Origin: Convolutriloba macropyga
Lineage: Eukaryota
Assembly (NCBI RefSeq): GCF_964194025.1
Contig: NC_134470.1
Location: forward strand, 6,448,001 to 6,512,000
Direction: 5' to 3'
Length of the DNA stretch: 64,000 nucleotides
In this document: piece by piece, positions 1 to 64,000 of the stretch
Numbering within the stretch: the first letter of the stretch is position 1
Layout of the letters: every line of letters starts with the position of its first letter
Made by a program: the position numbers and the translations under genes
Notes under the pieces: model-generated
What the model was told of the DNA's origin: nothing
The model's input: the letters and a program-made list of their open reading frames with translations, nothing else
Database searches by the model: none

Positions 1-1011
1 AATCCAAAATTAAACGTTCGAGTTAAATGTGACGCCTCACGATAAGGACTGGGAGCAGCACTTGAACAGAATACACCCGAAGGTTGAAAACCAATAGCAT
101 TTGCGTCACGATTCTTAAACTCAACAGAAGAACGTTACAGTGTTAACGAACTAAAAATATTGGGAATAGACTGGTCAATCGACTACTAGTATTTCAAATA
201 CTATCTATATGGGAAAAAAATTCACTGTTATAACAGACCATCGAGCACTATTGTCTATACTAAAAGAACCCACATCGAACAAACCTTACAGCAGTCGACT
301 ATCTAGATAGATAGACAGAACTTCCCTACAATTTCACAATTGAACACATGCCGGGAGCAAAAATGGGTTTAGTGGACTACATATCTTGAAACCCATTCGC
401 AAGAGCTGAAAAAGTATCTACATAAGGCGAACACTTTGTAGTAGCAACAATATCTAAAATTCGTAACTCAATGAAACATCCAATTAAAAATAAACAGAAC
501 ACACTACAAAAATTTAATAGCATATTAAAGTTACCTTCACCTTCATTTCATTCAAAACATTCATTCGCACCGCAAATGCATACACCACTAACTACTAATT
601 CACAAATTAGTACTAAACCAGTTGCCCCACAATTACTACTTTCTAGAAAGAAACTACCATTTGCATCGCAACTAACACTTTAAAATTCAACAGTTAATCC
701 GCATATAAATATACCATTCGCATCGCAAATGCCTCTTAAAGTTAGAAAATCACAATTTAAACCAAATTACCACAAAGTGAATAATTCACATTCCATTAAC
801 AAATTTGCTGCAAAAGAAGTGCAAATATCAGACAGTAAAGAATGTGAACACTGAACAATTATACCCAATAAAGCCCATTATTGGTATTAAGTCAAATAAT
901 CCGCCTAAATACTCTAAATTAAGCGCGAAAACACAAATTCCTAAGTATAAATACAACACGCACAAGAATCGCTCGCTTTTTGCCCAAAATTGATCCACAT
1001 CTCACTTCATT

Positions 1012-3159
1012 TTGAATAACTCTATCAAATCGCTCAACGCAAATAACTCTGTCAATCTTCTCAACAAGATGCCAAAAACAAAAGCTACACGATCGAAATC
1101 TACCCCAACGAAGGCACGAGAGACATTTTCTGATACAACTCCATCAACACCCGGCACAAATACATCCTCTAATACCGAAACCCCATCAGGCAGTTTGATC
1201 GACGCTGCAGATGATATATGTTTCACAGAAACGCTAAATAAGATATTTAGCAGAAAACTACTGGCCATAATAACCGGAAAAGATGCGATCCTTAATGAGG
1301 TGAGAGACTGTGTTATTCGAGATGATCCTGACAGACTTCGTGAAATAAGCCACTATCTCCTCTCTTATTGGCGGGACCTTAGTGTGAAGCACGGATGTGC
1401 CTGTCTTGACGAGAGAACAGCGATCCCCAAAGCAAGAAAGGATGCGGTGTTAGAGGACATACACTCGACAGCTCCTGGGAGCTTTGCAATGCTTTCATTA
1501 GCACAGAACATTTGGTGGCCATATATCCATCGGGATATACTGGCAAAAGCCAGTGAGTGCAAAGCATGCAAGTAAATTGGTAAGAATCTTAAATCAGTGA
1601 TTTCGCAACGCAAATGGGCAACTTCAACAAAATGCTCTGAACCGAATGACGAAATACAAATAGACTTTGGTGGGCCGATTCTTATTCAAAAGGGTATAGA
1701 ACAAAATTTCATTACAAGTGTAGATAGATATTCAAAATATCCCACAGCAGAAATAGTAAAAAACGCTTCTGGTACAAATGTAATTAAATTCCTAAATAAC
1801 TACATATACAGCCACGGGGTACCAAGAACCATTAGATTAGATCAAGCTAGATGTTTTACAGGTAAAATGTTTGAAACATTCTGTACAGAAAATAACATAA
1901 CACCTATATATGCACCAGCAAATGAATATAGAGCAATTGGTCTAGTAGAACGCATCATTCAAACAATTAAACGACAATTATCTTGCATGAAAACACCACT
2001 AAATAAAAAATTTAACTTAGAACATTCACTGTGTGCAATTATACAGCGCTTGAGAATTTCAAAACAAAAAACAATAGGCATCACACCATTTGAGGCACAA
2101 TTCGGTAGAAAATATAATACACCAATTTCAAACATCGCCACTAAACCTAATAACAATAATTTAAATTACAATAAAATAATTAAACGTTATTTCGATGAAG
2201 ACAAGATACCAGGCCGGTCGTACTTAACGGAGGGACAATGGGCGGATACGGCCCTATGTTCAGATACTGAAATAGAAAAGGTCATCTGTGCCGCAAATGC
2301 CCGTGCAAAGAAAGAGGAGGACAAAACGAAAGACGGAGAACAACGATTAATCCTGTCAGAGGGAGTGGGCAGGCCAATTCCGTGTTCTGAACGAAGCATT
2401 CAGGTTAAATTAGCGAGAAAAATCCACGAGAGCCAGCGACAAAAGAAAAATCTCGACGGGCTATACAAGGTGCTCGCTCCCGGGAGTACGGTATGCAAAG
2501 TCAGCCCGACCACAAGTGTCATTAAAGAACCAAATCGACAAGAAGTACGGGTACGAAATTCTGATATCGCCATGTTTGGTACAACAGCAGAACGCAATAC
2601 CGACCCTACCCAATACATAGAGCGCAGCCCGAAGAGAACCTACGAAAAAACGATCGAACAGAAAATAAATAAGCATAGACGTGACTTAGTAAGAAAAAAC
2701 ACCGGTGACAAAAAGATAAAGAGAAACAGAAAACAAGCTGACGATATCAGTGTGGTATCTTCGGGCAGATCCTGTATTTCTACAGCTAGTAATGTGGCGC
2801 GCTCACTAAAAATGAGATTCCCGAAACGCAACGCAAAGCACGAAGAGGCGTTCACAAATAGAGTTGACCTCACCCAGATATTGCACTTCAGCCCACCTGT
2901 TCCAATTGCGCCTCCACCACTTAACCCGAATGAAGCTGGACCATCCGCGGCCCGAATGGCTCCTTCTCAAATGCCAACTCCTATTCTACGTAAAACGGGA
3001 AAACGACAGTTGGCAAAAAGCGATACATCCGACTCGGATACATCGTCAGTAAGAGAGAGCAAAAGAACTCATAAACAAAAGAAGCCTGCACAGTCGATAG
3101 TAGAAGAAGTCCAAAACACGAAACACGGAAGGGTATTCAACAGAAATTCCCGAATCTAA
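1012..3159 (+). pseudogene. Gypsy pol integrase region, broken by a stop at 1573-1575
   Basis: IQIDFGGP...SVDRYSKYP, HGVPRTIRLDQARCF and GLVERIIQTIK give the D,D,E core. It is followed by a long basic, low-complexity C-terminal extension. ORFs 1012-1575 and 1597-3159 are in the same frame, separated by one TAA. Confidence 0.85.
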
Positions 3160-3415
3160 TACCGATTTCCTTGGAGAGGTTTCGCCACGAAACCCTAATG
3201 AGAGGTGGACGTTGGACCGAAATCCAAATCTCCCAAGAGAGATGACAGTTTTGCAGGCTGAAAACGAAGATCACTCAGAATCTGATTAAAAACTAATTAA
3301 AATTCTGTGAACTCTAAATTTTACTTGTCATTCAATATTTTACTACTTATATAACCGGTGAATGTTTAATAAAATTTCTGATTTTAGGTACTAGTTTTTC
3401 TCCCAACCGGGGAAA

Positions 3416-3759
3416 TGTCATGCGGAAACTGTCTGTTCAGCTCATAAACAAATCGTTGAGTTCTTCCTGTCTTATGATTTGTTGGGAACAAAACCTTCAT
3501 TTCCCAAATTGAAACTTAAATTGTTCATTCTCCAATTTGCACTGCTGAAAACTAGTTGCAATTTAATTCTAGTAAATCGCTTTTCAATTGGACTCACCCA
3601 AATAGAATAGCGCCAAACGCACCGCGATTAGCCAAGCCGACAATTAGAAAATCTAATTGCATAGATATAAGTGCCATTTGTGGCGCAATTGCCTTGACTG
3701 ATTTATGAGATAAGCATTCGCAACTCGATTGGAATAATCCGTAGCAATCGAGTATAACA
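3416..3759 (+). repeat. Putative 3' LTR of the Gypsy element
   Basis: Purine tract ccggggaaa directly before TGTCAT (3416). The candidate end ATAACA (3759) matches the inverse of the start at 5/6. The partner LTR is outside the window, so this is unconfirmed. Confidence 0.5.
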
Positions 3760-4373
3760 AACTGTAAAGTAAAATGCATGAGAGACTACTCTTAACCTAC
3801 ATCCAATCGGCATCAGAACTGATTACCGGCACTTTCAGGGTAGCATCATTTTTCAATACTGATTCAGAGGTTTCATAATAGTTTCAGTAATGATTCTGAA
3901 TTTCTCTGAATCATAGTAAAATTTAGAATCAGTGGCATACAGATTTTATAGATTATCTGGATCACAGGAAGTTTCATAATGACTTTCAGAAGCTATTCGG
4001 AAATCTGTTTTCATACACGTTTTTAGTTTGGTGCAGACGTACACAATTTATGGAAAACAACAGATGGAAAGCAAAAATTGGGACAATAGATCGAAAATTA
4101 AATTATTCAAGTTACGTATTGGCCAATCAGATTTGAGCACTCATATATTATACAGCATATAACATGATCTGTTGTGATATTTAGTTCGGTTGTGATAGAT
4201 TCATATTAAGTCCCTGATTCACATCAAGTCCATCTGTTGTCCTTTCGATCTATTGTTCGGTCACTACAATTTATGTCACTTGATTTGTTTAGAAGCGATG
4301 TACTTGAAAATGTTGACTTATTTCATATGGCTACTTTTTTGTAAATAAGCTATAACCAGATTAAAGAACTTAC

Positions 4374-4597
4374 TTGGTTTTTTGGTACCCAGACAACTCT
4401 GAATAAATTCACAGGCAGGCTGGAATTGATCAAACATAGAAGATTCCCCGTCATCTTGAATACCACAGTGATAATATTCTATTCCTGGGAAGTTTCGAGG
4501 CTTAACTCCGAGACAGCAAATGGTTTTGATATTAGCAGTATTCAGAGTTTCTTCGCTCGCAGATGAAAGCTTATCATGAATCTGTTTTCTTTCTCTG
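4374..4597 (-). CDS. Internal exon of a dual-specificity protein phosphatase-like (DSP/DUSP fold) gene
   Basis: Acceptor ttttaccag (NAGNAG alternative at 4594), donor a|gtaagt, 224 nt open. Translation: RERKQIHDKLSSASEETLNTANIKTICCLGVKPRNFPGIEYYHCGIQDDGESSMFDQFQPACEFIQSCLGTKKP. This fits the DUSP pattern I..I..., Y...I.D (general-acid Asp), F....EFI...L, which normally precedes VLVHCxxGxSRS. The catalytic exon is not visible in the window. Confidence 0.7.
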
Positions 4598-5274
4598 CTG
4601 GTAAAATTATATCAGCTTAATTAAATCTAAATTTTCTATTTTTCGTCATGGAATCATTTAGGGAGCTGATGACAAAAGTTTTCACACAGCGTCACATTTC
4701 GACTTGGAGTATGTATGCTTATTATCCGGTGGTAAAGGAAATTTCTGGAAATTACGCAACAAATAAGCTGAACAGCGCATTTTTTTCAAAAAAATTTTGA
4801 TCAGAAACATTATGTAGTATTTCCGGAAAGCGCTGAAAAGCACTGAAATTATGTAAGAAAGTGTTTGAAAACTGCTTCATAAGAGCAACTTTTTTCAGCG
4901 CATTCACATCAATTTTGAGCAATTTTCTCGGGTTATCACAGCTTTTTGGTGTCTTAGTCATCTCGTCTTCCATTCACCACAGTTATAATAACTAATTTGA
5001 TTAAATCATTAGTTTTGACCAAGTGCGAAAAAAACTTGTAACACTGAAAAATGCAGAAAACAAGTCAACTGGCATTCATTCGATTTTATGGCAATAAAAT
5101 ACGACGGCGATTCGTTTATGTTAGTTTGGCATTAATCGGAGAAGTTACAATATAATATTATAAATGTTATAAATATTATAAATAAAAGTTCACAGATCTC
5201 TGCAAATTAAAAGTAAACATGACATTAGGTAAAAAAATGGAAATTACCCGCAAAAATAATCAGCTGGAAAATTG

Positions 5275-6157
5275 CAGTTTAACACGATACCATGCAACGC
5301 GATGCTATAAGGTCGCAAAGTACCAAAAAAGGACAAATCATGTCGAGTGAAGCTTATTGAGTTTATAGTTTTATGTTCGTATTTCTTCATAAAAAGTATT
5401 ACTTTTTTCACATTAACAATGAATTCAGAAATGCAATAACAATTGGAAGAATTGTTCTTGGTGGCCCAACTGTCCAGGGATGAAGGAGGAAGAATTGACC
5501 CGGAATCAACATTCTTAAACAACCGGAATCAACAAAGAGTATATATGGCTCCATATGGGACGTGCAAAAATTCTCAGTATGATTTTGCAAAGATTTTTAA
5601 GATTCATAAATGATCTTTAAAGGATCAGCATGATTAATTTATGGTCTTTGTTTGGTTAGTAGCAATCATATATGATCTTTCTGTGATTAGTAATAAACAT
5701 ATATGATCTTTCCAGTTTAACACGATACCATGCAACGCGATGCTAAAAAGTCGCAAAGTCCCAAAAAATAAAAAATGGCATATCATGAAGAGCGAAGCAT
5801 ATTGAGCTTATAGTTTTATGCTCGTATTTCTTCAAAAAAAGTATCACTTTTTTCACATTAACAATGCATTTAGAAATGCAATAACAATTGGATGTATTGT
5901 TCTTGGTGGCCGAACTGTCTAGGGATGAAGGAGGCAGAATTGACCCGGAATCAACCTTCTTAAACAACCGGAATCAACAAAGAGTATATATGGCTCCATA
6001 TGAGACGTGCAAAAATTCTCAGTATGATTTTGCAAAGATTTTTAAGATTCATAAATGATCTTTAAAGGATCAGCATGATTAATTTATGGTCTTTGTTTGG
6101 TTAGTAGCAATCATATATGATCTTTCTGTGATTAGTAATAAACATATATGATCTTTC
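5275..6157. repeat. Tandem duplication, ~440-bp unit (5275-5712 / 5713-6157)
   Basis: Both units start cagtttaacacgataccatgcaacgcgatgcta and end taataaacatatatgatcttt. Confidence 0.9.
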
Positions 6158-8022
6158 TATGTTCGCTAATGTTCATATATATCAACTTTATAATATTTAA
6201 AGTCTTTTCTTTATTGTTCGGGCTGCAAGTGCATAACCAATAGACTTTAAAGCAATTTTCTTCAATACCCAAGAATCAATTTTCCTCGAGAACGATTGTA
6301 AACGGAAATTACTATGCTGTAAAAAAAGTGAGAATAATGGAACCTATATATTTTTTCTAATTTTTTTCTTCTAATTTTCAACTTTAATTTTTGGCCAGTA
6401 ATTTTTTTTCTAATATTTAGACTTAATTTAAGGCTTCTATTGGATATCGGTACATAAATGTTCTTTCTGTAGAGTGTAAAAACAAAACTGTACATACGCA
6501 TTGATGTGCTTGGGATTGGTTGAATGTAGAATAAAGAGAAGAAAGTTTAAAAAACTTCCTTATTTTCTGGCACAAAAAATCTTCTGAAATGCCTGACTAC
6601 GTTAAAACTACCATAGTGGCTTTTTCTGTTTTTCTGCCGTAAATTTTCCATACATGACTACTAAAAACGCACATAAATTTCTTATTATATTGCACAAAAA
6701 ATTTTTGGTGGTTTTCATTTTGTTATCAGTTTTTTCATGATCATTTTGTGTTTATTATTAACATTTTTGATCTTAGAAAAGTTGCTATGATTCGTTTGTA
6801 CTATATATGACTTAATTTGATTGCTAAGAATCATATTTAACTTATTATGAATGCTAAGATAATTTTTTGATATTCAACACGGCTAAAAACTCTTGTTTTC
6901 CTAGTTGATATTTTTCTTGCTTTAAATGTGCTGTTGATTGCCATAGAGTAGAAAACATCGCAATTGAAGTCAATTGCATAAGAAAAAAAAATGTCTACAA
7001 ATGTTGCTCGAGAAAAGTTTTACAGTGCTGGTGCATCTTCAACATAAATTAGGCGCTAAATAATATAGGGAAAAATTTCCGCCTAAACGTACACTGCTAA
7101 CACGGCAATAGAAAAACAGGCGTTTAGCATTCAAATTTGTTTACAAAATGAAATTCAGCAGTAAGAAGAAAAAATTAGATAATAGAATTGATTTACTCAA
7201 ACATTTTGGGTTCTGGATCTCTCAATCTTTTTGGGTTCACTCTATTGTGTTATGACTTATAGTGAATCGTAATATGGCTTATACGCTCAAAAATACGAAA
7301 AAAGAACGTAAGAGAAATCCGTTTTGAAATGCTTTTTCCGATGTAAGATAATTATAATTCGAATTTTGCTTACTATTGAGTAATTTATCATACAAGAATA
7401 AATTTACTCGCTTGTTATTATTTGTAAAAACTAAGGCCTGCAGTCAATGATTAATGATTGCACACATCAAGTGTGCTGACAAATTGTAGCATGAGGAAAA
7501 TATTATTTTTTAAACTTATTAAAAAAATTATTTTTAAAAAAAAAAACGGAAACAGATCCCGCCTTATTTCCTTGATAGAGCCATGGCAAAGCACGAACCA
7601 TTCCATTTTTAGGTCTGCTGTTTGAATTCTGATTCTGACGACACCAATTTACGATAAACTGCTTTCGGCATTTTGGGCAAAATAAATTTTCTTTTAATTT
7701 GTAACAAGTAGATGTTTGCGAACTCATCGTGTTGAGATTGGTACAATTTAGGCAACCAGGTTGAAGTTTAAGCGAATATTTAGTTGATTGAATAAATATA
7801 GACAATACGCAACGCTGACGTCATGATTGTTCTTCGCTTGCGTACAACTTCAACTATAGTATTCAACTATATTAGCGTCAGAGAAACTAGACCTGAAAAC
7901 TATTAAAGCTGTTTATAGACACATTAATAATGTCATTGTAATTTTACTAATAAACACTTTTGAAGGCAAGAAAAGTTTAAGAAGTGATTTTTGAAGCTTA
8001 TCTAGAACAGAGTTAAACTTAC

Positions 8023-8213
8023 CTGTAATCTCCGACGAGGTTTGTACAATTTTTTAAGGTGATGTTTGGTACTTTTGAACTACGAGTAATACTTTTGTGA
8101 CACCGAAACGACATTCTATCTTGAGCACTTGATTTCTCGTAGGTTTTGTTGTCTTCTGGTCGATATACTTTTTGTATGAAGTCCACTATGCACTTACTAG
8201 TAAATCGAGATAA
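8023..8213 (-). CDS. Candidate exon, possibly an upstream exon of the DUSP-like gene
   Basis: Acceptor ttttctcaag, strong donor cag|gtaagt, 191 nt open (LSRFTSKCIVDFIQKV...CTNLVGDY). It ends in phase 2, compatible with the phase-2 start at 4597. No domain recognised. Confidence 0.3.
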
Positions 8214-8359
8214 CTTGAGAAAACTAAACCGTGCAACTGATCCGGCAGTTACAAAAGTAAGGAAATGTTTTCACTTGATCATCCATTATGAACATATTCT
8301 GAAATAACAACATTTTGTGAGGTAGGAAAACAAGAATTTACGAGTCAGTGACTGACTTT

Positions 8360-8592
8360 CCCTAGACGAACTCCGACGCTTATCTTGCAAAATCTTGCAA
8401 GATTATTGCAAATGACGCTTATCTTGCAAGATCTGGCAAGATTCTTGCAAATGACGCTTGTCTTGCAAGATCTTGCAAGATTCCTGCAAATGACTATTAT
8501 CTTGCAAGATCTTGCAAGATTCTTGCAAATGACGCTTATCTTGCAAGATGCAAGATCCAGACGCCTATCTTGCAAGAACCTCACAAGATCTT
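8360..8592. repeat. ~39-bp tandem repeats built on the palindrome CTTGCAAG; truncated CCCTAG-type non-autonomous transposon
   Basis: Unit gacgcttatcttgcaagatcttgcaagattcttgcaaat occurs about 5 times after ccctagacg. The same motif appears at ~21365 and in 61698-62060. Confidence 0.75.
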
Positions 8593-8913
8593 TCAGGATA
8601 GACGTGGAAAAGAGAAAAGTGCAATATTAAAGACCGATTAACTAAGAGATCATGTTCTCTTATGAGTTCAGTCCATCGGAGGGAGCTCCCGGTTCAAAAC
8701 AGAAATTTTAATATATTTTCTGTCTTCAATATTGTTTTTGAAAAACTCATTTCCAGAAAAAAATTTAGTGACTGTTTAAATGCTTTGTTCTATCAACAAA
8801 ACTTAAATAAGCAATAAATTTTTTAAATAAGCAAAAAAAAAATTTGGCGAAGCACTTGTTAACACAAGCAAACAGAATTTGAATAATCAATTTGAGCTAT
8901 ATTTATTTCATTA

Positions 8914-9733
8914 CGACGCAAAGGTATACCCCAAAACTTCCGCCTTATTAAAGTTGGCTCGAAAATTAGATACATACAATGAACGAAATTAGGAGACACC
9001 CTTTGTATTTTACTTTTCGCAAAAGGGGTTCTGCCAATTTTGCGAAATAAAAGAACATTAGGAACGAAAAGTAGGTTACAAGCTAGTCTTGTAGCACGTT
9101 TCCGCTCAATTTATGTATCTATTATTTGCGCGCATTTTCAGCATGCAATAAGCACTTTGATAAAGATTTAATTAAAGCTTTCAAAGCTTTAAAGTGCTTT
9201 AAATACATGCAACCACAAAAACTGATTTTTTCCCGAAATATACCTCGCACATCAAAGCTTTGTATATCAATGTGTGACTGGCCATTTTAATAAGTAGTAA
9301 TAAATAGTACTAATAAGTAGTAAAAAGAAGTAATAAAGTACTATAAGTAGTAATAAAGTAGTATTAAAGTACTACTAATAGTAATAAGTTAGGCTTAATT
9401 AAATAAGTAGCAATTAATTTAGGCTTAATTGCGGATTATATGCGAAATCGAGCTGCATTGCGTGCAAAAAATTGTTACATAAATGGAGCAGATGCGTGAT
9501 ACAAGCCGTGCGAAAAATAGGTTATAAAGTTTGTAATTGTATTTCGCGGCTAGGATTAGGACACTTTTGCGAACATGGGTTGCTAATTTCACTTCCATTT
9601 TGCTGATTTCTGATAAAGTAGCTATTTGCCGCAATATTGTTCCTTTTTCATGGTATTAACGTAATAAAAACGAACACGAGATACACGCATCGGGCATATC
9701 TGCCCGTGACGATTTGGGTATACCTCTGCGTCG
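8914..9733. mobile_element. MITE with TA flanks (Tc1/mariner-type non-autonomous element)
   Basis: TIR cgacgcaaaggtataccc / gggtatacctctgcgtcg (1 mismatch), TA on both sides. Internal (aagtagtaata)n tract at ~9290-9390. Confidence 0.75.
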
Positions 9734-11349
9734 TAACGTTATAATTGTTCATTACTGAGGAGATTACTGTAGTACCACATCGTATTAAAATATCCCTCTC
9801 AAGCACAATTTTTTTGCACAATTTAATTAAATAGATAACATATTTTACAGTAAAAATTCAACCTCACATTTTCACAAAAACTTTTGATCTCACTTACAAA
9901 TAATGTATTGCTATACAGAGGTTGCTATTTAATAAATATCAAGTGCGTCCGGGCGGGGGGGGGGATAAATGTTAAATGCCCACTAATCATAGGGGCCAAA
10001 ACAAAACAGATTATATTCAATACATGTGCCGGTTATCACATCTAGTAAAAGGTGTTAATGTATAACAAAAAAATGAACGTGTGGGCGAAATCATTTTATT
10101 TTTGAATTTTAGTTATTTAGTTATTTAGTACAGAAAGACTTAATTCAAGCTTTTTGTTCGTATGGAGTTGCCCCTTTTCCGCCACCCATACTATCAATTT
10201 GACGGTTTGTTAGGTATATAGGATACCGAATTCTGGTCATTCAATGATCAAATTTCTTGATTGGAAGCGAAAACGGTAAAACTTTTGCGACCGAACGATC
10301 AAGCGATACTTGTTGAGTTCTTGAGAGCGCCAGTAACCGACCCATAATAGTATCGCTGATGCTGTTAAGTCCTCCTATAGGGGAAAAATATTTACAACTA
10401 AATTAATATACCGATGATCTGCGAGTTTTTCGATTTTTACATTTCGGAGAAGTAGAGCTGTCATAAGATGTCCTTGGAAATATTGGTCAGTTTAATGCCT
10501 CCTATTGTGATTCAAAGTGGGTAGCAATGTAGCAGATGTGGAGGTTGAAATCTGGCTGATCGCGTGACTGGCGGTGGGTAGTTTTAGGTTTTTTGGATCT
10601 TTTACGCACCCGTTTCACCTTGTTGCTCCAACATGTTCTTGTTGGACTTATATTTTATGACAACTGATTTCTGTATCCCTACTTTTCTCCGTATGTGGAT
10701 CCTTCTCTTCTCAGGGATTATATCACCAAGGGAATATTGCGTTTTAAATTTGCTAAGTCGGTTGTTCGTAGTCTTATATCAGCTTTTCGGGGTAAGAAAA
10801 TTATGAGAGTTGGAGGCGACTGCAGTGACTGTAGATCTTACTGAAGCTGCTTACAGCTTCCTAGATTTTTCACAGAGTTTTTATTGGCATTCATTTTACG
10901 TGCAATCTCTGGATTGCTTGTTCCGCTAAAGAATTGGTTTCGTATAACGGCACTGCATGTAAACCATAAGGTTTGTAGCCCGACAATTCCTTTTCTCGCT
11001 CGGAATTATGACACTTGGAAGGACGTCAACGTCATTTATATTTTTTTAAAAAATCTTTGAGCCCGGGTCAAGGTCGCACCGCTAAAAACCGCTACAAGGT
11101 GTAAGATTTGCGGTGAATTCGAATAAAAATGTAAGATTTGCGCTCAATGCGATGAATGTGGTGAAAAAATTTTTTTCCTCAAAACTAACAATAGAGATCT
11201 ACTCGTCTCCCCGTTGCCAAGTACAAAAGTATCGAAGTACTCAATTGGAACCATCAAAAACAGCTCTCTTGGAAAAATTTATCACTGAGCTTTTGAGAAG
11301 AGAAAAAAATTATGCAATACCAATAGCGTTGCTTTGAATACATGAATAG

Positions 11350-13809
11350 ACAAGTCGGCTCAGCAATGTGCGATGGCACATAAGGTTCCGACCCCGCCCA
11401 TCCACAATTTTGGCATAATTGTGTACCAAATGAGGAACAGATAGAAAACCCAAAAATTATTTTTTGGGAATCCCAAAAAAGCCCAAGTATTTTTCAAAAA
11501 ATTTGTGTATGAAGGATAAGATAGCCTTATAAATCACCAGAAAAGATACAGACCAGTCCATAAAAAGGTTTGGTAACAATTAGACAAAAAAGAACAAAAA
11601 CAGTAAAGTTAAAAAATTCGCTTATTTTTTTAAAACAATTAACTTCAAAGTAATTAAAACCATTAGATATCAAGTAAAATATCCCAAAGGTTTACGATTA
11701 CCAATGAGTCTATAGAAGGGCATTAAGACATGTCCTTATTCATTTCATTAAGCGACTAAAAGGAACAACAAAAAAACAACAAACAAAAATTCAATTGAAA
11801 ATTGCCTGAAAACGCTGTCAAAACCGCAAAGCCATATTTCGGCGCTCAAAATATATTTGTTTGCGCCTTATTCAAACACCGATAATGTAGTATTTGGCCA
11901 TTTATTAGTGAAACTATGTAACAAGTGGACAAAAAAAGAAAAGGGCAAAAGAATGTAATAAATTTGATTTTTTTTTCGAAAAAAACATTATATCCAAAGT
12001 CATGAAAAACATTAGTTACAAAATGAAATATTTTAATAGGGTCGTTTATTCATCCAGAAAAAATCTTTAAGACCTGCAATTATCCAGAATAAGTCTTGCG
12101 TCTACAAAAAGAATGTCAAACCTGACAAAAATCAAATTAATTTACTTTTTTTGTGAAAAACCGGTGTCGAAGTCAGTAAGGTCATAACGCATTCTTTTAA
12201 AAAAAATAGGTTTTGGGACATCAATCCCTTTTGAAACCTTCCCTTGACACACATAATGTCATATTTGACCTGTAGTTAACGAGATTAGTTACCAAAAAGA
12301 AAAATCAAAAGAACAAACTTGCGAGGTTAAAAATATATTTTTTTTAGTTTTGGAGAACGGTTGTTTTCATAGTCATGAGAGCCATCAGCTATCTACTATT
12401 ATCAGAATATCGGCTCATCTATTTTTCCATGAAAAACCAGTGAAAGCTATAACAATACAGGATATTTCAAACAACTCAAATGACAAAGTAAAAATGATAG
12501 TTAAAGACAAAATTAAAAAATTCAATTAATTTCTTGAAGAAATAAGTATAATCTATATCGTTAATCTATATCTTTAAGGATTTTAATATGTTAGTTGTGT
12601 TTCTTTTTGAACGCTAATAATGTGATATGAGAACTGTCAGTAAAATGACTATAGAACGTGAAAAACTGGCAAATTTCTATAAACAAAAAAATCTGAAATC
12701 AAGTAGTATCAAAACCAGAAAACTATAACTTAGGACATAGAACCGCAATAGAAATGAATATTTAAATCAATAGAAAGAATAAACTTTCTTTCTTTGCTGA
12801 CACTAAGCTGCAAGTTGACCAAATTAAAAAAAAATGGAGGAAAAGTTCATTAAGCCATTATTTATTTAAAAACCAATTAATTTTGAAAGTCGAAACGATC
12901 ATAAATTTTCAAGTAAAAAAACTAAATGCATTAGCTTGAAGCTGCTTAGGAAGCCAATTGGACCTATCACTCCTGAGCTTTCATTTGATATGTTCTGTTC
13001 TTTATTATTAAAAAAAGTTCTTTCCTCAAAAAAAAAGAAAAAAAAGACCGACTGATTGCAACCCGAATTGTTTTTGGACTGTAACAGTCCAAGATTGGCT
13101 TAAAACTAGCCTTGCTAATGCTTTTTGTCCTTAAGGAATTTTTGATTTTTCGAATATTGTAGATATAGATAATTTGTTAGTTGAAAACTCGAAAAAAAAA
13201 TTCCGCATTTTTGTTAAGAAATGAGTAAAGCTAGTAAAAAACGGCAAAATTTTAATTACAGAGCACTCTCAGCGGAAGTTGATGTAGGAATATCCCCCTT
13301 CTGAGTATACAAAGATTGTATTGGTGTTGTTTGGGGGTGTAGTGCCGGCAAATTTAATCAAAGTGGACTAAAGTAGCTTATTTCGTGCTGTTTTTGATGA
13401 AAAAGGCTGAATTTTGAAATATTTATACAGAGTTTTTGACCAAAAAAATTAAATCAGAATAATCAAAAAGGCTTGTTTGTCTTTAAAAATGAAATCAACG
13501 ACACTATTCTTAAAAATTTTAACAAATTTTAGCAAAATTGACGAAAACTTATGCAAAAATTTCGGAAAATGTGAATAAAAACAACGTGAATTCACTCTAC
13601 TTTTCTCAGAAGTTTAAACCTCGATAACTCCCTGTAGAAAATGAAATTTTAAAAAACATTTTTTAATTCCATATTCTACGCTGGACGAGCTTTCTAATGA
13701 TACCAGTCTCAACTCTCTACGATGAATATATCGATCGGCGAAAATTGACTGAACAAAAAAAAACCATTTGAGTATATAGTTCCTCCCCCCTCAAGAGGGG
13801 TCGGAACAA
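11350..13809 (-). mobile_element. Helentron-associated non-autonomous element (HINE/DINE-1-like), copy 1
   Basis: Asymmetric subterminal IR gttccgacccc (11385-11395) / ggggtcggaac (13797-13807). Hairpin atgtgc-gatg-gcacat lies outside the left IR and a cccct-caag-agggg hairpin overlaps the right IR. The terminus is acaag in A/T context. Colinear with 18479-21087. Confidence 0.7.
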
Positions 13810-13989
13810 AAAGGTGGCACTTTGACGCAAACAAGGAATTGGTATTGAAAGAATTAGTGCTGATAAAATTTAAATGTTTTCCAGCGCAGAAATGCTAAGT
13901 TAATCCATGGAAATTTCTTGTTCCGTTTCCGCCAAGACATTAATTGAACCCAATTTGGAAAGTTAAGAACTTCATAATAAGGGTGAACA

Positions 13990-14590
13990 GAAAAGCTCGT
14001 CTTTTTAAACTATTCTGGCAAAATCAACTTCCAAAGTTAAATTTTTGTTTTGAACTTGTTTGCGCTTAAGAAGTCTTGGCAAAATTTTTTTGTGAACTTA
14101 TTTGATGCAAATTTGGTTATTCGATTTACACATCAGCTGATTGTGTCTACAATTCTATCAAATTGAAGAGTAAATGCGTACGCCCAGTTTTCTCCAAGAT
14201 AACAATGATTAACTTTTATCGCCGACGTTCCCTGTTTCGAACTCAAATAATTAAATGCTCGAAAAAACGTTTGTCCATCTTCAACCGATAATTTCTTGGT
14301 TGTTTGTTTTTACTGTTTTCTTGAAATATTTGGCGACTTCTGTTGCATTTTTGTTTTCGTTGGTTTTGCTTGAAAAAACCTTGACAAGACGTCTACCGCA
14401 GCCAAAGGATACTTCAAATTGAGAGTAAACTTTGAGCCTTGGAAGTTTTAATCGAATCCAGCGAACGAAGTATTTTTCAGAAATAGACCTAAATTTGCTT
14501 AAACTTAGTTTGCTGCGAGTCTGCAAGCTTTTTGTCTTTCTATACGATGCATGCTTTTTTGCTACAGCTGATCGAAAATTCACTCCCGCA
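13990..14590 (-). pseudogene. Degraded Maverick/Polinton-like (c-integrase) relic
   Basis: Frame-hopping translation gives LPRLKV, LKYPLAAVDVLSRFFQAKPTKTK-ATEVAKYFKK, IVDTIS*CVNRITKFASNK and KQKFNFG...ARIV*KDELF. These resemble Maverick integrase motifs recalled from memory (FPRLKV, YLLVAVDVLSR, INSRVNR.TKLAP, KPKF..GD.VRI). Confidence 0.6.
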
Positions 14591-16391
14591 GGGAAAAAAA
14601 GAACAATTCTTCAAACTGGCCTGTTATTTTTCTGCTGTTTGTTCGGTGTTTTCTTTGTTCTTTCTCTTTGGTTGGTTTTGGGCTGGCTTTGAATCACTAA
14701 CGCTGAGTTCTTCTGGAGTGCACTAAAATTTTCGTTCACTTCCGACGCTCCCTCCAGGATGTGCTTGGTATATGGGTTGGCTACTGAAAATGGTGAAATC
14801 ACAAGAGGAGTAACAATTTATAAGTGTTTACAAATGTTGGAAAACGTATGCAACTGAAGTGTTCAATGAATATGTTTCTGTGCTAATGCCCCATCTTAGA
14901 AAATTGGCCGACAACGAACGGAAACGTCTACTTGGAATTTAACTCCCTTCACCCATGAATTATTTATCAATCCAAGTTCATTAAAACCGAAAAAGAAAAA
15001 GTCAGTAAGGAATATAAGTATTAAAAAATACCAATCAATCAAAATTAAGTTGCTGCAGATTGATTGTTTATATGATTTTAAGAAAACTGTGAGTCTAAAA
15101 TATATTCAGCATGAAATAAAATTACCTACAGTTGAATAAATTGTTGTTTTAAATTAATGTTTATTTTATACAAATCATTTTGTTAAATCTATTTCCAAAC
15201 ACCAATGGGTGACTCTAGATTACAAACTATCTCAATCCTTTCAAAAAAGGACATGGATAATATTTTCCAACCTACAGATCTACAAAAGCTACTCCAAGTT
15301 TACATACGTGTATATTCAAATCAGCGAAGGTTCTCATTAATCAAATTATTTACCAAAAGTATCGCTAAAGAGAGAAGTCTGGAACAAGTTAGCCATTTCA
15401 AGTTTCGCTATCTTTGTTTTAAGTTATCTAAAGTTGAATATGATGGAAGTTAAAAGAGCATCATTGGAAGACTACGGCAAAACTCCACTGAATCTGATCT
15501 CAGCTTTGTATGATTATTTTTAAGTAGTTGAAGCGACTCTTTGGGTTTTTCTATGGTTTGTATTGTTAATTCTCTACAAATTATAACAGTTCATTCAGGT
15601 AAAATTGGTCCGATAAGATTGGTAAGTTTTGATTTCTGGAAATTGGCCTATTGGCCTGAAGTTGTCTATTGCTGTTTATATTGGGTATATTTTCCCCCTT
15701 GTCTTTTTCAGTCTTTTCATAGAGTCTATAGCTTGACATGGTCAGTTCGAAGTGTGACACTGAAAAAAAACACTGAACAGACTACCCAGGCCAAATTACC
15801 CGGACCAACGTCCCATAGTAAACCAGTACTGAATCATACTATTTCAATTCTGTAATTTTACTCTGAACAGTACTATGTTCATGTCATTTTTTAGACTTTT
15901 CATGGTAAAATCAGAACCAAAATTTAGGTTTCGCTGAATTTAAGCTCGGACATACAGAGTCAACAGTCTGGCAATGAGCTGCAAATACACTTGCGCACTA
16001 TAATCACTTATCGGGCGGCCCAGAACCAAAATATCTATCAGAGCACCTCAACTTGCTTGAGTAGGATCTGATCAGGTAAAATTTCTGTCTGAGAACGTCA
16101 GTCTATCTGATATAAAGCACACAGGAGTATAAGACACAGGTTTGCGCCTATAATTACCGAACAAAATGACGAGGACTATAAAAGTTTTTACAGGACGGAA
16201 GCTTTTTAAAATCTTCATATTTTTGAACGAGTTTGAAAACTATTAAAAGTAAAGAGTTGAATTCTAATACAAAGCATAGAAAAATATACAACGCCAGAAG
16301 TTTTTTTACAAGTATATTAAGCCATACTTAGACCTCGGCTTATGAAAAGTGTCAAGACTTATGCGGTTCACTAAAGACGAGCTAATATTAT

Positions 16392-17580
16392 CACGGGCCG
16401 AGATTTAACCCTCCCGGGCCGAGATTTAACCCTCCCGGGCCGAGATTTAACCCTCCCGAGCCAAGGTTTCACCCACCCAGGCCAAGGTTTCACCCACCCA
16501 GGCCAAGGTTTCACCCACCCAGGCCAAGATTTCACCCACCCAGGCCAAGGTTTCACCCACCCAGGCCAAGGTTTCACCCTCCCAGGCCGAGGTTTAACCC
16601 TCCCGGGCCAAGGTTTCACCCACCCAGGCCAAGGTTTCACTCACCCAGGCCAAGGTTTCACCCACCCAGGCCAAGGTTTCACCCACCCAGGCCAAGGTTT
16701 CACCCACCCAGGCCAAGGTTTCACCCACCCAGGCCAAGGTTTCACCCACCCAGGCCAAGATTTCACCCACCCAGGCCAAGGTTTCACCCACCCAGGCCAA
16801 GGTTTCACCCACCCAGGCCAAGGTTTCACCCACCCAGGCCAAGGTTTCACCCACCCAGGCCAAGGTTTCACCCACCCAGGCCAAGGTTTCACCCACCCAG
16901 GCCAAGGTTTCACCCACCCAGGCCAAGGTTTCACCCACCCAGGCCAAGGTTTTACCCACCCAGGCCAAGGTTTCACCCACCCAGGCCAAGGTTTCACCCA
17001 CCCAGGCCAAGGTTTCACCCACCCAGGCCAAGGTTTCACCCACCCAGGCCAAGGTTTCACCCACCCAGGCCAAGGTTTCACCCTCCCAGGCCGAGGTTTA
17101 ACCCTCCCGGGCCAAGGTTTCACCCACCCAGGCCAAGGTTTCACCCACCCAGGTCAAGGTTTCACCCACCCAGGCCAAGGTTTCACCCTCCCAGGCCGAG
17201 GTTTAACCCTCCCGGGCCAAGGTTTCACCCACCCAGGCCAAGGTTTCAACCACCCAGGCCAAGGTTTCACCCACCCAGGCCAAGGTTTCACCCACCCAGT
17301 CCAAGGTTTCACCCACCCAGGCCAAGGTTTCACCCACCCAGGCCAAGGTTTCACCCACCCAGGCCAAGGTTTCACCCATCCAGGCCAAGGTTTCACCCAC
17401 CCAGGCCAAGGTTTCACCCTCCCGGGCCGAGGTTTAACCCTCCCGGGCCGAGGTTTAACCCTCCCGGGCCGAGGTTTAACCCTCCCGAGCCAAGGTTTAA
17501 CCCTCCCGAGCCAAGGTTTCACCCACCCAGGCCAAGGTTTCACCCTCCCAGGCCGAGGTTTAACCCTCCCGGGCCGAGTT
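16392..17580. repeat. 21-bp minisatellite (CCAGGCCAAGGTTTCACCCAC)n, ~56 units with variant units
   Basis: Read directly. The variant unit ccgggccgaggtttaaccctc clusters at both ends and recurs internally. Confidence 0.97.
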
Positions 17581-17980
17581 TTCGCCCTTAATCGACCCCT
17601 ATTTAGCGGATATTAGGGCGTGATTCGTTTTCCACTCCTATTTATCGGAGAAAATATTTGGTATGCTATTTGGGTTCAACTCGGCCTTTAGGTACAACTT
17701 TTTGGCCGACTATAGTGTCACTTTTGAGGTCTAAACCTGGTCAAATTTAGTATCAATTGTTATAATTATTCATATTATTATCATGATATGATTTATTCTT
17801 GAACGTTTTTTTTCGAGTATTCAGTTAGCATAAAGCTCCTAGTAAAATTATTCATGTGAAAGTGTTACTTTATTATATGAAAGATTTGAAATATGAAAGA
17901 TTTGATCAGTCCGTTATTGAGTTCCCTTGTAATATTTTGACCGAGGCGAAAGTTTCCTGGAGTTTGAATTTGATCTCGCC

Positions 17981-18156
17981 CTAGTCAGCGTGGTTTGTGT
18001 CCAGACGGAGATATGCTCGACCAGAAGAGATTTTCCTCTGCTTGACCACAAACAGTCCAATGGCAGCCAGCAGAGCAGCAAATGCCACCAAAATGAATAA
18101 GGAAGCCAGGGAAGCAGCCAGGGGTGAGTAAGTGCTATTGGGTCCAGTCAATGCAG
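17981..18156 (-). CDS. ZP paralog B, last exon (TM helix and cytoplasmic tail)
   Basis: tttcag|ct, then ALTGPNSTYSPLAASLASLFILVAFAALLAAIGLFVVKQRKISSGRAYLRLDTNHAD, TAG at 17983-17981. Confidence 0.9.
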
Positions 18157-21100
18157 CTGAAATAGCGAAACAAGCTCAATTTTTAAATGCTTATGTCCGA
18201 TTCCAATCGGAAGAATGAATCAAGCTAAAAGGTCACAAGTTTATATGCAGTTTTGTTGCTTAATCCCAGCTTGTTCAATGGCTACAAAAAACGGGTCCAG
18301 GCAAAACGCAAAACTCGGCCAACTTGATGTTTCGCTTTTAATATACCCGAGATGCAGCACTAGGCTGCATGTCTATTGTTCCCAGAAGTGATCTCTATTA
18401 AACAACTGAAAATGACTGTGAAATCAATTAGAATTTTGATGATACACTTAATCATCACATAATTTTAAACTATAAAAGAACAAGGAGGCTCGGTAATGTG
18501 CGTTTGCACATAAAGTTCCGACCCCGCTCATCTGCATTTTTTGGCATGTCTAACAAATGAGGAACAGATTTTAAACCCCCAAAAAGTCAAGAAATTAAAA
18601 AAAATTGTTGAAGAACAAAAAAGATCGCCACCAACGCAAATAACTCAATGCAGTCAGAATTGCAGCACTTGATTGATGATATTAGCCATTATTAAGAAAG
18701 CAAGTCAAAACGAAAATCAAACAACAATAACAACAAAAATTAATTACCTCCAAAATATTATATCCATTTTTTTAATTAACAAAATTTATTGGCAAGGTAA
18801 AGATAGCGTCAGAAAATTAGAAACTAAACGAAACACTTTGTTTTTAACTGGCAAAAGCATGGGACCACTCCATAATAAGGCTTGATAACATTTCGACAAA
18901 AATGAACAAAAAACAGCAAAAATAAAAAAAAATTGGCTCAAACTTTTAAAAACAAATAATTTCAAAGTAATGAAATCCATTAGATCGAGTGAAAACGTCC
19001 AATTTTTTTAAGATCACAAACGCCTTTATAGAAGGGTAATATTAGCTGTCTTCATTCCTTTTTTATGTCTGTTTTCACTTTTTTATTCGGTTACAAGAAG
19101 AACAACAAATAGAGACAACAAACAAAAATTCAATTAAAACTTGCGAGAAAACGATGTCGAAGCCGTTATGGCAAATTTTGCCCCTAAAAATATGTTCAAT
19201 TGTGCCTTCCCCGAATGCCAATAATGTGATATGCGAGCTCTCTCTAATGAGAATAGGTAATAAGGAGACAAAAAAAGAAAAAAGGGCAAAATTATATATT
19301 ATTTTGATTTGTTCAAAAAACATTATTTTGAAAGCCATGAAAGCCACTAGTTACAAAATGAAATGATTAAATAGGTTCTTTTAATTGTCCAACGAAAACG
19401 TAGAGACTTGTAATTATTGAGATTTGTCTTACGTCTACAAAAGATTGTCAAGTTTTGACAAAAGTCAAAAAATAAAAAATTGGTGCATAACTAAAGCCTT
19501 AAAGACAATAGATTGTTTACACCTGCACCATCCCCGACAACAATACTGTCTTATGTGATTTGTATTAAAACAAACAATCAACAAATCGACAAAAAAGAAC
19601 AAAAGTTCAAAAAAATGATTTTTTTTTGTTTTTGAAGACATTTGTTTTCGAAATCATGGAAGCCATCAGCTATCTACTCAGATCATAAAATAGGCTCGTA
19701 TATTTTTTTCATAAAAATCATGGAGACCTGTAAAATTTCAGAAAATTTCATAGCACTAAAAGACAGAATAAAAATGACAATCAAAGACAAATGAAAAGAA
19801 ATTCATTTAAATTCTTCGAGAAAGGGGCCCCGAAGCTGTTAAAACATTAATCCACGCTTTTAAAGAATTTTATATGTTCGATTGTGATATATTTGGAACG
19901 CCAACATTGTAATATGCTAAATTTCAAAACTGTGATAATGCAAAAAAACCAAAAAAAACTTGAAATATGGGCTAATGCCTAAAAATTAAAAAAAAATGTG
20001 AAATCTTGTAGTATAAATGCCAAAAAACCATAACTGATCATGGAAGAGGATTAAATTTGAACTCAACAGAAGGATGAGGTAGAGGAAGTTTTCTTTCTTT
20101 CTTTGCTGATACCAGGATACAAGTTGACCAAATTAAGAGAAAGGTTATGAAAGTTGAATAGGCATTGTTTGTTCAAGAATCAAACATTTCTAAGTCATAA
20201 CGGCCAAAATCTTCCGAATAAGAAACTTGATACATTAATGTGGAACCATTTATTAAGCCAATTGGACCTATCAACACTGAGCTTTGATTTGAATTGTTCT
20301 TTCTTTAACTAACATACAAATGATCAAATTTTTTTTTAAAAAAAAAGACCGGTAGTTTTGACGGTCCAAGATTGGACCAAAACCAACCCTGCTATTGCTG
20401 TTCATCCAATATGATCACTCAATTGTTTCGAATGCTACAGATCAAGATAATTTGTTTATAAAAAGATTTAAAAAAATGCCGCCTCTTTGATAATCATAGA
20501 GTAAAATTAGCAAATAACCGCAAAATTTGATTCCATAATACTCTCAATGGAATTGGAAGTAGGACTAGCTCCCCTTGTAGTTTGCAAAGATTTTGTTAGT
20601 TGTTTTTGGGCGTGTTATTCCGGCAAATGTATCAGAGTTGCACTATAGAAGCTTTGTTTGAGCAATTTTTTGATTGAAAGGGTTTATTTTGAAATATTTA
20701 GCCGAAGTTTCAGCCAAAAAAATAATTCAAAATGTTCAGCCATACTTTTTTGTCTTTCAAAACAAAATCGACAGTACTATTGTTAACTCTTTTCTTAATC
20801 ATTACTTATTTTTAGCAAAATTGATGAAATTTTTTGGCAAAATTCCGGAAAATGTGAATAAAAATAACGCAAATTAGTCTAATATTCACAAAATTTAAAC
20901 CACGATAAATTGTTCTAGAAAAAGAAATTCAAAACATTCTGTTGATTTCCATACTTTACGCCGGGCGGCCTTCTTATTGCTACCACTCGCAGCTCTCTAC
21001 GATGAAAATATCGATCGGTCAAAACTGTCTGAACAAAAAAGAACAGTTGAGTATATATTTCCTCCCCCCAAAGAGGGGTCGGAACAATTAGTACCGCGCT

Positions 21101-24100
21101 CCAAACCAACTTTAAACCATAATATGACACACAGGAATAAAATGCAGATAATGGAGAACTAACGTGTTGGTTGCAACAGGCTGGCAAAATAGAGAAAAAA
21201 CTGTATAAATTTTCCCAGTTTCTCAATTGGTACACAGATAACTAACGCCCGGCTTCATACAATGCCAAAAGGTATTAACACCATATATCTTCTTTGAAAC
21301 GATTCGGATGACATGATTGTCCAGCTTTATATTAATCTGCTTTAAAATGGAATAACTTTTTGGTGCAAGATCTTGCAAGAATCTTGCAAAATTAACTTTT
21401 GGTCTCGTGTAGGGTCCACAAAAAGGTTTCGGATGTATCTGATCTATTCTCAATTTCAAACGCAAACAAAAATTCATGCAACTGCAACAGTTTTTTATTT
21501 AACTAAAAACCACTCTAATTCATGAAATTGATTTTCGAAAGGTAAATGGGAGAAACAATTTTCAATAATTGTTTTAACGATATTCTTTATTCTTGATAGG
21601 TTTTTCTAATAGTTAATTTTCGGTCGCTTGAGAGTACCCGAAGCGTGAAACGGTCTGAAATAAAAAAATATGCTTTGGTTAGTCCTCGAAGATCTAAAAA
21701 GTTTTAAAGGTCTCTTCAGGAATAGGTTTTCTTTGACACCATTTTAAAATCTAATCATCGATCGGCCAGAAACTGAATTAACAAACTAGCCAGGTCAGCA
21801 AAATTAAAATTGACGGTTGATACAAAAAGATCAGTAAACTCCAAAAAATTTGGGCGGGTGGAATAACCAGGATGCGGAATAACACGTACAATTATATTGA
21901 ATGTGGGCTCCCGTTTTTCACTCTTGAATTGTTTTTCCATAACTGTCTTAGATCTGCCTATACTTTATAATGACAATTAATTTGCAGTGGACAGGTCTCA
22001 AACGGCTACTGGATCTTGAAAAGGGCACTTCTAAAACGATTTATTTTCTTGTAAGGTTATCTCAGTATCGTGTAAGATCTTGCAAAATAACCATTCGGAG
22101 CGATTAATTTAACTAACTCTGCTCCGTTATGTCTCTTCTGACCACAACAATTGGAGATGAAGACACCAATCCAGTCTTCACTTTGCTGTCCACGCCATCT
22201 CCACTGGCCAGGGAGCCCAAATCACGCTTCTGTCGTTTGCTGCAATCTGCAAAATAATGAGGTCATTCTTGACAACTGGTTCATTTGAGAGTGGTCAAGC
22301 AAATCGATAGGCACACACGCCCAATTTTTAGAAATGTGTCAATTAAGCCGAAAATAATGGAGATTGTGGTTTTATCTTTTGATTCGGCTTAATTTTACTT
22401 AAGCTTAGTTTGCGCTCACTATTCGATTTTATGAATTGAGGTTAAAAATTTAAGCCTTGCCCCAATCCGCCCAGAGACATGCTAGATGAAGGTTAGAAAA
22501 CAACAAAAAATGAATTAGGAATAAGCCAAGCTTGACATATCTTGACAGGAAGCTCTAATTGTTCAACGTAAACTTGGCAAGATAGACGAATTGTTGATGA
22601 AAAAAGAACGAAAGGGATTTTCTCTTAACGAAAAGAGAACGGATTATACGAAAATCAAGCAGGAGAGGTAGATCAAAATCGATTGGTAGGTTAGTACCAA
22701 CTACTCAAGTCGATGTTCGACAGAAAAGTAAGATCTCGTCGGGCCATCTCCATTCAAACGCACAATATTCTGGACATTGGTACGGATTGAGACTAATTAG
22801 AGGTCACTTCAAGTTTACAAAATTTGTTCATTAGTAGGCACTTAGTTTGGTTTAAAGCATTAAAACGAGAACATAATTGTGTTTAATTGATCACTGTCCA
22901 TATTGAGAAATAGCTACAAAACCGACCCAAGAAGCGTCGTCTTTCGGCGGTTTTTGTCGATTCCGTCGGTTTTTTCAGTCGTGTAAGAACTGTCATTTAT
23001 CGTCATTTTTGTCGGTATTTTATGTAAAAAGTGTCGAATATTGTTGTTTTCGTCGATTTCATTGGTTTCATCGTTTTCTTCGGTAAATTAAGTATGAGGT
23101 GTCGGTTATTGTCTTTGTGGCTGGTATCATCGCTGTTTTGTTGGAACTGTTGGTATTAGGTCTTTCCGACTCGAGCAAAAATAATACCGACTATCAAATA
23201 TTTTCCTCGAAAATTCATTCCAAGATAAACGAATCAGCGCTGATTATCACATTCGCTATCTCATTCGGTTTTGCTGAAAATCGGGAAAAAAAGTTCAGGT
23301 AAAATTTCCATTTTGTCCTAGATGGATAGAAAATAGCCGCAGATAAGTTATGCTATTTTGCTTCAAAAATTATTGGTAAATTTTTAGCTGCCAATTTTCC
23401 AATCAAAAGTTGAGCTACAATTCTAAACAACAATCAGAAATATGCCAACAATAAAAAGAACTTCAATATCCAAGGAAAAGTATCATCTTATGTAAAAGCA
23501 ATAAAAAGAACTCAGAAACAACTTTAAGCAGAACCTAATTAAACTCTCCTCAGCACAAAGATGTAAAATTATTGCTACGAGGCAATACCAGAATCAAAAA
23601 GTAGGATCGAAAAAGACAAGAAACCTTTCAAAACTGTATTTCGATAATGATTTCTTGGCCCGATACTGGCTTCTTGATATTTTTTCCTAGATTTTGTTTC
23701 GTGAAATTAAAACATGGAGAAATTTTGAGAGAAGATCATACAGTCTCAATGTGGCGGCTGAGCTTAATAACTCAATTGCCGAATTGAATAGCGCTTCAAG
23801 GCCATTTCAAGCCTTAAAGCTAGAATAGCATGACAAGCGAACTTAATGCTACATTCTGTCGAAGCCATACAGATTAAAACCATACATTAAAACTTGGTCC
23901 ATAGTTAGCCAAAGGCATAGTGACCAACTTGTTCTGAGCTGATTTTGCGATTTCGAATTATAAGTTGAGTTATTAACCAAAACTCAAGCAAAATTTGATT
24001 GTTTCAATTTGAACTATTTTGTTGTTCTGAGAGAAACAAGTTTGTTATACAGCAAAGCTGAGCAGTTAGTTATTGAGGCTAATTGAGCAACAAGTAATGC

Positions 24101-27100
24101 AACGGCATTCTAAAGTATAGCGGACAATACAGTTCACAAAAGATAACTGCAAAAACACAATATCCGGACAGATTTGAAACCGCTGAAACGAGCTGGGCGG
24201 TGTAAAGTTTTCCTTGACTTTGATAGGAGAGCAGCCGTTACATTTGGTCCGCCGACCCGGACAGTGGAAGGCAAGCTGCTGCCCAATCTGATGAAGAGAA
24301 TGCCAAAAGCACTCCATAAAGAAAATCAAACGAATCAACAGCGCAACGCCAGCTAGGCAGAGCGAAAGGTGCGAGTGCAACTCACAAAACACGTTGAAGA
24401 TTTGACCTCGCTTAAAAGGAACAAGCAAAGCAAAGGCAAACAGCAACCAAGCATTCCAAGCACAACCCGCAGAGAGGAGCTTCAATCAATAGCTCAAAGG
24501 TACGATAAGAAGTTCCAAGATTTAGTGGAAGAATTAAACACTAAAACAGGCTACAAAATAATTGAAGATTCAGATCGACCCAACAAACTAAAGGTCCCCC
24601 ACCAACAGACTGCCCACCTTCTAGAGGAGCAAAAACCCAAGCAACTGCAGCGTCGAAACAAGCTTGTGCCCTATAAAGCTAATTTCGTTGAAGAACATCT
24701 GAAAGAAGCAAGAAAGTTCAAAGCAAGTTTGGACTATCCTTGGCTTGCATATATAAGCAAAGGCACGCAACCAGCAATGAATGCAGAGCAAAGCAACACA
24801 ACTCAAGCGTTGAACGACAACGAGAGCAACAACAACTACCCGACGGACAACCCAGTTGCTCAAGCAGTGCAAAATGGAGCAACAGCAAGTGGCCAGGAGA
24901 CGGAAAACGTTTCGAAAACACCTTCAGCAAAGCAAAGGCGCGAGGAAAGGATGAAGAAATTCGATATCGAGTTCAAAACCCAGATGCGACTAGAACAGGC
25001 ACGGTTAGAGCAGAGGAAGCTAGAGCTGGAAATGCAAATGAAGGAACTGGAAACCAAGCATCAACTGCTGGAAGAAGAACGTGAGCTAGAGCGCAAAGTG
25101 AAGAGAACAGCATTAGAGAACGATGATGCTCGTTCCCAATCAACTGGTGCTAGAGACAAATAACCCTTAAACTGGACCCTAAAGAAGAGAAATGTCTCAG
25201 ACTGGGCCAGCAGGATCGACAACCTTCTAACATCAGATCGATCAACAGCTCGCTTCAAAGTAACCCTTGAAGTGAACAGGTAGAGTCACTTCTCACAATA
25301 TCGCAATTCACGAGACCGGTCCTCAAGTGTTGAAGACCGAGACGTTTCCCCCAGAGCTGGTTTAAGATACAACACTGGCAATTCAGGTAGTAGTAACCTA
25401 CCAAAAGCTGAAGCTGAACAACTTCGACGGAAAACCCCTCGAATGGCCAGAGTGGTCTAGTATGTTCATTGCTACAGTGGATCAACGACCAAAACCAGAC
25501 TCAGAGAGGATGAGCCATCTGAAGACTCTACTGACAGGCAAGGCAAAGTCAGCAATCTCTGGAATGGCCTATTCTGTACAGTCCTATGGTGATGCATGGA
25601 GCATTCTGGAGAGGAAATTTGGAAGGCCTCATTTGATCATTGATGCAAAATTGGAGTCTTCGCAAAGCAAGTCAGGTAAAACCTCAGGACTCAACAAGTT
25701 TGATCAGTTTCCCATTTATTGTTTAGAACTTTGTGAATGTGCTCAAAGAGTACAAGCAGATTGGTGATCTGTAGTCAAGCTTGACACTGTATATGGCAGT
25801 AGATAAGCTACCTCAAGTTCTCAAGGAGAAGTGGTGGTTCTGTGTTGATGATAAAGATGAAGATTGGCCCGATCTGGTAATGTTTAAAAAATGGCTATCT
25901 AGGATAGCATTCGTGCACAAAGGGTTTTCAGCTTTCAAAGGGGAGCGAAGAGAAGAAGATCGAAGAAGCAAAAATAGAGACAAACGGTTCTCGAAGACAT
26001 CAAACTTCAGTGGAAGTTCGAACTTGAAAGAAACCAAGCAAACGCAAAGTGGTCACTGTCCACTAGCTGATGACACTCATAAAATTTGGAACTGTCCACT
26101 ATTCAAGAACATGAGTGTAAACGATCGGTACGTAGCAGTGAGGAAGCAACGCTTATGTTACGGATGTCTAGGCAAAAGACATGCAATCAAAGATTGTAAA
26201 GTCAACGCGCGCGGCATCAATGGATGCATCAAGAAGCACAACCGATTGCTACACTCAAAAAATCAAATGGACGAGGGCAATTACGCAGTCAACGTAAGCG
26301 CAGCAACGATCAACCAGAGTGACGAAGTTACTAGTTTTCTTCAGATAGTTCCTGTCTAAATACAGAGCCGTGACAACAGGCTGAACACATATGCCTTCCT
26401 CGATAGTGGATCAACGGTTTCATTCATCGATTAAAGTGTGCAAGAGAAGTTACGAGCCCAAGGCACCAACCCACCATAGCTGGCATACACGGAACAAAGG
26501 ATCTGATGACGGAAAGGGTTCCTCTCAAAACAAAGGGACTACATTCAAAGGTGCATACAATCGAAGCGTTTGCACACCCGTCAATCTCCTTGGGGAACAC
26601 AAAACACAACCACAACAAGCTGAAGCAAAGCTTCAATCACTGGAGTGTTCTACCCAATAAAAGCTTCAACTTGATGGAAGTTGGCATCATCCTTGGTCAA
26701 GATGCTTATGAGCTACAACGCCCATTGGACTACAAGATAGGAACACGAAGTGAACCTTTCGCCGTTCTAACAGAGCTAGCATGGGTAGTCAAGGGACACA
26801 TGACGGGCAAAAGAAGACAAAATTTTTGTCATTTTGCCTTCACTCAAGATGTGAAAGTGGCTGGGAATATGGTGGGATATAGAAACTTATGCTTCCAAAA
26901 TCAACCTCGTCAGTCAGTCAAAGAGGGAACTGCATACACAGAAGATGCTAGAGAGTACGACGAAGTTTACAGGCGAGCGGTACGAAGTGGGAATGCTGTG
27001 GAGTGAACCAGAGCCAAGCCTACCGAACAACTACAGCTCAGCCTTGGGTCAGCTTCACTCAATGGAGCGAAGATTCCAAAGGGACCCAAACCTGAAGAGT

Positions 27101-30100
27101 TTGTGTCAACAGTCAATAATTACAGATGTCAAAAGAGGATTGGTAAATATATTGGACGAGTCCGAAGTGAAAGGCACCTTCGGAAAAGAATTGCGTTTGC
27201 CGCATCCAGTGCTAAACCCGAACAAGCGTGACTAAGTAAGACGTGTTTGCAATGCTGCCTTAAAGTACAAAGAAGTTTGCCTAAATGATAAGCTACTAGC
27301 AGGAACCGATCTGCTACATGGGTTGATTGGAACAATATTCAGATTCCGTGAAGGACCAATTGCCCTGACAGCTGACATCGAATCGATGTTTCTACAAAAG
27401 CAAGTTCCCGAACAGGATAGAAGTTGCTTGAGGTTCTTATGGCGTCCACGAACAAATGAACCTGTTCAGATATACGAATATCAACGTCACGTATTTTGAG
27501 CTAAGAGTTCTCTAACTTTTGCAAACTATCTCAAGCAAGTGGAACTGGACAACGAAATAAGGTATCCGACTGCAGCAAAGGCAATACAAAACAACTTCTA
27601 CATGGACGATTTCATCAAATCAGTAGAAACCCCAGAAGAAGCAATTGAAGTCTTCAATCAACTGCAACCTCTTCTCTCACGACATGGATTTGAACTGAAG
27701 AAGTGGATAAGCAACAACGATGCAGTTATCAAAACAATCCCAGAAGACTTGAAGTCAATTAGCAAAACGAAGCAAATTGAAGTGGAACACATTACAGAGG
27801 GATCCGGAGTGCTAGGACAACAATGGAACGTTATTGATAACAGTCTTCAAGTATGCAGAGGTACAAACAAAGAAGTTGAAGCACCTATAACGCAGAGGAA
27901 GATTTTGTCGTTGGTATCTTCAGTATTCGACCCGATCGGATTGTTTGCTCCGTTCAGTGTTCACATGAGACGACTTCTGAAAGGCATCTGGACTAAGAAT
28001 GAACAACATTGGGACAACGATGTAGAGCCTGGTGACGAAGAAGAATTCCTGAGATGGAAAGAAAAACTTCCAACAGTGGCTGAAACAAGCATCGATAGAA
28101 GGTACTTCAACGGAGGTTTGGGATAAAACCAAACTTCATGTGTTTGCTGACGCATCTGAAGTCACGATGTGCGCAGTGGCCTATCTACGTTCACAACCAA
28201 AAGAATACTCAGGTGACTTAGCATTTGTCATTGGAAAATGCAGAGTGGCACCGATGAGGCATCTTTCAATACCGCGATTCAGGGCAGTGAGGTTGAAAGA
28301 ACAGATAGTCAAAGAATATGAAATGAAGATAAAAAATCGCCGTTTTTGGTCAGACTCAACTACGATACTGCAGTGGATACACAGTTCCCATCGTAAACAC
28401 CAAGTGTTTGTGGCCAATCGAGTAGCTGAGATACAACAGATGTTTCACAGTGGAAACATATGAGCGGTATCAACAACCAAGCGAACATTGGCACCAGAGC
28501 AATCACCTTTAAAGAACTCAAGAGAAGTGAGTGGCTCACTGCGCCAGCTTGGTTAAAGCGACCAAAAAAGGAATGGCCAGTGCAAGTGAACCTAATCTTT
28601 GCATTAGATGAAGAGAATATACCCTCATCAGTCTTCATGATACAGGCTGAAGAGAAGAAAGCTGTTATTCAATGGGAACGATTCAGTAACTTTAACAGAC
28701 TAGTGAACACAGTATCATACTTACAGAAAACATTGGACAAACACAAAACAGCAAAACTCGTAGTCAGCATTGAAGAAAGAGAAGAAGCAAAAGCAACAAT
28801 CTTCAAATTACTACACCAAGAACAGTTTTTTGAAGAGATGAAATCTCTCAAAGCTGGAAAGGAAATTCCCAGAGGCAGCGAAATCCTACAATTCTCAGCC
28901 TTCCTAGACGAAGAAGGACTTATTCGAGCCAGTGGCAAAATTGGCAAAAGTCAATTGGACTTCAATGCAAAAATCCCATACTGTTACATTAAAAACCATG
29001 CGGTAGAATTATTCTTGCGAAACGAGCACAAGGACAAACAACATGAAGGCACTGAGCATGTCAGAAACGTTGTTCAGCAGAAAATGTGGATCCTACGCAT
29101 ACGGAACGCCTTAAGATCAATCAAGAACAAGTGCGTTACCTGCAGAAAGGGCAGAGCACAAACGATAGCACCAGTAATGGCAGATCTACCCGAAGAGCGA
29201 TTAGATGCTTCAACAGCCTTTACAAATGTTGGAGTTGACTACTTTGGCCCTTTCATTGTGAAGATTGGGCGCAGAAACAAAAAGTGATGGTGTTGTCTCT
29301 TTACTTGTCTAACTATCAGAGCGGTGCATATAGAAGTGGTACCTAAGTTGGACACAGACAGTTGTCTCAATGCAATAATGAGATTTATTGCTCGAAGAGG
29401 CAAACCGAATACGATAATCAGCGACAACGGGACGAACTTCGTTGGAGCTGAACGAGAGTTTGCAGAGTATGTTGTGGCATGGACCAAGGAAGGCATCGAA
29501 GAACATCTAATTCAACGAGGAATCAGATGGAAGTTCAACCCACCCGCAGCACCTCACTTCGGAAGAGTATCGGAACGGTTGGTAAGAAGTTGCAAGAAAG
29601 CAATGTATGCGGTGTTAGGGAACAGATCAGTCACTGAGGACGTTCTCTCAACTACGATGTGTATTGTAGTGCAGACATTGAACTCAAGACCGTTGACTCC
29701 AGTCAGTTCAGATGTTAATGACTTAGATGCATTGACCCCCAATCACTTCCTGCTTGGCAACAGGAACATTTGCTTACCCTATCTACCATTCGAAGAAGAA
29801 TTTGTTGACCATCGAAAACTCTTTTGACAAACTCAACCCTACGCAAATCTCATATGGAACATGTTTCTTAAAGAATATCTGCCGACTCTGAACAACCGGC
29901 AGAAATGGCGATCTGCGGCAAACGAAGCCCTTAAGGAAGGCGATCTCGTTTGGTTGATCGAAGGCAGCCACAAGCGTTGATATTACAATCTAGGTCGAGT
30001 TACGGAGACCATCGATGGGTCTACGGTGTGATTCGATCAGCGATAGTTCGAACGAACGACGGAATGTACAAGAGACCAGTAGTGAAGCTCGCCCCAGTAC

Positions 30101-33100
30101 TATCTGGGAAAGATGTTTTCGCGATGGAAAACTGGGCCGCCGATGTGGCGGCTGAGCTTAATAACTCAATTACCGAATTGAATAGCGCTTCAAGGCCATT
30201 TCAAGCCTTGAAGCTAGAATACCATGACGAGCGAAATTTAATGCTACATTCTATCGAAGCCATACAGATTTGTTCACTTTGTTCAACATTTACATTCACT
30301 GACTTTTATTAGTACACAATTGTCATACTCGAAGTGAAACTAAAACTCTAACTACCTCAACCACCAGCAAAACAATACTACGACTTAACAGTATTGCATC
30401 AGATTCTCTGCGATTGGATTGCGAATCAACCTGCTATTGATACAGAATATTCGACAAAACTTCTACATGGTTAACATACTTCCCATGACATCAAATTTGC
30501 ACTGAAAAAGTGACGTTATGGAAAAGTGTTCACATTTTTCAGTTGAATTTGACATGTATATCCACGTGACTAGCAGCATAAAAGGAACTTGAAAAACTAC
30601 CAAAAAATTACTAAACTGACATACAGTGCATATTGAAGCACACTCTCTTGAGCGTAAATTACTTGTTATCATGTCTTGTTTCTTTAGATCATACTAGTGA
30701 TTGTACAGTACAACTTAACTTTGACTTGTGAAAAGAGAATTAACTTTGAAATTCTCAAAATTTTCTTTCTGAGGAACAAAGTTCCTAAGTAAGAGAAACT
30801 TTGTGCAAAGCACATAGTCAGTTGCTCTTACTAGCTTTAACGAAGTCTAGCATAGTTTGATATTGGTTGTTATTGAAGCCTATTGAGAAAAAAATTGGTC
30901 ACTCAATTATCGGAATATTCAAAATTGAGTTATATTCTGAGGTCTCCCCGGTGAAAGAGACTAGCTAGAACATTAAAACTTGGTCCATAGTTAGCCAAAG
31001 GCATAGTGACCAACTTGTTTTGAGCTGATTTTGCGATTTCGAATTATAAGTTGAGTTATTAACCAAAACTCAAGCAAAATTTTATTGTTTCAATTTGAAT
31101 TATTTTGTTACTCTGAGAGAAACAAGTTTGTTGTACAGCAAAGCTGAGCAGTTAGTTATTGAGGCTAATTGAGCAAAAAGTAATGCAACGCATTCTGCAG
31201 TATAGCGGATAATACAGTTCACAAAAGGTAACTGCAAAAACACAATATCCGGACAGATTTGAAACCGCTGAAACGAACTGGGCGGTGTAAAGTTTTCCTT
31301 GACTTTGATCGGAGAGCTGCCGTTACACTCAATTTAATTAGACTTTTAAAATTCAGTGAATATTGATAATACGAATCAAATTTTGCTTCAATGAAGAGGA
31401 ATCTCACTTTGAACTTGTTAGAACTTCAATGTGACCTGCCAGTTTTAGGACTCAGGTTCAAAACAACAGAAAATAAAGTCAAAGTCAACAATGTCATTAG
31501 TTGCTTGCAGACCAATTCAGAAAACAGCAAATATTCACCATTGAAAACGCATAGCATTCAATAGATTGTCGATAAAGTAAATAAATTACTCTAATTAACG
31601 AAAAGCCTAGATCCAAATTTGAATCTGTTTTTTTTCCAATAAAACCATAATAAACAAAGTACAGCCTCGATATCACTTCAGGCTTGCTAAAACCAGTAAA
31701 TATTGAAATTAGTAAAATAATTCGGGAAAACTAGCTAATTTTTCTTTAATAGTGTCCAAAATCTGAACAGTATGAAATGTGAAATTCATGAAAAAGGAAA
31801 TTTTGTAGAAAATAACTCAATTTTACATTCTAGGCTTAACGGGCTTTTTAGTGATACCACTCATCATTCTCTATGATGAATATATGAACCGGCAAAACTG
31901 AGTGAACAAAAAACAGTTGAATATGCAGTTCCTCAAACAGCTTAACCCACAGGTCGGGATGGAATAAAAAGAGAACGCCGATGAGCAAGAAAAACTCAGA
32001 CAGAAAATGTTGCTTGAAAATTTCCTTTTCGTTGGGTATACTATTGCAAATTTTCTTTACTAAATTTGTGATACACTTTGTTCAAACACGACCAAACTAC
32101 GCAAAACACGACAGATAGATCGTGCGAAAATACAATAGAATCAAATGGAAACTTTAATACAGATACCAATTATTGAGATATAAAGAAGCCAACAAAATTT
32201 CCGCTGAATAACCGATCAAGGACATAATAACTATTTGAAGTCGCTTTTGATATTGAACTGAAAATCTAGTTAAATGGTTGTCCTGAACTAACTAATCACC
32301 CTGCAACAGAATCTATAGCTTAGAAGTAGGCGCAAGGTTTAGTGAAAAAACGTCAAAAAAAGTTGTTGTTGTTTCAACATACACTATGGTACCAAAAAGC
32401 TACGTACACCTGACGACTTTTTAAAAAGCAATACAAACATCAAATAATATAACATTTTGAGTTCAATTTTGTTCTCTAATAACGCGTCCTTAGACCTTTA
32501 GCTTTTATGACGTCTAGTAGACGATTTGTATAGTGTTCATATAGGTTTCTCACGACGTCTGCGTCGATTTCGTTCCCAATTTCATTCACTTTTTCTTCTA
32601 ATTTTTTCCAAAAAACTGTCTGTTCTCGTAATCGTTGCTTCAAAATCGCCCATAAATTTTTAATAGGATTCAGATCTGGACTGTATGCTGGCCATTCCAG
32701 TACGTTCCACTCGTTTTCTTGGAAGAAATTGCCAATAATCTGCAATTTATGCATAGGAGCATTATCTTGTTGAAAAATAATATCCAGGAAAGTCATTTTT
32801 TCATCGTAATTTTTCAAAATTTTGAAATAACCGACAGCGTTCAGCTTGTTTGGACTCTTAACAAGCAATTTCCCTCCATCTGATTGTATTGCACCCCAAA
32901 ACATATGATCGTTTGTCTGAACAAATTTGTTGTGTTTTTCTTTTCAAGAAATTTTGTTCCGTTTCTTCAAAAAACTCGCAAACGTCTTTCGCTGGTGGCG
33001 CCTTGAGCCTGTTATCTTTTTTGGTGTCGTTTCTATGCATGATGTTTACTAGACCGTGATTTAAAGCCGAGTTGTTTTGGATTTTGTCCATGAAAATTGA

Positions 33101-36100
33101 ACATTTCGAATGGAAACAGCGTGACAAACAGTAAAAGAATAAAGCAGCTTAACCTTCTTTTCTGTGTAAGCAGATACAATTACAATGAAATCTCGTTTAA
33201 AACTTCAAGATTTCACGCATTTGTTCACGATTTAGCGCAAAGCAAATGTTTTGAGCGAAAGCAACGCTTAAAGAGCACGAATTGTGCTGTACGTAGCTTT
33301 TTGGTACCATAGTGTATTCAGATCTGAAACTCTCGCAACTTCTTTAAGTGAAAATTGACAAAGTCAATTGAAGTAATAGGCTCAGTCGTATGAAGAGCCG
33401 TTTGAGAGAAAAAAGTATTGAGAGTCGTATCAAATGAGAGAAAAAACTATTTTACAGAGCCCGAGGACCTAATAATCGATGATAATTCTCCACCACGTAG
33501 AAGATTAGGATTTTTTCCAACCCCTCTCCAAAGAAGTGGAAACATTCCATTTTTTATATAATAACGTGATACGGAACAACACATAATATGCCAGTCGCAA
33601 TGTAAAAAGAGGGCTAAACTGAATAGATTAAACTTTTTTCCATTCTTTACTTTTGGTTTCCTCGAGTCAAAAAAGGAAACAAACAACCGTCGCGGAGGTT
33701 TTTTGAAAGAAGGTGTTTGATCAATCCCAAATGGTTGAAACCCTGGACTTGTATTCCTTCCCATTTTGGGTCCAGATGTCTGTCAATTGGACAACGATGA
33801 CAAAGGGTGATCCCAAAATGGAAATCCAGTTTAACGATTACCGGAAATCTTAGAAAGATCCCAAAATTTACCCCACTAAGATCCAGGAAACTTCCGTGAG
33901 TAATTAAATACTAACTAATATCACATGCAGACGTCTCTTGTGGTGGACAGGCGAGTACTTTGCAGTGTATGTAGACAGTGTTGAGGGTAACAGTGCCAGA
34001 GATGTACCAGCCGAAGGCCTTGAACTGGAAAAACTCCTCGTCCAGTTCAGAGCCAGTTAGCCTTTCAAATGAGTCATCAGAAGGACACCTTGAAAAACAT
34101 CAGGGGAAATCTCAGGTTGAGGTCCACCCAGGTTTAGACCTCGACTTATGAAAAGAATTTATAATTGTGTTAAGGGCGGCCAATTTTGACTATAAATACA
34201 GGGTCCAGTTACTAGTTAAAGTTGAGGTAATTCTTTTCATTGGTCCAGATAAGGTCTTTTCATAACAAATCAAGGTCGAGCATGGTCTTTCCATTAGTTG
34301 AGGATTGCATTGTTGTGGGATTAGTAAAAGTTAATTTTTCCTATTGTAGATGTGTACCATCTAACAGCAACACCAAAATAGCATTGCAGCAGGCGGTCCA
34401 CCTTCGAAAAACAGGCGGAATTTTAACAAATAATCTTAAGAAACGTTGCATACTTACGATAATATATTGCGAAGTTGATCGGCTGAATTCAACTAGTTAA
34501 TAAAACTCTAACAATCAACTTTTCATCGGCAATGACTTTAGTGTGTTATAGTTGAGTTCATTTGATTCTAAAATTCGTTTTTTATATATATTCATAATAG
34601 CAGAGTTCATTTTTTGATAAAATATCAGAAGCATTGAAAAATTTGAACGTTCAGACCCGCGGACTACGTTATAAGGCAATTTTCAGCGCAAATGTAATTT
34701 TTTTTGGGTCTAGCATGAACATTTTACGTCGAGCTGTTGAGCATCATATTTGGGTCGAGATAAAAGCCAGCATCATATTTGGTTCGAGCTTAAGGCCAGC
34801 ATATAAAATTGGAGTCGAGCCAAAGTCTAGTTGAACAATCAGGTCCAGCAAAATTTTTTTCATGAGTTGTTTGAGGTCAGCATGGTCTTTTCGGTCGAGC
34901 ATGGTCTGTTAAGAAGTCGAGGTCTGAACCTGGGCACAACCGAGGCGGTCTCTGATCATACCAACCTCAGGCGCACACCTTCGCATCATGCGTTTAAGTT
35001 TAAAAGAAAACGTTCGCTCGCAGGTAGGCCTGGACAAGTAATTTTGGCGTAGGATAATTGTCTGATTAGTAACTATTTTGGTCTCGGACGGTGTGATCTA
35101 AAACCGATTTGAGTGTGCAATCTAAGTTGAGAAGACCGTACAAAAACAACAAAAATTGGCAAGATATCTTTGGTATAATGGGTTTCAAAACTAAAAAAAG
35201 CTTAGACACGTTTAGTTTGTTAAGAAAGGAAAATTCGCTAATTCTCATTCTGGGTTTCGACCTACTTTCTTGTAGTTTACGAACAACGTTTTCCACGGTC
35301 GGTTACGTTTTCAACGGTCGGTTACGTTTTCTGTTCGGTCTGCTGGAATTATTTGTTTTCGAAAACCTAAACTATAAAAGTTCTCGTTATTTCTTTCAAT
35401 GTTTAAAGAGCGGCCACAATAAATCTCGCTGATTGTTATTGCCTAACAAAAATGACGACACCAACAAAAAATTATGAGGGCTTTTCGTCGTTTTTGGCTA
35501 CAATACGGCAATGAAACCGACGATTTCTTAGGTTTAAAAAACGAAGATTTCTCAACTAGGAAATACTATAATCCCAGAGCGCACAAAAATCTGACCAGAG
35601 TGATTCAAAAGGCATTTTAATTCAGATCTGAGAACCGAAAGTGAACGTCGTCTTAATCAGAACTGATTCAACGGAGTTGAAAGTCTTGGATCAGTACTGC
35701 ATCAGAGCTCTGATCATGTCAATTAATTTAACTAATTAAGTCAACTTTAGTCCAGTTTTAAGGCTTGGCAAGTCTTGACCATTATTTGTTTAGTCTTGGG
35801 CAAGTCTTGGACAAGACCTGTCAATTATTGAGCAAGTCTTGTACATTACTTGACAAGTCTCGTGCAAGTCTTGGCCAAGACTTGATAAGTAAGTCTTGCC
35901 TCAAGTATTGAGCACAGTTCATAAATTTAGTTTGCCTTTGTTTCGTAACTATATACAGTGCCTCGCCATTATATACAGTGCCTCGCCAGTAAATCTCGCC
36001 AAAGAGAAAATGAAGCACAAGAGAACGCTAGCACTTCCACAAAGTTCACTTGATAGAGAATGAAAAATTCTGATGTCGGCCAATGATATCAGTCGCGGCC

Positions 36101-39100
36101 ACTCCTTTTTTGGCCATTGAAAAAAGTTTGGTTTCAGAGTGATTATATGGGACATTTTAATTTGGTATATGCTCATATCAGAAACAAATTGGTCAGATTA
36201 TTCAGATTAACAAATTTGTCGTAAAAATATTTCAAACCTATTTTAACAAATTTTTAATTGCATTAATTATAATTAATTTCTTAAATAGCTGTACTTTGGT
36301 TAATAACTGCGCAATAATCAAGACTTGTCAAGTCTCGATCAAGGATTGACTAAGGACTTGCCAAGTTTTGGCCAAGACTTGACTTCGATTTGAGAGGTTT
36401 TGAGCAAGCCTTGACAAGTCTTCACATGTCTCAAGACTTTAAATATGACTTAATCAGTTCTGATTTGTCTATTCAAGCCGTGTATTTCGCTGGAAAAGTA
36501 CAGATAAAAATTTCAAACTCATTGCGTGAGTGCGAACAGAATTTAGCTTTCTGCGCACAAAATCTCGCAAGATAACTGTTTATGCCAGAATATTGCAGAT
36601 TAAACCTCTGTTCTCTGATTTCGTGTCTGTGTCTGTATGTGATGGGCGGGCGGTGTGGGGGGTTGAACTCTTATCTATATCTCACTTGTTTGCCGAGAGA
36701 ACATATCGTGTGTTAGAAGTATAGTCTTCAGTCTGAGTAGCCCAACAATCAGTAGTGATGAGAGTGTAGTCATGATTCACTTCAGATTCAAAGGACACCT
36801 TCACGTACACCTCGTCATTCAACAGAGCTGTTGCAGCACTTGGGCTGAAACGATCCAGTTATCGACAGTTATGGCTATGTTACAAGTCAACTTGTTAATT
36901 GATGTAAAAAAACTTCAATTCAATGGGTCGCTTTCCCATTATAACCCCACCACTCCAGCTTAGTGGTCAGATAACCTGCAGCCCCCCCCCCCCAATCATG
37001 GTAAATATAGCATTATGGGGGATGGGGGCTACAATTTCATTGGGTATGCTATAATGGGAAGAACCAGTTTAACTATGATCCCAGTCTAATTATATCGTCC
37101 TCGCTCAAACAGTCTCGAGAATAAAAACTGACGTTTTCTGGCTATAAAAACACATTTTCTGGCTATAAAAACACATAGTTGCAGTTCAATTGCTGTCTTC
37201 AAGTGGCGAAAATATTTTTGGCACAATAAATCGCTAAAGTCCAAACTGTATACGTAATCGGATTTGCCAGCCGAACAAATGGTGTTGCAAATCCGATTAG
37301 GTATACAGTTTGGACTCACAATTATCTTATTATCTCCAGAATTTCATTTTTAGAACTATTTCACTGAAAATGTTTACCAAAAATTGTATGGTAGCTTTCC
37401 TGCGCTTAAAGTTCCAGATTTTAACCTGGCTTTTTTCTTTCTGCTTAATTGAAATGATGAATACAATGAAATTATGTGCGTTAGACGAAATCTTGGCAGA
37501 ATCATAATTTCCGAAAAAAGGTTCTGCTGAGCCTACTGATTTCAGAGGGTTCTTCGACACCTAATATCTGACATTTTTATGGTGAAAATTCAATTCAGCG
37601 GTAATGACTCTAATTTCGATGAAGTGAAAGATTGTGACAGCAACGCCTTTTTCTTGACAAGAATATGGTTGAATTAGTAAAAAAAATGGGTAGAAAAACT
37701 CAGTTTTCCACATAATTTAGAAATTCAAACTGCAAGCATTTCAAGTACGAAATATAAGTTTTAACACTCCAGTTTATCTAATCCCGGGTCGAGGTTTGGC
37801 GGTGAATTTTCGTAAGAAATGCGGTGAAATGCGGTGAAAAAAAATAACTTTCACCGCGTATTTCTTACATCTTTTTGCGGTGAATGCGGTGAATTATTTA
37901 TTTTCACCGCGTTCTCAGTATTCGTAGCAAGAAGAATTATCCCCACACAGTTTCGAACCTCTGACCTCCCGCATGCCTTCAACTCCTTAGTCCACGTCGC
38001 CATCTCTCACGTATATCATTCAAATTTCTTGTGAATTTAAATCAGATTGAGTTCACTTTGGAAATCATATGCGGTGAATTTTTGTAAGAAATGCGGTGAA
38101 TTTCGCAGTGAATTTTTGTAAGAAATGTGGTGAAATGTGGTGAATTATTTGTTTTCACCGCATTCACCGCTTTCACCGCATTTCTTACACTAATTTACCA
38201 CAAAAGTCGATGCGGTGAATTTTTGTAAGAAATGTGGTGAATTTTGCGAGGAATTTTTGTAAGAAATGCGGTGAAATGCGGTGAAATATTTGATTTCACC
38301 GCATTCACCGCAATCACCACATTTCTTACAAAGATTCACCGCATTCACCGCATTTCTTACAAAAATTTACCCAAAAATTTCGACCCGGGATATACGAAAC
38401 ATGCAAGGGTGTTTTTAATTTCTCTTTATCACAGAAATGTGGGGTGCATTCCGTCGAAACGCAATTGCAAAAATGCAAAAATAATTACTTCTGACAAATT
38501 ATAGGATGGCACAAGTCTTTAGTTCAGAAGATAAAAGAAGTGAAATCATTTTTGAAACAGATGGGAACTTTATAAACATGAGCTTCGCCGGAAATCGCAG
38601 ATATCAAAAATGTATTTTTTTTACTAAATTGAACTTACCCATTTTTTTCAAAACAATAGAAATATTTTTGAGAGAAAAAATTGCGTTTGACATCCAAAGA
38701 CAATCAATAGAAATTTCTAATCTCTTTGCCCGAAAAATCAGTAGAGTGAACCGCGAATTTCAAGTGTATTGTAAGCAAAGAGTTTCAACTAAAAAAATGT
38801 GGCCAAAATTGTTACCAAAGGCAGTAGTAGTAATGAACAAATGTTCTATTGCTGTCACTTTTCGATATGTTATTTTGATTTCCTTTATTCCATTTTTAAT
38901 TATTTTATATTGGGTTTGGTTCCAGAACGAATCATTTTGGTTCTAAAACAATTCTAAAAGAACGGTTTTGGCTCTACAAAAATTTTTCTCGATCTGGTTG
39001 ATAGATTGAAACAATTTTTTTAATTGAAATAATTGAATTATCCTCGAACTGTTGCCTCTGAAATATGTCTTGTCTCTATATACTTCGTGCTCTGACAACT

Positions 39101-42100
39101 AAGAACACATAATCGATTTTTCTCTGCAATGTTTTCGAGAATTTGCAGCAACAACTGCATGGATTTTGCCAACGACTTGCAGCCGTTAACAATAGTCGAG
39201 AGCCCATCATATTTCTTTTATGTTGTTTTTCAAATTTTACACCAAAAAAACCTTTAAGTCCGACATACCTAATTATTTTTATTAATTGCAGTGCCCTAAA
39301 TTTTTAAAGGTAACTCAAGTTACGGTCCCAGACCAAAAATACATGAGATTAGACCTTAGTGCTTTTGAGCTTGTTTGAGAGCTCGAACTGCGTACAATGA
39401 AAACCTCTGATCCAAAAACAATAAAAAATCACGGGTCTTCTTGAACATGCATCCTGATCTAAAACACCATCCTGGTAAAACTCTGGTATTCATTTACACT
39501 AATACAATACTATACAAAAGCCTCTAGTGTAAAGCTAGCAAATGAAATTTAATTCTGTTGGAATTTTTCTTCCCGAAATGAGACGTCTCTGTGACTCCAT
39601 TCATTTTGAATCATTATGAGGTATCCAGCATCAAAAAACATTAATTTTCATTAGTATGTCCAGGTGACCTCCAGACCTTTGCCCAGACCTCCCTGACTTA
39701 TGTACCGACTATTTTTAGTTTCTTGTTCAGACGCCCCAGACTCATGATCAGACTTCCCAGACTTCTGACCAAAATCTGGACCTCATAGATCTGTGTTCAG
39801 ACTCGTGATCAGACTTCCCAGACTTTATTTGTGATAACTGGCAGACCTATGGTCAGATGTTCTAGACTGATGTCCAGACAGTTTCCTGACTCATTTTCAG
39901 ACTTCTCATACTTATTCGCAGGTAAGTTGAAGAGCTATCGACAGAACTCCCAGACTGATGTCCAAACAACTTCCAGACTCATGATCAAGGCTCGCAGACC
40001 TATGTCCGGACCTCCCAGACTTATTATCAGATAATTTACAGACAACAAAAACTCTTCCAGACCAGTTAAAAAAAGGTCAGTGTTTACTCCCCACCCCCAG
40101 ACAACCTGTTGTCTGGACATAAATCTAGGACCTGGATTCGGGGAAAGCTCCGATGTCTTGAACGTACTCGAAGAACGAAGTAAATGCGGAGCTCTGTGAA
40201 ATCTGCATTTTGTAGGTGAATTCCTGGGTTCCGTGAAGTACCAGGCTATCCTCGCGTTCGACACCAAACGAGGAATGGACTCTACCCTCCGCATCATAGT
40301 AGCAGAAAGCAGTGGCTTCCCACAGACCAGATCTACTGATCCTAATTCCACTCCCATTAATCAATCCTCCCGACTCGCCACCACTCTCTTGAGTGATCAC
40401 TTGATAGTAGACTGCGCTGTGTTTGAAGCCTGGATCTGAAAAAAATGAAAAACGTCCGTATAAAAGGAACTCATTTTCACTTGAAAAGTGAATGTTTGAT
40501 ATTTAGAAACGAAGACAGGAAACGTACCTGAAATATGGCGAGAATTCAGCTTTGATTGCTCCAAAAACAGTATAACTAATTGCTGTAATCAGAAGAAATT
40601 TATCTTGTATTTAGAAGGAAAATTAAGATCTAAATTTGCCAAGCAATCATTATCTCTGCCCAGGATGAAGTCCGCGACCCGAGACAGGTATTGGCCAGAC
40701 CGACCATACCCAAAACAGGCATTGGCCAGACCGACAATACCCAAAGATAGGTATTGGCAAGACCGAGCAGACTTTGGCCACCATTGGCCAGACTGAACAG
40801 ACTTTGGACACCATTGGCCAGACTGACCAGACATTGGACACCATTGGCCAGACTGACCAGACATTGTCCAGACCATTGGGCAGACCGAACAGACCTTAGG
40901 CCAGACCGTTGTCCAGACCATCGGCCAGACCGTTGTCCAGACCAATAGCCAGACCGAACAGACCCTAGGCCAGACCATTGTCCAGACCGTAGGCCAGACC
41001 ATCCGCCAGACCGTTGTCAAGATTAATGGCCAGACCGAACAGACCTTAGGCCAGACCATTGTCCAGACCATAGGCCAGACCATCCGCCAGACCGTTTTCC
41101 ATACCATTGGCCAGACACATTTAAACGTGTATAAGCATCCAATAAAATTTATAATTTATTCGTTTCATTTTTAAGAATGACAAGTGAATATGAGATTTTA
41201 AAAAATAAATTATTGAAAAAAACCCGTCGATTTAAGGACAAATGCAAACTTCAAAAGAAGGTTAATGAAGCATTCTAATCATCTAGAAGTAGATGTCGTT
41301 TACCATTTATGGGCTGCTATTTTGAAAACCAGTCAATACAGCGCGCATTTATACAATTTGGCTCTTATTTGGCTGGACCTCTAGGCCTTGAAATTAGGCA
41401 TTGGACAGACCGAACAGACTGAAATATGGGTATTGGCCAGACCGAACAGACAGAAATATGGGTATTGGCCAGACCAAACAGACCGAAATATGGGTATTGA
41501 CCAGACCGAACAGACTGAAATATGGGTATTGGCCAGACCGAACAGACCGAAATATGGGTATTCGCCAGACCGAACTACTAAAATTGCCATTGGCCAGACG
41601 GAAGGCGCGACCCAAATTTTTCCAGACCATTGTGGACGGTCGCAGCGGACCCCCTGTCTGCGACCCAAGTCGGTCTGGCCAACACCTGTCTTGGGTCGCG
41701 GACTTCATCCTGGGTGTTGCCTATTTTTTGCTTTTTTCAATCGTCTTATATGCTTTGTTAAGCTCTGACAACATTGAGTTGTGATTTCGAATGATATCTA
41801 GCCAAGCTGTCGAGCATCGTGGGGATACATATTTTTTAAGTTCATCAATTTCTTGCTTGTATCTCCTGATACGGTTCAAACAGTAAACAATTATTTTTTA
41901 GTCTAGGTGTTTTCTGATACACTTTATTAATCAGAAACGAACTGGAACCAGTACAGTTTAAACAGCACGAAAAGTCGGGAACTTTTCCAGCAGTAATTTT
42001 GATTTTCTCTTTCGTGTTCACCATCTCAAGAAATGGCACAAAAGATTTTCGGCTTCCGTAATTTCATAGGAGACTAATTATGAGAGAATTTCTCAGACAA

Positions 42101-45100
42101 AAACATACTCATAATTGCCAACAAGGGCTTCGTTTTTTGTTTTGTTTTGCGGTCTTCCAAAAAGCAATGCAACTTGATTATGGAAAAACCAACAAAAAAC
42201 ACGGTTTGATTACTCCTAATTTAAGTCTCTGTACTCTAAAACATAGCCGGCAGATTGCCGGAAAATAGCCGCGATAGACGCTTGGGGCCTTCCATGAATT
42301 GAAACAATTATCGAAGAGATTAGATAGACAGATCGACCACCAGTCCTTTAATAGACCACTAGACTTTTTGGCGTAGCTTCGGACTGTCATTTTTATGAGA
42401 CACATAAGCACTATAAGGAGCAAGTCCTAATAGGGCTTTTCAAAATTAGGATATTTTGATGTTCGTGCCCCCTCAGCTTAGTGGGCGCATATTATTTGCA
42501 CCTCTCAGATGCACGAGCAAAATTTTTACATAATGACTTACTATGTCACGCGCGGGGGGCAGGTGCTCTGTAACGCGCGCGGGGGGGGCATAACGCACTG
42601 GGGTGGACAAACGGAGAAGATCCCAAAATTAATATTCGAAATAAAAAAACTCAAGACTCTATTAATCAAGAATTAGGGCATATATGTTTGGCACTACTTA
42701 GATGCACATTATTGACCTTTAATAAATAATAGTTCATAAAATTTAAAGTTCCATGAGTGAGTTCAGAAGTCGTTTTTTGAGTGAGGTAAGTCATTGAAAA
42801 AGTCAACTCCAAGAAGTCAGGGTAAGACGAAACAAAAATCTGTAAGACGAAGTAAAAAACATAGCAGGACAAGTCCTGACGTACAATTCAAAGAATTTTC
42901 ATTGACTAAACAAAAAACTAGACCTAGAACGGACTATGAGTGAATTGTGCAAACCATTTCTGAAAAAATCAGATAAAAAAAACAAAAAAAAAAACAGAAA
43001 ATTAATGTCAAAATGCCACTAGGGAGAACAAAAAACCACTAGCGAGAAATGTCAATCTGCTTCTCACAAAAAACTAGGCCAATAATGAACAATAAATGGA
43101 TTGGGAAAACCATTTGGAAAAAAATCCGATCAAAAAACTGAAAAAACAGTAAATATCAAAGTGAAATTGCCGCATGTGCACAAAAAACCACTAGCGTGAA
43201 AGCGAATTTTTGTTCAAACACCGAGTTCTCACTCTACTTTAAAATTAGAGCAAAAACATATCACGCCGCAAAACCACTCGCTTTTTCGCTCCATTTCCTG
43301 TTTCGGCTTGATCAAAATCATTACTCCAATTTGACTTCAAAAATCATGAAAATGTGTGAACAGATCTTGAAAAAAAGACAGCGCCCCAATACAATTCAAA
43401 TTCTTTGAAGTGTAAAAAATTAGGAGCGCTATAATAGCCGCCTGGAATTGAGGACGCGGCTATTCATAAAACAAATGCATATCTATGTCTCGACATGCAT
43501 CGGCTGGACCATATGCAGACGATTTAAAGATCTCCTAAATAAAAGAAACAATGGGAACAGTGTAAATTTTGAGTAGAGCAAAGATCTAAGGGGCATAACT
43601 TGAGTCCTAAAAAGTCGAGCTCAAAACTTTGGATCTTAAAGTTTGAAATAAAACCGTCCATTTCAAAGTTTTGGGTTGAGCCAAAATCCACTGTAATAAA
43701 TTTTGGGCCAATTCAAACTCAAGATGTTCCCCAAAATGAAACAAATACTTTTTTGTTTTTGGTCCCACCATGGCCTCATGGCCTTTTAAAGCCACATTTT
43801 GCTCGAGCATGGTCTTTTGATAAGTCCATGTCTAATATAAACCTGGGCTATATTCATATAACAAGCAACAGCTGTATTATATCGCAACTATATACCAGAC
43901 TCGAAATGTCTGACACGGATATCTGAACTTTTACTTCAATATATTATACATTTTTGTTTTGAAAGGTTTCTGTCAGATATAGTCCGCAATATAAAGTTGA
44001 AACAGTAGCAAATGTTTCAAAGGTCAAAATTAAAACTTAAAACATGCAGATATCCGCATATTGCTCTTCCTTTATAGCGTCTCATAAAGTATAACTATAG
44101 TCTGTACCATAAAGTTGAAATAAGCGAACGTTCGAAAACGCAAAAAACATTAATTGAGAATCAAATTGATCATTTGGATGTCAACGTTTTTTCCATTAAG
44201 CTTCTATTCATCAATTTTTCTACATGTTTTAAATTTGAACTTTGACCTTTGAACTCGAGCCTGTGGCTTTTGAAACGTTCGCTTATTTCAACTTTATGGG
44301 ACACGCTATATAAGTACATTTCAAAAACACTATCCGCAATGGTCATTTACATGCTCAATTGCTCGTTTTTAGATTGTTGATTATTTTGATTTTAAGGGAC
44401 AGACTATGCATGCCTATAGTTTTTCGAGCGTTCGCATTCGTTTCAACTTAATGAAACTCGCTATATATTAAGATCCATAAATTTGCAACGCAATCGAATG
44501 TTTGAAAAGCTCGGGGCATGCAAATGGACAGTGTTTTGCTAGATAAATTTGAATTTTGCTAGAGTTCGAAATTTTAGTTTTTGGCCCCTGAAACTTTCAA
44601 TATCGTTGCAACTTTATGGACTGACTATACAGAGACAACTAGTTAGTGATGAGCAGCAACTCACTTATTTCATCTGCCCTCGGGTTGTGACTTGAGTCTC
44701 CCAAGTTGTAAACCTTCTGTTGAGTGCCACATTGGGTGTCATTTGAGATGCCCTGAGTGAAATCCCAGGCAGAGTTGCGTACGTAGAAGTAGTCCAGGTG
44801 TGCTGTCAACTCACACCCCTCTGCTTTCGATGATCGCAACAAAGTTGGAAAATCTGTCATAAACAATAATGATTCCCGCTGTTTTCCGTTATTGACCCCC
44901 TATCCCAGTACGCTATGTAAACCCCTTGTTATGACGCAAGTGTCATTATATACTCGGAGCTCAGTGTTAAAGCCAAAAATCATGAAAAACAGTAAATTCA
45001 TGGAATAAAAATCTTATTAGCAATTGCAACCATTCGTTTGCCAGTTCATAGCTTTCAGTTGACAGGACTATAATTCTTTTGAAAGTATTTCTGAAGTTCT

Positions 45101-45377
45101 GACAAGATCTGACAAGATAACCATTTCAAAACGACTTTGGTTACTATAGTAACTGATCTGGAAAAATTTCTCACCAATGGTGGCGTAGAATGGTGCGATT
45201 GAGTATACCCCTGGCTCAGCTGTCTGGTTATCAGAAATTTTGATTTCGAATCCACATATGAAGTAGTCTAGACTTGCGCTATTAGACTTTTCGAATGTCC
45301 GAGATCCTACTGTACTGCAGTTTCCAGCTGTGCTAGTTGGTCCCATACAATCTCCGATGCTAGCGTTGTTGATGTCT
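17981..45377 (-). CDS. ZP-domain single-pass membrane protein, paralog B (uromodulin/DMBT1/CUZD1-like type II ZP module); 5' end missing
   Basis: Exons 45377-45175, 44853-44665, 40435-40168, 36844-36686, 34088-33916, 22246-22118 and 18156-17981 all have GT-AG ends and matching phases, giving 431 aa with no stop. Motifs: CGT and FCYY (ZP-N); VYVKV, DCWAT, KCP, FQFKAFGW, VYIHCKVLAC...C..NC (ZP-C); furin site RQKR; EHP VSSSPIVV; TM LAASLASLFILVAFAALLAAIGLFVV; tail KQRK...YLRL...HAD*. Confidence 0.92.
18479..21087 (-). mobile_element. Helentron-associated non-autonomous element (HINE-like), copy 2, in the last intron of ZP paralog B
   Basis: aacaag terminus, hairpin atgtgc-gttt-gcacat (18496-18511), subTIR gttccgacccc (18515-18525) / ggggtcggaac (21075-21085). 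Diverged but colinear with 11350-13809. Confidence 0.7.
22118..22246 (-). CDS. ZP paralog B exon (last Cys, furin site, EHP)
   Basis: ttttgcag|at ... a|gttagt; NCSKRQKRDLGSLASGDGVDSKVKTGLVSSSPIVVVRRDITEQ. Confidence 0.9.
23750..24242 (+). repeat. Bel/Pao 5' LTR (493 bp; lacks ~0.7 kb present in the 3' LTR)
   Basis: tgtggcggctgagc...gccgttaca; about 95% identical by eye to the two ends of the 3' LTR. Confidence 0.93.
24243..24261 (+). promoter_or_regulatory. Primer-binding site of the Bel/Pao element
   Basis: tttggtccgccgacccgga directly after the LTR CA end; resembles the tRNA-Tyr-type PBS (TGGTCCTTCGAGCCGGA) common in Bel/Pao. Confidence 0.7.
30144..31327 (+). repeat. Bel/Pao 3' LTR (1184 bp)
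   Basis: Same termini as the 5' LTR, followed by the TSD CTCAA. Confidence 0.93.
31740..31970 (-). mobile_element. Terminal fragment of the HINE-like family
   Basis: gataccactc...ctctatgatgaatatat...ggcaaaactgagtgaacaaaaaacagttgaatat..gttcctc matches ~13700-13785 and ~20980-21065. Confidence 0.55.
32382..33314 (-). mobile_element. Internally deleted Tc1/mariner (DD34E-type) DNA transposon
   Basis: Perfect 27-bp TIRs cactatggtaccaaaaagctacgtaca; TA at 32380-32381 and 33315-33316. Transposase C-terminus in ORF 32476-32904 (MFWGAI, FQQDNAPMH, WPAYSPDLNPIKNLW) has 34 residues between D and the position of the catalytic E, which is K here. Only 933 bp long. Confidence 0.95.
33916..34088 (-). CDS. 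ZP paralog B exon (ZP-C core)
   Basis: tttttcaag|g ... a|gttagt; CPSDDSFERLTGSELDEEFFQFKAFGWYISGTVTLNTVYIHCKVLACPPQETSACDI. Confidence 0.92.
34127..34934. mobile_element. Non-autonomous CCC...GGG element with 2-bp TSD (CACTA/EnSpm-like), GGTCGAG-motif family
   Basis: TIR cccaggtttagacctcgactt / aagtcgaggtctgaacctggg, CA on both flanks; repeated (g)gtcgag motifs at 34720-34900. Confidence 0.7.
35760..36440. repeat. Clustered CAAGTCTTG / CAAGACTTG repeats, probably subterminal arrays of a non-autonomous transposon
   Basis: Motif arrays at ~35765-35905 and ~36318-36440; termini not resolved. Confidence 0.5.
36686..36844 (-). CDS. ZP paralog B exon (ZP-C start, CWAT motif)
   Basis: tttcag|c ... 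aa|gtgag; PSAATALLNDEVYVKVSFESEVNHDYTLITTDCWATQTEDYTSNTRYVLSAN. Confidence 0.9.
37783..38389. mobile_element. Non-autonomous CCC...GGG element with 2-bp TSD, GCGGTGAA-motif family
   Basis: TIR cccgggtcga / tcgacccggg, AT on both flanks; many (aat)gcggtgaa / ttcaccgc repeats. Related fragment at ~11062-11170. Confidence 0.8.
39660..40110. repeat. Degenerate CCAGACT-motif repeat array (probable transposon subterminal region)
   Basis: Repeated ccagact / cagac motifs at short spacing; termini not resolved. Confidence 0.5.
40168..40435 (-). CDS. ZP paralog B exon (end of ZP-N, linker, IHP)
   Basis: ttttttttcag|at ... ga|gtacgt; NPGFKHSAVYYQVITQ...WEATAFCYYDAEG...HGTQEFTYKMQISQSSAFTSFF. An alternative same-phase donor lies at ~40131. 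Confidence 0.85.
40659..41714. mobile_element. Non-autonomous CCC...GGG element with 2-bp TSD, GGCCAGACC-motif family
   Basis: ~45-bp TIR cccaggatgaagtccgcgacccgagacagg... / ...cctgtcttgggtcgcggacttcatcctggg, TG on both flanks; internal tandem ggccagaccgaacagac arrays. Confidence 0.85.
43978..44629. mobile_element. Nested MITEs of one TATAG...ATAAAGTTG family (inner copy 44096-44310)
   Basis: Inner IR tatagtctgtaccataaagttgaaataagcgaacgtt matches its inverse at 34/37; outer termini tatagtc...ataaagttg / caactttatggactgactata. Confidence 0.6.
44665..44853 (-). CDS. ZP paralog B exon (ZP-N, CGT motif)
   Basis: gacag|at ... a|gtgagt; DFPTLLRSSKAEGCELTAHLDYFYVRNSAWDFTQGISNDTQCGTQQKVYNLGDSSHNPRADEI. 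Confidence 0.85.
45175..45377 (-). CDS. ZP paralog B, first visible exon
   Basis: ctttttag|a ... g|gtgag; DINNASIGDCMGPTSTAGNCSTVG...DYFICGFEIKIS...PFYATI. It starts in phase 2, so further 5' exons must exist. Confidence 0.8.
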
Positions 45378-45527
45378 CTAAAAAGATTTAAATTTCAACG
45401 TATCTCAACTAAAATAAGGTACGTCTTTGAGGAATGGGAACAATGGAGCAAATTTTTTGGTTTCCAAGTGCAAACAAACTGATGTGTCTATTTTCAATCA
45501 CAATAGTTTGCATAGAGCCTAATAAGT

Positions 45528-45727
45528 NNNNNNNNNNNNNNNNNNNNNNNNNNNNNNNNNNNNNNNNNNNNNNNNNNNNNNNNNNNNNNNNNNNNNNNNN
45601 NNNNNNNNNNNNNNNNNNNNNNNNNNNNNNNNNNNNNNNNNNNNNNNNNNNNNNNNNNNNNNNNNNNNNNNNNNNNNNNNNNNNNNNNNNNNNNNNNNNN
45701 NNNNNNNNNNNNNNNNNNNNNNNNNNN
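45528..45727. other. Assembly gap (exactly 200 N, probably a placeholder)
   Basis: Read directly. Confidence 0.99.
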
Positions 45728-46719
45728 CTAGTACTGAGCGTTACACGGAGTTTTCGAAAATCAATCCAGATAGCGCGATAGCGCGATCAACTCCGAAGCA
45801 AAAAGAAATCTAAGGTACCTGGTTTTAAAAAGTTTGCTTCTAGTTTCTAACACATTGAAGAAAAAAAATTAATAAATGAAGAAATTTCAATTGGATATTT
45901 CTGATGTCGACTTCATTCTGAGTTATAACGAGTTGAATTTTTAGTTCTTGCGTCCGATTATCTGACAACTTAACATCCCTCGAAAACAATTACTCAATTG
46001 TTCCCATTAAGTTATTTAAAACGAATTTAAAATAGCTGAAATTTACAATAATTATCCGGCTGATCCGTAGAAAAATATATACAAGGCAGATTATTGATTT
46101 ACATTTATCAAATCAATAATTACATCGATTTCAAATATTTATGAAATGATTGGTTTGCACAAAAAACATAAACGCAGGTTTTTAATTCAGAATTTCGAAT
46201 GGTTGTTGAAAACGTTGCAATAAATAATACTTTTCCTTTTGAAAAATTATTATTTTTCCGCTTAACGTATTTTATAACATTGAAAATAGAAGAATTGTGT
46301 ACAGCTTCTTGTTTTTATTTACTTGGCAGGAAGCCTAAAAGTTGAGGTTTCGTGTGTTTTCACATAAAAAATCAAATGAAATTTCATCGAAATCACATGA
46401 AAAATTGTGATGACCTACCCGAGATGTTCAAATAAATTTACATAAAAAATCATATAACTGCCAGATTTATTGTGTGTGTCACTTTTTTCCCCAAAAATGG
46501 TGTGTCGACACACGATTTTTCATGTGATCTCACACCATTGAGTTTAAGAGTGTATGCGACTTTATTATAGAGTATTCAAGAAGTTCTGGGGTCAAGGAGT
46601 CTCAAATTCGCAAATGTGATGGTATAAACTCTGAAGAATTCCTCATCTTATGTTTTAAATCCATTGAGTTGAATGAACTTGTAGACCCAAAATTTGAGTA
46701 AAGAGGTTCAAAAATACTA

Positions 46720-49700
46720 TTAGTCAGCATGGTTTGAGTCTAGACGTTGGTATGCTTGACCAGAAGAGATTTTCCTCTGCTTGACCACAAACAGTCCAAT
46801 GGCAGCCAAAAGAGCTGCAAATGCCACCAAAATGAATAAGGAAGCCAGGGAAGCAGCCAGGGGTGAGTACTGGCTATTAGGTCCAGCCAAAGCAGCTGAA
46901 ATATCAAAATTGGCCTAAGATTTGACGAGAACCCACCGTTTGTGTTCTGTTACTCGACAGAAAATTAGAGATGCTAATTGTTCTCACAACCAAAATGGAA
47001 CGAAATACCGACTTCGTATGCACTAAAAATAGAAGATAAATTTTAGTACAGAAAAATTCTCTTCACTCTCTTTTATTTTTCTTAAAATACCCTAACTTTA
47101 CCGCAATTTGATCTTAACAAAAGACTTAACTTCACCCTAACTTACCTAAAAAAAACATTAACATTTTACCTCTACATAATTTTCACCAATTTACTTTAAT
47201 TTCTGCCATTCTGTACTCTTGAATGTTTGGGTTAAGTACCCTAAACGTAAGGTACGTTAATAAAAATTTCGAAACACTGTTGCCTTAACGTTACTTTAAC
47301 TTTGCCATAACGTAACCCTCTGATGAATTTACCTTAATGCCATTAAGGTGAATTCACCCCAACTTCAATTAAAGCAAAATTTTTATGTTGCATCCCATTC
47401 ATTTTTTCATAAATCTTCTCAACAATCGCCTCCCCCATAGAGACCTAGAAGAGAATTTCCATCCCTTATCAGAGACCCACCATCTGCACAAAAGGCAACA
47501 TGTAGATACCTAGTATCATAATCAGCACCATATCTGACGACACGTCTTGGCTATCGATAAAAACTACGCTCTCAGGATGGTGAGAAATTTTCTTCCTTGA
47601 ATTGTAGTCAAGGATTACCTCCCCTTATACAACAGCGGGGGGGGGGGGGGCTTAACAGATCTATATGAACTATGTCTCATTATTTAAAAAAACAAATAAA
47701 ACCTTAAATAATTCAAACTTATCTTTTGCAAAAGTGGAGGCAGTCTTGGAAGCTTGATCTGCAAGTTCCCCAGTGTAGGTAAAGACTATTATGCCAGATT
47801 TTTTGGTATAGTTTGCCTATGACGAAAATTTGATTTTCATACAAATTTTATGTCATTATGTTATTGTCTTTTTTGTAAAAAAAAATAATCGGGAAAAAGA
47901 ATTATTCAAATGAAAACAAACTTGTTAGGTGAAAAAAATGTTTTCCATTCCGTGCGAGATAACTTCTGGAGCCTAGTTTGACGTTAATGAGAACCAACTT
48001 GGGGGGGGGGGGGTATGATTCAGAAAAGAAAATGTAAACAAAATAAAAAAGTCTCGTGTCGCAAGAGCCGATGAAAGTAATGTGTGTTACCCTGGTTGAG
48101 ATCCCAGGATGGAAGTATGTTCAGACCAAAGATGAACGCTAGAGGGGTGTCGTGCATTCAAAAAACTTAATCTGGAAGCATCCAAAAACGCAGGAAAGTC
48201 TGGACACGAACGCAAAAAAGTGTTGACATGAACACATGAAAGTGTGGACATGAACGCGCATATGTCTCGACATGAATTCACTATTTGTTTCAGCCTTGTC
48301 AAAAAAACTAATATCTATTAGATGAATTATAGCACTCTTATTCCAAAACACAAAAGTTTATAACATAGAAGCTAGAAAACACTAGCGTTCATATTAAATC
48401 GAGGTAAAAATTTAACCACCAAAAATTTATTAAACTTTGAAAGTTGACAGAATAAACTAAAGAAATTGACAGAAGGTTACTGTTTTCACCGCACTAAGTG
48501 CTAAAGAATGCGGGTACGCGCCCTTAAAAAATATAATTTTTTTAATAGTATTCATCGCAATTCATACATTTTTGTCAAGACAAAATATTGAATGGAGAAG
48601 GTTAATGTTTAACGAGCCCCAGACAGTTGATCACCTGAGTAATACCTTTCAGATTGTCGAAGTAGAGCAGATTATCTAACTTAATTTGACTAACTTTGCT
48701 CGGAAATGCCTCTTCGGACGACAACGATTGGAGATGAAGACACCATTCCAGTCCTCACTGTGATGCCCAGGCTGTCGCCAGTAGCCAGGTCACGCTTGTG
48801 ACGTTTGTTACAATCTGTGAAGTAAATTGAGCTGTTTTCATATATGATCTCAACTTTAACATCTATTTCATTCTAACAACTAGCGGCATGTTTACAACAC
48901 AAAAATTATCATTTAAAAATGAATTTAAAAAACCGAGCGTGTTAATGACGGTCGTAACTGCAATCATACCTGGGTCGATTATTTGGCTAACTATTGTGTT
49001 AACAGGAAATGAAAGATCCCAGCTATTTGTTTCGCAAACGTAATTTTATGCCGATTATTGATGATTAATTGTTTCACGTGTGTTTGGAATTTGAGTTGCG
49101 CCCCATTCCTTTCATCCCATCCCGGGTTGAGGTGCCATCCGGAAGTGACCTCTGATCATCCGGAGTCCAACACACACGTTGTGTTCCCAGACCATAGTTA
49201 CAGGGTCTGGGTTTTGGTTCCGGATGGGAGTGGTCTGATCATAGGTCACTTGCTGATGGGAATGGTATGATCAGAGGTCGCTTCCGGATGGGAATAGTCT
49301 GATCAGGGGTTACTTTCGGATGGGAATGGTATGATCAGAGGTCACTTCCGGATGGGAATGGTATGATCATAAGCCCCTTTCGAGCGCACAATAGTATGAT
49401 CAGAGGTCAGCTCGGTTTGCACATCATACACAATTCTTAGTAGTCATACTAGGTCATATATGATTCCTAGTATTCATACAAGGTCATATATGATTTGCAT
49501 GATTTCTTAGTAGTCATACAAGGATTATACATGATTTCCTAGAAATCATACAGGGATCATACAAAAAAAATCAAATCCTACAAACTGTACATCTTTCATT
49601 TTCTTTTGAAGTTGAAAAAATTTCCTGGAAATCATACAAGGTCATATATCACACATAAAACATTGATTGGTTTCTCAATTTTCCGTATAATGTAGTCAGA

Positions 49701-52700
49701 GGACATAATAAAATTTTATGTCGCATCTGTATTCCACGTTTGATTCTTTGTTTGGGCGAAAAGAATAACTTTCCAACTTAAATAATATCAGAAAACGAAT
49801 TTGAGGTTATCTGTAAAAAATTTTTCTAAATATTTTTTTATAAATGAGCATCTATAGGTATAAGCTGGCTTCAGAGAATATCAGAACTTCATTTATTTAA
49901 TTGGACTTACTCATTAATTTCGTGCCCAACTTTGCAAATGATATTGCACGTTTTGGTCTTTTAGCGGATCACAAAGAGATGCCGGGAATCACATAAGTGA
50001 GTCCTTGCCGATTGAATTTTTTAAAAGACAAAAATGGTTTAAAAATTTATGAAAAATAGCTATATGATTCTTGGTATTCATACTAGGATCATATATGATT
50101 TCTTTGTAGTCATACAAGGTTCATATATGATTTCCTAGTAGTCATGTATGATTTCTTAGTAGTCATGCAAGGGTCGTACTAGGAAATACGTTAAGATTTG
50201 TATTATACCATATATGATCCTTGTATGACTACTCAGAAGTGGTGACCTGGGAGTTCAGTCTGAGGATAGTCTGATCAGAGGTCTGTTCTGGATGGTAACC
50301 GTCTGATCATAGGCACCTTAGATCTAAAATAGGTTAAATACTGTCGGAAAAAATCTATAGTTGAACTAACGAACAATTTTTTGAGATTTTTCAATTGTTT
50401 TCGATGTGTTACCCTCTTCCGTCTCTCAACCGGGCTGGGGAACGGCTACGGCGGATTTACAAACAAACAACAGTAGGAGAACTGAGTCCGAGCAAACGGC
50501 AAAAATACGCGCTCTAAGATTCTCCCCCAAAAAACAAACAAAACAAAACAAATTAAAACATATAGCTAAAATTATGTCAAAAAGTTGTCTCAAGTTGATT
50601 TAAAAAAACCAACTTTTGAGATTTTCCTGTATTATCTGGTGGCGTTTTCCTCCTCCTTCTCTCAACCGGGCTGGGGACCGGCTACGGCGGAGTTACAAAG
50701 AAACAACTAAAGGAAATTTTGAGAAGAGCACTAGGTAAATTGCCAGGCTTAAACTCTATCTCCTAACAAAACAATGCATAAATCGTTACTTTAACAACAA
50801 ATTTTTAAATTTCGCTAATCGCGGAACTCGCAAATTTCCGTATGAAAAACTAACTTTTTTCCTAGCAAGCTATAGCAACAATTCTTTTTGTTTTAGACTC
50901 TAGGTACACAGGAGATACTCCAAACCGAGTTTGGTTTAGTTTGGTCTGGGTATAGTCTGATCACAGGTCATCTGACGCGCACAATCGTCTGGACAATGGT
51001 CTGGGATTCGTCTGGGCCATGGTTGCACAATCCACTGGCAATGGTCTGATTTGGGTATGACCATAGGTCACTTCCGGATGGGAATGGTATGATCAGAGAC
51101 AGTTGTGAGCGCACAATGAGCGCACATGGTGTTTTGAGCGCACATTAGTGTGATCAGATGATACTTTCGTCTGGGATGGTCTGATCAGAGCTTAATTTCG
51201 TCTGGCGCGGTCTGATCAGAGCTCACTTCCGGATTGCCCTTCAACCTGGGATACAACACGCTAAGGCGTTTCATTTTAGATATCTCGTCTTACGCTATTA
51301 GCGCAATTAACTTTTAGATTAATGCTTGGTGCGAAGTAATTGATATGAATTATATTGAGTATTTTGCAAACTCGAGGCGAGATTGCCTAACTCAACTGAA
51401 TTGTGATACCCGCCTGTTATTTGACTCAGGCATGTAGTTTAAATCAGACTAGCAGGTCTGTAAAAGCTACCTGAAGGCATCTTATCTTGAACTTCTAGCA
51501 ATTAATATTCTCATTAAAAAATTATTAGTGATTGCTGGTGTACATAAGATCATTTAAATGACATTTTGCAAATTACTTTGGACACCCCAAAACAATGAAG
51601 ACAACCAACTATGTCAAAGAAAATTTTTATGCGAGTTAAAAGTACTAGACGTTCTCACAGAGCAAGAAAAAATCAAAACAGATAGAACGAGTTATAAAGA
51701 GAATGAGAAAGAGAGAGACATCCATAGCAGCGGAAATATATAGTGAACCGGAGAGCTAATAGATATAAGAATACGAAAAAAAAATCCAAAAGACCGAGAA
51801 CAAAAGAAGGTTGAAGGCAGAGAAGGAAAACAGAAAAAAATTATCTGGGAGAAAGCCAAGGGAAGCGAAAAGCGAAAAAAGGGAATTAAGGAGGAGCAAG
51901 AAAAATTGAAATTGATTGACAGGAAAACATAAAGAATAAAATGCGACAGAAACTATAAAAACACCAGGAAACCACCGTAAGAAACTTAAAACTGAATAAA
52001 AAACAGACAAGTAAAAAGAAGAAGTTAGTTAACAACCGAGAAAAAAAGAGAGAGCGATAGAGAGAGAGAGAGAAGTGAAAAAGGAAAGTGAGATAGTGGA
52101 AGAACGCAAGAAAAAACGAAAGCTGTATAAAGAAGGAAAATTGGACCGCTAATAGAAAGAAGCCAAAATCATGAGAGGGAAAGTACAAGAACAGCGAAAA
52201 AGTGAGCAAGCGCAAAAAGCAAAAGCAAAAAATTGAGTGTAACAAGAAAATATCAGAGCTAGAGAGAACACTTGAAGAGAAGATATAAAATAAAGCACAA
52301 CAGAAAAAAAAGATAGAAAAAGAAACCGAAGAGAGGGAGAGATACAACAGTTCCAAAGTGAAGAGAAATTAGATCATGGGTGAGATAATGCATTCCGGTT
52401 CTCATGAAAAAAGATGAATGTGCTAATGAGAACACGGTTGCAGTGCCCAAAATGAGGATTGTGGTGATGAAAAATAATCGTTGTCAAGATTTTGCGAAAT
52501 TTTTTACGATTTTAACAAACACAGATCTGAGTTAAAGAACTGGCTAATGCCACCAAAATAAATTTCTCAAAAAAATTAAAGAAGGAACATTATATACCGA
52601 TCATGTTTCGTATGCAATAAATTATTAGTGACAGCCCTTAATATGAAAAATTCTTCTACTGAGCGCTCAAAAAGTTGTATTTATTTTAAGACCTTTCTTG

Positions 52701-55700
52701 ACATATGCAATTTTTCGGCCCCTAACTTTGGTTTTTGCATCGGCACCTTTTGGGTCTTTTACATTTTGTTCGCTGAAATCTTCTGTATTAGAAAACTTAC
52801 GTACAGTGAAACTTTGACAAAACAAATTTCTAACGTCCACCTTTTAATCCTTGACGTTTTTGGTGACTTTTCATTCTCAAACTTTCAAGACAATATTTCT
52901 TCCTCAACAACAATTTTTGACAAGGAGTTACGAAAAAGATTTTTTTGTCGGTCATAAACTCTTTTTGTCTTGACAAAATTCTGATCTTTTGATCTTTTAC
53001 CTTTTCAGTAACGCATGCTTTTCGTTCACAGACCGTTTTCTGAAGAAGTTTTTGTCCCGAGACCTGTTTCTAACTAATCGGCCAAAGATTTTTTCGACAC
53101 TATTGTTTTTGTTTATTGAAACCCAGAGTATTGTCTTTTTCTTTGACAAAATAGATTCAACAACAGGCTTTTTTCTTAAAGCGAAGTTCGGTAGATGGCA
53201 CAGCCACTTGGCAACATGGCCTTCTGGCAACACCTGTTTGTAACCTTTTTCGGTCAGTGACCGTTTGGAAACTTTAATCAGTCAATGACCTTAAGGCACA
53301 CTTTTTCGGTCATTAACCCCAATTAAGCAACCGCTTGACCGTGCTCTTTGGTAGTACGTTTGAAACTTGCTGCTCAGTGATGCCTCTAAAACGTGCTGCT
53401 ATATGTGTTCATGTGATTAATATATAGATTATAGAAAGTTAAAATAAAAACTGATTTATAGAGGTTAGAACTAATGTAACAAGGTTTGAACTAAAGAATT
53501 GAGTATATCTTTAGCCATGAAAAAGTCTGGCTGCTTACAACAACTAAAGAATGAATATAATTACAATAATGAATATTAACTAAAAAGCAATTGCAAACAA
53601 ACTATTATCCTCAAATGACTCTATATGTGGTATATCGGGATTCATGTTCCACATTTCCCGCATTCTGAGTAAAATTAAATTTTCCCGAATTTTTAGCTAA
53701 ATTAACAACATGCAATGAAATTATTGACGATATCAACTAGTTAAAAGAACAGTTAATGTGACCAAGTGGCAATTGAGTTCTAACGTTTCTGAATCAGTTT
53801 TTTGACCTAAATCACTATCCGAATCAGACGCGTTTGCGGCATCGAGTGTTGTTAAAGATCTGAGAGTCAAAAGTGACAATATAATTTTCTGGAAAAAATT
53901 GCGGTTAAGTTTGTCCCCTGTTTTATTTGACTCGCGCGTGGACTTTTACTCGATTGATTGGAAGCCATCAACGATTACGTTTCGCCAAGCAAAAGGCAAA
54001 AAAGCAGAAACAATTTGCTAGTTGGAGTCGGAGTCGTTTGGCGGAGCGAAAAAACTTTGCTCCGTTTGCGGAGGAATCTTAGCAGAGCATAAAACATGTA
54101 CGAATCGCTTCTATTTTGTTTGCTTCTTCGAAGTTCTTGTGGGTGCAGGATTTCCGATGAATCGTGCGAAAAGTTTAGTCGGCGGCTTCCGAGGACAACA
54201 AGTAGACTTCGTTTAGCCGACTTGATAAGTCGTTCCCTAACACCTCCGAAGTGCGGTGCCAGAGTAGGGTTGAATGTCCACTGGATGTTTTGTTGCGCCA
54301 GCTGGAGACGTATGTAGTTGTTGTCTGGTTTGAAGTTTTTCTGAAAATTGAGTTTCATTGCCTGGTTAGCTCCAGCAAAGTTTTTTTGGTTGTCCGAAAC
54401 AATGACATCAGGGTATTGTCATCAGGATACAAAACGTCGAATAGCCATTAGCAGACAGTCTGTGGAGAGGTCCTCACAATCTTCCAAGTGTACTGCTCGT
54501 GTGAGCAGGCATGTAAACACGCAGACATAATTGAGTTCTGTCTGGGTTCTGGATCTTTCAATGTGAAAAGGACCGAACATGTCTATTCAAGTGTTCACAA
54601 ATGGGAAGAGTTTGGAGTGCTCCAGAAAGAGAAAAATTGGTAGAGGTGCCATGAACGGTCTGACATTGTCTGCTCGCCAGCGTGTACAGATGAAGCAGTA
54701 CTTCCCCAAATTTCTTAGAGCTCTGCGTATTCAAACTATCATGAAGTTTGCTTGGATATGTGCACGAATGTTCAATTCCATGATGCCCGCAGTCGTGATG
54801 TGCTTTCTCGATAAGCAGATTGGCAACTCTGCACTTGCTGTGGAAAATCACCGTTTTTTGCTCTGAAAAGGCACTCCAGACTTCTGAATTCGTCCCTCAA
54901 CACTAAGGAGTCCGTCGCCATCCAGAAAGTGTGTATATGGTAATATTTTGTCCTTCTTGTCTAGGGGTAGTCCACTTTGAAGTCGAGAAATGGTGTCCTT
55001 GAAGTGTGTGGAATGGGATATTCTCAGGAGAAAGTTTCCAGCCTTGTTTTCGTCTGCTGCGAAGTCGTCCAAATCGCAAGGCACGTCGTGTTTGATCAAC
55101 TTCTTCAGTACGCGTATTGATCGAAACACAGTCCTAATTATGCCAAGGAGTCTAGGCCAATTTGAAAATCTGTTTTGATCTACCAATGGTTTTTCACTGG
55201 TCTTGTCATCAACTTGAGTGGCGTATGTTTGAGCTGTTTTGTCACAGGAGAATGTCCACTCAATCTCAGGTTTGATCAAGAAAGAAGGTGATGTTATCCA
55301 CGATTTTTGAAGATCGCATGGAGCTACACCTCTGGTACCATGATCAGCCGGGTTCAATTTTCCTGGTACGTATCGCCAGTCGTCTTTTTTTGAGTTCTCA
55401 GCAATTTTGTTGAGCCTGTTTGCGATGTACATATTCTGTCGATCCTTTTGATTTTATCCAGCTGAGTACTGATGCGCTGTCGGTCCAAAAATTTTTGCTC
55501 TTCACATCTATTGTCATCTCGGTCTCAAAGAAGCCTGCTACTTCTGCTTCCAATGAAGCTGCTTTGAGGTCCAATTTGGGAATGCTCATCTGTTTGATTG
55601 GTGCCACCTTGGATTTGCTGATGACGTATTGGGTAGCTATTGTGCCGTCAGCGGAGATTGTCCTCGACTGCTGATATTGCTGAAAGTGAAGCGTCTGTGA

Positions 55701-58700
55701 AGGTGTTCAACTCATGAGTTCCGTCGACGTTGGGAAATAGACCTCTGGGAATTTGAATTGGAGGCATATTCTGGAAGTCTTCCATCCATTTCTGAATTTC
55801 GTGGTAATTTTCCTTTGAGATTAGTTGGTCCCAATTGTGTCCTTCTTGATTTGCAAGATGCATCTCAATTGAACTGTAAAAGGCAAGATTTTCCAATTGG
55901 GTTCAAACAAAGGAGCAGCCATTGAGAGAAGCTTTCTCTGTGTGATATTAACGTTTTCATTGCTCAGTTTGGGTTTCGCAAAAAGAAGTTGGTCGGATTC
56001 AGGGTTCCATGTTTGACCAAGTATCCTCTGCAACTTCAGAACTCCAATTCTTCCTTCCTCTGGAATATTTTCCAGCACAGCAGGGATATTGCTGAGAAAC
56101 TTGGTGAGGTTGAATCCCCCTGTTTTGAGAACATGTTTCAGCTCAGTCGCTGTATTTGCAGCCTCCTCCTCTGTTGAAAATGTTTGTATGAAGTCATCCA
56201 TGTAGACTTGTTTTATGATTGAGTCGAATATTTCTGGATGCTGTTGTCTGTTATCCTTGGCGCACTTTTGCAGAACAAAAATTGCGCTGGCGGGAGAACA
56301 AGTTGCTCCAAAAATGAGTTGTTGGTATTTGGATGTCCTCCACTCCTCATCTCCGCTCCACAAAAAAACGGAGAGCATCTTGGTCTTCTTCTCTGATTCC
56401 AACTTGCATGAACATAGCCTCTATGTCTGCTGTTATTGCAACCTTGTACTGAAGAAACCGTAAAAGAAGTCCATGTAGATTGCACAAAAGATCCGGTCCC
56501 GTTAGCAGCGCATCGTTCAAAGAAACCCCTTTGTATTTTGAGGCTGCATTTGTCACTCGTCTTATCTTGTCTGATTTTTGCTTGTTGATTAGGGGATGAT
56601 GAGGCAGATACCAAATTTTTTGCATCTTGGTTCGTAACAGCTGCTATGTATCCCTTATCCATATCATCAAAGATAGTGGTCATATATCTCTGTTTCAGTT
56701 TGTTGTCTCTCTCTCTAATTGCTTCTGCAGGGCGTGCCACTGAACCCTTGCCATGAAGTAATTGCTGGGCAGTGTGACGTTTTCTCGCCATGGGAGTCAA
56801 ATCTCAAATCTTTCCCCGTTGTGATGTGTGGTCAAAATCTTTAGTGCCTTCTGGTCCTCTTCCTTGAGTCCCTTTGTAGAACCCTGACTGAAATTGACAC
56901 CTTCAAAGGTCCAAAACAGGTGTAGAAGGATTTCGTTCGGGTCGTCACTACCTCGCTTGAGATGGTTGAAAAGAGTGATGTTGTGGTTGCTGCTTCATTT
57001 TATTGTTTGGTTGAAAGTACTCTTGTGGCACAGGGCCTGTCAAAGTCCATCCTAACAGTGTGTTGACTCCGTAGGGTGTTCCTGTTTTGCCGGTAGTGAA
57101 ATGTCTTGGCACAGTAGCCAGAAAAGCCTCAGCCCCTATGAATATTCCAATTTTGTTGTCACAGATTTGTGGAAAATTGATATCTGCCAGATGATCATGC
57201 TCCCTACAAAGTCTATTCAACATTTCTGCGGGGACAGTTGGCAATTGGAGCTGCTCGATAGAGGTTGTGTACACAGAAAGACTTGTCACTGGATTTGAGC
57301 TGCGAAGTGAACCAATTCCGATCATGACATCAGCTGTTGTCACTGTGTGCTCACCAAGTAGCGAAGCTAGAGGAAGTTCTATATTTTTTGGGGACTCTAA
57401 TTCGAAGAGCATCAGCAATGTTTTGTGTGATCTGCGTATAATCATTTCCACGGTCCAAAAGTTCATAAGTCTCTATGTTGAAGTCTTTGTTGAAGTGCGT
57501 GACTGGTATCGCCTGTAGTTGAATAAAAACTCTGACCCATGTGGGTTGCCGATTTTTGCTGCAAGTGTGGTTTTGCACCCGTGGAAGTTTGGCTGGCCCA
57601 TCATTCAGCTCGTTGCTGGTCACTGATTGAAAGTCATTTGAGGATTGCTGTGCTGCTGATTGGCAGTTTGATGCGAGCGGTTGTTTCCATAGCTTGGATT
57701 ACGAAGGTTGAAATTGTTTTGATTATATCCCCTTCTGTTGTTGGTATTTGCCGTGTTACTGATTGTTGACGAAAGCTGAGACGTTGTATGATTGAAGTTT
57801 CTACCGTAATTTGACTGCACCGGTTTATTCCTGGATCGAAATCCTCCTTTAATCGTTGCTTCGAAACTACTTCTCTGCGAAGTCCTGAAGTCGTCTCGAT
57901 GGAGAGTTGAATGATGAAACCTAATGCATCTGTCTACAAGACATCGAATTTTTGATTTACAGAATCCACTCTCATGTATCTTCAAACAATTGACACACAA
58001 GTTGTGATGCCTCACCAATAGCAGGCAGTCAGCTACAGATTTGCTCGTGTATTCTTTGCAGCGACCAAGGTTGTGATCCCCAGAGCATAGTAGACAGTTT
58101 GAGCTGGCTTGAAAAATTATGGTGGAGTGTTTCTGGCCTTGGGAAAGCCAATCAACCCGGACTGTTTTTTGTGGTCTGTGTGGAGAGGCATCCTCTCAAG
58201 CCTATGCATATGTGTTTATCCAATCTGCAAAATCAGCTAAATTGGGTTGCTCTATTCTCATGCTCCTTACATGTTGATTCCAGCAAATAGTCATTGGTGT
58301 TGTCAACTTTTTCTCGGCAACTTTAGCTACCGCTGAAGCTTTTAGGTGCAAATCAAAATGGTGAATTCGAAAGGTCTGTACCAAACGACTGAGGAAGGAC
58401 GCAAAACTTCCAAAGCTGCTGGGATCATCCATTCTGGTCTTAGGTCATTATTCATGTTTTGTGAGGTATGCACTCACATCAAGCTGCGGCTTTCCAAAAA
58501 TTTCTGATAAGTTCCTGAAGTGCCTCCTCATAGAAGTCTCCGTTGTAAGAGTAACCACAGATGAAGTCTTTTGCTTTGTGAGTTACAGAGTTTTGCAAGT
58601 ATGTCATTTTCTGAACAGTTGAAAGAGCTGGATTGTCGTGAATGGTTGACTTGAAAAAACTGTACCATTGATGCCACATCAAAGGGTCGCCTGAGAAATG

Positions 58701-61700
58701 GTCAAGACTAATCTTTGGTAGACTGAACGCATTCATCATTACTTGATGATTGGTCCATTCATAATTGTGAGTCGTTGTGGGAACTGTTGCTCAGAAAAGT
58801 GTGGTGGCATGACATATAAGTGACGATTAATCTTTCCGTTGAGAGCGTTCATCATTTTGTTTGTCTCTGGGTATGAGTGATCCATTTGACTACCGAACAA
58901 ATGACGTGACTGTTGCTGATCACGTGGATAGTGATTGTCTGCAAAAGGTTGAATGTGTTGTACCGGAATTCCAGCACACAGTGTCTGTTGGTTGATCGCT
59001 TGAAGTATTTAGGGAAGCAGAACCATGATTTGGAACATTCACATCAAAAATCGGGCAACTCTGAACCTGTTTCGCATCTTCACTGAGGCTGCGATGCTAC
59101 TACATCGCACTGTTCTCTTTAGGTTTCTGTTGCTGAGCGTTGTATTTTGATACACTTGCTCTCTCTTTTTGAAGATCACGATGACGGTTTTCGGACGGTA
59201 CACCATCATAGTCATCAGATCTGAACACCTCATCCCAGCTCTCAGCGTTTTCACCTGCATTTTGCGTTGGCGTTTTACGTATCATTCCGCTTGGTTGTTT
59301 ACGTCTGGTTCCTGAAACAAGAACCTTGCTCCGTAGTTTGTGGAGTTCTTCCGAGGAGGTGTCGGAAGAGATGAACTTTTGATGGTTTTTTAGCCATGAA
59401 GCAATCTGATTTTTTGTTTGGTTTTCAGCCATTTGAAATTTCTTCGCGAAGACTCTGCAGCAACAGTGTCGAACTCTTCTTGTGTCAGCTGTTGTTCTAT
59501 GAGTTCCTTACAAATGTAATCAAGCTTTTTGCAGTCGAAGTTCGTCAACGAGCTCATGGAAGTCTGCTGCTGCTTCTGATTGTTGCATCTGTTCGTCGAG
59601 TAGGTCGTGTGCTGGTTCAAGAGCTGCATGAGCCGAGCCTTGTAGGTTGGCTTTGGCTTGTCTCATTGGTTAATGGTTACTTAGTTTATGGTTGCACGAT
59701 GACAATTTATGGTTCACAAAAAACAATTTATTGCAATTGGAGTGTTATGAGTGACTGCACTTATAGTTAGCACTTAAAGTGCTGTTAGAAAGCCTACTAA
59801 TTGTTTCTGTTATATTCAAAATAACTTGAATGCTATTTATGTTGCTGTTGTGGACAGCTATCAATGGTTCGGTTGTCTTATGTTTTACCGAATCTTGCTT
59901 GAATTCTGTCTATTAAAGTATTCTATGTACGCTTTGCGTTGTGGGGAGGGTTTTGTCTGATCATGGTCGCAGAGAAACACCCTAACCTGGGGAGTATACT
60001 GTTTTAGCTTTTAGAAAATTTTGAGCCTAGAAACAAAAACTTTTGCACTTGCTTGGCAGCAGGTGCAAAACTGTAAATCAGAATCAGCTAGTGTAACTTT
60101 TTGAATGTAGGAAGGGCTTAATAAAACCCTGAACTTTTTAATGCTCTTTCGCTAGACTTAGGATCAGAGAGTTTTTGCTGAAGTAGAACGTGCTATAATT
60201 TAGGAAAGATCAGGCTTTGCTACCTCTGTATAAATATATTTGACTATCCCCGTCGTAGGCCTATGCGTTGATTCAAAAAAGAACCCGCAGCCTCGCCCAC
60301 TCAGGCCCCAGTCAATCCTATTAGCAAATGTGGGAACTCTAGCCGCATGGACTTGAGAACTGCATTGAGCGGACTGCATCATAATGTTCGGAGTGAAAGG
60401 AACCATGCATGGGGAAGATCATTGAACTGTAACTTACTTAGAAAGTCTGACAGCCTATAAATTTGAAGTGCTAAAAATATCTGTAGGAAAAAATCTATAG
60501 CACATTTATTTCAGCTAGGTGGTGGGAATTTTTACGTTTTAGTGAAAAACTACAAGTCAGAAATTTTGAGTTGTCTCTGTTTTGTGAGTCCGTGGTTCAG
60601 TTTTAAAAATGGGGATGCGCCAGAATTTGTTATCTTTTCTTTAGTGTGATCGGCTTTTAGAGACAACGACTGATTTTCAAGAGTTTTTTTTCTGTGTGTT
60701 CTTCTATAAGCTTGTATGATTGTTAAATAATAGCTTACAGAGATGTGGTGGATCTATTCTGTTTCGGGCCCCCAGTGTTTTTTACGCCCCCACTTACAAA
60801 TTATATGTTGTTATATAGCACGTTACTATGTGAAGAAATAGCACGTGATTCTGGGCGGCGAAAAATATATAAGCCCACTAAGCTGGGGGGGGGGGCGAAA
60901 CAGAATAGATCCGGTGTGGTTTATACCCGCATTTATGATCAAAGCTAAGTGTGGCACGATGAAACTCATGTATGATAATGAGTGAAAAGGTTTGGCACTG
61001 AAAGTCATGAAAAATCATTGTTAGAGATGTGACTTTTACAGCGATTATGAATATGAACTCAAAAATTTTGAAATAAATAACATGGGGAAGGATTGGGTGC
61101 TAAACGGTTACGGACCGTTTACAGTCATTATCACCGCAATTGTGTTCAATTTATTTTTTCACCTTTTTCATTTCAATATTTCTTATAGCTTCATTCTCAT
61201 TTTTTTACTTCCAATATACAATTGATTGTTAAGTGCTATCAACATGTCAAATAGGTGTTATATCATGAAATAAGGGTAACACTTTTTATAATACTCATTA
61301 TAGAGACATTGCTTTCATCAAAGCTTGTAATGATACATTAAAATGAAATCATAATTTCTATATATGTTTGAATATTTAACATAGTATGATCCACCAGATT
61401 ATTCGTCCATTGTTGTCGATAAAATAAAAGAAAAATAAATTATGATTTCAAAGTAAGAGAAATAATTATGCAAAGAATGCGAAAACTGTGCTTGATAGTA
61501 AACCGAAAAGAAGTCGCGCTAAAGGGCTAAAAATATATAAAGTATGACCCGCGAGAAGATTCATTCAATGTCGTTGATAAAAAACAGTAAATGGTTTTTG
61601 ATCACAAAGACAGAGAAATAAATATGCACAAAATAGGAAAACTGTGCGTGGTATAAAACCAAAACGAAATCGTGATAGAGGTCGTTAATGATGTTTGCCC

Positions 61701-62537
61701 TAGTAATGAGCGGATTCAAATATTGCAAGAATCTTGCAAGATATCAATCAGGGCAAAAAAATAAATCGGGGTACAAATGTTTTTGGAAACATCTTTGAAT
61801 TAAATTATTGTTTATTGAAGAAATTATAAAACATAGTTCAATGAAAAAAAATTCACTTTTTGAATTCCGGAAAATTTATTTGTGTATATTTTTGGTAGCT
61901 GAAACTAAATAAAAACTAAATATCATGACTGATATCAGATCTCTTAATCAGCAAAACTGAAACTAAATGACTTTTTTTTCGTAAACGCCTTTTGAATGTG
62001 AAATCTTGCAAGAATCTTGCAAGATTCTCGCAAGATTTTAAATTTTTTTCATCACTAGGGTGCCGACAAAAAAGTTTTGCAGATTTGTTTGTAGTAAGTA
62101 TATCACAACAAAGACAACGTTGAATGCATTTAAGGAATGATTTTATCTGATATCAGATTAATTGATTGCTCAATTCAAAATAAAGTATAGAATATATATT
62201 TTTGGGTCAAGACCTTTTTTTACTTATTACATGTTTATGGAATGGTTCTAGTCATATACAAGCTACAACACACAAATATTGATATGAAAGTGGGTTAATC
62301 CGTTTTTTTTCATTTGCGCTGGAAGCCTATGTTAACAATTACTAAAGTGACATAATCTACTTACTTATGTCACATGCAGATGTATCTTGGGGTGGACAGG
62401 CGAGTACTTTGCAGTGTATGTAGACAGTGTTGAGGGTCACACTTCCAGAGATGTACCAGCCGAAGGCCTTGAACTGGAAGAATTCCTCGTCCAGTTCAGA
62501 GCCAGTTAGCCGTTCAAATGAGTCATCAGCAGGGCAC
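46720..62537 (-). CDS. ZP-domain single-pass membrane protein, paralog A, last three exons; gene continues right of the window
   Basis: Exons 62537-62365 (CPADD...VYIHCKVLACPPQDTSACDI), 48814-48695 (NCNKRHKRDLATG...VSSSPIVVVRRGISEQ) and 46895-46720 (TM, GQAYQRLDSNHAD, TAA). Same intron positions and phases as paralog B. Confidence 0.92.
50407..50465 (-). ncRNA. Twister ribozyme-like motif (type P1), copy 1, partly degenerate
   Basis: Minus strand: UGUUUG-U^AA-AUCC-GC-CGUAG-CCGU-U-CCC-CA-GC-CCGG-UUGAGAGAC-GGAA-GA-GGG-UAACA. T1 CCC/GGG and T2 GC/GC are intact; P2 and P4 each have one mismatch. Predicted cleavage between 50459 and 50458. Confidence 0.72.
50644..50700 (-). ncRNA. Twister ribozyme-like motif (type P1), copy 2
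   Basis: Minus strand: CUUUG-U^AA-CUCC-GC-CGUAG-CCGG-U-CCC-CA-GC-CCGG-UUGAGAGAA-GGAG-GA-GGA-AAAC. P2 CUCC/GGAG, P4 CCGG/CCGG and T2 are intact; T1 pairs at 2/3; P1 is weak. Closely matches the rice twister core as recalled from memory (UAACACUGCCAAUGCCGGUCCCAAGCCCGG...GUGGAGGG). Predicted cleavage between 50695 and 50694. Confidence 0.78.
51650..52380 (+). repeat. Purine (A/G)-rich low-complexity tract
   Basis: Strong A/G bias with (ag)n; the minus-strand Phe/Leu/Ser ORFs are by-products. Confidence 0.8.
54170..60405 (-). mobile_element. Second, different Bel/Pao retrotransposon, decayed and 3'-truncated, in an intron of ZP paralog A (sense to the gene)
   Basis: Gag LPKISLDHFSGDPLMWHQWYSFFKS, knuckles CVNCLKIHESGFC...CIRFHHSTLH, protease-like LLDRG, WYLPHHP / SLNDALLTGPDL, RT YMDDF, FTDAS, HDCGHHG and PHFGGVRERLIKSAKR. 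Homology stops at ~54170. PBS-like tggttcctttcactccga follows CA at 60406. No LTR pair found. Confidence 0.9.
60750..60912. mobile_element. MITE with GG...CC termini and 8-bp TSD (Merlin-like)
   Basis: 17-bp perfect TIR ggatctattctgtttcg; flanks gatgtggt / ggtgtggt (7/8). Confidence 0.7.
61698..62060. mobile_element. Non-autonomous CCC...GGG element with 2-bp TSD, CTTGCAAG-motif family
   Basis: TIR ccctagtaatga / tcatcactaggg (11/12), TG on both flanks; cttgcaag motifs near both ends. Confidence 0.7.
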
Positions 62538-63646
62538 CTGCGCCAGTGTTTCCAATTAACATGAAAGTTATATGAAAGCAAAAATCAAAATCTTATTGGC
62601 ATATCCGAAAAGGTACAATTATTGTTAACTTGACATCGCAAGATGTTTTAAAACAGGCTATATATATTTCCGACAAAATTACTGTAAAACAAGGTGATGT
62701 AACTTAATTCCATAAAATTTAATGTTTTTCGAAAAATTTCGAGAGTATTTGAGATCGATAGACTTTTTGATTTGAACTTAAATATAATCGAAGTTTTTGC
62801 GATATGTATTTTTTCTGTGAAACATTTTGCATTTTGCTGGAAAATAAATTCTTTGAAATCCAATCGGGTGGTTAATACGTTCTCAATTTCATCGATTTGT
62901 CAACGAAGTGATTTAACGCGTCCGGTGTCGAACAACTTAAACAAACTTTAAAATTGTTGAATTGATGATTTTAAAACCAAAATCTTTTCAGGTAAAAAAA
63001 ATAACTGCAAACCTTTCATCAAAAGCTCAAGTCAGAAAATATGCCCTCTCTCATAATATTTTGAAAAATGAGAGTGGAAAAAAAATTTTCTCAGTCAAAA
63101 GAAAGAAAGTTCTGAAGAGCGTTTCAAAAAGCGGATCCGAAAACAAAACACTGTCTTTTAACATTAAGGATTAAATTACAGGGGTTTCGATGCGCTGCTA
63201 GGTTTAAGTTGACTTTAAAACCTTTTAGCTGATCGATAACCATTGATTTTTTCAACTAAACAGAAAACGAAGGTTTAAATGACAAATCATTTTTCTCATG
63301 CCAGTTTGCTGAAAAATAATTTTCGAAGCACGCAAGAAATGACCTGCTTTTCTTTTTCTATTATCTAATTTATTTATTGCTGTCCAATTCCTTCGGCTAA
63401 TATCTGATTTAAACAGAATTTCAGCAAGCACTTGATATAATTGCTTTTTTATCTCATTTTTTTCTCTTCTTTTTGTAGTTTATAAGATATTCCCATGGTT
63501 TCTGCGTTTTCAATATGGCTGAATGTTGTGAACAATTTCTCTATCTTTTGATGCAGAATCAGTAATTATGTAATCTGTAAAGGTCTTTGTTTTCGTCTTT
63601 TTGAATTGGTTATAGATGAGTATGTATATTTTAGGTTATGCGGTTA

Positions 63647-63929
63647 CCCGTACCTAATGCTAAGGCTATTTCAGTACTTATTCAGAGTCTAATTCAGGTA
63701 ACATTTTGCACTGAATTTTCCTGATTCAGAGCTCATTCAGTGATTCATTGTGAATTATCTTCTCATTCAGAAGAAAACTGAACAATTTCTCTAAACTTTA
63801 CTCTGATTCAGAGGAGATCAGAAATCACTTCACAGTTGTTTTTGAAATGTTTCTGAATAAGTACAAAAAATGAAGTTCTCTTAAATTGTTCTGAATCAAT
63901 ACTGATACGTATCAATACTTACGTACGGG
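63647..63929. mobile_element. Non-autonomous CCC...GGG element with 2-bp TSD, CTGATTCAG-motif family
   Basis: TIR cccgtacctaa / ttacgtacggg (10/11), TA on both flanks; ctgattcag / ctgaatca motifs. Related motifs at ~3810-3930 and ~35570-35720. Confidence 0.65.
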
Positions 63930-64000
63930 TAGAAACAGCATCAATTGATTTCAGTACTTTTTGCCCTGATGATAAAAGTGAAAATCAATTCAAGGAACAA

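Follow-up and report, generated by a model that had tools for sequence, protein, structure and literature searches.

A tandem pair of twister-like ribozyme cores as a probable inherited module of a CMC/EnSpm-like DNA transposon in Convolutriloba macropyga

Based on two twister-like ribozyme cores arranged in tandem in the genome of Convolutriloba macropyga, a first-pass annotation of the window (the whole 64,000-nt stretch of DNA analysed here) had suggested a retrozyme-like replicon built on twister rather than hammerhead ribozymes. The locus raises the question of whether such a repeat multiplies through its own excised RNA or is copied as part of a larger mobile element. To our knowledge, the roles of twisters in animals are largely unknown, with the 5' processing of an RTE-type retrotransposon being the one worked-out case.

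Twister-like cores at 50320-50785

The window contains two P3-less twister-like cores, located on the minus strand 236 nt apart:

50644-50699, minus strand: twister-like core A, cut at 50695/50694 (U^A), twister-P1 score 36.1 bits
50408-50463, minus strand: twister-like core B, cut at 50459/50458 (U^A), twister-P1 score 24.9 bits

A repeat search confirmed the two direct tandem units of ~236 bp that had been described, with a 71-nt direct repeat (50408-50478 / 50644-50714) that is 86% identical at a spacing of 236 nt. Units A and B can be aligned end to end, with the match strongest in the core. Both U^A steps were located as claimed and the intervening monomer measures 236 nt; two active cores on one transcript would release this 236-nt RNA with 5'-OH and 2',3'-cyclic phosphate ends.

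When 50200-50900 was analyzed by Rfam cmscan, the twister-P1 model (RF03160) matched core A at 50699-50644 (E 4e-6) and core B at 50463-50408 (E 0.007), and the alignments place the P1, P2 and P4 helices in type-P1 order. Both window cores score below the gathering score of 67.2 bits, and a Rfam scan at gathering thresholds gave no match anywhere in the window. The same applies to every copy of the family, the highest-scoring members reaching 46.4 bits. The P3 stem-loop of the model is wholly missing from the window cores, and the shortfall in score is mostly due to these missing columns; P3 is an auxiliary stem-loop that only some twisters carry (PMC11662667; PMC5113685).

In core A, P2, P4 and T2 are intact, whereas T1 has one C.A mismatch at its outer pair (GGG to GGA), and a G to C change at -6 weakens P1. 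In core B both pseudoknots are intact. One P2 pair is replaced by an A.A mismatch and the P4 pair nearest the loop by U.C, and this copy is more damaged than copy A. The proposed core consensus stood overall, although its GAGGG end is GAGGA in copy A, and copy B departs from it in P2 and P4. The suspicion that the window copies may be decayed was justified by one pseudoknot mismatch in copy A and by the P2 and P4 mismatches in copy B, but not by the C found at the first A of AAGC, which is the family consensus: exact genome matches numbered 927 for the C form (CCGGTCCCCAGCCCGG) and 157 for the A form (CCGGTCCCAAGCCCGG). In published high-throughput assays, activity was not significantly lowered by an A-to-C change at the trans A.A contact, by altered L2 length or by P1 defects (PMC11662667; PMC5113685). 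The minimum-energy fold of young copies is P1-P2-P4. These P3-less, long-L2, C-variant cores are twister-like and constitute candidate ribozymes. The window transposon copy is old, and its copy A may have retained reduced activity.

The enclosing transposon and its relatives

The pair is located inside an element with defined ends, whose parts are as follows:

49121-51250, minus strand (sense set by the twisters): non-autonomous cut-and-paste DNA transposon of 2130 bp (2.13 kb), ends joined by an inverted repeat
49119-49120, with partner 51251-51252, no strand: target-site duplication AT, flanks AT/CCCGGG...CCTGGG/AT
49121-49158, with partner 51213-51250, no strand: terminal inverted repeat, 3' end in twister sense (repeat search)
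51213-51250, no strand: terminal inverted repeat, 5' end in twister sense (repeat search and end comparison)
51040-51236, with more blocks at 50252-50315 and 49216-49420, no strand: 32-bp subterminal repeats (repeat search)
50805-50944, minus strand: one unit of a satellite-like repeat of ~140-170 bp, directly preceding the twister units
50712-50763, minus strand: upstream structured domain of unit A, GGAGA...UUUCC around a hairpin with a U-rich loop
50575-50627, minus strand: conserved hairpin downstream of core A, GGAAAA...UUUUUG, folding z -3.2
49431-50241, no strand: insertion nested in the transposon, with inverted ends and 30-32-bp repeats of its own

The inverted ends are 38 nt long, or 40 nt at 88% complementarity in the repeat search when the AT flanks are counted. 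The same ends and internal order were found in three further copies (L002, L008 and L010), and a 2-bp duplication is present in three of the four copies examined, i.e., AT in the window, TT in L008 and AA in L002, with mismatching flanks in L010. The 32-bp subterminal repeats lie inside both transposon ends; their block on the 3' side is split by the nested insertion, which is missing from the matching site in all three further copies. The ~140-170-bp satellite stands in tandem upstream of the twister units in L004, L009, L023, L028 and L032, and its unit is hugely abundant in DNA reads, with a summed word depth of millions, compared to thousands for its neighbours. As had been noted, no reverse transcriptase adjoins the pair, the nearest RVT_1 ORF piece (55821-56402) being 4.6 kb outside the transposon. 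A duplicated 5' UTR of an RTE LINE was considered and rejected, since the element is without a reverse transcriptase and homology continues on both sides of the cut. Compared with other loci, the window pair aligned in register at 80-87% identity over ~420 bp, and out of register over only ~105-150 bp. Units A and B are types that separated long ago and have been copied jointly as DNA.

Genome-wide, the 30-nt core was found 1404 times at no more than 3 mismatches and 0 times in a reversed control, which indicates that the core matches are not due to chance. Together with 73 exact tandem pairs, scattered over many chromosomes, these counts bear out the expectation that the unit is multicopy and often tandem. 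The core is also present in a second organism (organism B). The periods of the family range from 224 to 251 bp, and all members examined carry 1-5 units per module on the sense strand, flanked by an internal satellite array on one side and by the 3' subterminal repeats on the other; in a sample picked by the core alone, 17 of 20 loci have one core only. In at least eight transposon subfamilies the module stands in constant phase and is followed, after 340-740 nt, by a 3' terminus reading "...CNGGG"; these subfamilies were found via the core, so that lineages without the ribozyme would be missed. The 3' end of family F226 (...GGTCAACCTGGG) lies 341 nt past the last core in 10 loci, that of F251 (...GATCAC(T/C)AGGG) ~390 nt past it, and the ...CNGGG ends of Fa, Fb, Fd, Fe and the L032/L040 group at ~+450 to +740. 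The end-motif scan resolved only families with a known motif, and other termini were placed where pairwise homology stops. Past the subfamily 3' ends, the DNA is unrelated between loci. The downstream part of Fb was also considered as a nested MITE and rejected, being the transposon's own 3' terminal region.

F226 and F251 are young elements of >12 kb, delimited by their 3' termini only. Their twister strand carries genes for SET and putative Transposase_21 (CMC/EnSpm) proteins, and upstream of the twisters, copies from different chromosomes share 95-99.5% identity over >10 kb. The ORFs exceed the Pfam cut-off for SET and narrowly miss it for Transposase_21/DUF1258, whereas homologues at E 1e-128 reach the cut-off for Transposase_21 or for DUF1258. 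A search for an inverted partner near the 36-nt 3' end of F226 found 0 paired among 85 ends. The terminal motif CCCNGGTTGA.../...TCAACCNGGG is common to the window transposon and the giant family with a period of 226 nt (F226), which also shares the window transposon's CAACCTGGG terminal motif. F226 and F251 share the twister module, and each of these young, presumed autonomous families has retained two units or more. Subterminal repeat types differ by subfamily and have no detectable nucleotide similarity between subfamilies, which for F226 and F251 also holds for the upstream 10 kb. We consider it probable that the twister pair was inherited as an internal part of this non-autonomous cut-and-paste element, that the transposon lineage is CMC/EnSpm-like, with the giant elements encoding SET-domain and putative Transposase_21/DUF1258 proteins as its presumed autonomous members, and that copies multiply as DNA via transposition and not via RNA.

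Constraint on the module and its possible role

When representatives of eight subfamilies were compared, the P2 3' strand, the general-base G, the A and T1 were 100% identical, none of these positions having been used for locus selection. Between subfamilies, identity falls to 74% in the L2 linker, to 72-76% in P1, where two pairs are compensatory, and to 51-63% in the flanks. Across 31 family sequences, U-1, A+1, A+2, the general-base G and the second L4 adenine are invariant, and in 30 of the 31 a C takes the place of the first L4 adenine. Pair counts, made on named alignment columns of 31 units, revealed P2 and P4 paired in 28-31 units, P1 in 24-31 with two compensatory pairs, T2 (GC/GC) in all 31 and T1 (CCC/GGG) in 30-31. 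Covariation, which had been suggested as a check of P1, P2, P4 and T1, was seen as the two compensatory P1 pairs, whereas the pseudoknot pairs are invariant and so without covariation support. RNAalifold, run on a MAFFT alignment of the 31 units, recovered only P2 (in an alternative GGAG register), P4 and a spurious long-range helix, a poor recovery explained by misaligned hairpin arms.

Conservation of the core above the spacer had been taken as a sign of past selection for cleavage. Between subfamilies this is what we observed (100% against 51-63%), but in the window's own subfamily core and spacer identity are alike, at 0.89-0.92, and such equal decay implies that inserted copies are not under constraint. 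We infer that the ribozyme is kept by selection in master copies. Structure is also conserved around the core. The upstream domain GGAGA...UUUCC is present in all subfamilies with differing stem sequences, and the downstream hairpin folds with z -2 to -5 in eight of ten representatives, including window unit A; its outer and middle stems are paired in most sequences and its inner stems differ. The flanking hairpins vary by compensatory substitutions, and the one downstream of core B is decayed.

The ribozyme would most likely act on the element's sense transcripts or on host read-through transcripts, with the predicted cut falling just before the 3' subterminal repeats and the terminal repeat; where there are at least two units, a structured RNA of 226-251 nt would also be released, with a 5'-OH and a 2',3'-cyclic phosphate. 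As a more tentative explanation, we propose that the twister module may be a selected functional part of the whole DNA-transposon clade, comprising the giant SET-transposase CMC elements and their short derivatives, and that it cuts sense transcripts just inside the 3' subterminal repeats. If this is true, cleavage could uncouple the repeat-rich ends on RNA, trim read-through, or free a structured RNA of ~230 nt.

It is possible, although unlikely, that the module is passive cargo without a role, i.e., a twister satellite or former retrozyme that was captured once by an ancestral transposon, with the likeness of cores reflecting recent ancestry or sequence exchange among co-resident families. 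The module adjoins internal satellites that expand and contract (1 to 5 units), inserted copies decay neutrally, and the loci were ascertained via the core, all of which would suit such a history. However, conservation between subfamilies tracks the twister constraint map, with catalytic and pseudoknot positions at 100%, L2 and P1 at ~74% and flanks at 51-63%, and the substitutions in P1 and in the flanking hairpins are compensatory. Exchange of whole units would also homogenise the spacers, and the position of the module is constant between subfamilies that have no detectable nucleotide similarity in their subterminal repeats or, in the case of F226 and F251, in the 10 kb upstream.

The released unit could itself be the purpose: a small, structured and perhaps circular RNA would be excised to serve the transposon in trans, for example as a regulator or as a decoy for its proteins or for host silencing. 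We regard this as quite improbable: a single core, unable to excise a unit, is present at most sampled loci, and the conserved covarying hairpins around the core, which make the whole unit look like a structured RNA, may merely insulate ribozyme folding from neighbouring repeats. The presence of at least two units in both young, presumed autonomous families is nevertheless in line with such a function.

The twister retrozyme suggested at the outset, in which the 236-nt RNA from double cleavage would close into a circle, be copied into DNA by the enzyme of a LINE or PLE and insert again as tandem copies, is very unlikely. The family resembles metazoan hammerhead retrozymes (PMC7229834) in its non-coding 226-251-bp units of low G+C content, arranged as dimers to pentamers; the 236-bp dimer and the family (224-251 bp, no more than 5 units) fall within the 150-450 bp of non-coding tandem ribozyme units, though with a twister. 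The wide scatter of the exact tandem pairs also fits a retrozyme, and the 251-family monomer has a better fold than its shuffled versions (z -3.1). Retrozyme arrays are free-standing, outside other elements, whereas the arrays here are embedded in DNA transposons. Each dispersed array examined belongs to a larger element with defined termini, within which its position and phase are fixed, and none of the arrays seen had a variable phase in unique DNA. The window pair is enclosed by inverted repeats and a 2-bp target duplication, and units of its type are diverged types copied together rather than identical rolling-circle copies; most core-selected loci (17/20) have a single core. The claim of a retrozyme-like replicon was not borne out, the pair lying inside a DNA transposon, with the module at the same phase and position in at least eight subfamilies, two of which encode a putative Transposase_21-type transposase.

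The window copy itself, old and partly decayed, is of small consequence. What the family presents is a new setting: at least eight DNA-transposon subfamilies have retained an animal-type twister close to their 3' ends, and the pattern of constraint matches the functional map of the ribozyme. In the literature searched, we found no description of a self-cleaving ribozyme as a conserved part of CMC or of any eukaryotic cut-and-paste transposon. Young near-identical and presumed autonomous copies, short derivatives and natural variants together provide a testable system for the use of self-cleavage to a DNA transposon, and tandem ribozyme repeats in animal genomes are not necessarily retrozymes.

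Comparison with known systems

The closest counterparts of the cores are type-P1 twisters (RF03160), especially those of Schistosoma mansoni (PMC8501958), with the same element order and a near-identical core, UAA-CUCC-GC-...-CCG-GUCCC(A/C)AGC-CCGG-...-GGAG-GAGGG; P1, P2, P4, both pseudoknots, A+1, A+2 and the general-base G are common to both. The family described here differs in being without P3, in place of which a 4-nt remnant, GUAG or ACUG, is found, in a 3' L2 strand of 8-9 nt compared to ~5, in C for A of the trans A.A contact, and in a short P1 with 1-2 unpaired bases beside the cut. Its cores, known from sequence alone, score 25-46 bits in comparison to the gathering score of 67.2.

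Perere-3/RTE elements carry twister variants at their 5' ends (PMC8501958; PMC7761336), likewise animal-type twisters of a mobile element that are transcribed with it, as is presumed here. In those non-LTR retrotransposons, the ribozyme sets where the RNA begins, and the target duplication lies directly at the cut (PMC8501958; PMC7761336). In the present family the twister follows the genes and is close to the 3' terminus of a DNA transposon that has no reverse transcriptase, and the sequence is conserved on both sides of it. Metazoan type I hammerhead non-LTR retrozymes (PMC7229834) share the short AT-rich non-coding tandem ribozyme units of 150-450 bp and, in principle, RtcB-ligatable monomers. 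Their ribozyme is a hammerhead instead of a twister, and the arrays described here are fixed in phase and position inside inverted-repeat elements, with single-unit copies predominating.

Finally, CMC transposons (CACTA/EnSpm, Mirage, Chapaev) and their MITE-like derivatives have the same overall organization, with inverted termini, subterminal repeat arrays, internal satellites and a 2-bp duplication, and, as here, short non-autonomous copies next to autonomous relatives with a Transposase_21/DUF1258-type protein, which in the present family is putative; the termini of the present elements are CCCNGG... and not CACTA.

Twister-like cores and their family

The first-pass annotation described a tandem pair of twister-like cores on the minus strand, and our analysis confirmed the pair as real. 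The two cores lie 236 nt apart and follow the pattern U^AA-CUCC-GC-(4-5 nt)-CCGG-UCCCCAGC-CCGG-(9 nt)-GGAG-GA-GGG; a repeat search recovered them as a 71-nt direct repeat with 86% identity, and the units A and B that carry them are alignable over their full length, with the strongest match in the core. No family reached threshold when the window was scanned with Rfam at gathering scores. A sensitive Rfam scan of 50200-50900 gave minus-strand twister-P1 matches for core A (50699-50644, 36.1 bits, E 4e-6) and core B (50463-50408, 24.9 bits, E 0.007), both under the gathering score. In both matches the model's P3 columns are missing, and the linkers GUAG and ACUG resemble the two halves of this lost stem. 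The predicted U^A cleavage steps, 50695/50694 and 50459/50458, are as first annotated.

All catalytic residues are kept in both copies. In copy A the outer pair of pseudoknot T1 is a C.A mismatch (GGG to GGA), P1 is weakened and the downstream hairpin is intact; in copy B, P2 contains an A.A mismatch, the loop-proximal P4 pair is U.C and the downstream hairpin has decayed. Published assays of natural twisters report tolerance of altered L2 length and of P1 defects, and sensitivity to changes in residues A+1 and A+2, in the general-base G and in the pseudoknots (PMC11662667; also PMC5113685). Judged by these published tolerance data, copy A could keep reduced activity.

Across the 1.18 Gb genome, a 292-nt query gave 1471 candidates at first look, and the 30-nt core had 1404 occurrences when up to 3 mismatches were allowed, versus 0 in the reversed control. 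The C at the first A of AAGC, initially read as possible decay, is instead the family consensus, since the exact 16-mer with C (CCGGTCCCCAGCCCGG) has 927 copies and the canonical A form 157. This position forms the trans A.A contact beside the CCC/GGG pseudoknot, where A-to-C caused no significant loss in a high-throughput assay of ~2600 natural twisters (PMC11662667; also PMC5113685). The unit is multicopy and forms tandem arrays, as had been anticipated, with 73 exact pairs at periods of 221-251 nt and up to five units in the largest arrays; a single core was present in 17 of 20 loci picked solely by the exact core.

Other twister-P1 matches were also observed in the genome. Longer ones of 92 nt, presumably with P3, reach 63 bits (e.g. 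C6:30285738-30285829 and C7:52985514-52985605), and contig C5 carries a series of 64-nt matches at intervals of 0.5-1.7 kb (C5:56535198-56540285). In one array of the 251-nt family, the first complete C-variant core has a truncated core with canonical CCCAAGCCCGG 124 nt upstream of it (L051:1350-1430).

A DNA transposon as the carrier

The twister pair lies within an element with inverted ends, composed as follows.

Features of the window element
49121-51250: element enclosing the twister pair, 2130 bp
Both ends: inverted ends of 38 nt each, CCCGGGTTGAGG... and ...TTCAACCTGGG
Subterminal: blocks of 32-bp repeats
50805-50944: one satellite unit (~140-170 bp), just upstream of the twisters
49431-50241: nested insertion (~810 bp) that has inverted ends of its own and contains 30-32-bp TCATACAAGG-type repeats, within the 3' subterminal repeat block
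Flanks: AT on both sides

Copies at three other loci (L002, L008, L010) have the same ends and internal order, and three of the four copies, including that of the window, show a 2-bp duplication (AT, TT, AA). Compared with other loci in register, the window pair is 80-87% identical over ~420 bp; out of register only ~105-150 bp match, so the pair was copied whole and did not arise by rolling-circle copying of one monomer. Units A and B are distinct, anciently diverged unit types.

The young subfamilies F226 and F251, named after their 226-nt and 251-nt periods, each show between-chromosome homology that ends at one sharp 3' boundary, at ...GGTCAACCTGGG (341 nt past the last core) and ...GATCAC(T/C)AGGG (~390 nt past it), respectively. 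Sequences outside these ends are unrelated between copies; upstream, copies on different chromosomes remain homologous, with 95-99.5% identity extending beyond 10 kb. Their twister-strand ORFs encode a SET domain, above the Pfam cut-off, and a Transposase_21/DUF1258 region, just below it; homologues at E 1e-128 score above the cut-offs for these families. These two giant families are represented by loci L072 and L074, 10 kb apiece, together with L067 and L055; in L072, further ORFs of 256, 141, 167 and 297 aa are without a Pfam match. No nucleotide similarity was found between the two giant families, and both have a common layout of SET ORF, transposase ORF, kilobases of internal satellite, twister units and subterminal repeats.

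Subterminal repeats are specific to each of five further subfamilies from a random sample (Fa, Fb, Fd, Fe and the L032/L040 group), all of which share the end motif type ...C(G/A)NC(C/T)NGGG at +450 to +740. The phase of the module is the same in every subfamily, from a GGAGA...UCUCC domain ~75 nt before the cut to UUUUCCGACA ~125 nt after it, beyond which it runs into subfamily-specific subterminal repeats. With this fixed phase and position and the transposon ends, the carrier has the anatomy expected for a DNA transposon lineage in which the twister module is a constant component, and not that expected for a retroelement. The suggested twister retrozyme is thus unsupported, the pair being copied whole, as two diverged units, within a DNA transposon.

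The satellite unit far exceeds every other part of the stretch in abundance in the DNA runs of organisms A and B (summed word depth in millions). It resembles a major satellite, one that also occurs inside these transposons as an internal array. In the run of organism B, a differently labelled organism, the twister core (50659-50712) and satellite (50821-50901) are both present, so the module is probably common to related species. Sequence similar to the nested insertion also occurs at locus L019. An RVT_1 match on the minus strand (ORF piece 55821-56402, 30.3 bits, just above cut-off) marks a retroelement fragment that lies 4.6 kb away from the transposon, without visible link to the twisters.

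Constraint and folding of the module

Within the window's own subfamily, conservation is the same for core and spacer (0.89-0.92), indicating that inserted copies decay neutrally. Between subfamilies, by contrast, conservation is uneven, with the caveat that these were found via the core.

Mean pairwise identity among eight subfamily representatives
P2 3' strand, general-base G, A and T1 (positions not used for locus selection): 100%
L2 linker: 74%
P1 strands: 72-76%
Flanks: 51-63%

An alignment of 31 family sequences shows no variation at A+1, A+2, the general-base G or the second L4 adenine (31/31). P1 carries two compensatory pair changes (G-C to U-A and U-A to C-G). Since the variable sites are those that twisters tolerate, the pattern argues for selection on ribozyme function in master copies.

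Downstream of the core is a ~50-nt hairpin, GGAAAA...UUUUCC, whose inner stems differ between representatives and whose folding z is -2 to -5 in 8 of 10, window unit A included. Before the core is a hairpin with a U-rich loop and stems CUAG/CUAG, GCGG/CCGU or CUGG/CCAG. Whole monomers fold moderately better than shuffles in F251 (z -3.1) and F226 (z -1.4); the window monomer folds no better (z -0.6). In all family members, the run GGAGGAGGG (alignment columns 178-186) allows the P2 3' strand two pairing registers, and a conserved UCUCC ~15 nt upstream of the cut could rival the P2 5' strand CUCC for it; this alternative pairing might be a folding switch.

Predicted cleavage and known ribozymes

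The analysis shows the position, strand, copy structure and constraint of the twister module. The predicted ribozyme would cut sense transcripts upstream of the element's 3' end by a few hundred bases and, where at least two units are present, would also free a structured 226-251-nt RNA bearing 5'-OH and cyclic-phosphate termini. It is possible that cleavage serves to part the two repeat-rich ends on RNA, to trim read-through transcripts or to make a small RNA.

RTE/Perere-3 elements with a twister at their 5' end (PMC8501958; PMC7761336) and hammerhead retrozymes (PMC7229834) are already known. Our literature search found no paper tying twister or any self-cleaving ribozyme to an inverted-repeat-bounded eukaryotic DNA transposon. 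We would place the element with a known ribozyme class, found here in a new setting and with a variant sequence. The family core has almost the same sequence as the twisters of Schistosoma mansoni (PMC8501958).
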